Assembly: GCF_000017845.1 (NCBI RefSeq)
Contig: NC_010546.1
Span: 3,450,001-3,482,000, forward strand
DNA length: 32,000 nt
DNA from: Crocosphaera subtropica ATCC 51142
Lineage (GTDB): Bacteria; Cyanobacteriota; Cyanobacteriia; Cyanobacteriales; Microcystaceae
Direction: 5' to 3'
Shown: piece by piece, positions 1-32,000 of the stretch
Numbering within the stretch: position 1 is the first letter of the stretch
How the letters are laid out: each line of letters opens with the position of its first letter
Made by a program: the position numbers and the translations under genes
Notes under the pieces: model-generated
What the model saw: only the letters and a program-made list of their open reading frames with translations
Told to the model about the DNA's origin: nothing
The model's database searches: none

Positions 1-2
1 CA

Positions 3-107
3 ACGGCCTTACAATACTATCAAGAAGCTTTATATATAGCTCAGAAATCTGGTGATCCTCTTTTAGAACAAGAAATTCGTAATAACATTGCTGCCATTGG
101 CAACTAA
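3..107 (+). CDS. 3' end of a TPR-repeat protein (partial; start lies upstream of the window)
   Basis: Frame 3 is open from the window edge and reads TALQYYQEALYIAQKSGDPLLEQEIRNNIAAIGN, ending at TAA 105-107. The A-x-x-Y-Y-x-x-A-L pattern is typical of a TPR helix pair. Confidence 0.5.
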   Translation, partial: TALQYYQEALYIAQKSGDPLLEQEIRNNIAAIGN

Positions 108-228
108 GCAATTAAAAAAAATTGTCTCTTTTAATGTAAAGAAATCTTGCAATCCCTCAAAAGTTTTGTTAAGATTGTCATCAAGCACTTGACTTAATTA
201 CAGTTACCCAATACAGAGGTATATCATT

Positions 229-372
229 ATGGATAACCAAGAAACTAAATTCGGCTTCACCACATTTGCTGAAAACTGGAATGGTCGCCTAGCTATGCTT
301 GGCTTCGTCATCGGTATTGCTACTGAATACCTAACCGGACAAGGCATCCTTTCTCAATTAGGCTTAATGTAA
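229..372 (+). CDS. hli: High-light-inducible protein (HLIP/Scp, one-helix CAB family), 47 aa
   Basis: Hand translation gives MDNQETKFGFTTFAENWNGRLAMLGFVIGIATEYLTGQGILSQLGLM. It carries the chlorophyll-binding signature AExWNGRxAMxGF plus one TM helix. AGAGG lies about 9 nt upstream of the ATG. It is below the 60-aa cutoff of the supplied ORF track. Confidence 0.88.
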   Translation: MDNQETKFGFTTFAENWNGRLAMLGFVIGIATEYLTGQGILSQLGLM

Positions 373-379
373 TGAAAAA

Positions 380-400
380 GGGTGAGTTATTTCCTCACCC
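380..400 (+). terminator. Possible hairpin downstream of hli
   Basis: GGGTGAG (380-386) pairs with CTCACCC (394-400) around a 7-nt loop, 8 nt after the hli stop. The trailing T-run is weak (CTCTTATAG). Confidence 0.3.
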
Positions 401-581
401 CTCTTATAGATACAGTACGGTCAATTGGATTGGATTATAGCCGTTCTCAGTCAAATTATATACATTTTGTTTCTTTTAGGGTGACCATAGGCTCACTCTA
501 TTTTTTTTGTAAAGCTCACATCTTGTACCTTCGCTCAAACGAAGCTCCTTTAGGGAGGGAACAGGGAACACGGTAGAGCCA

Positions 582-962
582 CTAAAATAATTCAGGATAT
601 TTTTGCCAAACTTTAGTAATAAATTGATGCAATTTTTCTTTAGCAATAGGATTATTATTGATAGAATCATCTGGACTGTGTAACTGACTTAATAAAGGGA
701 TTACTTCTGTATCTAAAGCAGGTTGAAAAAGAATAATTGGATAGAGTAAATCAGACGTTGAGCGGACATCCATTAATAAGGTAGGAGCGAATAATTGAGG
801 ATAAATTTCTCTTTCTTGAGACATATCCACTAAACATAAGGGACGAACCCAACACAATTGACGAGATTCTACCACTTGAATCACTTCACAATAAAGACGA
901 TGAGACTGATGAGCTAAATAGACAATTTGTTGAGGAGTAAAAAGGCAATTTTCACCCGTCAT
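582..962 (-). CDS. Hypothetical protein immediately downstream of RNase II
   Basis: The ORF track lists it as 582..986 using a TTG start that overlaps the rnb stop by 4 nt. The first ATG is at 962 (MTGENCLF...). I recognise no motif. Same strand as rnb and directly adjacent. Confidence 0.6.
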   Translation of the reverse strand: MTGENCLFTPQQIVYLAHQSHRLYCEVIQVVESRQLCWVRPLCLVDMSQEREIYPQLFAPTLLMDVRSTSDLLYPIILFQPALDTEVIPLLSQLHSPDDSINNNPIAKEKLHQFITKVWQKYPELF

Positions 963-982
963 GGTTATTGAATAATTAATGA

Positions 983-2995
983 TCAATTGTTAATGATAGT
1001 TTCGTGTTCAAGCATCTCACGAAAACGAATTTCGTCCCGATGGGGATCAGCACGACTCACCTGTACATTGAGGCGATCGCCTAAAGATACCGATCGTTCA
1101 AAGCGATGAGGTAATTCTAACCCTAATTCTTCTAAGAGGATCACCCCTAACCCTTCATCTTCCCTTAACCACCGTAAAACCAACCCTTGCCAAACCTGAT
1201 CGGCGTTACGACGTAAAAATTCTAACCCCCAATAACGGTTTGTCTGTCTTTCCACTAAAGACGCTTCTTGCGCTGAGAGGGTGACACTATATAAAATTTG
1301 TTGCATAACATCCAAGGGAAAAGGCAACTTATCTCCTCTCAGATGAGCTTTTAGCTGAAAATGGGTCAATAAATCCGTATAACGACGAATCGGGGAGGTT
1401 ACTTGGGTATAATTATCTAATCCTAAACTAGCGTGCCGACTGGGTAGGGTTCCCATCTCGCTGCGAGGCATACAACGGCGCAACGCACAAGCTCTAACTG
1501 GGCCTGGGGGTAATAAGAGTAACTCTTCTTCTGAGGGTAACTCTGGTTGAGGTTGTCCCCGAAAGGGAACAGGTATTCCATGTTCTCGACAATAATTTCC
1601 TGCTACTTCTCCGGCCAAAATCATCATTTCTGCTACTAATTGACGGGAAATGGAGGTTTCTAATAATTCAATAATAATTTCTTCTTCTGACTTCACCTTA
1701 ATAATGGCTTCTGGCATTTTGATGGTGATGGACCCTTGAGACTGTCGCCACTGATGTCGTTTTTTAGCTGCTTCTGCTAACACCGCTAATTCTGACTCGG
1801 CGGTAATGCCTAACTGTAACATTTCATCGACATCGTGGTAGGTGAGGCGATAGGTGGGTTTAATGAGACTGGCATGGATAGAATAATCTAAAATGGCTCC
1901 GTGACTATCTAAAATCACCCCAAAACTCAAAGCAGCGCAAAGTTTCCCTTGACGTAAACTCATTGGGCCTGTGGCTAACTCCACAGGAAACATGGAAATC
2001 ATACCTGTGGGTAAATAGAGGGTGGTGCTACGTTTTCTCGCTTCTAAATCTAACTCATCCCCTGGGGTAACCAAACGAGTGGGATCAGCGATATGTATCC
2101 ATAACTTGACTCTATCATCGTCTAAATACTCTACGCTCAGGCCATCATCAATTTCTTCGGTACTTTCATCATCAATGGTATACACTTTTAGATGGGTCAA
2201 GTCCAGGCGATCGCTATCAGCGTCGGGGGGCAAAGTTTGTAAGTAAGAAGAGGCCACATCTAATACCTTTTGAGGAAAATTTAGCGGATAAGAGCTTCGC
2301 TTTAAGAAAAGGTTTTCGTTGGGACTCCACCATTTTAAGGCTACCAGTAAATCAAAAGCAGCCTCAGCAGTAGTTCCCTGTCCCAGTTCTTTGAGTAAGT
2401 CTTGAGCGTTACGATGATTTTGCTCTGGTTGTAAGACAAACTTTTCTAATAATTCTAACCGAGTGCGATCGCTCTGACTCCATTCTACCGTTTCCCCGGC
2501 TAGAGCTTGTTGAATATGGTCGAAAAAGATTTCTTTTTCTTGTTGACGTTGTTGTTCTACTTCGAGTTGATGTTTAATTTCTGCGACTTGACTGGGGGAA
2601 CGAGGTTCGTAATTTTCACCTTTTTTCTTAAAATATATTTTGTCTTCAGATAACAAGCGATGAGCAGCATAACATAACTGTGGTGTTTGCTCAGAATAGA
2701 GAAAGCTGGCCATATCTGCTGGTGTCAGCGCTTTTCCATCTTCTACTAATAATTCCCACGCCACTTCTAAACTCGATGGGTCAATATAGGCTTGAATCTC
2801 TTTGAGAAACTGAGGAATATCGCTATTACTGTAAGACCCCCCTGGCACTTCGTAATCTACCCTTTGGGGTCGTAGTTTATGGGAATGACCTTCACTGTCA
2901 ATCACTATCCAATCTTTTTTACCTTCTGGACGATCAACCACCCCTAGACGGGGTTCTCCATTGACTCTAAATTCAACTAACTTACCTTTTTCCAC
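983..2995 (-). CDS. rnb: Exoribonuclease II / RNase R family (RNB domain) protein
   Basis: 670 aa with a GTG start. RNB catalytic motifs are present: YTIDDESTEEIDDGLSV and HASLGLDNYTQVTSPIRRYTDLLTHFQL. There are N-terminal OB/CSD-like and C-terminal S1-like regions. Confidence 0.95.
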   Translation of the reverse strand: MEKGKLVEFRVNGEPRLGVVDRPEGKKDWIVIDSEGHSHKLRPQRVDYEVPGGSYSNSDIPQFLKEIQAYIDPSSLEVAWELLVEDGKALTPADMASFLYSEQTPQLCYAAHRLLSEDKIYFKKKGENYEPRSPSQVAEIKHQLEVEQQRQQEKEIFFDHIQQALAGETVEWSQSDRTRLELLEKFVLQPEQNHRNAQDLLKELGQGTTAEAAFDLLVALKWWSPNENLFLKRSSYPLNFPQKVLDVASSYLQTLPPDADSDRLDLTHLKVYTIDDESTEEIDDGLSVEYLDDDRVKLWIHIADPTRLVTPGDELDLEARKRSTTLYLPTGMISMFPVELATGPMSLRQGKLCAALSFGVILDSHGAILDYSIHASLIKPTYRLTYHDVDEMLQLGITAESELAVLAEAAKKRHQWRQSQGSITIKMPEAIIKVKSEEEIIIELLETSISRQLVAEMMILAGEVAGNYCREHGIPVPFRGQPQPELPSEEELLLLPPGPVRACALRRCMPRSEMGTLPSRHASLGLDNYTQVTSPIRRYTDLLTHFQLKAHLRGDKLPFPLDVMQQILYSVTLSAQEASLVERQTNRYWGLEFLRRNADQVWQGLVLRWLREDEGLGVILLEELGLELPHRFERSVSLGDRLNVQVSRADPHRDEIRFREMLEHETIINN

Positions 2996-3146
2996 CCGCT
3001 TTATGCCTTACTTGCTAACATTTTCTCTAACGAACCATTGTATAATCCCCTTTTTTTTAACATGAGGTTTAGGGAACTACATTGGTAATTGAGGGGTTAA
3101 GTGCTGATACCATACTAACCCCGAATACCTAAAATTAGAGATAAGG

Positions 3147-3362
3147 TTAAGCTTCTTTGTTGACAAAGGGCAGTAACGCTAAAAATCTGGCCCGTTTCAC
3201 GGCAGAGGTTAAGGCTCTTTGTTGTTTAGCGGTTAACCCGGTAATGCGTCTCGGTAAGATTTTACCCCGTTCGGTGATAAATTTCCTGAGCAACTCTGTA
3301 TCTTTATAATCAATGGGTTGTTTAGGGGGAATGGGAGATAACCGTTTGCGATAGTAACTCAT
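3147..3362 (-). CDS. rpsR: 30S ribosomal protein S18
   Basis: 71 aa. [49 protein letters not shown] is the canonical S18 core. Confidence 0.97.
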
Positions 3363-3394
3363 ACTTGACTTTTTCCTTATTTTATGCTAAGCAA

Positions 3395-3589
3395 CTATTT
3401 AATTTCTTTGTGAACCGTGTGGGTATTACAGTGGGGACAGAACTTTTTCAGTTCTATTCTTCCTGTGGTATTACGACGGTTTTTGCTGGTGGTATAGCGG
3501 TTAACCCCAGGCGATCGCTTGTTAGTGTTTGTCCGACACTCGGTACATTCTAGGGTAATAATCAGTCGAACCCCTTTTTTACTGGCCAT
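3395..3589 (-). CDS. rpmG: 50S ribosomal protein L33
   Basis: 64 aa with CTEC...CPHC zinc-ribbon cysteines and an [11 protein letters not shown] motif. It sits directly upstream of rpsR, as in other cyanobacteria. Confidence 0.97.
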
Positions 3590-3702
3590 AGCTTAATTTA
3601 GCAACTTACTTAATTAATTTTAGATTTACACACAAACAGCTATTATCTCATATTTTGCTCAAGGTTGCAAATCAGACAAGACTGTCCAGTGGATGTTGGC
3701 GT

Positions 3703-5784
3703 TTAGTTTAGTTCAAATAATTGCGCTTCAGGTAAATTGGGTAATTCTAGTCCTTGTTTTGAGGGTTGAAAATGCCAAATCAACTTAGGGGAAAGGAAAG
3801 AAAGCTCTTCACTATTTTTTTCGCATTTTACATCTAAACACAACAAATAATCAAAACTTTCTGGATTGGATTGCAAAGGATTAGAAAATTGATAATTGGT
3901 TAATTCTGATTGTAAACCAGGATACTTATAGTCTAAGTTTGAATAAGATGAGGCATGAATAGGTACGATTTCAGAATTAGGAAATGCCAGAATATAGTCA
4001 TAATTATCATCATAGTAACTAGCTAATAAAGCAATTTTTGCTTGAGGTTTGATCAAATCTTTGCTTTGTTGGTTAATGGTTTGATAAGCTCTTATTTGAC
4101 CAAAATTTGTGGTTTTCCAAACATTATTTTGGGTCATGTTTCTAGCCACGTTCTCCAGGGATAAATTTCGAGTCAGTTCCCTATTTAAAATCAAAATCCC
4201 TCTATCTTCATTCATTAGGATAGACGAATAAAGCGTAATTATGCAAGTAATTGTAATAACTTTCAACAGAATTTTTGTTTTATCTTGAAGCCATAAACTG
4301 AGAGAATCAAGGGTATAAGCAATGCAGATACCTGAACTAACAAAAAAGATCGAAAAATAACGACCTCTTAAGGGAGACCAAGCAAGTTTATAACTAACGA
4401 TTAAGAAAAAACAAATTAAAATATAACTAACTATTTTAACAAAACGATTGCCCTTAATAGATGTATAGAGAATAGAGGGAATGGATAATAAAAATCCAAA
4501 CCATCCATACCAGCCAATAATTTCTTGAAATTTCCACTCAATTCCAAATTTATAAGGAGAATCTTTTAGAGGATTAAGATAATTATTTAACATTCCTGCA
4601 TCTCCTACTAAGGGGTAAATGACTTTTCTATAAATTTTTTCTAACTCATTAGATGGCTGAATATTGAGAAAACGCTGACTCACTATGTCTGTTGGTTGCA
4701 TTAAATCAATGGATTGAAATAAAAAACGAAATAAATTAGCAACTCCTCCTTTTACGCCATCAGCTTGTTTGAAATAATTAACATAATCAGGGGGACCTGA
4801 GAATCCCCCCCAATAATTATAATTGTAACTATATAACCAAATTTGGCTAAAAATCAACACAGGTACAATCAAAGCTATCCACCAAAACCAATGGTTTAAA
4901 AGAAACTTAAACCAATTGCCAAAAGAATGTTTTTTAAACAATAAATAACCACTAAACACAAGAAAAGGAGCTAAAAATAAAACAAAAGTTAGTTTGATTG
5001 ATAACCCAAAAGCAGATCCTACAACTAAGAGAATAAAATCAATTAAATTAATGTTTTGGTATAATCGATAGAGAATTAAAAAGCAAAAAATACCCACTCC
5101 AGCCAAAGGAAAATCATTACTTAAAGAATTGGATTGAAAAACAACTTGAGGCATGGTAATAATGACTAAAGTAGAGACAAAAGCAATATTTTGTGATGTC
5201 AGCTTTCGACACAAGCTATAAACACCACAACCAACAGATAAATAAATCAAAAAAGGAAAAATGCCCAGTCCATAATCTGTATGAAACCGCAAAAAAGCAT
5301 GGTTTAAAATATTCCAACCAACTGGAAAAATAGCTTGTCTTAAAGTAACAATATTTTCTAAGTATAATGATTTTTCTTGCTGAAATAGTAAGACTCTCGA
5401 AAGATGATAATCCTTAATGTCTGGACCAGTAGGAGGTAAAATGATAGCTTGTAAACCTAAGTAAATGATAGCTATCCCCACAACAGAGCAAGTTATTTTA
5501 TGTTCTTGCCAAAAATTAACTAATCTTCTCCAAAATTGTTTTAGATAATTATTTCGCCTTCTGATAAGAAAAACACTAGCAATGACTAACATTGCCTCAA
5601 AAATGAAAGCCAGTTGAGGAACCCCAATTAAAAAGACAGTTTGATATAAACAAGAGAGAGTTAATAAAGCAACAATAATTCCTGAACAAATGGCTTCTGA
5701 TACCATCATCTTAGGACGATAAAGAAAAACAGTTGCACCAAGACAGAGAATAATAATTTCTAAAAGAACCAATAAGGGAATCAT
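3703..5784 (-). CDS. Large polytopic membrane protein, GT-C-fold (ArnT/PMT, GT39/GT83-like) glycosyltransferase candidate
   Basis: 693 aa. About 480 aa of densely packed hydrophobic helices are followed by a C-terminal soluble domain of about 170 aa. An acidic DIKDYH segment follows the early helices. It is divergent from a GT2 gene. The family call is inference from architecture, not from a search. Confidence 0.55.
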   Translation of the reverse strand: MIPLLVLLEIIILCLGATVFLYRPKMMVSEAICSGIIVALLTLSCLYQTVFLIGVPQLAFIFEAMLVIASVFLIRRRNNYLKQFWRRLVNFWQEHKITCSVVGIAIIYLGLQAIILPPTGPDIKDYHLSRVLLFQQEKSLYLENIVTLRQAIFPVGWNILNHAFLRFHTDYGLGIFPFLIYLSVGCGVYSLCRKLTSQNIAFVSTLVIITMPQVVFQSNSLSNDFPLAGVGIFCFLILYRLYQNINLIDFILLVVGSAFGLSIKLTFVLFLAPFLVFSGYLLFKKHSFGNWFKFLLNHWFWWIALIVPVLIFSQIWLYSYNYNYWGGFSGPPDYVNYFKQADGVKGGVANLFRFLFQSIDLMQPTDIVSQRFLNIQPSNELEKIYRKVIYPLVGDAGMLNNYLNPLKDSPYKFGIEWKFQEIIGWYGWFGFLLSIPSILYTSIKGNRFVKIVSYILICFFLIVSYKLAWSPLRGRYFSIFFVSSGICIAYTLDSLSLWLQDKTKILLKVITITCIITLYSSILMNEDRGILILNRELTRNLSLENVARNMTQNNVWKTTNFGQIRAYQTINQQSKDLIKPQAKIALLASYYDDNYDYILAFPNSEIVPIHASSYSNLDYKYPGLQSELTNYQFSNPLQSNPESFDYLLCLDVKCEKNSEELSFLSPKLIWHFQPSKQGLELPNLPEAQLFELN

Positions 5785-5939
5785 AATCTGTAAAATTGAT
5801 TGATATGAAGTAAGGATATCCCATAGAAGTTAATTTTGGGATCTTTAAAACCATTAAAATTTTCTTGACGAATTTGATAGGTCATAGTACCATCCAACAT
5901 AAATATAATTACCCCTAATATATAAAAGCTGCATTATAA

Positions 5940-6926
5940 ATGAGCAAATTAATTATTCAGATTCCCTGTTACAATGAGGAATCATCTTTGCCTATCACCC
6001 TTTCTGAATTGCCTCGTCAAGTTCCAGGGGTGGATGAAGTTGAATGGCTAATTATTAACGATGGTAGTCAAGATAGAACGGTTGAGATAGCCAAAGAATG
6101 GCAGGTAGACCATATTGTTAATTTTGAATATAATCAAGGCTTAGCCAAGGCTTTTATGGCAGGCTTAGAGGCTAGTCTAAAAGCAGGTGCTGATATTATT
6201 GTTAACACCGATGCAGATAATCAATATTGCGCTGAGGATATTCCTAAGCTTATTGAACCAATTTTAAACAAACGGGCTGAGATCGTGGTCGGAGCTAGAC
6301 CTATCGCCAATATTCGCCACTTTTCGCCCCTAAAGAAGCTCTTACAAAAATTAGGAAGTTGGGTGGTACGAGTTGCAAGTAATACTAATGTACCTGATGC
6401 CCCCAGTGGTTTTCGGGCAATGAGTCGCAATGCGGCCATGAAATTAAACGTTTTTAATGAATATACTTATACCTTAGAAACTATTATTCAAGCAGGGCGC
6501 AAAGATATTGTAATTACTTCGGTTCCTATCCGAACCAATGGTTACTTAAGAGCGTCTCGTTTAATAAAAAGTATTCCCCTGTATATTCAGCGTTCAATTG
6601 TTACGATTGTTCGCATTTTTATGGCTTATAAGCCTTTACAATTTTTTGCTTATATAGGAGCGGTTCCTTTTTCTTTGGGCAGTATTTTATTAATTCGGTG
6701 GTTAATATTATTTATAGTTGAAAATAGCATGAGAACTCGTCTACCTAGTTTAATTTTGGGGGCAATTTTAATTATTGTGGGGGTACAATTTTGGATCTTG
6801 GGATTAGTGGCTGATTTATTAGCAGTTAACCGAAAACTGTTAGAAGATATTCAGTTAAGATTACGACGCAACGAATACGAAAAATTTTCCCAAAACCCCT
6901 TAAACGATGTTTCTAAAATTCAATAA
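5940..6926 (+). CDS. Family 2 glycosyltransferase, polyprenyl-phosphate sugar synthase type (DPM1/GtrB/ArnC-like)
   Basis: 328 aa. GT2 signatures are IQIPCYNEE, INDGSQDRT and DADNQY (DxD). Two C-terminal TM helices (LILFIVEN..., LILGAILIIVGVQFWILGLVADLL) are typical of GtrB/ArnC-type enzymes. Confidence 0.88.
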   Translation: MSKLIIQIPCYNEESSLPITLSELPRQVPGVDEVEWLIINDGSQDRTVEIAKEWQVDHIVNFEYNQGLAKAFMAGLEASLKAGADIIVNTDADNQYCAEDIPKLIEPILNKRAEIVVGARPIANIRHFSPLKKLLQKLGSWVVRVASNTNVPDAPSGFRAMSRNAAMKLNVFNEYTYTLETIIQAGRKDIVITSVPIRTNGYLRASRLIKSIPLYIQRSIVTIVRIFMAYKPLQFFAYIGAVPFSLGSILLIRWLILFIVENSMRTRLPSLILGAILIIVGVQFWILGLVADLLAVNRKLLEDIQLRLRRNEYEKFSQNPLNDVSKIQ

Positions 6927-6938
6927 ATAAAATCAAAA

Positions 6939-8351
6939 ATGAGCTATTGGCAAAAATTTCAACAAACAGTTATTCACCCCAGAAATTGCACTCACTGCGG
7001 TGCTTGTGTCGGTCTAAATCCTGACTTATTATCTTTTAAAGAAACGGCTTCAGGCCCCTTACCCTTCCCCAAAAAAATCCTAACCCCCCAAGAAGACGAA
7101 CAGTTAAAATTAGCTTGGGCAGTGTGTTCGGGAAGAGGAACCCCTTACCCCGAATTATTTGAATATTTAGATTATTCTACCAAAAATTGGCTATTAGGAG
7201 AATATAAAGGGGTTTATACTGGATTTGCTAGTGATCCCGCCATTCGTCGCCGAGGAGCATCTGGAGGGGTGATTAGTCGGGTGCTGATTCATTTACTCGA
7301 AACGGGGGAAATAGACGGGGCGGTGGTGTTACGTCAAGGATTAGATGACCCTGAAAAAGCCACCCCTATTATTGCAACCACAGCAGAGGAAATCCTCGAA
7401 GCAGCGCAGAGTGTTTATGCTGTTACTCCTATGTTAACGATTTTGCCAGAAATCGAGGAATTTGAGGGAAATTTGGCTTTTGTGGGACTGCCAGAACAGA
7501 TTAGTGTCTTGAGGATGTTACAAGCATCGGGCAACGAGGCAGCCAAAAAAGTGGTCTTTGTGGCTGGTCCGTACACAGGAACCAATATGTATTTAGGGGC
7601 ATTACGGGCATTTTTGCGCTCTCAAAGGGTATCGGACAAGGTAGCTATCAAGAAGGTGCAATGGCGGGCAGGAGAATGGCCAGGGTACTTACAAATCGAT
7701 ACAGCAGACGATCGCTCGTTTAAGGCACAGAAATTTTACTATAATTACTTAATTCCTTTCTATATTTCCCGTAACTGTCAAATTATTCCTGATTTTAGCA
7801 ATGAATGTACGGATTTATCAGTGGGAGATGCTTGGTCGCCTCAATTTGAGTCCCAAGGGGGCGGCCATTCCGTAATTGTTGCCCGTAGTGACAAGGCGGT
7901 TAAAGTCTTAACAGAGATGGAAATCAACCAGAAAGTGACTTTAGAGCCGATAGAAGTGGAAAAAGCCCTAGCAATGCACGGCCATATGTTGGATTTTAAG
8001 AAAAGAGGAACCTTTATTCGCTTAGACGTTCAGAAAAAATTAGGGCAACCCATACCTGAGTTTGGTTATCGTCCGGTTTCGATCGCTTTAAGCCGTCGTT
8101 TAGTAGAAATTGTCATTACAGGGTCGTTTATGATAGGAAGGCTGTCTATTGCTCGCTGGATCGTCTCAAAAATTCCCATTGGTATCGTTGGACCCGCTTT
8201 TAACTGGTTGCGTCAAACCTGGAAAGGGTTATCCAAACCCACCAAACGCAAAGGGTTGGCCGAAGTGGAATTTGTACGGATCGAACAAGGCGATCGCTGG
8301 TCTGAAATTACCCAGTTTGCTCAACCTGAAGCCATGACATCCCAGGAGTAA
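6939..8351 (+). CDS. FrhB/FdhB-like protein (coenzyme F420 hydrogenase/dehydrogenase beta-subunit family; Fe-S flavoprotein)
   Basis: 470 aa. It has an N-terminal [12 protein letters not shown] cysteine motif, a [11 protein letters not shown] flavin-site-like motif, and later cysteines ([14 protein letters not shown]). Family call made from motif memory. Confidence 0.75.
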
Positions 8352-8356
8352 GGACA

Positions 8357-9946
8357 ATGGACTTAACAGCAACCTTTCAACGCTACGCCGATCATCAAGT
8401 CGCCCGCATCCTAACCCAAATGGATCGAGATCCCCAGTCTCCTACCTTTGGCTGTTTTGATCGCAACTATTGGCATTATAAGATTCGGGACTATCCTTCC
8501 TCGATTTTGCAACAAGGGGCTTTTACCTTAGAAGCGATCGCCAATGATACCATTCCCTCAGTCTCCGGCATTCCCGATGAATGGCGTATCGGGGCGTTAA
8601 ATGCTTTGGCCCGACAAATAGATAGTCAAGGGCGTGTGGACGAATATTATCCCTACGAAGCCAGTTATCCAGCGGCCGCTTTTGGGTTATATGCAGTCAC
8701 CCGTATCCTTTGGCAATGGGAAAAAACAGCCCCTCATCTAGCTAAAGAAGTAAACCGAGAACCCTTAGAATGGTTGGCCCATCATTTAGCCAGTCGCCTC
8801 GAAACCGAAGCCAGCAACCAACACGCTGCGGGAGTGACAGGGTTAGCTTTTGCTAAGAGATTAAATCTCCTTTCTAGCCCGAAAATAGCCCTAGAAGAGC
8901 AAACAGAGCAACTTTTTAATAATCAACATTCTGAAGGTTGGTTTAAGGAATATGGTGGGCCAGACTTTGGTTATTTGACGGTGACGTTGGATGTGTTAGT
9001 GGATTACTATGAAATAACCCAAGATGAAAGGGCGATCGCAGCTATAGATCGGGCGGTGGAATTTTTAGCCCGTCTGGTGGGGGCAGATTATAAGTTACCT
9101 TCTACTTTAAATAGTCGCAATACGGATTATGTAGTGCCTTACGGGTTAGTGAAAACAGCACAACGTAACCCCTTGGCTGCTTGGTTGGTAGAAGTGTTAT
9201 TTTCTAGTCTGGATCAGCCGTCTCATTTTGTTTGGGCAACGGATGATCGCTATCATTGTCATTATCTGTTTGCCAGCATTGTCCGTGCAATTCCCCATCT
9301 TAAAGCCATGCAACCCAGTCAAACCCCCAAGTTTTGGGGTGAGTCGGTATGGTTAGAAGGCTGTGGGTATCAGGTTTATTGGTCCAAGGAGCAACGCTGG
9401 AATGCTTATGTAGCAGCTAGAAAAGGGGGTTTGGTGAGAATTCATCAAAAAGGAGAATTAGACCCCGTAGTGGACTATGGATGGCGTATTGAGAAGGAAA
9501 ACACCCTATGGACAACCAACTGGTGGACTCAAGACTGGCAAATTGAGCAAAAAGGTGATCGGATTATTATTCGAGGTAACTGTCAAAAAACCCAGTATCA
9601 TGTACCCAGTCCCCCGAAACATTTAGTCTTAAGAATTTTGGCGTTTTTATTAAGAGAAAAAGTGATTCCTTTGCTCAAGAGAGTGATGATTTTTCGCCCA
9701 GGGGTAACGGACGGTCCAAAATTTGAGCGTGTGATTTCTTTTGATAGTAATGGCGTAAAAATTAAAGAGCATTTAGCTGCGTTTCCAGGCGCAATGGTCA
9801 TTCCCAGTCCTCGACAAAATCTCCGTCATGTTGCGAGTGCAGATAGTTTTAGTCGAGAGGAATGGTTGGTTTCTTTGATGGGAGATCGTGATTATTCTTT
9901 AGAGAAAGATATTGTTATTGACAATCAATGGTTAGCTAATCAATGA
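8357..9946 (+). CDS. Hypothetical soluble protein, 529 aa, helix-rich N-terminal two-thirds
   Basis: Long ORF with GGAG upstream, 5 nt after the preceding stop. It contains three perfect HIP1 sites. No signal peptide or TM segment is seen. I recognise no family. Confidence 0.8.
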   Translation: MDLTATFQRYADHQVARILTQMDRDPQSPTFGCFDRNYWHYKIRDYPSSILQQGAFTLEAIANDTIPSVSGIPDEWRIGALNALARQIDSQGRVDEYYPYEASYPAAAFGLYAVTRILWQWEKTAPHLAKEVNREPLEWLAHHLASRLETEASNQHAAGVTGLAFAKRLNLLSSPKIALEEQTEQLFNNQHSEGWFKEYGGPDFGYLTVTLDVLVDYYEITQDERAIAAIDRAVEFLARLVGADYKLPSTLNSRNTDYVVPYGLVKTAQRNPLAAWLVEVLFSSLDQPSHFVWATDDRYHCHYLFASIVRAIPHLKAMQPSQTPKFWGESVWLEGCGYQVYWSKEQRWNAYVAARKGGLVRIHQKGELDPVVDYGWRIEKENTLWTTNWWTQDWQIEQKGDRIIIRGNCQKTQYHVPSPPKHLVLRILAFLLREKVIPLLKRVMIFRPGVTDGPKFERVISFDSNGVKIKEHLAAFPGAMVIPSPRQNLRHVASADSFSREEWLVSLMGDRDYSLEKDIVIDNQWLANQ

Positions 9947-10458
9947 TATTTAATGAAAAATTTATGAAAATCACCTTATCAGAGCAAAACTATTTAAAAT
10001 TTACGAAGTTTTTTATTTTAGGTTTAGTTATTATTTTTGTTATTTCTCCTGGAAAATATCAATTTTGGCCATTTATTTATTGGGAACTTTTTGATGCAGG
10101 AAATCCTTATATTCCTAAAGAAAGGAAGCTAATTGAATTTCGAGTTTTAGATACAAATCAAAATTGGCATATTATACGTCCAATGGACTTATATAGCATC
10201 GATGATGATGTATCAGATCAACCGGGAAGCTTAGTCATAGCCAGAAAAATTGTTCAGAAAAATGGTGAATTTACAGACATTTATCACTCTTATTTGATCA
10301 AACATCTAGAAAGAAAATTGAATTTTAAAATTGAGAAAATCGAAGCTTATAGATCAACATGGAAATTGGATTATAATCAATACCCTCCTTTGGATATTAA
10401 TCAACCAGATAAAATGGAAAAAATTGATAGTTTTCAAGCTAGTGATTATATAAATTAG
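9943..10458 (+). CDS. Hypothetical membrane-anchored protein (one N-terminal TM helix)
   Basis: 171 aa. Its start overlaps the upstream stop (ATGA). The FFILGLVIIFVISP helix is followed by a hydrophilic domain. An alternative start exists at M8. Confidence 0.65.
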   Translation: MIFNEKFMKITLSEQNYLKFTKFFILGLVIIFVISPGKYQFWPFIYWELFDAGNPYIPKERKLIEFRVLDTNQNWHIIRPMDLYSIDDDVSDQPGSLVIARKIVQKNGEFTDIYHSYLIKHLERKLNFKIEKIEAYRSTWKLDYNQYPPLDINQPDKMEKIDSFQASDYIN

Positions 10459-10464
10459 TAACCA

Positions 10465-11616
10465 ATGATTAAAGTTTTAAAACAATTAGAGAAAAATTAC
10501 ACTCAATGGTTAAGTTCCCCTGCACCCAATGCAGCAGGAAGAATTGGATTGTTTCGTATTCTTTATAGTATTTTTAGTTTATGGTTATGTAGTTATCTTC
10601 ATTATGGAGAAATGGGTTTAGTTCCTGCTATTCAATGGAAACCTATTCTATTATTATCTTGGTTAGACTCTCCTCCCTATCAATTAATTCCTATTTTTGA
10701 ATCTTTGCTAGTTTCATCGCTAATTTTACTATTGGTTGGTTATCAAACCCGTTTAGCAACTCTGTTTGTTTTTGTTTTAGGTTCAGGTTTAACAGCGATT
10801 CGTTTTAGTTTATTTATGGGGGATGCACTATTTATGGTTCAGTATTTTTATATCCCTTTATTTATGTTATTTTCTCATTGGGGAGATACTTATTCTATTG
10901 ATTCAATTTTAGCTAAAAGACAAGGTAAAATGACACCGCAACCGCAAAATTCTTCCTGGCGATATTTTTGGTCATCACGGGGTTTATTAGTGGTTTATAC
11001 TTTACTAATGTTCTCATCAGCATTTTTCAAAATTATAAAAAAAGAGTGGATATTTAATCCCAATTTTGTTGGTTATTTGATAATTGATAAAACTTTTAAT
11101 AGTTATCTAAATAATGGGTTTCCTGTTAATCCTATTTCAATTTTCATTGCTCATCACCGCTCTTTATATATTCCCATGCAGTATTTTGCATTAATTTTTG
11201 AAACTTCAGCAATATTGATCCTTTTCATTCCTATTGTTCGCTTTTTATTTTTTCGTCTTATTCCTATTTTTCACTTTTCTAATACCTTTTTAATGGGAAT
11301 TCCTTTTGCAACCGTTATTGGCATCTATCTTGCTTTCCCTGACTGGCAAAGCATTTATGAACGCTTTTATCCTAAATTTTTTCGATTTAATTGGTTAAAT
11401 AAATTGTCATCACCAATTTTAATTATTAGTTCAATCTCTATAGCTGCGATTGTTGGAATGACTTGGAATATATTACCCGTTTTTCGTTATATATTTAGTT
11501 GGTTTGGACTGGTAAAATTTCATACAATTTGGTTGATTATTTTTCCTTTTGCTTTAATTTGGGCAATAAGATCAATATCTGATAAAACTCAGATACTAAT
11601 ATTCAAAAAACAATAA
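10465..11616 (+). CDS. HTTM-domain (vitamin K-dependent gamma-carboxylase-like) integral membrane protein
   Basis: 383 aa and polytopic. The N-terminal GLFRILYSIFSLW resembles the HTTM A-x-FRI-x-FG motif. It is followed by LLLVGYQTRLATLFVFVL and an SIDSIL segment in the positions expected for HTTM. Assignment made by eye only. Confidence 0.55.
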   Translation: MIKVLKQLEKNYTQWLSSPAPNAAGRIGLFRILYSIFSLWLCSYLHYGEMGLVPAIQWKPILLLSWLDSPPYQLIPIFESLLVSSLILLLVGYQTRLATLFVFVLGSGLTAIRFSLFMGDALFMVQYFYIPLFMLFSHWGDTYSIDSILAKRQGKMTPQPQNSSWRYFWSSRGLLVVYTLLMFSSAFFKIIKKEWIFNPNFVGYLIIDKTFNSYLNNGFPVNPISIFIAHHRSLYIPMQYFALIFETSAILILFIPIVRFLFFRLIPIFHFSNTFLMGIPFATVIGIYLAFPDWQSIYERFYPKFFRFNWLNKLSSPILIISSISIAAIVGMTWNILPVFRYIFSWFGLVKFHTIWLIIFPFALIWAIRSISDKTQILIFKKQ

Positions 11617-11638
11617 TTATATTATTTTTTTCTTTAAC

Positions 11639-12586
11639 ATGAAACGATTTATTTCCCTTGCTATTAGTACCGCTATTCTTGTTATTCTCTATTCTAAAAT
11701 TAATTTTCAGCAATTACTAAAAGTTTTTCGTGATTGTAATTTAGCTTGGTTAAGTATTAGTTTAACGATGGTTATTCCCATTACATTAATCACAGCTTGG
11801 CGATTACAACAATTAATGCCGAAAAACAGTAATTTAGGATTATTAGAAGCGAATCGTTTGATTTTAGGTTCCAGTGTTTTAAATATGATTTTACCCTCTA
11901 AGATGGGGGAAATTGCTAAAGCGTATTTCTTACGAGATAGGGGACATTTAAGTGGTTCTTTATCTATTTCTTTAGTCATTTTTGAGAGAATATTTGATTT
12001 ACTCTCTTTACTATTTTATTGTGTGCTTGGTTTAATTATTTATCCAAATAAAGATGAGTTTTTTCTCGTCATGACTATTGGTATCTTGATCAGTTTAAGC
12101 GTAGGATTATTATTAATTTGCTCCCAGAATTTTGCTTTATTTTTCTTAAAATCATTATCAAAAATATCTCCAAACTCAATCAAGCTTAAAATCCAAACTC
12201 TTGAATCTTCTTGGCAAGAAATGCACCAATATTTTTGGAGCCATCCTAACCAGTTAATAACAATCACATCAACTTCAATATTTTTATGGTTTTTACATTT
12301 ATTACAAATTTGGTTCTTTATTTTAGCCCTTAATGCTTGGGTTCCTTTTGTCACTAATCTTGCTCTTTCTTCTTTAGCAATTTTAGCAGGATTACTACCG
12401 TTAACCTTTGCTGGAGTAGGAACAAGAGATGCTGCTTTAGTGTATCTTTATCAACCTTATTTTTCTGCTAGTATTGGGGCTGCATTAGGAATTCTTTGTA
12501 CGTCTCGTTATTTTCTTCCTGCGCTGGTTGGACTTCCTTTTCTCAATCAAATGATGAGTGCTGTTCGTCAGTTTAAGAGGTCTTAA
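11639..12586 (+). CDS. Flippase-like membrane protein (LPG_synthase_TM / UPF0104 family)
   Basis: 315 aa with about 8 TM helices. Motifs PSKMGEIAKAYFL and LLPLTFAGVGTRDAAL are typical of this family, which commonly accompanies or is fused to GT2 polyprenyl-phosphate glycosyltransferases. Confidence 0.72.
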   Translation: MKRFISLAISTAILVILYSKINFQQLLKVFRDCNLAWLSISLTMVIPITLITAWRLQQLMPKNSNLGLLEANRLILGSSVLNMILPSKMGEIAKAYFLRDRGHLSGSLSISLVIFERIFDLLSLLFYCVLGLIIYPNKDEFFLVMTIGILISLSVGLLLICSQNFALFFLKSLSKISPNSIKLKIQTLESSWQEMHQYFWSHPNQLITITSTSIFLWFLHLLQIWFFILALNAWVPFVTNLALSSLAILAGLLPLTFAGVGTRDAALVYLYQPYFSASIGAALGILCTSRYFLPALVGLPFLNQMMSAVRQFKRS

Positions 12587-12610
12587 TAACACTAAGAGTC
12601 GCTATTTGGA

Positions 12611-12636
12611 CTATAACGCATTCTAATACGTTATAG
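12611..12636. terminator. Hairpin between convergent genes
   Basis: CTATAACG (12611-12618) pairs with CGTTATAG (12629-12636) around a 10-nt loop. No U-run on either strand, so it is not a canonical intrinsic terminator. Confidence 0.3.
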
Positions 12637-12649
12637 CCGAAACTTGTAA

Positions 12650-13111
12650 TTAATTTTTACGCAACAAAGCAAACCATAAACCACCAACGCCAGCAGTAAT
12701 TAATAAACTGTGAATGGGAGACATAGGAGTGGAACTATAATGTAAATCTTGTTTCAATTCATAACTAATATTTTCGTAATCTACTCCATCTTCAGTCACA
12801 GGAACAATAATCACTTCTCCATGACCTTCATCAATAATTTGGACTTCCCAGTCCCCAGGAATAGAGGTATCAGGAAGGAAAGAAAAACGGCCTTCTTCAT
12901 CCGTTCTCGACTCTAACCAAGGTTCATCAAAATTATTAGGTGCATAAACATAAACTTCAGCATTTTCAGCAACTTCATCCGTGCTATAGGTCGTTTGAAA
13001 TTCTAATTCCTCGTTCATTAAATAATTAGTGAACATGGTGTGTGCTAAAGTTTCAGATGGCACTCCCACGACACCCAATAAAAATGGTAAAGCCAAAATT
13101 AGTTTTTTCAT
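12650..13111 (-). CDS. Secreted transthyretin/CarboxypepD_reg-like domain protein with a C-terminal TM anchor
   Basis: The track ORF 12650..13171 starts at a TTG. ATG 13111 is preceded by GAGGAG and gives MKKLILALPFLLGVVGVPSETLA|HTMF, a clear signal peptide. EEGRFSFLPDTSIPGDWEV is a CarboxypepD_reg-like strand pattern. The C-terminal helix is LLITAGVGGLWFALL. Confidence 0.72.
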   Translation of the reverse strand: MKKLILALPFLLGVVGVPSETLAHTMFTNYLMNEELEFQTTYSTDEVAENAEVYVYAPNNFDEPWLESRTDEEGRFSFLPDTSIPGDWEVQIIDEGHGEVIIVPVTEDGVDYENISYELKQDLHYSSTPMSPIHSLLITAGVGGLWFALLRKN

Positions 13112-13154
13112 CTGACTAGGACTCCTCAGAACGATTGAAATAAAGTTAAAGTTG

Positions 13155-13181
13155 ATTATAACAAGTCTCAAAGCGTATCAA
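13155..13181 (-). promoter_or_regulatory. Candidate sigma70-type promoter for the 12650..13111 gene
   Basis: On the minus strand, TTGATA (13181-13176) and TATAAT (13160-13155) are separated by 15 nt, about 45 nt upstream of the ATG. The spacing is short of the 17-nt optimum. Confidence 0.3.
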
Positions 13182-13311
13182 TATTTTAGGCAAGGGGAGT
13201 GTGATACCAAATCCGCTTATCATCGTAGAGTAATCTTCTTTCTCCCCCTGCCTTCTCAAGATGATTGTCTACTGTCTAAAGCCAATCTAGTATGAGAGGG
13301 GGTTAGTTTTA

Positions 13312-13369
13312 AGCTGATAGCTGAACGCCGATAAACTAGCTCATTTTATCGAAGATGCAACATATGAGT
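13312..13369 (+). repeat. Dispersed intergenic repeat, copy A
   Basis: AGCTGATAGCTGA ... AAACTAGCTCATTTTATCGAAGATGCAACATATGAGT. The 37-nt right arm differs at 3 positions from 20627-20663. Confidence 0.85.
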
Positions 13370-13398
13370 AAAAAATCCCCCATCATCCGATGAGGGAA
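13370..13398 (-). terminator. Intrinsic terminator of prxQ
   Basis: The minus strand reads TCCCTCATCGGATGATGGGGGA (stem with one mismatch) followed by TTTTTT, about 25 nt after the prxQ stop. Confidence 0.55.
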
Positions 13399-13422
13399 AA
13401 TATAGGTAAATCCAAGCAAAAA

Positions 13423-13857
13423 TTAACCAGCAACGCCTAAAATGTCTTGAGCGTGGGTATCTGTTTTCACTTTTTCGTCAACATAGCTAATTTTGCCCTC
13501 TCCATTGATAATGTAGGTGACACGCTTAGAATAACCACCACCCTCAACATCATAAGCTTTGGTTAACTTACCATCTTTATCCACTAACAATTGAAAAGGA
13601 AGACCATACTTTTCTTTAAACGCTTTATGGGAAGCTTGGTCATCCATACTAACCCCAAACACAACCATATCTTTATCCTGGTATTGTTGATAATTATCAC
13701 GGAAGCTTTGGGCTTCTTTGGTGCAACCAGGGGTATCATCTTTAGGATAGAAATATAAAACGACGACTTTACCCTTATAATCCGATAAAGAGACGGTATT
13801 ACCCTCATCATCAACGGTAGTAAAGTCCGGTGCAACGGTTCCAACAGCTAAAGCCAT
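13423..13857 (-). CDS. prxQ: Thioredoxin-dependent peroxiredoxin, BCP/PrxQ type
   Basis: 144 aa. FYPKDDTPGCTKEA is the peroxidatic-Cys motif of the BCP/PrxQ family. Confidence 0.95.
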   Translation of the reverse strand: MALAVGTVAPDFTTVDDEGNTVSLSDYKGKVVVLYFYPKDDTPGCTKEAQSFRDNYQQYQDKDMVVFGVSMDDQASHKAFKEKYGLPFQLLVDKDGKLTKAYDVEGGGYSKRVTYIINGEGKISYVDEKVKTDTHAQDILGVAG

Positions 13858-14039
13858 AACGTCTCATTTCCAACTTAATAGTTATCAACTTTGATCATAA
13901 AACTTTACATCCCAGAAGAAAACCTTTCATAATAGAAATACAGCAATTAATTCTCACCCGTTGGTCTAGTGTTCTTTTTGAACGCCTATGAGTTCCTGGT
14001 CCCTGATAACTGTTCACTGATGGTAGGTCTTAATATTCA

Positions 14040-15524
14040 ATGAAAGCCATGATGGTAGTGGGAACCACTTCCCACGCCGGAAAATCCTTTATCACCACCG
14101 CAATTTGTCGTATTTTAGCCCGTCGGGGTTGGCATATAACCCCCTTCAAAGGACAAAATATGGCGTTGAATGCCTATGTTACCACCACCGGGGGAGAAAT
14201 TGGTTATGCTCAAGCGGTGCAAGCTTGGGCTGCAGGGATTAATCCCAGAGTAGAAATGAATCCTATTCTCTTGAAACCTCAGGGTAATATGACTTCACAG
14301 GTTATTCTAGGGGGCAAAGCAGCAGGAATTACGACGGCAACAAACTATTACGAACAGTATTTTGATAAGGGTTGGAATATGATTGTTCACTCCCTAGAAC
14401 GTTTGGCCGTCGAATACGATTTTGTGGTCTGTGAAGGTGCCGGAAGTCCAGCAGAAATCAATCTCAAACATCGAGATTTAACCAATATGAGAGTGGCGAA
14501 ATATCTCAATGCACCAACTCTATTAGTTGTTGATATTGATCGTGGTGGGGCCTTTGCTCATGTGGTAGGAACCCTACAATTATTAGATGAATCCGAACGG
14601 GCTTTAATAAAAGGCATTGTGATTAATAAGTTTCGAGGACAGCGATCGCTGTTAGATTCGGGCATTGAATGGTTAGAAAATTACACAGGAATTCCCGTGT
14701 TAGGAGTGATTCCTTGGCGAGAAATTTCTTTTTCTGCAGAAGATTCTTTAGATTTATTAGAACGACGTAGAAAAGAACAAAAAGAGATTAATGTAACGAT
14801 TTTACGATTGCCTCATATTGCTAATTTTACCGATTTTGAACCGTTGGATGCAGAAAAAACCGTATCGATTAGCTATTTAGACTTAAATGAGCCATTGGGT
14901 TATCCTGATGCAGTAATTATTCCCGGATCGAAAACCACGATTAATGATTTAATCGCCCTACATGAAAGTGGGATAGCCAAACAATTACAAGATTATGTGG
15001 CAGCCGGAGGGATTGTTTTAGGCATTTGTGGTGGATTTCAAATGTTAGGAGAAATGGTGTTTGATCCCGATCAATTAGAAGGTAATAATGTTTCTTATGC
15101 AGGACTAAACCTGTTACCGATTGAAACAGTGATCACCCCTGAAAAAATTGTCCGTCAACGTCACACCTGTTCAGTTTATCCTTATCCTGGATTTCCTATT
15201 ACGGGGTACGAAATTCATCAAGGGGTTACCCGTTCATCGAAAAGTCCCCATCAACGGATAAAAACAACCAATCATCCATTATTTGAAGATGGTAGTTTAG
15301 GCATTGTTAATGATAATCAGTCAGTTTGGGGCTGTTATTTACATGGAATTTTTGATAATGGGGCATGGCGAAGAAATTGGTTAAATTACCTCAGAAATCG
15401 TCGAGGTTTACCTTCTTTACCCACTGGAATTGCTAATTATCGAGAGCAACGGGAGACAGTTTTAAACCAGTTAGCTGATCTGGTAGAACAATATATAGAC
15501 TTAACACCCTTGCTAAATAACTAA
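14040..15524 (+). CDS. cobQ: Cobyric acid synthase
   Basis: 494 aa. It has an N-terminal P-loop-like GTTSHAGKSFITTAICR and a C-terminal GATase-1 domain with ICGGFQMLG and CYLHGIF. Confidence 0.95.
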   Translation: MKAMMVVGTTSHAGKSFITTAICRILARRGWHITPFKGQNMALNAYVTTTGGEIGYAQAVQAWAAGINPRVEMNPILLKPQGNMTSQVILGGKAAGITTATNYYEQYFDKGWNMIVHSLERLAVEYDFVVCEGAGSPAEINLKHRDLTNMRVAKYLNAPTLLVVDIDRGGAFAHVVGTLQLLDESERALIKGIVINKFRGQRSLLDSGIEWLENYTGIPVLGVIPWREISFSAEDSLDLLERRRKEQKEINVTILRLPHIANFTDFEPLDAEKTVSISYLDLNEPLGYPDAVIIPGSKTTINDLIALHESGIAKQLQDYVAAGGIVLGICGGFQMLGEMVFDPDQLEGNNVSYAGLNLLPIETVITPEKIVRQRHTCSVYPYPGFPITGYEIHQGVTRSSKSPHQRIKTTNHPLFEDGSLGIVNDNQSVWGCYLHGIFDNGAWRRNWLNYLRNRRGLPSLPTGIANYREQRETVLNQLADLVEQYIDLTPLLNN

Positions 15525-15542
15525 TTATTTGAGGAATATTTG

Positions 15543-15782
15543 ATGATAATCCAAGTTCGATTTTTACCCGATGATATTACCATTGAAGCTCAACCAGGAG
15601 AACCCATGTTAGAAGTGGCAAAACGAGCAGGAATAAGCATTCCTACGGGTTGTTTGATGGGGTCTTGTCATGCTTGTGAGGTAGAATTAGAAGATGGAAC
15701 TCCTATTTGTGCTTGTATTAGTGCCATTCCCCCCGGAAGTCAATCCATAACTATTAGTTTATATACGGATTTAGGATGGTAG
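15543..15782 (+). CDS. Small 2Fe-2S ferredoxin-like protein
   Basis: 79 aa counted from ATG 15543 (the track uses TTG 15540). GAGGA lies 7 nt upstream. The Cys pattern is GCLMGSCHACEV...ICAC. It starts 18 nt after the cobQ stop. Confidence 0.75.
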   Translation: MIIQVRFLPDDITIEAQPGEPMLEVAKRAGISIPTGCLMGSCHACEVELEDGTPICACISAIPPGSQSITISLYTDLGW

Positions 15783-15795
15783 AATAACCCAAACT

Positions 15796-16980
15796 CTAGT
15801 ACGGAATTTGTGCCACAATATATTTGCCAATTTCTAACGATGCAGTGGCGGCCGGAGACGGGGCATTACAAACGTGCAGTGCGTGTTGATCTTGGATAAT
15901 TAAAAAATCTTCCACTAACTTACCATCCATTTTTAAAGCTTGCGCCCTAACCCCCGCCTCACAAGGAATGATATCATCCTCCGTCACTTCAGGAATTAAT
16001 TGCTGTAAACTGTTAACAAAAGCAGCTTTACTAAAAGAGCGAATTATTTCTTTGATCCCCTCATCTGCGTGTTTAGCTACTAATCTCCAAAACCCAGGAT
16101 AGGCTATCACCTCAGCAAACTCTTTGAGATCAAAATCGGTTTTCTTATACCCTTCTCGTTTTAAACTCAACACCGCATTGGGACCGGCGTGAATACTACC
16201 ATCAATCATTTTAGTGAAATGCACCCCCAAAAAGGGAAATTCTGGGTTAGGAACAGGATAAATGAGACTTTTGACTAAATATCGTTTTTCAGGGGTTAAT
16301 TGATAATATTCACCCCGAAAAGGGACAATTTTTGCTTGGGGATGAACCCCATCCAGTTGAGCAATGCGATCGCTATATAAACCCCCGCAATTAATAATAA
16401 ATTTCGCTTTAATCTCCCCTTGACTGGTTTCTAAAATTTTATAATTATCACTACTTTTTATCTTGATCAGTTTAGTATTAAACTTGATTTCTCCCCCTTG
16501 TTGTTGAATAATTTCGGCATACTTCTGACAGACTTTTTTATAGTCAGCAATACCAGAGGTTGGAACATAAATTCCAGCTAAACAACTCACATAGGGTTCT
16601 TTTTCTTTTACTGCTTCTGGGGATATTTTTTTGACCTTCAACCCATTTTCTAAACCCCGTTTATAGAGATTATCTAATAAAGGTAGTTCTTTCTGTTTTG
16701 TGGCCACAATTACCTTACCACAAACCTCATGGGGTAGATCATGTTTTTGGCAAAACTCTACCATAGACTGACTTCCGGCAAGGGTAAATTTTGCCTTAAA
16801 ACTTCCTGGTTTATAGTAAATTCCAGAATGAATTACCCCACTATTATGGCCAGTTTGATGATAAGCGGGTTGACTCTCTTTTTCAATGACCACTAACGAT
16901 GCTTTAGGAAACTTCTGCCCCAACATCATCGCCGTAGAAAGTCCGACAATACCGCCACCGACAACAGCAAAATCATACAT
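15796..16980 (-). CDS. lhgO: FAD-dependent L-2-hydroxyglutarate oxidase/dehydrogenase
   Basis: 394 aa. It has an N-terminal Rossmann VVGGGIVGLSTA and conserved HNSGVIHSGIYYKPGS and GIRAQAL-like segments typical of LhgO. Confidence 0.88.
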   Translation of the reverse strand: MYDFAVVGGGIVGLSTAMMLGQKFPKASLVVIEKESQPAYHQTGHNSGVIHSGIYYKPGSFKAKFTLAGSQSMVEFCQKHDLPHEVCGKVIVATKQKELPLLDNLYKRGLENGLKVKKISPEAVKEKEPYVSCLAGIYVPTSGIADYKKVCQKYAEIIQQQGGEIKFNTKLIKIKSSDNYKILETSQGEIKAKFIINCGGLYSDRIAQLDGVHPQAKIVPFRGEYYQLTPEKRYLVKSLIYPVPNPEFPFLGVHFTKMIDGSIHAGPNAVLSLKREGYKKTDFDLKEFAEVIAYPGFWRLVAKHADEGIKEIIRSFSKAAFVNSLQQLIPEVTEDDIIPCEAGVRAQALKMDGKLVEDFLIIQDQHALHVCNAPSPAATASLEIGKYIVAQIPY

Positions 16981-17008
16981 AATCTTATAAGGTTTACGTT
17001 AGTAGCAA

Positions 17009-17070
17009 GGTGGGTTAGATGGCTCTAATTTAGGTTATCACAAAAATATAACAGTCTATTATAACCCACC
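17009..17070. repeat. Palindromic element with GGTGGGTTA / TAACCCACC arms
   Basis: GGTGGGTTA (17009-17017) and TAACCCACC (17062-17070) lie in the spacer upstream of lhgO. The core is the same as the element at 22277-22340. Confidence 0.6.
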
Positions 17071-17184
17071 ATCTTAGTGGGCTATGACTGGTCTTTTTTA
17101 GGTTTCATTCCTCAACCCAACCTACTTATGTTTGAGTTATGTTTTATATTTAAAATTAGTTTTTGTTTAATAACAAATTAAAGA

Positions 17185-17502
17185 TCAATTTTCAATTTCA
17201 GACTTCATACGTTCTAATGTCATGTTCATTTGATCAAACATTTGTTGGGGAGTCATTCCAAATTGGCCTAACTGTGTTTTCAACTGTTGAACTGTCATTT
17301 GAGCCATAAAATCTTCCGATAATTCAAAGCGTTTCATGAAAATTTTATAACGTTCCATGAGTGCTTCCATTTGGTCAATGAAAATTTTCTTACCCTCACG
17401 GTCAAATTTACCGTATTCCCCCCCTAATTTGATCAAAGATTGATAATCTTCAAATAACTTTTTAGCTTCTTCTTGAACAACATCTGAATCAAAAAATCCC
17501 AT
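17185..17502 (-). CDS. Conserved cyanobacterial small protein (DUF1825-like)
   Basis: 105 aa, helical and charged: MGFFDSDVVQEEAKKLFEDYQSL...FMKRFELSEDFMAQMTVQQLKTQLGQFG. I recall it as a cyanobacteria-restricted family. Function unknown. Confidence 0.72.
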   Translation of the reverse strand: MGFFDSDVVQEEAKKLFEDYQSLIKLGGEYGKFDREGKKIFIDQMEALMERYKIFMKRFELSEDFMAQMTVQQLKTQLGQFGMTPQQMFDQMNMTLERMKSEIEN

Positions 17503-17697
17503 TGTTATATCCCTGTATACTATTAATTACGATTGACTATAAGCCAAGCACTTTTTATTGTAAAGAACTTGAAACAGATTGAAAACTACGGTTTACCGTA
17601 TCATCCCTCAGTTGAACCCAAAAATATTGGGAACCCTTTCTGCTCAAAACCGTCTTTTGCAGTAGACTGATTTTGTCCACCCATCTGCTTAACCGCA

Positions 17698-18108
17698 ATG
17701 CAACGATTGGAACAGCTATTAAGTCACCCAAAAAGTCGTAAAGTGGGTATTATCCTAGCTTTGTTGTCTACCATTGTACCTTGGCCGATTGCTGGTGTAC
17801 ATAAATTTTACTTAGGCCAACCTGTGTGGGGTGTCATTTATTTATTATTATGGAATACTCCTATCCCTAGCATTGCTTGTGCGATCGATGCCGTCTGGTA
17901 TTTTGTGCAAGGAGAAGCTCAATTTAATGCTCAATTTAATGGTTTAGAAAGTGACCCTCATACAATATATACTCAACAAATAGAACCCCTGCAAGTCAAT
18001 GTGATTTCTGAAGGATTACGGGAACTCGATAAACTACGAGAAGAAGGGTTAGTGTCTGAATACGAATTTGAACAAAAACGCCGTAAACTTTTAGAGAGAA
18101 TTAATTAA
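17698..18108 (+). CDS. TM2-domain membrane protein with a C-terminal SHOCT-like tail
   Basis: 136 aa. GVHKFYLGQPVWGVIYLLL is the TM2-domain signature. The C-terminal LREEGLVSEYEFEQKRRKLL matches the SHOCT short oligomerisation motif. Confidence 0.78.
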   Translation: MQRLEQLLSHPKSRKVGIILALLSTIVPWPIAGVHKFYLGQPVWGVIYLLLWNTPIPSIACAIDAVWYFVQGEAQFNAQFNGLESDPHTIYTQQIEPLQVNVISEGLRELDKLREEGLVSEYEFEQKRRKLLERIN

Positions 18109-18109
18109 A

Positions 18110-18172
18110 CAGTTATCAGTGAACAGTTCTCAGTTATCATCGAAAAAATTATAACCCCGAACTCCGAACCCC
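18110..18172. repeat. Two adjacent heptamer arrays (CAGTNNN and AACYCCG types)
   Basis: CAGTTAT CAGTGAA CAGTTCT CAGTTAT occupy 18110-18137, and AACCCCGAACTCCGAACCCC occupies 18153-18172, in the spacer between two plus-strand genes. Confidence 0.8.
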
Positions 18173-18178
18173 TAAAAA

Positions 18179-18718
18179 ATGGTCTTTTCCTCCTTTTCTC
18201 AACAATTAAATCCCCGTAAAAAAAAGATTCGTCAACAAATAGAAAACGATCCTTATTATCGATTTCAGTCCCTAGAAGAAATTGCGATCGCAGCAGAATT
18301 AGGAATCAAAATTGATGTTACCCAAGCCACCATTGACGACTTATTAAGATTACCTGGAATTTCTATTCATCAAGCCAGAAACTTAGTGGAATTAATACAA
18401 ACAGGGGTAGAAATATTATCCATAGAAGATATGTCCGCAGCCTTAAATATTCACCTATCTCGTCTCCAACCCCTAAAACCAATTTTAACCTTTTCTTATT
18501 ATGATCCCGAAAGTTTAGTCAACCCGAAAAAAATAAATATTAATACAGCAAATTTAGAAACATTGCAACAAATACCGACAATTTCTAAAGAATTGATTCA
18601 AAAAATAATAAGCGATCGCCAGGAAAAAGGAAATTATAAAAATTTAGTAGATTTACAAAAAAGACTGCAATTAAATGCTACAATAATATCAGACTTAATG
18701 CACTATATTATCTTTTAA
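18179..18718 (+). CDS. ComEA-like helix-hairpin-helix DNA-binding protein
   Basis: 179 aa with two HhH-type units: DDLLRLPGISIHQARNLVE and ININTANLETLQQIPTISKELIQKIISDRQEKGNYKNLVDL. Confidence 0.72.
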   Translation: MVFSSFSQQLNPRKKKIRQQIENDPYYRFQSLEEIAIAAELGIKIDVTQATIDDLLRLPGISIHQARNLVELIQTGVEILSIEDMSAALNIHLSRLQPLKPILTFSYYDPESLVNPKKININTANLETLQQIPTISKELIQKIISDRQEKGNYKNLVDLQKRLQLNATIISDLMHYIIF

Positions 18719-18723
18719 TTTTT

Positions 18724-18742
18724 AACTCCGAACCCCGAACTC
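18724..18742. repeat. AACTCCG/AACCCCG heptamer array
   Basis: AACTCCGAACCCCGAACTC lies 5 nt before the ATG at 18747. Confidence 0.8.
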
Positions 18743-18746
18743 AAAA

Positions 18747-19220
18747 ATGTTAACCTTTAAAAAAATAACCTTAATTGATGCACCCATAGAAAAAGTTTGG
18801 GAATTTCACGAACGCCCTGATATTTTAGATATTTTAACCCCTCCTTGGCAACCGGTGAAAATTGTCAAACGAGAAGGAGGGTTAGACATCGGCGCAATTA
18901 CAGAATTTCAACTGATGTTAGGATTTATTCCTATTCGTTGGTTAGCCCGTCATACTGAATGTAATAAGCCCTATTTATTCGTCGACATTCAAGAAATAGG
19001 TCCTTTGAGATCCTGGGAACACCGTCATCAATTTACCCCAAAAAATGGTAAAACCGAACTCACCGACGAAATTAAATACGAAATTCCTGGGGGTAGAATT
19101 GTCGAAATTCTAATTGGGTGGTGGGTTGATTTTCGTTTACAAGATATGTTTACTTATCGTCACGAAATTACGAAAAAAATGTTAAACAGCGAACAGGGAA
19201 CAGACAACAGTGGTCAATAA
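18747..19220 (+). CDS. SRPBCC-superfamily (START/cyclase-dehydrase-like) ligand-binding protein
   Basis: 157 aa. The N-terminal IDAPIEKVWEFHERPDILDILTPPW is typical of the COG4276-type SRPBCC family. The last 11 codons are encoded by an AACAGNN heptamer array. Confidence 0.72.
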   Translation: MLTFKKITLIDAPIEKVWEFHERPDILDILTPPWQPVKIVKREGGLDIGAITEFQLMLGFIPIRWLARHTECNKPYLFVDIQEIGPLRSWEHRHQFTPKNGKTELTDEIKYEIPGGRIVEILIGWWVDFRLQDMFTYRHEITKKMLNSEQGTDNSGQ

Positions 19221-19306
19221 ATTTAATTGGGTAACGGATAACGGGTTGTTAAAGAATTAGTTAATGAATTAACCTAAAATCAATTATTATTATAGTATTA
19301 GCAATG

Positions 19307-19345
19307 ACCCATAAGGTGAATATACCTATGGGTTCTTTAATTTAC
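19307..19345 (+). terminator. Probable intrinsic terminator after the SRPBCC gene
   Basis: ACCCATAAGG (19307-19316) pairs with CCTATGGGT (19325-19333) with one bulge, followed by the T-rich TCTTTAATTT. Confidence 0.45.
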
Positions 19346-19423
19346 TCAAAAGTTAACTACAGGGAAACAAAGAGAACAAAATCCAAACAAACCCCTATCA
19401 TTGACCCTAGAGGAAAATAAATT

Positions 19424-20482
19424 ATGATCGTTGTCATGAAAGTTGGTTCACCGGCTGATGAAATTGAACGCATTAGCCAAGAATTTACAGAATGGGGCTT
19501 AAGTCCTGAAAAAATCGTCGGTAAACATAAAGTGGTTATCGGCCTAGTGGGGGAAACCGCTTCCCTAGATCCCCTACAAATCCAAGAAATTAGTCCTTGG
19601 ATTGAAAATGTCCTACGGGTCGAACAACCCTTCAAACGGGCGAGTTTGGAATATCGTCACGGAGAATATAGTGAAGTGATTATTGATACTCCAGATGGGC
19701 CAGTTGCTGTAGGTAAAAATCACCCTGTTGCAGTGGTAGCCGGTCCGTGTTCAGTAGAAAATGAAGCCATGATTGTCGAAACCGCCAAACGGGTTAAAGC
19801 AGCCGGGGCAAAATTTTTGCGGGGTGGGGCCTACAAACCTCGGACTTCCCCCTACGCTTTCCAAGGCCACGGAGAAAGTGCCTTAGAATTACTCGCAGCA
19901 GCCAGAGAAGCCAGTGGTTTAGGGATTATTACAGAAGTCATGGATGCAGCGGACTTAGACAAAATTGCAGAAGTGGCTGATGTGGTTCAAGTCGGGGCGA
20001 GAAATATGCAAAACTTCTCCCTTCTCAAAAAAGTTGGGGCCCAAGATAAACCCGTCTTACTGAAGCGAGGAATGTCAGCTACTATCGATGAATGGTTAAT
20101 GGCCGCTGAATACGTTTTGGCCGCAGGGAATCCCCGTGTCATTCTCTGTGAAAGAGGGATTCGCACCTTTGACGGTAAATACACCCGTAACACCTTAGAT
20201 TTATCTGTGTTACCCGTATTGCGGTCTTTAACTCACTTACCCATCATGATCGATCCCAGTCATGGTACCGGAAAATCCGATTATGTTCCGGCCATGGCCG
20301 CTGCTGCGATCGCTGCTGGAACCGATTCGTTAATGATTGAAGTTCATCCCAACCCGGCTAAAGCCCTATCTGATGGTCCCCAGTCTTTGACCCCAGACAA
20401 GTTTGACCGTGTGATGCAAGATTTATCCATCATCGGTAAAACCGTTAATCGTTGGCCGCAAGCAGAAGTCGCTTTAGCGTAG
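19424..20482 (+). CDS. aroF: 3-deoxy-7-phosphoheptulonate (DAHP) synthase, type I-beta, with an N-terminal ferredoxin-like regulatory domain
   Basis: 352 aa. The core has GPCSVENE, KFLRGGAYKPRTSPYAFQG, ERGIRTF and IDPSH motifs. An extension of about 70 aa (MIVVMKVGSP...VIGLVG) precedes the core. AGAGGA Shine-Dalgarno. Confidence 0.94.
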   Translation: MIVVMKVGSPADEIERISQEFTEWGLSPEKIVGKHKVVIGLVGETASLDPLQIQEISPWIENVLRVEQPFKRASLEYRHGEYSEVIIDTPDGPVAVGKNHPVAVVAGPCSVENEAMIVETAKRVKAAGAKFLRGGAYKPRTSPYAFQGHGESALELLAAAREASGLGIITEVMDAADLDKIAEVADVVQVGARNMQNFSLLKKVGAQDKPVLLKRGMSATIDEWLMAAEYVLAAGNPRVILCERGIRTFDGKYTRNTLDLSVLPVLRSLTHLPIMIDPSHGTGKSDYVPAMAAAAIAAGTDSLMIEVHPNPAKALSDGPQSLTPDKFDRVMQDLSIIGKTVNRWPQAEVALA

Positions 20483-20540
20483 AATTATGGGGGTTTACTG
20501 ATATCTTTCACCAGTACAGGAAAACTCAATAATGTAAGCA

Positions 20541-20628
20541 TTCAGTATTCAGCGATCAGCAGTCAGTCTTATAAGAATATATATAGCTGATAGCTGATGG
20601 CTGATGGCTGATGGCTGATGGCTGACAA
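20541..20628. repeat. Two opposed heptamer (STRR-like) arrays
   Basis: TTCAGTA TTCAGCG ATCAGCA GTCAGTC occupy 20541-20568. CTGATAG, then CTGATGG x4, then CTGACAA occupy 20587-20628. The TCAGC and GCTGA cores are reverse complements. Confidence 0.85.
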
Positions 20629-20663
20629 ACTAGCTGATTTTATCGAAGGTGCAAGATATGAGT
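20585..20663 (+). repeat. Dispersed intergenic repeat, copy B (with an expanded heptamer array)
   Basis: AGCTGATAGCTGA is followed by the (CTGATGG) array and AAACTAGCTGATTTTATCGAAGGTGCAAGATATGAGT. Same orientation as copy A. Confidence 0.85.
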
Positions 20664-20788
20664 TTAAGTGTTATGAACCCTCACCTTATTATAGGAAGTT
20701 TAGTTGTTACTTTTATGGGGTTTCCCTGTAGGAGTAACGACTACTTCGTTTAGGGATTAATTTCATTAAATCTAAATCTAAGAAAATT

Positions 20789-21076
20789 ATGTCAAAAGTA
20801 ATTGATATTGGTACTCTCATAAAAAGCGATCCCAAAATTCATGGAGGTTGTCCTATTATTTCTGGAACAGGAGTTACTGTCCGCAGAATAGTTATATGGT
20901 ATAAATTAGGTTATAGTGCCGAAGAAATTGCCGATGAAATTTCTCATCTTTCGTTAGCACAAGTCTATGCTGCTTTAACGTATTATCACACCAACAAAGA
21001 AGCGATCGAATCAGAAATTATAGCAGAAACTGCCGAAGCAGATCAGATTGAAGCATTACATCATTCTCCTTATTAA
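20789..21076 (+). CDS. DUF433-domain protein (antitoxin-like partner)
   Basis: 95 aa. HGGCPIISGTGVTVRRIVIWYKLGYSAEEIADEISHLSLAQVYAALTYY is the DUF433 HTH-like core. Confidence 0.9.
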   Translation: MSKVIDIGTLIKSDPKIHGGCPIISGTGVTVRRIVIWYKLGYSAEEIADEISHLSLAQVYAALTYYHTNKEAIESEIIAETAEADQIEALHHSPY

Positions 21077-21078
21077 TA

Positions 21079-21447
21079 ATGAGTAAAATTAGCTTATATA
21101 TGGATGAAGATTCCACAGCGCGATCGCTTGCTTTAACATTGAAAAGTAGAGGAGTTAATGTGATTACTGCTTTAGAAGTAAATAGATTACGGTATGGCGA
21201 TGAGGAACAATTAGTCTGGGCAACATCTCAAGGTTATACTCTTTATAGTTCTAATATTAGAGATTTTTATTACTTACATACGAATTTTTTAGAACAAAAA
21301 AGAGATCATGCGGGAATTATTTTAGTTCAACAACAAAAATATTCGCTAGGAGAAATAACGCGAGGTCTTTTACAGCTTATTGCAACTAAATCTGCTGAAG
21401 AAATGATTAATCAAGTTGAATTTATAAGTGGTTGGATTATCCGATAG
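21079..21447 (+). CDS. DUF5615-family PIN-like protein (toxin-like partner)
   Basis: 122 aa. It starts 2 nt after the DUF433 stop. The acidic YMDED N-terminus and overall pattern match the DUF5615 proteins that pair with DUF433. Confidence 0.88.
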   Translation: MSKISLYMDEDSTARSLALTLKSRGVNVITALEVNRLRYGDEEQLVWATSQGYTLYSSNIRDFYYLHTNFLEQKRDHAGIILVQQQKYSLGEITRGLLQLIATKSAEEMINQVEFISGWIIR

Positions 21448-21456
21448 AATATTTTT

Positions 21457-21480
21457 TTAATATAGATCTTAATATAGATC
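21457..21480. repeat. Perfect 12-bp tandem duplication
   Basis: TTAATATAGATC appears twice in direct succession, 10 nt after the DUF5615 stop. Confidence 0.9.
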
Positions 21481-21533
21481 ATAGTAAAAACAGATCAATG
21501 AAAAAATTACCCAAACTTATTCAAATCTTATTA

Positions 21534-21761
21534 ATCTGCACTGGTGAAAGATGATAACTGAGAAATGGGTTTTTCTGGTGTTTTATTTAATACTTGACAG
21601 TCTGCTAAATATTCATCAATAACCTTATGAAATGATTGTTTTAACTTGTCAACAGATAAGCCATCAAACACAATAACATCTTTTATATTAATAACACGAC
21701 CAAAAAATAAACGATCTTCGTCATCATATTCAATTTTTGCTTCGTATCCTTTATTAACTTG
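21534..21761 (-). pseudogene. hicB: hicB-family antitoxin fragment (no start codon, C-terminal DNA-binding half missing)
   Basis: Hand translation of the minus strand gives QVNKGYEAKIEYDDEDRLFFGRVINIKDVIVFDGLSVDKLKQSFHKVIDEYLADCQVLNKTPEKPISQLSSFTSAD*. This matches the HicB N-terminal domain pattern (YKGY..IEYD.ED..F.G.V.GI.DVI.F.G.SV.EL...F...VD.YL..C...GK.PEKP). The open frame contains no ATG, GTG or TTG, and no hicA is adjacent. Confidence 0.62.
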
Positions 21762-22227
21762 TCATGAAGAAGATGAAACCAAAATATTACAGGAAAATCA
21801 GGAATTATTAGATCAGGGGTTGATCGAGATAATGATAGCAGTAGCGCAACAATTAGAGGAAGCAGAAAGAGAAAATGAAGCGCAATGGTTAATGAATATG
21901 GCGCAACAGTTAGCGCAAGCATTAGGAATATTAGATGCTGAAACAGCAGAAACCCCAAATGAATATTTTGATTTCTTAATGGAGGCATTACAGAAAGTTC
22001 AAGATAATCCTGATCCTCAGTTAATATATCCTTTTCTTAAACAAAACTTGTATAAGTTAGATATAAATTTGATTCAAATTATCAAAAATGAGGTTAAAAA
22101 TAGCCTAATATCTGTGGATATAGAAACTTCACACAATATTTCCCAGTTTTTAGCTGAGTTTAGCACTCTCATTTCTCAATTTAAAAATCCTTATTATTGG
22201 TCAGCATTTTTTGCTTCAGGAGTGTAG
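21751..22227 (+). pseudogene. Collapsed CHAT-domain/TPR protein remnant (N-terminal region joined to the last ~14 codons)
   Basis: LLTCHEEDETKILQENQELLDQGLIEIMIAVAQQLEEAERENEAQWLMNMAQQLAQALG... is the stereotyped N-terminal region of large cyanobacterial TPR-CHAT proteins. The ORF then ends in KNPYYWSAFFASGV, the CHAT C-terminal signature. The TPR and CHAT domains in between are absent. The track ORF (21646, TTG start) begins with 35 codons that are merely antisense to the hicB fragment. Confidence 0.62.
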
Positions 22228-22276
22228 AATTTTTGATGATAGAAGAAATCTTAAAATGTTATCAAAACTTCTTTGT

Positions 22277-22340
22277 GGTGGGTTACGGTGGATTGAAAAC
22301 TGATAGATTTATCTCATAAAATATTGCCACCTAACCCACC
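22277..22340. repeat. Palindromic element with GGTGGGTTA-type arms
   Basis: GGTGGGTTACGGTGG (22277-22291) faces CCACCTAACCCACC (22327-22340), separated by 35 nt, between two convergent decayed genes. Confidence 0.7.
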
Positions 22341-22346
22341 CTACTA

Positions 22347-22702
22347 TTAATCAGCATTAGCACAATAATTCTCTAATCCATATTTATTTAAAATATAAAG
22401 TAATACAGCTACAGCAACACCAACAGTACCGAATAAACCGGTTAAAATGCTGACAATATCTACAGTAGTTCTAGATAAATCAGCGCAAACAATTGGACGA
22501 GATCTTTGGGCTAATTGATCTAATCTTAATCCTTTATCTGGTTATATTACAGTTTCTTCCATAGAAATTAAAATTAACGCATCGTCTAAATTTCCATCAC
22601 ACTCATCGATTAAATATAAAGCTTTCAAAGCGTCAGAATAACCTTTTAATTGTTCTCGATATTGTTTAATTTTTCAGGAGTTAATTGTGTTGAATCTGTC
22701 AT
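22347..22702 (-). pseudogene. Small C-terminally TM-anchored protein gene disrupted by a frameshift and an in-frame stop
   Basis: The minus strand reads MTDSTQLTPEK from ATG 22702. After an A5 run (about 22670-22674) the sense continues in another frame as IKQYREQLKGYSDALKALYLIDECDGNLDDALILISMEETVI. A TAA follows, and the same frame then continues PDKGLRLDQLAQRSRPIVCADLSRTTVDIVSILTGLFGTVGVAVAVLLYILNKYGLENYCANAD*. Confidence 0.58.
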
Positions 22703-22796
22703 AACTTTACGCTTAAATGTTAAACAAATTTCTTTCTATTATCTCACTTTTATAAGAAAAATTATGACCCTTAAAGATAGCTAAACTCAAAAAAAT

Positions 22797-22828
22797 AACT
22801 CCAAACTCCGAACCCCGAACTCCGAACG
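22797..22828. repeat. AACTCCG/AACCCCG heptamer (STRR-like) array
   Basis: AACTCCA AACTCCG AACCCCG AACTCCG AACG lies about 70 nt upstream of the sppA start. Confidence 0.85.
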
Positions 22829-22895
22829 CTTTACCCCCAACCCTCTCAAGACTTGTTACAATATGCCTCATCTCCATTATGTTTGACGTTAATCT

Positions 22896-23714
22896 ATGAT
22901 TTGGCCATTTAAACCTAGACCCAGTAAACAAATAGCCCGTATTGAAATTACAGGGGCGATCGCTTCAGAAACCCGTAAATATGTCCTCGAAGCCCTCAAC
23001 ACGGTAAAAGAGAAGAAATTTCCGGCCTTATTGTTACGCATAGATTCCCCTGGGGGAACCGTTGGCGACTCCCAAGAAATTTATGAAGCCCTAAAACGTC
23101 TACAAGATAAGGTGAAAATTGTGGCTAGTTTTGGCAATATTTCTGCTTCTGGAGGAGTTTATATTGGCATGGGCGCACAACACATTATGGCTAACCCCGG
23201 AACCATTACTGGCAGTATTGGGGTGATTTTACGAGGGAATAATTTAGAACGATTATTAGATAAAATTGGGGTTTCTTTCAAAGTAATTAAATCAGGTCCT
23301 TACAAAGATATTTTGGCCTTTGATCGAGAATTAACCGAAGAAGAACATCATATCTTACAAGAGATGATCGATACCAGTTATCAACAATTTGTCACTACTG
23401 TAGCCCAAGGACGAAACTTAGATGTTAATAAAGTTAAAACCTTCGCCGATGGTCGCATTTTTACCGGACAACAGGCCCTAGAATTAGGAGTCGTGGACCG
23501 TTTAGGGACAGAAGAAGATGCCCGCCGTTGGGCTGCTGAATTAGCAGGATTAAACCCCGATAAAGCCCAATGTTATGACATCGAAGAACCTAAATCCTTA
23601 TTAAATCGGGTTTTGTCTCGTAATCAAAGTAAGTCAAAATTGAAAACATCAATGGACTGGCTAGAATTTGAATTGAAAACCAACGGCCAACCTTTGTGGT
23701 TATATCGTCCTTAA
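22896..23714 (+). CDS. sppA: Signal peptide peptidase SppA, 36K type
   Basis: 272 aa. It has IDSPGGTVGDSQEI and the catalytic-Ser region ISASGGVYIGMGA, plus a GSIGV motif. Confidence 0.93.
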   Translation: MIWPFKPRPSKQIARIEITGAIASETRKYVLEALNTVKEKKFPALLLRIDSPGGTVGDSQEIYEALKRLQDKVKIVASFGNISASGGVYIGMGAQHIMANPGTITGSIGVILRGNNLERLLDKIGVSFKVIKSGPYKDILAFDRELTEEEHHILQEMIDTSYQQFVTTVAQGRNLDVNKVKTFADGRIFTGQQALELGVVDRLGTEEDARRWAAELAGLNPDKAQCYDIEEPKSLLNRVLSRNQSKSKLKTSMDWLEFELKTNGQPLWLYRP

Positions 23715-23805
23715 AATACGTTAAACCAAACAGAAAAATGACTCTAGGGGTGAGACAATGGGAGTGCAACTAACGAACACCGAACATTGTTGGAGGGACG
23801 CGATC

Positions 23806-24198
23806 GTGGAGTGGAAAGTCAGGGGAATTCGAGGGGCAACCACAGTGACAGAAAACAGCCAAGAAGCCATAGGAGAAGCAGTTAGCGAGTTATTAGATGT
23901 CATTGAAAACCAAAATCAACTAAATCCTGAAGATATTGTTAGTGTTACCTTCACCGCTACCCAGGACCTCGATGCTATTTTTCCGGCTGCGATCGCCCGT
24001 CAACGCCCCCACTGGCAAGATGTACCCCTTCTAGATGTCCAACAAATGTCCGTTGAAGGTAGCTTAAAACGCTGTATAAGGGTTCTCATTCACGTTAATA
24101 CCTCAAAACCCCAAAAAGAAATTTCTCACGCCTATTTACGCGGTGCTTCTAATCTTCGTCCGGATTGGCGTTTAACCTATACAAGCCATTCCTTGTAA
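23806..24198 (+). CDS. aroH: Chorismate mutase, AroH class
   Basis: The core VRGIRGATTV...VSVTFTATQDLDAIFPA...KRCIRVLIHVNT aligns to B. subtilis AroH as I recall it. I prefer GTG 23806, with GGAGG 9 nt upstream. The track start ATG 23758 would add 16 aa. Confidence 0.88.
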   Translation: MEWKVRGIRGATTVTENSQEAIGEAVSELLDVIENQNQLNPEDIVSVTFTATQDLDAIFPAAIARQRPHWQDVPLLDVQQMSVEGSLKRCIRVLIHVNTSKPQKEISHAYLRGASNLRPDWRLTYTSHSL

Positions 24199-24282
24199 AA
24201 AGACAAAGTCGTATTTGGTCAGGGGAAAATGTCTTATGTTCGATTCAGATAGTTGAGTAAACAGAGATTAAGGATTAAATCA

Positions 24283-25170
24283 ATGGCATTAGTAATTAGT
24301 ACCGTTAACATGAAAGGGGGTGTGGGAAAAACCACATTAACTGTCAATTTGGCTACTTGTTTAGCCAAAAATCACGGAAAACGAGTGTTAGTTCTCGATT
24401 TGGATGCCCAAATTAGTGCCACCCTCAGTTTAATGTCTCCCCATGAGTTCGCCCAAACCCGAAAAAAACGGCGTACTCTTAGTTATTTACTAGATAATAT
24501 TATTCAACCTAATCCTTATAGTAAACTCGATATTCATGATATTATCCAACCCTATATTTGTGGCATAGAAGGACTGGATTTATTACCAGGGGATTTAGAA
24601 TTATACGATGAGTATATCGTTTCAGAAATGCTGCATAAACAAGCTGCGATGGTGGATAATCCTGATTTTGAAACGGTTTGGAATCACTTTGAGAGGGTTT
24701 TAATTCAGAAAATTTTAGAGCCTGTTCTAGAACATTATCACTTTGTGATTATGGACTGCGCTCCGGGTTATAATCTTTTAACCAGAAGTGGTTTATCTGC
24801 TAGTAATTATTATTTATTACCGGCTCGTCCTGAACCTTTATCGGTGGTAGGAATGCAATTGTTAGAACGACGAATTGCTAAATTGAAAGAAAGCCATCAA
24901 AATAATCAACCCTTGAATTTGAATTTATTAGGAGTTGTTTTTATTTCATCAGGAGGCGGTTTATTAAGTCGTTATTATAACCGAGTCATGCGACGAGTCC
25001 AAGCGGATTTTTCTGCTGAAAAACTCTTTAAAACTTCCATTCCTATGGATGTTAATGTAGCTAAAGCAGTGGATAATTTTATGCCCGTTGTTACTTCTAT
25101 GCCTAATTCTAGTGGTTCTAAAGCATTCATTAAATTAGCAGAAGAATTTTTAAGTAAGTTACCTTCTTAA
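24283..25170 (+). CDS. ParA/MinD-family P-loop ATPase (orphan)
   Basis: The deviant Walker A KGGVGKTT follows MALVISTVNM. ATG 24283 is preceded by AAGGA. The track start 24253 is a TTG. No parB-like or mcdB-like partner is adjacent. Confidence 0.88.
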   Translation: MALVISTVNMKGGVGKTTLTVNLATCLAKNHGKRVLVLDLDAQISATLSLMSPHEFAQTRKKRRTLSYLLDNIIQPNPYSKLDIHDIIQPYICGIEGLDLLPGDLELYDEYIVSEMLHKQAAMVDNPDFETVWNHFERVLIQKILEPVLEHYHFVIMDCAPGYNLLTRSGLSASNYYLLPARPEPLSVVGMQLLERRIAKLKESHQNNQPLNLNLLGVVFISSGGGLLSRYYNRVMRRVQADFSAEKLFKTSIPMDVNVAKAVDNFMPVVTSMPNSSGSKAFIKLAEEFLSKLPS

Positions 25171-25175
25171 CTTTA

Positions 25176-25769
25176 TTAACCAATAATCAAATCCACTAAA
25201 TTATTAATTAATCGCTCTGGTTCCATGGGAATAATTTCTTGACCTGACAACATATTTTGAGTCAAAATATTATGGATTAACGTCCCCACAAAAATATGGG
25301 CAATGACTTCAGAATCTTTAATTTTGAGTTCAGGATGTTCCTTAAGATATCCCTTAAAAATGCTGATGGCCGGTTGAGCAACATTCTGCAAAAAGAGTCG
25401 AGATAATTCTGGATGTTTCCCTGACTCAGCAATAATTAAACGAACAAAACAGAGATAATCAGGATCATTAATTTCTGTTACAATTCGTCGAGCTAATTGA
25501 GTTAAAACTTGACGGGGTTCTCCTGATAAGGGTTTTGACCAAACTAAACGAAACTTTTGACAAGCAACATATTGAATTAAGGCCGTAAACAATCCTTCTT
25601 TATCATCAAAATAACTGTATAAGGTTTGTTTTGAAACCCTTGCGGTTTTTGCCACTTGATCCATCCGAGTGGCAGCATAACCATGTTCTAAAAATTCTGG
25701 TAACGCCCCTTGTAAAATTTGTTCTGCTTTTTTGTTCAATTGACTCGAAGAAGAATCTAATATCATCAT
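25176..25769 (-). CDS. TetR/AcrR-family transcriptional regulator
   Basis: 197 aa. The N-terminal HTH is GYAATRMDQVAKTARVSKQTLYSYFDDKEGLF. Confidence 0.92.
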   Translation of the reverse strand: MMILDSSSSQLNKKAEQILQGALPEFLEHGYAATRMDQVAKTARVSKQTLYSYFDDKEGLFTALIQYVACQKFRLVWSKPLSGEPRQVLTQLARRIVTEINDPDYLCFVRLIIAESGKHPELSRLFLQNVAQPAISIFKGYLKEHPELKIKDSEVIAHIFVGTLIHNILTQNMLSGQEIIPMEPERLINNLVDLIIG

Positions 25770-25855
25770 AATTTTAGGTTATTGTCAGTCACACTCAGAA
25801 AAAGAAAGAATCCTTGATACTTCGACATAGCTCAGCACAAGTTACTGATAACCGC

Positions 25856-26410
25856 TCACTGATTAAGTATAGAGAATTGCCAATGATTATTGGCAAGACG
25901 CTCATTAATGTGTTGTTTCCAAGTAGACAATTCTTGCTGAAACTGAGGAGAGTGTAAACTGCTACGCCAAAGAACCAGCGCATCTTCTCCCGTTTGTTTG
26001 TAATATCCTTTTCGTTGCCCTGCCACTTGAAAGCCAAACTTTCGATAGAGAGAAAGGGCGGGTTGATTAGACACTCTCACCTCTAGGGTAGCACGTTCTA
26101 ATTTTCGGTTAACTGCATCCCGAAGTAAACCATAAAGTAATAACTGTCCCAACCCTTGGCCTTGATATTGAGGATCAATCATTAATAAAGTAATGTGGGC
26201 CTCTTCTAAAATTTCCCAAAAACACCCACAACCGATAAGGGTTTGAGTGAAATGAGAAGACAAAACCCAAAAATGACTATTGGGACTTTGCAACTCCCGT
26301 CCATAGCCATCTTTTGTCCATAAACCCCCAAGACAACATTGATCTAAGGCTACCAGTTCATCCAGATGAGTTAACTGAGGAGTATGAAGTGTAACAAAGG
26401 AAGATGACAT
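25856..26410 (-). CDS. rimI: GNAT N-acetyltransferase, ribosomal-protein-alanine acetyltransferase-like
   Basis: 184 aa. It has the acetyl-CoA motif QGQGLGQLLL and a RimI-like layout (LDQCCLGGLWT...LEVRVSNQPALSLYRKFGF). Confidence 0.82.
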   Translation of the reverse strand: MSSSFVTLHTPQLTHLDELVALDQCCLGGLWTKDGYGRELQSPNSHFWVLSSHFTQTLIGCGCFWEILEEAHITLLMIDPQYQGQGLGQLLLYGLLRDAVNRKLERATLEVRVSNQPALSLYRKFGFQVAGQRKGYYKQTGEDALVLWRSSLHSPQFQQELSTWKQHINERLANNHWQFSILNQ

Positions 26411-26755
26411 TGAAAAGGTTAACTCATGAAATTTATTGACGTAAAGTTAGCTGATCATGGTAACTGTTCATTACTAAAACAAACGAGCAATTGTTTGATA
26501 TCGAACTCAGCCTACTTGACTAGGGTATCATTTTCTAGAAAGCGTTGACGAAATCTTTACAACCGTAGGGTAAAACTAGAAGTAGGTCAGCACAAAGCTT
26601 CTCACAACCAAGCTTTCTCCTGATTGTATAAAGGATTCCATAACTCATTATTAACATGATTCAAATCTATAAATATGATAAACAGAGAACCCTAGATAAT
26701 ATCCAGGCATTAGATTGCTATCATAGATAGCTATATCGTGTGAGGAGTCCTACTC

Positions 26756-27718
26756 ATGAAAGTATTACTCGATGTCATAAAGACCCTATTACTGATCAAT
26801 GGAGCCATCGTACTCCCTTCCTTCCTGTTAGTCATGGCTTTCTATGAACAGCAGTCAACCACCATTGCTTCAGCGGGTAATATGTCGTCCAAGTTCCATC
26901 GTAATATTCAAGATGACACCCCAAGCTACAAACAGAAGCTTGAAAAACTTGAAGCCCAAAAAAACCAATTACAAGCTAAGTTAGAAGCGTCCCAGGGAGC
27001 CACAACCGTTACCCCTGTCGTGGCTAATGGCCCATCAGCGAATAGTGCTGCTACCCAAGTTACCCCTGTTTCTCAACTCCAAGCACCAGCAACCCCATCA
27101 AAACCCTCTGTGAAAAGACCTGTTTTGACTAAGGTGGCAAGAGTGTCCCCAAACAAAACCCAGTCGATACCCTCCCAACCTTCAGTGGGTAAGTCCCCAG
27201 GCTATCCTTCTCAAAACACTGAAGTAGCTGTTGTCCAAGAGACAAGACCATCAAAGCCACTGTCTCAGGTTAATGTGGCAGAAAACACCTCAACCAGCCA
27301 TGATTTATCTGCTGGTTATCAGTCCTCTGACCAAGGAGTCCCTGAAATTGCTCCTACAGGTTTTGTCTCGGTGGCCGATTTGAATAAAACCAATCAACAG
27401 CAAGCCCAACTGGTTTCCTATTCCATCATTGCTCCCCAGGCAAAAACCCCCATTGAGCCACCCATTACTTTAGCTAATGACTTATCTGTGGGATTAATTG
27501 TTGCAGATAAGCGAAATGAACTGAATTACGGCACTAGGAACTATAAAAAAGTTCAAACTGCTATTCTTTCATTGCGTAAAGGTAATAGCCAGACTTTAGA
27601 AGAGGCAGCTAAAAAGGCGGGTATTGACCCAGATACTTTAAAATGGCTGGCTCATTATGGACAAAATCGTCCTGGTAGCTTTAATCCTCCTCAGATTAGC
27701 ATGATTAATCCGGAATAA
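26756..27718 (+). CDS. Hypothetical membrane-anchored protein with a coiled-coil and a long Pro/Ser/Thr/Gln-rich linker
   Basis: 320 aa. GAGGAG Shine-Dalgarno. The N-terminal TM is LLLINGAIVLPSFLLVMAF, followed by KQKLEKLEAQKNQLQAKLEA, about 150 aa of low complexity, and a structured C-terminal region of about 90 aa. Confidence 0.7.
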   Translation: MKVLLDVIKTLLLINGAIVLPSFLLVMAFYEQQSTTIASAGNMSSKFHRNIQDDTPSYKQKLEKLEAQKNQLQAKLEASQGATTVTPVVANGPSANSAATQVTPVSQLQAPATPSKPSVKRPVLTKVARVSPNKTQSIPSQPSVGKSPGYPSQNTEVAVVQETRPSKPLSQVNVAENTSTSHDLSAGYQSSDQGVPEIAPTGFVSVADLNKTNQQQAQLVSYSIIAPQAKTPIEPPITLANDLSVGLIVADKRNELNYGTRNYKKVQTAILSLRKGNSQTLEEAAKKAGIDPDTLKWLAHYGQNRPGSFNPPQISMINPE

Positions 27719-27784
27719 CCCTTTCGGATGTTGCTGATCGTTGTTGCTTGTCACTTTTTTTAGTAAATTCCATCCATCAGCATC

Positions 27785-28462
27785 ATGAAAATTTTAGTTG
27801 TCGAAGATGATGAAAACATAGTCATCCCCATTGAAGAGTATCTTGACGAACAAAACTATATCGTTGAAGTTGCATCTGATGGGGAAGTCGCTAGAGACTT
27901 TCTAGATGTTTTCGATTATGACCTCATCGTCTTGGATGTCATGTTGCCGAAACTTGATGGTATTGCTTTATGTCAGCAACTACGAGCTAATGGCTGTAAA
28001 ACACCAATTTTGATGTTAACAGCCAGAGACACAATTCAAGATAGGGTAAAAGGTCTTGATGCAGGTGCCGATGATTATTTAATCAAGCCTTTTGACCTCG
28101 AAGAACTCTCAGCAAGAATCCGTGCTTTACTGCGTCGAGGAGAAACGGCGTTGCCACCGATTTTAACCTGGGGAGACTTATGTGTTGATCCTAATACTTG
28201 TGAAGTAACGTATCAACAACAAGCATTAAACCTAAGTCCAAAAGAATATCGTTTGTTAGAGTTCTTTTTGCGGCATCCTCGTCGTATGTTTAGCCGTTCG
28301 CAACTGTTGGATCATCTCTGGGCTATGGATCAAATTCCTGAGGAGGCTACCGTGAAAGCCCATATTAGTAGTTTACGTCAAAAGCTGAAAACGGCTGGCC
28401 TTGAATCGGATGTGATTGAAACAGTGTATGGCTTAGGATATCGTCTTAAAGAGTCCCCATAG
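27785..28462 (+). CDS. OmpR-family response regulator
   Basis: 225 aa. The receiver has DLIVLDVMLPKLDG and a conserved K in LIKPF. The winged-helix output contains YGLGYRL. Confidence 0.95.
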   Translation: MKILVVEDDENIVIPIEEYLDEQNYIVEVASDGEVARDFLDVFDYDLIVLDVMLPKLDGIALCQQLRANGCKTPILMLTARDTIQDRVKGLDAGADDYLIKPFDLEELSARIRALLRRGETALPPILTWGDLCVDPNTCEVTYQQQALNLSPKEYRLLEFFLRHPRRMFSRSQLLDHLWAMDQIPEEATVKAHISSLRQKLKTAGLESDVIETVYGLGYRLKESP

Positions 28463-28503
28463 ACTGCTGTAAGTGAAGCTGAGATTCTGATGAGGTATGA
28501 CTA

Positions 28504-29772
28504 ATGTTTCAAAATGTACGCTTCCGTCTCCTATTATTTTATTTACTGGTCATGGAAGGGATCTTGATTCTGTTCGGTGGAAGTATCTATTTTTCTTTTA
28601 CTCGCCAAGAATCTAAACAACTTGATAACAAACTAATGGCTTTAGCTGAAGTTGTAGCCCCAACCTTTAGTAAAATCCAATATCAAGATACCTCTTCCTT
28701 ACAGCAATTACATAATGAAGACCTTTTTGATCCTGAAACTCAAACTATAGAATGGTTTGACCATAACAAAAATCTTCTCTGGCATCAAGGAAATTTACAG
28801 GTTTCCGCTCAACCTGAACCAGGTTTATTTACCCTCGGTTCCCAAAAACATAGTTCTGGAATTCGTAGTGTTACCTTCTCTGTTGCTGTGAATGCTTCGA
28901 GGAATATGCAAGCTTCTTCACGAGGTTATGTTCGTATTAGTCAATCTTTAGAAGAATTAGAAGCATCACAAAATCAATTACGTTTGATTTTATCACTAAG
29001 TGCGATCGCTGCTTTTAGCTTAGCTGCTGTGGGGGGTTATTTTTTAACTGATACAGCAGTTAAACCCATTGAAGAAGCCTTTGAAAAGCAGCAGCAGTTT
29101 ACGGCTGATGCGTCCCATGAACTCCGAGGTCCTTTGACCGCTATCAAAGCCTCCATTGATATTATGCGTCGTCACCCTGAGCGTTTTCAAGAGAAAGATG
29201 TCAGAAAAGTAGGAGCGATCGCCAATGCAACGGCTCAAATGACTCGTTTAGTTGAAGATTTATTATTTTTAGCGCGTACGGAAAAAAAAACGATAAAGTC
29301 TAATCCTGAATATATCCCTATTTCTCTTAATGATTTATTACAAAAATTAATTGACTTACTCGAACCGTTAGCAGGAGAAAAAAATATTACTTTAAATTAT
29401 CAAGCGTTTGATGAAGTTTCGGTTATGGGCAATCCTGATCAATTGACCCGTTTGTTTTCTAATTTGCTTTATAATGCTCTTAATTATACCTCTGAAAAAG
29501 GCTTGGTTTTAATCCGTCTGATCCAACATAATCGGCTGGTTAAAGTGGCAGTAGAAGATACAGGGGTTGGGATTGCTCCAGAAGATGTTTCCCATGTTTT
29601 TGATCGGTTCTGGCGTGCCGATAAATCCCGTCATAATAGCGGTGGAACCGGATTAGGTTTATCCATTGCTCAGGCGATCGCCCACTCCCATCAAGGAAAA
29701 ATTACGGTTAAAAGTAAGTTAGGAATTGGTACCTGTTTTGAAGTATCTTTACCGATTTTAGAAAATAAATAA
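28504..29772 (+). CDS. Sensor histidine kinase (two TM helices, HisKA plus HATPase_c)
   Basis: 422 aa. The H-box is ADASHELRGPLTAI, the N-box NLLYNALNYT, G1 EDTGVGI and G2 GGTGLGLSIA. A periplasmic loop of about 130 aa lies between the two TM helices. Confidence 0.95.
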   Translation: MFQNVRFRLLLFYLLVMEGILILFGGSIYFSFTRQESKQLDNKLMALAEVVAPTFSKIQYQDTSSLQQLHNEDLFDPETQTIEWFDHNKNLLWHQGNLQVSAQPEPGLFTLGSQKHSSGIRSVTFSVAVNASRNMQASSRGYVRISQSLEELEASQNQLRLILSLSAIAAFSLAAVGGYFLTDTAVKPIEEAFEKQQQFTADASHELRGPLTAIKASIDIMRRHPERFQEKDVRKVGAIANATAQMTRLVEDLLFLARTEKKTIKSNPEYIPISLNDLLQKLIDLLEPLAGEKNITLNYQAFDEVSVMGNPDQLTRLFSNLLYNALNYTSEKGLVLIRLIQHNRLVKVAVEDTGVGIAPEDVSHVFDRFWRADKSRHNSGGTGLGLSIAQAIAHSHQGKITVKSKLGIGTCFEVSLPILENK

Positions 29773-29952
29773 AAACCAGGCAAAGGAATAGATTATAGAC
29801 TCAATATTTCATAGGATAAAAATTATTTAATACAAGACCCTGGAGTAATTCTCAGGCATAATCATAACTGAGTGGTGATGACTATCACTGCTAAAGTTTA
29901 GTGAATCATTTTATTCTAATTAATAACTGTTTTTTTAGTGATACTTATTGAT

Positions 29953-30144
29953 ATGAATACAACTCATGATTATGTTTGGATTGTTGTTGCAAATAACATT
30001 CCTGTTGAAGCTTATGAAGATCAAGTAGAAGCTCGCCAAATGACTTTAAAATGGAGTGAAGAATCCAAGAACCACATTGCTTGCTATCGGGTTCCTATCA
30101 TTCCTCAATTTTCAAAATATCTTAAAAGTTTCCAAGGCAGTTAA
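29953..30144 (+). CDS. Small hypothetical protein (63 aa)
   Basis: The track ORF starts at GTG 29938. The first ATG gives MNTTHDYVWIVVANN.... I see no motif and no convincing Shine-Dalgarno. Confidence 0.35.
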   Translation: MNTTHDYVWIVVANNIPVEAYEDQVEARQMTLKWSEESKNHIACYRVPIIPQFSKYLKSFQGS

Positions 30145-30199
30145 CTGGGCTACCTTCAATTATTTATGACTTTAATCTCTATGGCACTAAAAAATTATT

Positions 30200-30688
30200 A
30201 TGATTTTTCTCAAACTTTTTCAAAGTGTTACCAATAAGCCAGCCAAAGGATTCACTTTAATTGAACTGATGGTTGTCATATTAATAGTATCCGTATTAGG
30301 GGTGATTGCATTACCAATGACTATATCTGCTGTCGGAAAAGCAAGGGAAACAGAGGCTAAACAGATTTTGAGTAGTATTGGACAAGGACAACAGGCTTAT
30401 TTTTTTGAACACGCAACATTTGCAACTGCACTTGATTCTTTAGATGTCACTTTTTCTGGTCAGTATTATAATTTTGAAGAACCATTATTAATTAATTCCA
30501 CTGCAGTCAAACACGGGGCGATTGGCCTAAATGCTCAACAAGCTAATACTAGAGAATATCAATTAGGAATTTACTATAATTTGAGTTCATTTTCTCTTGT
30601 TCTTTGTCAAAGTTCCACTGAAAATGATGTAGCTGAAGCCCCCAATAGCTCAAATGACTCTTGTATCCAAGGTACTAGAATAGACTAA
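30200..30688 (+). CDS. Type IV pilin-like protein (prepilin N-terminal cleavage/methylation motif)
   Basis: 162 aa. The leader MIFLKLFQSVTNKPAKG is followed by FTLIELMVVILIVSVLGVIALP (G|FTLIE motif). GKARETEAKQILSSIGQGQQAYFFE is typical of cyanobacterial pilin-like G/H-family proteins. Confidence 0.86.
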   Translation: MIFLKLFQSVTNKPAKGFTLIELMVVILIVSVLGVIALPMTISAVGKARETEAKQILSSIGQGQQAYFFEHATFATALDSLDVTFSGQYYNFEEPLLINSTAVKHGAIGLNAQQANTREYQLGIYYNLSSFSLVLCQSSTENDVAEAPNSSNDSCIQGTRID

Positions 30689-30744
30689 ATCATGATAATA
30701 ATACGACGGATAATTATTCAAAAAGATAATCACTGAAGTTAGCC

Positions 30745-32000
30745 TCAACTCCAGTTTTTTAGGGAGTGTCTAGCAAAGTTTAAAGCTTCTTCTTTAGTCG
30801 ATATTTTTCCTTCAACTTGAGCGATAGAAACTTCTGTTAAAAGTTGGCCAAGTTGGGGACTAGGTTTCATATTAAGATTTTTGATTAAATCATGACCTGT
30901 AATTAAAGCAATAGGATGAGCGACTTTATCTTGAGGATTAAGATAATGATCAATCAGTTTAAAAATTAGTTGATTATTGACTTTTTTGGCTAAAGCAACA
31001 AGAGCAAAAATAGGAAAATTATCACCCAATTCTAAAAATAGAAAATATAGGTTTTTAAAAGATATGTTTTGCTGATTTCCCCTTAGCCAAGGTAAATGAC
31101 TTAAAATATTTAAAATGGCTTTAATATCCTGATTAGAGTATTTTAAATTCATTAATTCTCTCTTAGCAATTTCAGTATTGTTAGAAACTAAACAAGTTAG
31201 TCTTGCTCTTTGAATTAGAGAACTCTTATAAATTTCTTGATTATCTTGAAGATTAAAGAAACTTTTAAACTCTGTTTCTTTTAACTTATTTAATAATAGT
31301 TCAAGAACTCTATCTATTTCTTTCAGTAGCTGTAAATTATCATGGTTGATGTGAGGAAAATGAATTTTTAATAAGCCATCTTTTTCCATTTCACTTAACC
31401 AATAACTACCCCTAGAATTGCCTAATAAATAATTTAATTCAGTTTGTACACGTTCAGTAGCTACTTGAGTGATTAAAGAAGATAATTGAACAATGGTTTG
31501 CCGTGTTTTTGGATCGATTTTAAACTTTAGTTGAGCAGCTTGGCGATAAGCTCTAAATAATCGTAAGGGATCATCTTGTAAATTTTTAACATGAATCATT
31601 CTAATGGTTTTTGTTTGTAAATCTTCTAACCCATTTAAAGGATCAATAACTTGTTGTTGATGAAAGTTATAGGCGATCGCATTAATCGTAAAATCCCGTC
31701 TCCTTAAATCTGTTTCAATGGTATCTCCCTCTTGTTGAGCAAAATCAACAGTTCCTTGTTCAAAAACCACTCTAGCAATCTTTCTTTCTGCATCTAAAAC
31801 CACAAAACCCGCATTATACTGATTTGAAATTTTTTTTGCTGTTTCGATTACTAATTCAGGTAAAACAAAATCTAAATCAAGATAATTTTGCTGATAATTC
31901 AGTAGTGAATCTCGAACCATACCACCTACTAAATAAGCAGGCATAGGTAGCAATTCTAAGTCAAATGGTAAAATTTTAGAAGATAAATTGAAAAATAATG
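30745..32000 (-). CDS. cca: CCA-adding tRNA nucleotidyltransferase / poly(A) polymerase family protein (5' end may lie beyond the window)
   Basis: The head-domain motif AYLVGGMVRDSLL...DLDFV and RRDFTINA are present. The track start 31953 is a TTG. The frame stays open to base 32000 (FFNLSSKILPFDLELLPMPAY), and ATG 31944 is an internal alternative. Confidence 0.85.
   Translation of the reverse strand, partial: LFFNLSSKILPFDLELLPMPAYLVGGMVRDSLLNYQQNYLDLDFVLPELVIETAKKISNQYNAGFVVLDAERKIARVVFEQGTVDFAQQEGDTIETDLRRRDFTINAIAYNFHQQQVIDPLNGLEDLQTKTIRMIHVKNLQDDPLRLFRAYRQAAQLKFKIDPKTRQTIVQLSSLITQVATERVQTELNYLLGNSRGSYWLSEMEKDGLLKIHFPHINHDNLQLLKEIDRVLELLLNKLKETEFKSFFNLQDNQEIYKSSLIQRARLTCLVSNNTEIAKRELMNLKYSNQDIKAILNILSHLPWLRGNQQNISFKNLYFLFLELGDNFPIFALVALAKKVNNQLIFKLIDHYLNPQDKVAHPIALITGHDLIKNLNMKPSPQLGQLLTEVSIAQVEGKISTKEEALNFARHSLKNWS

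What the first reader, a model, noticed from the sequence alone, without database searches (positions are those of the whole stretch)
3703..12586. Nine-kb divergent membrane cluster: Gtr/Arn-style lipid-linked glycosylation parts plus redox and HTTM components
Seen in sequence: a 693-aa polytopic protein on the minus strand faces, across a 155-bp spacer, six plus-strand ORFs. The ORFs are separated by 12, 5, -4 (ATGA overlap), 6 and 22 nt, so they are almost certainly one operon. Their calls are GT2 with two C-terminal TM helices, an FrhB/FdhB-like Cys-rich flavoprotein, a 529-aa soluble unknown, a 171-aa single-TM protein, an HTTM-like polytopic protein, and an LPG_synthase_TM (UPF0104) flippase-like protein.

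Established knowledge: GT2 polyprenyl-phosphate sugar synthase, then a small flippase, then a GT-C transferase is the logic of GtrABC O-antigen glucosylation and ArnC/ArnEF/ArnT lipid A modification.

Inference: this locus makes a lipid-linked sugar and transfers it on the periplasmic face to an unknown acceptor. Four of the seven genes (FrhB-like, 529 aa, 171 aa, HTTM) have no counterpart in those systems. That suggests an extra redox-dependent or otherwise unknown modification step. I know of no described system with this composition.
Basis: partly seen in the sequence, partly recalled or inferred. Interest (0 to 1): 0.8.

Follow-up and report, generated by a model that had tools for sequence, protein, structure and literature searches.

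The report
Lipid-linked glycosylation operon, novel tailoring pair
This cyanobacterial gene cluster is a Gtr/Arn-style system that loads a sugar onto a membrane lipid carrier and transfers it outside the cell, and it carries an undescribed but widespread enzyme pair (an iron-sulfur flavoprotein plus a lyase-shaped protein) that probably alters the sugar first.

Summary
All seven ORFs, their strands and their spacings (155/12/5/-4/6/22 nt) are exactly as described. The source is Crocosphaera subtropica ATCC 51142; the 383-aa gene is cce_3355.

**Supported family calls**
- GT2 of the DPMS/ArnC/GtrB polyprenyl-phosphate type
- FrhB-like FeS flavoprotein
- LPG_synthase_TM
- GT-C: PMT_2 hit, and the AlphaFold model matches ArnT, ALG, STT3 and Emb

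**Weak call:** HTTM. The window protein has no Pfam hit, and only 2 of 21 homologues match.

**New finding: the seven genes are not one unit**
- GT2, FrhB-like and the 529-aa protein form a module conserved at about 50-60% identity across at least ten phyla.
- This module usually comes with LPG_synthase_TM or GtrA and a variable GT-C.
- In some genomes a nitroreductase-family flavoprotein replaces FrhB.
- The 529-aa family has no Pfam model and spans 1,780 clusters at 50% identity. It folds as an (alpha/alpha)6 toroid plus beta-sandwich, like polysaccharide lyases.
- The 171-aa and HTTM-like genes are a separate two-gene cassette. It is inserted here between the 529-aa gene and the flippase-like gene, and it stands alone in other cyanobacteria.

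**Best reading:** an extended three-component glycosylation system whose lipid-linked sugar is tailored reductively before flipping. The chemistry and the acceptor are unknown. I rate it a new variant of a known kind.

The parts
3703..5784 (-). 693-aa GT-C fold glycosyltransferase (PMT_2/ArnT-like), divergently transcribed. It is a lineage-specific type and the presumed periplasmic transferase.
   Evidence: Pfam PMT_2 scores 30.1 bits against a cut-off of 26.1. There are about 12 hydrophobic segments. The AF2 model has pLDDT 83.8 and pTM 0.89. Foldseek top hits are ArnT 5ezm (E 4.8e-5, TM 0.54 on target), ALG12, STT3, ALG9, AglB, EmbB, Pmt4 and AftA. Only 20 homologues were found, with source names 'GT39 family' and 'ArnT family'.
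5785..5939 (.). 155-bp AT-rich divergent intergenic region between the GT-C gene and the operon; presumed promoter region.
   Evidence: Coordinates come and the sequence. A weak sigma-70-like match sits at 5865-5893(+) and another at 5809-5780(-). These matches are not above the shuffled expectation.
5940..6926 (+). 328-aa GT2 polyprenyl-phosphate glycosyltransferase (DPMS/ArnC/GtrB type) with two C-terminal TM helices.
   Evidence: Pfam Glycos_transf_2 scores 87 bits. NCBIfam gives partial hits to AglJ, PpgS, PgfS, ArnC and Dol-P-hexose transferase. PDB hits are DPMS 5mlz (7.6e-13), ArnC 9hwj/9bhc (residues 3-293) and GtrB sll0501 5eke (4-295). TM segments lie at 234-260 and 264-290. The D91/D93 motif is invariant in 65 orthologues.
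6939..8351 (+). 470-aa FrhB/FdhB-family FeS flavoprotein, with an N-terminal Cys-motif extension and a conserved C-terminal extension of about 100 aa.
   Evidence: Pfam FrhB_FdhB_N and FrhB_FdhB_C score 84.5 and 96.4 bits. PDB hits are 8riu_B (7.4e-24, residues 9-339), FrhB 9r51_B (7.8e-18, residues 86-373) and HCAR 5dqr (1.1e-3). C63 is invariant and C17/C20/C23 are at least 90% conserved. The tail residues R406...R437 are invariant in 62 orthologues. It lies directly upstream of the 529-aa gene in 44 of 52 well-flanked loci.
8357..9946 (+). 529-aa soluble protein of an unnamed family ('U529'): an (alpha/alpha)6 toroid plus beta-sandwich, the polysaccharide-lyase-like architecture. It is the signature gene of the module.
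   Evidence: There is no Pfam, NCBIfam or PDB sequence hit. The first search gave 398 hits at 48-64% identity across phyla. The representative search gave 1,780 clusters at E<=1e-3. The AF2 model has pLDDT 88.4 and pTM 0.92. Foldseek hits are PL33, PL8, PL15, PL17 and exo-heparinase, with E 7e-7 to 1e-4 and TM 0.41-0.53. About 60 invariant residues cluster before six alternate helices.
9943..10458 (+). 171-aa single-pass membrane protein, the small partner of the HTTM-like protein. It is the first gene of an inserted two-gene cassette and overlaps the 529-aa gene by 4 nt.
   Evidence: There is no family hit. One TM lies at 17-35. Homologues at 53% and 36% identity sit directly upstream of HTTM-like homologues in unrelated contexts. 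It is absent from all 79 genome loci that carry the 529-aa family.
10465..11616 (+). 383-aa polytopic membrane protein (cce_3355), a distant member of the DoxD/HTTM clan. It is the second gene of the inserted cassette.
   Evidence: The window protein has no Pfam hit at E<=10. Of 21 homologues, 2 hit HTTM (best 1.2e-4) and 4 hit DoxD. UniRef names it 'HTTM domain-containing'. Only 30 homologues were found, mostly cyanobacterial. There are about 8 hydrophobic segments.
11639..12586 (+). 315-aa LPG_synthase_TM (UPF0104) flippase-like membrane protein.
   Evidence: Pfam scores 126.6 bits and NCBIfam TIGR00374 'flippase-like domain' 71.4 bits. In other cyanobacterial loci it directly follows the 529-aa gene, at offsets +1568 to +1640. 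It is present in 23 of 52 well-flanked loci and GtrA in 17. It is fused to PMT_2 GT-C plus a deacetylase in L144-type loci.

Best explanation
The locus is an extended Gtr/Arn-type ('three-component') extracytoplasmic glycosylation system. It is built from three separable pieces.

**1. A conserved, horizontally shared donor module.**
- The membrane-anchored GT2 transfers a sugar from a common nucleotide sugar to polyprenyl phosphate on the cytoplasmic face.
- The lyase-fold 529-aa enzyme and the FrhB-like FeS flavoprotein then tailor that lipid-linked sugar. The flavoprotein is probably fed by ferredoxin or NAD(P)H.
- The most likely chemistry is a proton-abstraction, elimination or isomerisation step by the 529-aa enzyme, followed by a two-electron flavin reduction. 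This would give net deoxygenation or saturation. One example is 4,5-elimination on a uronic acid followed by ene-reduction.
- The LPG_synthase_TM protein then flips the tailored donor across the membrane.

**2. A lineage-specific GT-C.** The 693-aa protein transfers the sugar to an unknown periplasmic or envelope acceptor.

**3. An inserted cassette.** The 171-aa and HTTM/DoxD-like genes are co-transcribed here, but they are not part of the conserved system.

**Shown:** the gene order, the family and fold assignments, the cross-phylum synteny, the replacement of FrhB by nitroreductase, and the independence of the cassette.

**Inferred:** that tailoring happens at the lipid-linked stage, the direction of the redox step, the chemistry, the sugar and the acceptor.
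For: **The GT2 is of the polyprenyl-phosphate type.** It aligns over its full length with ArnC and GtrB, and with DPMS over its catalytic domain (residues 3-197). It has two C-terminal TM helices.

**The 693-aa protein has a GT-C fold**.

**A flippase-like partner is present and interchangeable.**
- LPG_synthase_TM is confirmed.
- GtrA takes its place in orthologous loci.
- It is fused to a GT-C in L144-type loci.

**Synteny is strong.**
- Of 52 genome loci with at least 4 kb on both flanks, 44 have FrhB-like next to the 529-aa gene and 2 have a nitroreductase instead.
- 46 have the GT2, and 40 have LPG_synthase_TM or GtrA.
- These genes often overlap by 4 nt.
- About 55 of 79 loci carry a large polytopic or GT-C protein nearby, of variable sequence.

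**The redox partner can be swapped for another flavoprotein.** A nitroreductase-family protein most similar to BluB, FbiB-C or NfsA-type reductases replaces FrhB. It dominates in the divergent subfamily: of 35 well-flanked loci, 14 have a nitroreductase and 6 have FrhB.

**The 529-aa protein looks like an enzyme.**
- The model is confident and shows a toroid plus beta-sandwich matching PL8, PL15, PL17, PL33 and heparinase architectures.
- Invariant polar residues cluster in the loops and first turns before helices 52, 104, 153, 204, 262 and 297. This is the usual catalytic cleft of (alpha/alpha)6 enzymes.

**No nucleotide-sugar-modifying gene recurs in the window-type loci**. This fits tailoring after lipid attachment.

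**The FrhB-like protein has a conserved basic and hydrophobic C-terminal extension that canonical FrhB lacks**. This fits work at the membrane surface.

**There are precedents for tailoring a lipid-linked monosaccharide before GT-C transfer.** Auxiliary epimerases act in pentofuranose three-component systems (PMC11127046). From established knowledge, ArnD deformylase and DprE1/DprE2 do the same.
Against: - No experiment exists, and no homologue of the 529-aa family has been characterised.
- Fold similarity to lyases is only architectural (TM 0.41-0.53, 9-12% identity). Catalytic-residue equivalence was not tested because model coordinates could not be superposed.
- The uronic-acid idea rests on fold analogy and on Asn-synthase-type amidotransferases next to divergent family members. 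That is weak evidence.
- The flavoprotein could oxidise rather than reduce.
- The tailoring pair could act on a nucleotide sugar or on a cytoplasmic intermediate of the acceptor instead.
- Six of 52 well-flanked genome loci and 15 of 35 well-flanked divergent loci lack an adjacent flavoprotein. The 529-aa enzyme's step therefore does not strictly need one.
- The 693-aa GT-C is divergently transcribed. Its homologues pair with other GT2 genes elsewhere, so its link to this particular donor is by adjacency only. That adjacency repeats in L089.
Confidence: 0.55

Rival explanations
1. The FrhB-like and 529-aa proteins do not touch the lipid-linked sugar. They make or modify the soluble precursor (a nucleotide sugar or sugar phosphate) that the GT2 then loads onto polyprenyl phosphate. 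Alternatively they tailor a cytoplasmic acceptor intermediate.
For: Both proteins are soluble, with no TM segment. The order GT2-FrhB-529 says nothing about reaction order. Divergent family members sit beside typical nucleotide-sugar enzymes, namely an SDR epimerase/dehydratase and a GFO/IDH/MocA oxidoreductase.
Against: No nucleotide-sugar enzyme recurs in the window-type loci. The invariant partner is the membrane GT2, not a nucleotidyltransferase. The FrhB-like protein carries a conserved basic and hydrophobic tail. As far as I know, toroid plus beta-sandwich enzymes acting on nucleotide sugars are not described.
Confidence: 0.2
2. All seven genes form one dedicated system, in which the 171-aa and HTTM-like proteins supply an additional (for example quinone-linked redox) step in the same glycosylation pathway.
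For: - Coupling is tight in the window: a 4-nt overlap and then 6-nt and 22-nt gaps.
- The same order occurs in a close relative, L087.
- A second, different cluster (L089) again combines an HTTM-like gene, a 693-type GT-C, a GT2 and a 529-aa paralogue.
- By my own knowledge, the DoxD/HTTM clan is quinone-associated.
Against: - The cassette is absent from all 79 genome loci with the 529-aa family.
- It occurs as a stand-alone pair in at least four unrelated contexts.
- In one Leptolyngbyaceae MAG the pair and the GT2/FrhB/529 cluster lie on different contigs.
- In other cyanobacteria LPG_synthase_TM directly follows the 529-aa gene, so the cassette is an insertion.
Confidence: 0.12
3. The 529-aa protein is a true polysaccharide lyase or hydrolase, or a non-catalytic glycan-binding scaffold. 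In that case it trims, recycles or chaperones a polymer and does not tailor a monosaccharide donor.
For: The best structural matches are depolymerising lyases. Many loci of the divergent subfamily lack an adjacent reductase.
Against: It has no signal peptide or TM segment. It is tightly, often translationally, coupled to a cytoplasmic FeS flavoprotein and a polyprenyl-phosphate GT2. About 60 invariant polar residues argue for an enzyme with one fixed small substrate. It matches no lyase family by sequence.
Confidence: 0.08
4. The GT2 and LPG_synthase_TM make and flip an end-product glycolipid (HpnI/HpnL-like hopanoid glycosylation or an MprF-like lipid). They do not make a donor for a GT-C.
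For: LPG_synthase_TM proteins pair with GT2 genes in hopanoid loci (my own knowledge). There is a weak HpnL hit of 28.5 bits.
Against: The HpnL score is far below its cut-off of 195.65, and no HpnI or HpnB hit appears for the GT2. The GT2 aligns over its full length with ArnC and GtrB. GT-C genes accompany the module in many phyla and are fused to LPG_synthase_TM in some.
Confidence: 0.05

Closest known systems
GtrA/GtrB/GtrC O-antigen glucosylation and Gram-positive CsbB/GtcA/YfhO three-component systems
   Same: It has a GT2 polyprenyl-phosphate sugar synthase with C-terminal TM helices (GtrB structure hit) and a GT-C transferase. A small or flippase-like membrane protein is present, and GtrA itself occurs in 17 of 52 orthologous loci.
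   Different: Here the flippase-like protein is LPG_synthase_TM, not GtrA. Two conserved soluble enzymes (FrhB-like and the 529-aa protein) sit between synthase and flippase and have no counterpart. The acceptor is unknown.
ArnC/ArnD/ArnE-F/ArnT lipid A aminoarabinose pathway
   Same: ArnC and ArnT are the best or near-best structural relatives of the GT2 and the GT-C. By established knowledge, the Arn pathway includes a tailoring step on the undecaprenyl-phosphate sugar (ArnD deformylase) before flipping.
   Different: No ArnA, ArnB or ArnD homologues are present. The tailoring enzymes are a FeS flavoprotein and a lyase-fold protein. The NCBIfam ArnC score is 52.7 against a cut-off of 529, so this is not an Arn orthologue.
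Three-component pentofuranose systems (Citrobacter youngae O1/O2; PMC11127046) and mycobacterial DPR to DPA (DprE1/DprE2) plus Emb/Aft GT-Cs
   Same: They share the concept of a lipid-linked monosaccharide donor diversified by auxiliary enzymes, then flipped and transferred by a GT-C. By established knowledge, DprE1 is a flavoenzyme acting on a polyprenyl-phosphate sugar.
   Different: In those systems the donor synthase is a PRPP-dependent polyprenyl phosphoribose synthase, not a GT2. Their flippase is a MATE protein. Their auxiliary enzymes are epimerases unrelated to FrhB or the 529-aa family.
Polysaccharide lyases with (alpha/alpha)n toroid plus beta-sandwich (PL8, PL15, PL17, PL33, heparinase II/III)
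   Same: The overall two-domain architecture of the 529-aa protein matches. Conserved polar residues lie at the toroid cleft.
   Different: No sequence-family membership was found. TM scores are only 0.41-0.53. The location is cytoplasmic and the context biosynthetic. Catalytic residues were not mapped.
FrhB-family reductases BciB (8-vinyl reductase) and HCAR (7-hydroxymethyl chlorophyll a reductase); E1/E3 of CDP-3,6-dideoxyhexose synthesis
   Same: It is an FrhB-type FAD/FeS protein in an organism without F420-dependent metabolism, and HCAR is a detectable PDB relative. By established knowledge, BciB and HCAR use ferredoxin to reduce a C=C bond or remove a hydroxyl. E1/E3 pair a dehydratase with an FeS flavoprotein reductase to deoxygenate a sugar.
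   Different: The substrate class differs (glycan versus tetrapyrrole). The HCAR hit is weak (E 1.1e-3). E1 is a PMP enzyme unrelated to the 529-aa fold.

Membership tests
Gtr/Arn-type three-component extracytoplasmic glycosylation system | Membrane-anchored GT-A (GT2) enzyme that makes a polyprenyl-phosphate monosaccharide | tested here: met
   By sequence only. Pfam GT2 scores 87 bits. Full-length alignments exist to ArnC and GtrB, and to DPMS over the catalytic domain. There are two C-terminal TM helices. The product itself was not tested.
Gtr/Arn-type three-component extracytoplasmic glycosylation system | Dedicated small flippase (GtrA or ArnE/F type) | tested here: not met
   The window has no GtrA or ArnE/F. 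The candidate is a 315-aa LPG_synthase_TM 'flippase-like' protein. GtrA is present in 17 of 52 orthologous loci instead. Flipping activity cannot be tested here.
Gtr/Arn-type three-component extracytoplasmic glycosylation system | GT-C fold transferase encoded with the synthase | tested here: met
   PMT_2 scores above its cut-off. Foldseek top hits are all GT-C enzymes, led by ArnT 5ezm at E 4.8e-5. The gene is adjacent and divergent, and the same divergent GT2/GT-C pair occurs in L089.
GT-C superfamily (PMT_2 / GT39-GT83-like) | Conserved acidic residue(s) in the first extracytoplasmic loop | tested here: inconclusive
   Family alignment A3 shows near-invariant Y126, L128, R130 and Q136, and invariant D224, R166 and K264. 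The Asp of the 'NWDS'-like stretch is only a majority residue. No superposition on ArnT catalytic residues was possible.
FrhB/FdhB family (F420-reducing hydrogenase beta-like FeS flavoproteins) | Both FrhB_FdhB_N and FrhB_FdhB_C domains above the gathering score, plus Cys ligands for a [4Fe-4S] cluster | tested here: met
   The domains score 84.5 and 96.4 bits. PDB hits are 8riu_B at 7.4e-24 and FrhB at 7.8e-18. C63 is invariant and C17/C20/C23 are at least 90% conserved.
FrhB/FdhB family (F420-reducing hydrogenase beta-like FeS flavoproteins) | Use of coenzyme F420 as hydride partner | not testable with these tools
   NCBIfam FrhB equivalog scores are far below their cut-offs (74-91 against 269-331). 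By my own knowledge, the host phyla generally lack F420, so ferredoxin or NAD(P)H is more likely.
HTTM domain family (PF05090) | Significant match to the HTTM profile | tested here: not met
   The window 383-aa protein has no Pfam hit at E<=10. Of 21 homologues, 2 hit HTTM (best 1.2e-4) and 4 hit DoxD. It is a distant DoxD/HTTM-clan relative at best. UniRef labels it HTTM.
LPG_synthase_TM / UPF0104 (MprF flippase-domain-like) | Full-length match above the gathering score | tested here: met
   PF03706 scores 126.6 bits over profile positions 2-302 of 302. TIGR00374 scores 71.4 against a cut-off of 43.2.
Polysaccharide lyases PL8/PL15/PL17/PL33 (toroid plus beta-sandwich) | Sequence-family membership and the Asn/His/Tyr(/Arg) catalytic set | tested here: not met
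   No Pfam or PDB sequence match was found, even with a profile. Only the architecture matches (TM 0.41-0.53). Catalytic residues were not mapped, and N154/Q155, Y206, R254/N255 and Y299/H302 are candidates only.
Hopanoid HpnI/HpnL glycosylation pair | Equivalog-level matches to HpnL and HpnI | tested here: not met
   HpnL scores 28.5 bits against a cut-off of 195.65. No HpnI or HpnB hit appears for the GT2.

The most novel reading that the evidence does not exclude
The 529-aa family and its flavoprotein partner (FrhB-like or nitroreductase-like) may be a new, phylogenetically widespread class of enzymes that chemically remodel a sugar while it is attached to polyprenyl phosphate. A polysaccharide-lyase fold would be recruited as a biosynthetic dehydratase or isomerase, followed by flavin reduction. 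The product would be a deoxy or otherwise reduced sugar that has not yet been recognised in bacterial envelope glycans. Diverse GT-C enzymes would then install it on different acceptors.
Probability: 0.3. Interest if true: 0.8.

Novelty: new variant of a known kind. Interest (0 to 1): 0.62.

Why it matters
Three-component (GT2, flippase, GT-C) systems are a major route by which bacteria decorate LPS, teichoic acids, arabinogalactan and proteins after export. Known ways of diversifying their lipid-linked donors are few: ArnD, DprE1/E2 and the pentofuranose epimerases.

This locus points to a further tailoring pair that is conserved at 50-60% identity from cyanobacteria to Acidobacteriota. Its signature protein belongs to a family of about 1,800 sequence clusters with no Pfam model and no characterised member.

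Assigning its chemistry would do three things:
- annotate thousands of 'hypothetical' genes;
- possibly reveal a new envelope sugar;
- give a functional role to the FrhB-like and nitroreductase-like genes that recur unexplained in polysaccharide loci of organisms lacking F420.

The analysis also shows that the HTTM-like gene pair is a separable cassette, which changes how the locus should be dissected genetically.

Tried and rejected
- **Chance juxtaposition.** Rejected by cross-phylum synteny.
- **An already characterised EPS or O-antigen locus.** No NCBIfam equivalog reaches its cut-off. Four full-text searches combining FrhB or F420 hydrogenase, nitroreductase, GtrA, GT-C, polyprenyl or undecaprenyl, pyruvyl transferase and heparinase found no paper describing this gene combination. 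A search on the cce_ locus tags gave only unrelated hits.
- **SdpA/SdpB-like pair for the 171-aa and 383-aa genes.** No NCBIfam hit supports it.
- **SagB/McbC-type dehydrogenase for the nitroreductase partner.** Its best similarities are BluB, FbiB-C and NfsA-type reductases.
- **Sequence link of the 529-aa family to any solved structure.** None for the single sequence, and only noise (ribosomal S14, E 0.15) for the profile.
- **DUF4114 protein as a local acceptor.** No homologue lies in the window.
- **RNA elements.** No Rfam family and no tRNA in the window. Promoter and terminator pattern counts are not above the shuffled expectation.
- **693-type GT-C as orthologue of the other clusters' membrane proteins.** BLAST against the 596-aa membrane protein of the Leptolyngbyaceae cluster gives E 0.63.
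- **One tool error.** A wrong frame for L029 caused an error and was corrected.

Full report
**1. Observation**

The ORF list reproduces the finding exactly. A 693-aa ORF lies on the minus strand (3703-5784). A 155-bp spacer follows, then six plus-strand ORFs: 5940-6926 (328 aa), 6939-8351 (470 aa), 8357-9946 (529 aa), 9943-10458 (171 aa), 10465-11616 (383 aa) and 11639-12586 (315 aa). They are separated by 12, 5, -4, 6 and 22 nt.

Exact protein matches place the window in Crocosphaera subtropica ATCC 51142, and the 383-aa gene is cce_3355. On the left the cluster ends at rpmG and rpsR (3395-3589 and 3147-3362, minus strand) and an RNase II gene. On the right it ends at a convergent 173-aa ORF, a peroxiredoxin gene and cobQ. 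No Rfam family or tRNA lies in the window.

**2. What each gene is**

*GT2 (328 aa).*
- It hits Glycos_transf_2 at 87 bits.
- It aligns over its full length with ArnC and the Synechocystis GtrB sll0501, and over its catalytic domain with archaeal DPMS.
- It has two C-terminal hydrophobic helices.
- It is therefore a polyprenyl-phosphate glycosyltransferase. No NCBIfam equivalog reaches its cut-off, so the sugar is unknown.

*GT-C (693 aa).*
- It scores just above the PMT_2 cut-off (30.1 against 26.1).
- An AlphaFold model built on 18 homologues has pLDDT 83.8 and pTM 0.89.
- Its best Foldseek hits are all GT-C enzymes: ArnT, ALG12, STT3, ALG9, AglB, EmbB, Pmt4 and AftA.

*FrhB-like protein (470 aa).*
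- It carries both FrhB_FdhB domains.
- It matches FrhB-type modules in the PDB, including weakly the plant HCAR.
- Across 62 orthologues C63 is invariant and C17/C20/C23 are at least 90% conserved.
- A C-terminal extension of about 100 residues, absent from canonical FrhB, carries invariant basic and aromatic residues.

*LPG_synthase_TM (315 aa).* It gives a full-length match at 126.6 bits.

*The three unknowns.* The 529-, 171- and 383-aa proteins have no Pfam or NCBIfam hit, even at E<=10.

*The HTTM label.* It is only weakly supported. Of 21 homologues, 2 hit HTTM and 4 hit DoxD.

**3. The 529-aa protein ('U529')**

- The first search found 398 homologues at 48-64% identity, all labelled hypothetical. 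They come from cyanobacteria, Acidobacteriota and Verrucomicrobiota.
- An exhaustive profile search found 1,780 50%-identity clusters at E<=1e-3, and 796 at E<=1e-30.
- The model is confident (pLDDT 88.4, pTM 0.92). An alpha-helical toroid spans residues 1-317 and a beta-sandwich spans 330-526.
- Foldseek matches polysaccharide lyases of that architecture: PL33, PL8 chondroitin, hyaluronate and xanthan lyases, PL15 and PL17 alginate lyases, and exo-heparinase. E-values run from 7e-7 to 1e-4, but TM scores are only 0.41-0.53 and identity 9-12%.
- About 60 residues are invariant across 79 orthologues. They fall in six clusters in the loops and first turns before helices 52, 104, 153, 204, 262 and 297. 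That is the usual catalytic cleft of (alpha/alpha)6 enzymes.
- The protein has no TM segment, and I saw no signal-peptide-like N-terminus. It is therefore a cytoplasmic enzyme with a fixed substrate.

**4. Context elsewhere: the real unit**

Gene neighbourhoods in Acidobacteriota, Verrucomicrobiota and a Methylophagaceae genome show related arrangements:
- GT2, FrhB, U529, GT-C;
- GT-C, GT2, FrhB, U529, LPG_synthase_TM;
- GT-C, a 198-aa gene, GT2, U529, nitroreductase, GtrA.

A scan of one genome per species returned 211 relatives, of which 79 loci were kept. phmmer with the window proteins against their ORFs gave the following for the 52 loci with at least 4 kb on both sides.

| Feature near U529 | Loci (of 52) |
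|---|---|
| FrhB-like | 44 |
| Nitroreductase instead | 2 |
| GT2 | 46 |
| LPG_synthase_TM | 23 |
| GtrA | 17 |
| LPG_synthase_TM or GtrA | 40 |
| 171-aa or 383-aa gene | 0 |

The most frequent additional neighbour is GtrA. About 55 of 79 loci have a large polytopic or GT-C protein nearby, but of variable sequence.

In a more divergent branch of the family, taken from metagenome loci, the partner is more often a nitroreductase-family flavoprotein. Of 35 well-flanked loci, 14 have a nitroreductase, 6 have FrhB and 31 have a GT2. Its nearest NCBIfam relatives are BluB, the FbiB C-terminal domain and NfsA-type reductases, not SagB-type dehydrogenases.

That branch also carries other recurrent neighbours:
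- a fusion of LPG_synthase_TM, PMT_2 GT-C and a polysaccharide deacetylase, directly after the U529 homologue;
- PMT- and STT3-type GT-Cs;
- B12-radical SAM enzymes;
- Asn-synthase-type amidotransferases;
- methyltransferases;
- SDR epimerases/dehydratases;
- GT4 glycosyltransferases.

The conserved unit is therefore GT2, a flavoreductase and U529, joined to a flippase-like protein and an interchangeable GT-C.

**5. The 171-aa/383-aa pair is an inserted cassette**

- Homologues of the 383-aa protein are few (30) and mostly cyanobacterial.
- In a Leptolyngbyaceae MAG, in Adonisia turfae and in two further assemblies, a 157-167-aa homologue of the 171-aa protein directly precedes the 383-aa homologue. 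It shares 53% and 36% identity with the window protein. No GT2, FrhB or U529 gene is nearby.
- In the same Leptolyngbyaceae MAG the GT2/FrhB/U529 cluster lies on another contig.
- In other cyanobacterial loci LPG_synthase_TM starts 1568-1640 nt after the U529 start, that is, directly downstream. In the window the cassette (9943-11616) sits exactly between them.
- The same insertion occurs in a close relative (L087).
- One further scaffold (L089) combines an HTTM-like gene, a 693-type GT-C (59% identity), a GT2, a methyltransferase and a 27%-identical U529 paralogue. A looser functional tie between the cassette and 693-type GT-Cs therefore cannot be excluded.

**6. How it most likely works**

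*Shown.* The parts list of a Gtr/Arn-type system is present. A conserved soluble pair is wedged between synthase and flippase.

*Inferred sequence of events.*
- The GT2 loads a sugar from a housekeeping nucleotide sugar onto polyprenyl phosphate. No nucleotide-sugar gene recurs in the window-type loci.
- U529 and the flavoprotein tailor it on the cytoplasmic face.
- LPG_synthase_TM or GtrA flips it.
- A lineage-specific GT-C transfers it.

*Why a reduction is likely.* Two unrelated flavoprotein folds are interchangeable at this position, which argues for a simple two-electron redox step. By established knowledge, the nearest functional analogues reduce a C=C bond or remove a hydroxyl: BciB and HCAR for FrhB, and the FbiB C-domain for the nitroreductase.

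*Why a proton-abstraction step is likely.* A lyase-type fold suggests proton abstraction next to a carboxylate. My preferred, low-confidence chemistry is elimination or dehydration by U529 followed by flavin reduction, giving a deoxy or saturated sugar. It would be conceptually like E1/E3 in 3,6-dideoxyhexose synthesis, or MurA/MurB.

*Caveats.*
- Asn-synthase-type amidotransferases beside divergent members hint weakly at uronic acids.
- Some family members lack any adjacent flavoprotein. U529's own step must therefore be redox-independent.

**7. Comparison with known systems and novelty**

The system works like GtrABC, ArnC/D/EF/T and the pentofuranose three-component systems (PMC11127046). 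It is not an orthologue of any of them.

Four full-text searches found no paper describing an FrhB-like or nitroreductase-like gene together with GtrA or GT-C lipid-linked systems.

I rate it a new variant of a known kind. The architecture is familiar. The tailoring pair and the U529 family are undescribed.

**8. Limits**

- The analysis is entirely computational.
- Model coordinates could not be superposed, so catalytic residues are only candidates.

Noticed in passing
L005 9245-11974(-), L088 9267-12050(-), L090 5939-8311(-): Large secreted-type DUF4114 proteins lie directly beside the stand-alone 171-aa/383-aa-type pair in two cyanobacterial assemblies. Another lies beside a 693-type GT-C in Geminocystis NIES-3709. 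This is a possible acceptor or functional partner linking the cassette and this GT-C type. No homologue lies in the window.
   Followed up: partly
L144 8577-11441(+) (also L098, L100, L116): A 950-aa fusion of LPG_synthase_TM, PMT_2 GT-C and a polysaccharide deacetylase lies directly downstream of a U529 homologue. It is a Rosetta-stone link between the flippase-like domain and GT-C transfer. It also hints that some systems handle an N-acetylated sugar.
   Followed up: partly
L089 1805-4020(+): A 27%-identical paralogue of the 529-aa protein is translationally coupled to a SAM methyltransferase instead of a flavoprotein. The cluster also holds a GT2, a 693-type GT-C and an HTTM-like gene.
   Followed up: partly
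L093-L172 (metagenome loci): B12-binding radical SAM enzymes (22 loci) and Asn-synthase-type amidotransferases (10 loci, directly downstream in L142, L153 and L156) recur next to divergent 529-aa family members.
   Followed up: partly
window 8357-9946, residues 33-48 of the 529-aa protein: The stretch CFDRNYWHYKIRDYPS is among the most conserved in the family: Y41, D45 and S48 are invariant, and D35, R36, W39, H40 and R44 are at least 90% conserved. Yet it is the only low-confidence part of the model (pLDDT below 50 at residues 39-46). It may be a mobile lid or a partner- or membrane-binding loop.
   Followed up: no
window 4001-6000 and 10001-12000 versus 7001-9000: G+C is 0.28-0.31 over the GT-C gene, the cassette and the LPG_synthase_TM gene, but 0.45-0.47 over the FrhB-like and 529-aa genes. 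This may reflect membrane-protein codon content or a different origin for the conserved soluble pair.
   Followed up: no
window 3147-3362(-) and 3395-3589(-): Two short ORFs that read as ribosomal protein genes rpsR (S18, 71 aa) and rpmG (L33, 64 aa) lie between the GT-C gene and the RNase II gene (983-2995) on the same strand. They mark the left boundary of the cluster. The identification comes from reading the translations, not from a family search.
   Followed up: no
window 12650-13171(-), 13423-13857(-), 14040-15524(+): The right flank holds a 173-aa ORF with a weak NikL-like ECF-transporter hit (33 bits against a cut-off of 100), an AhpC/TSA peroxiredoxin and cobyric acid synthase CobQ. 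None recurs with the module elsewhere.
   Followed up: partly
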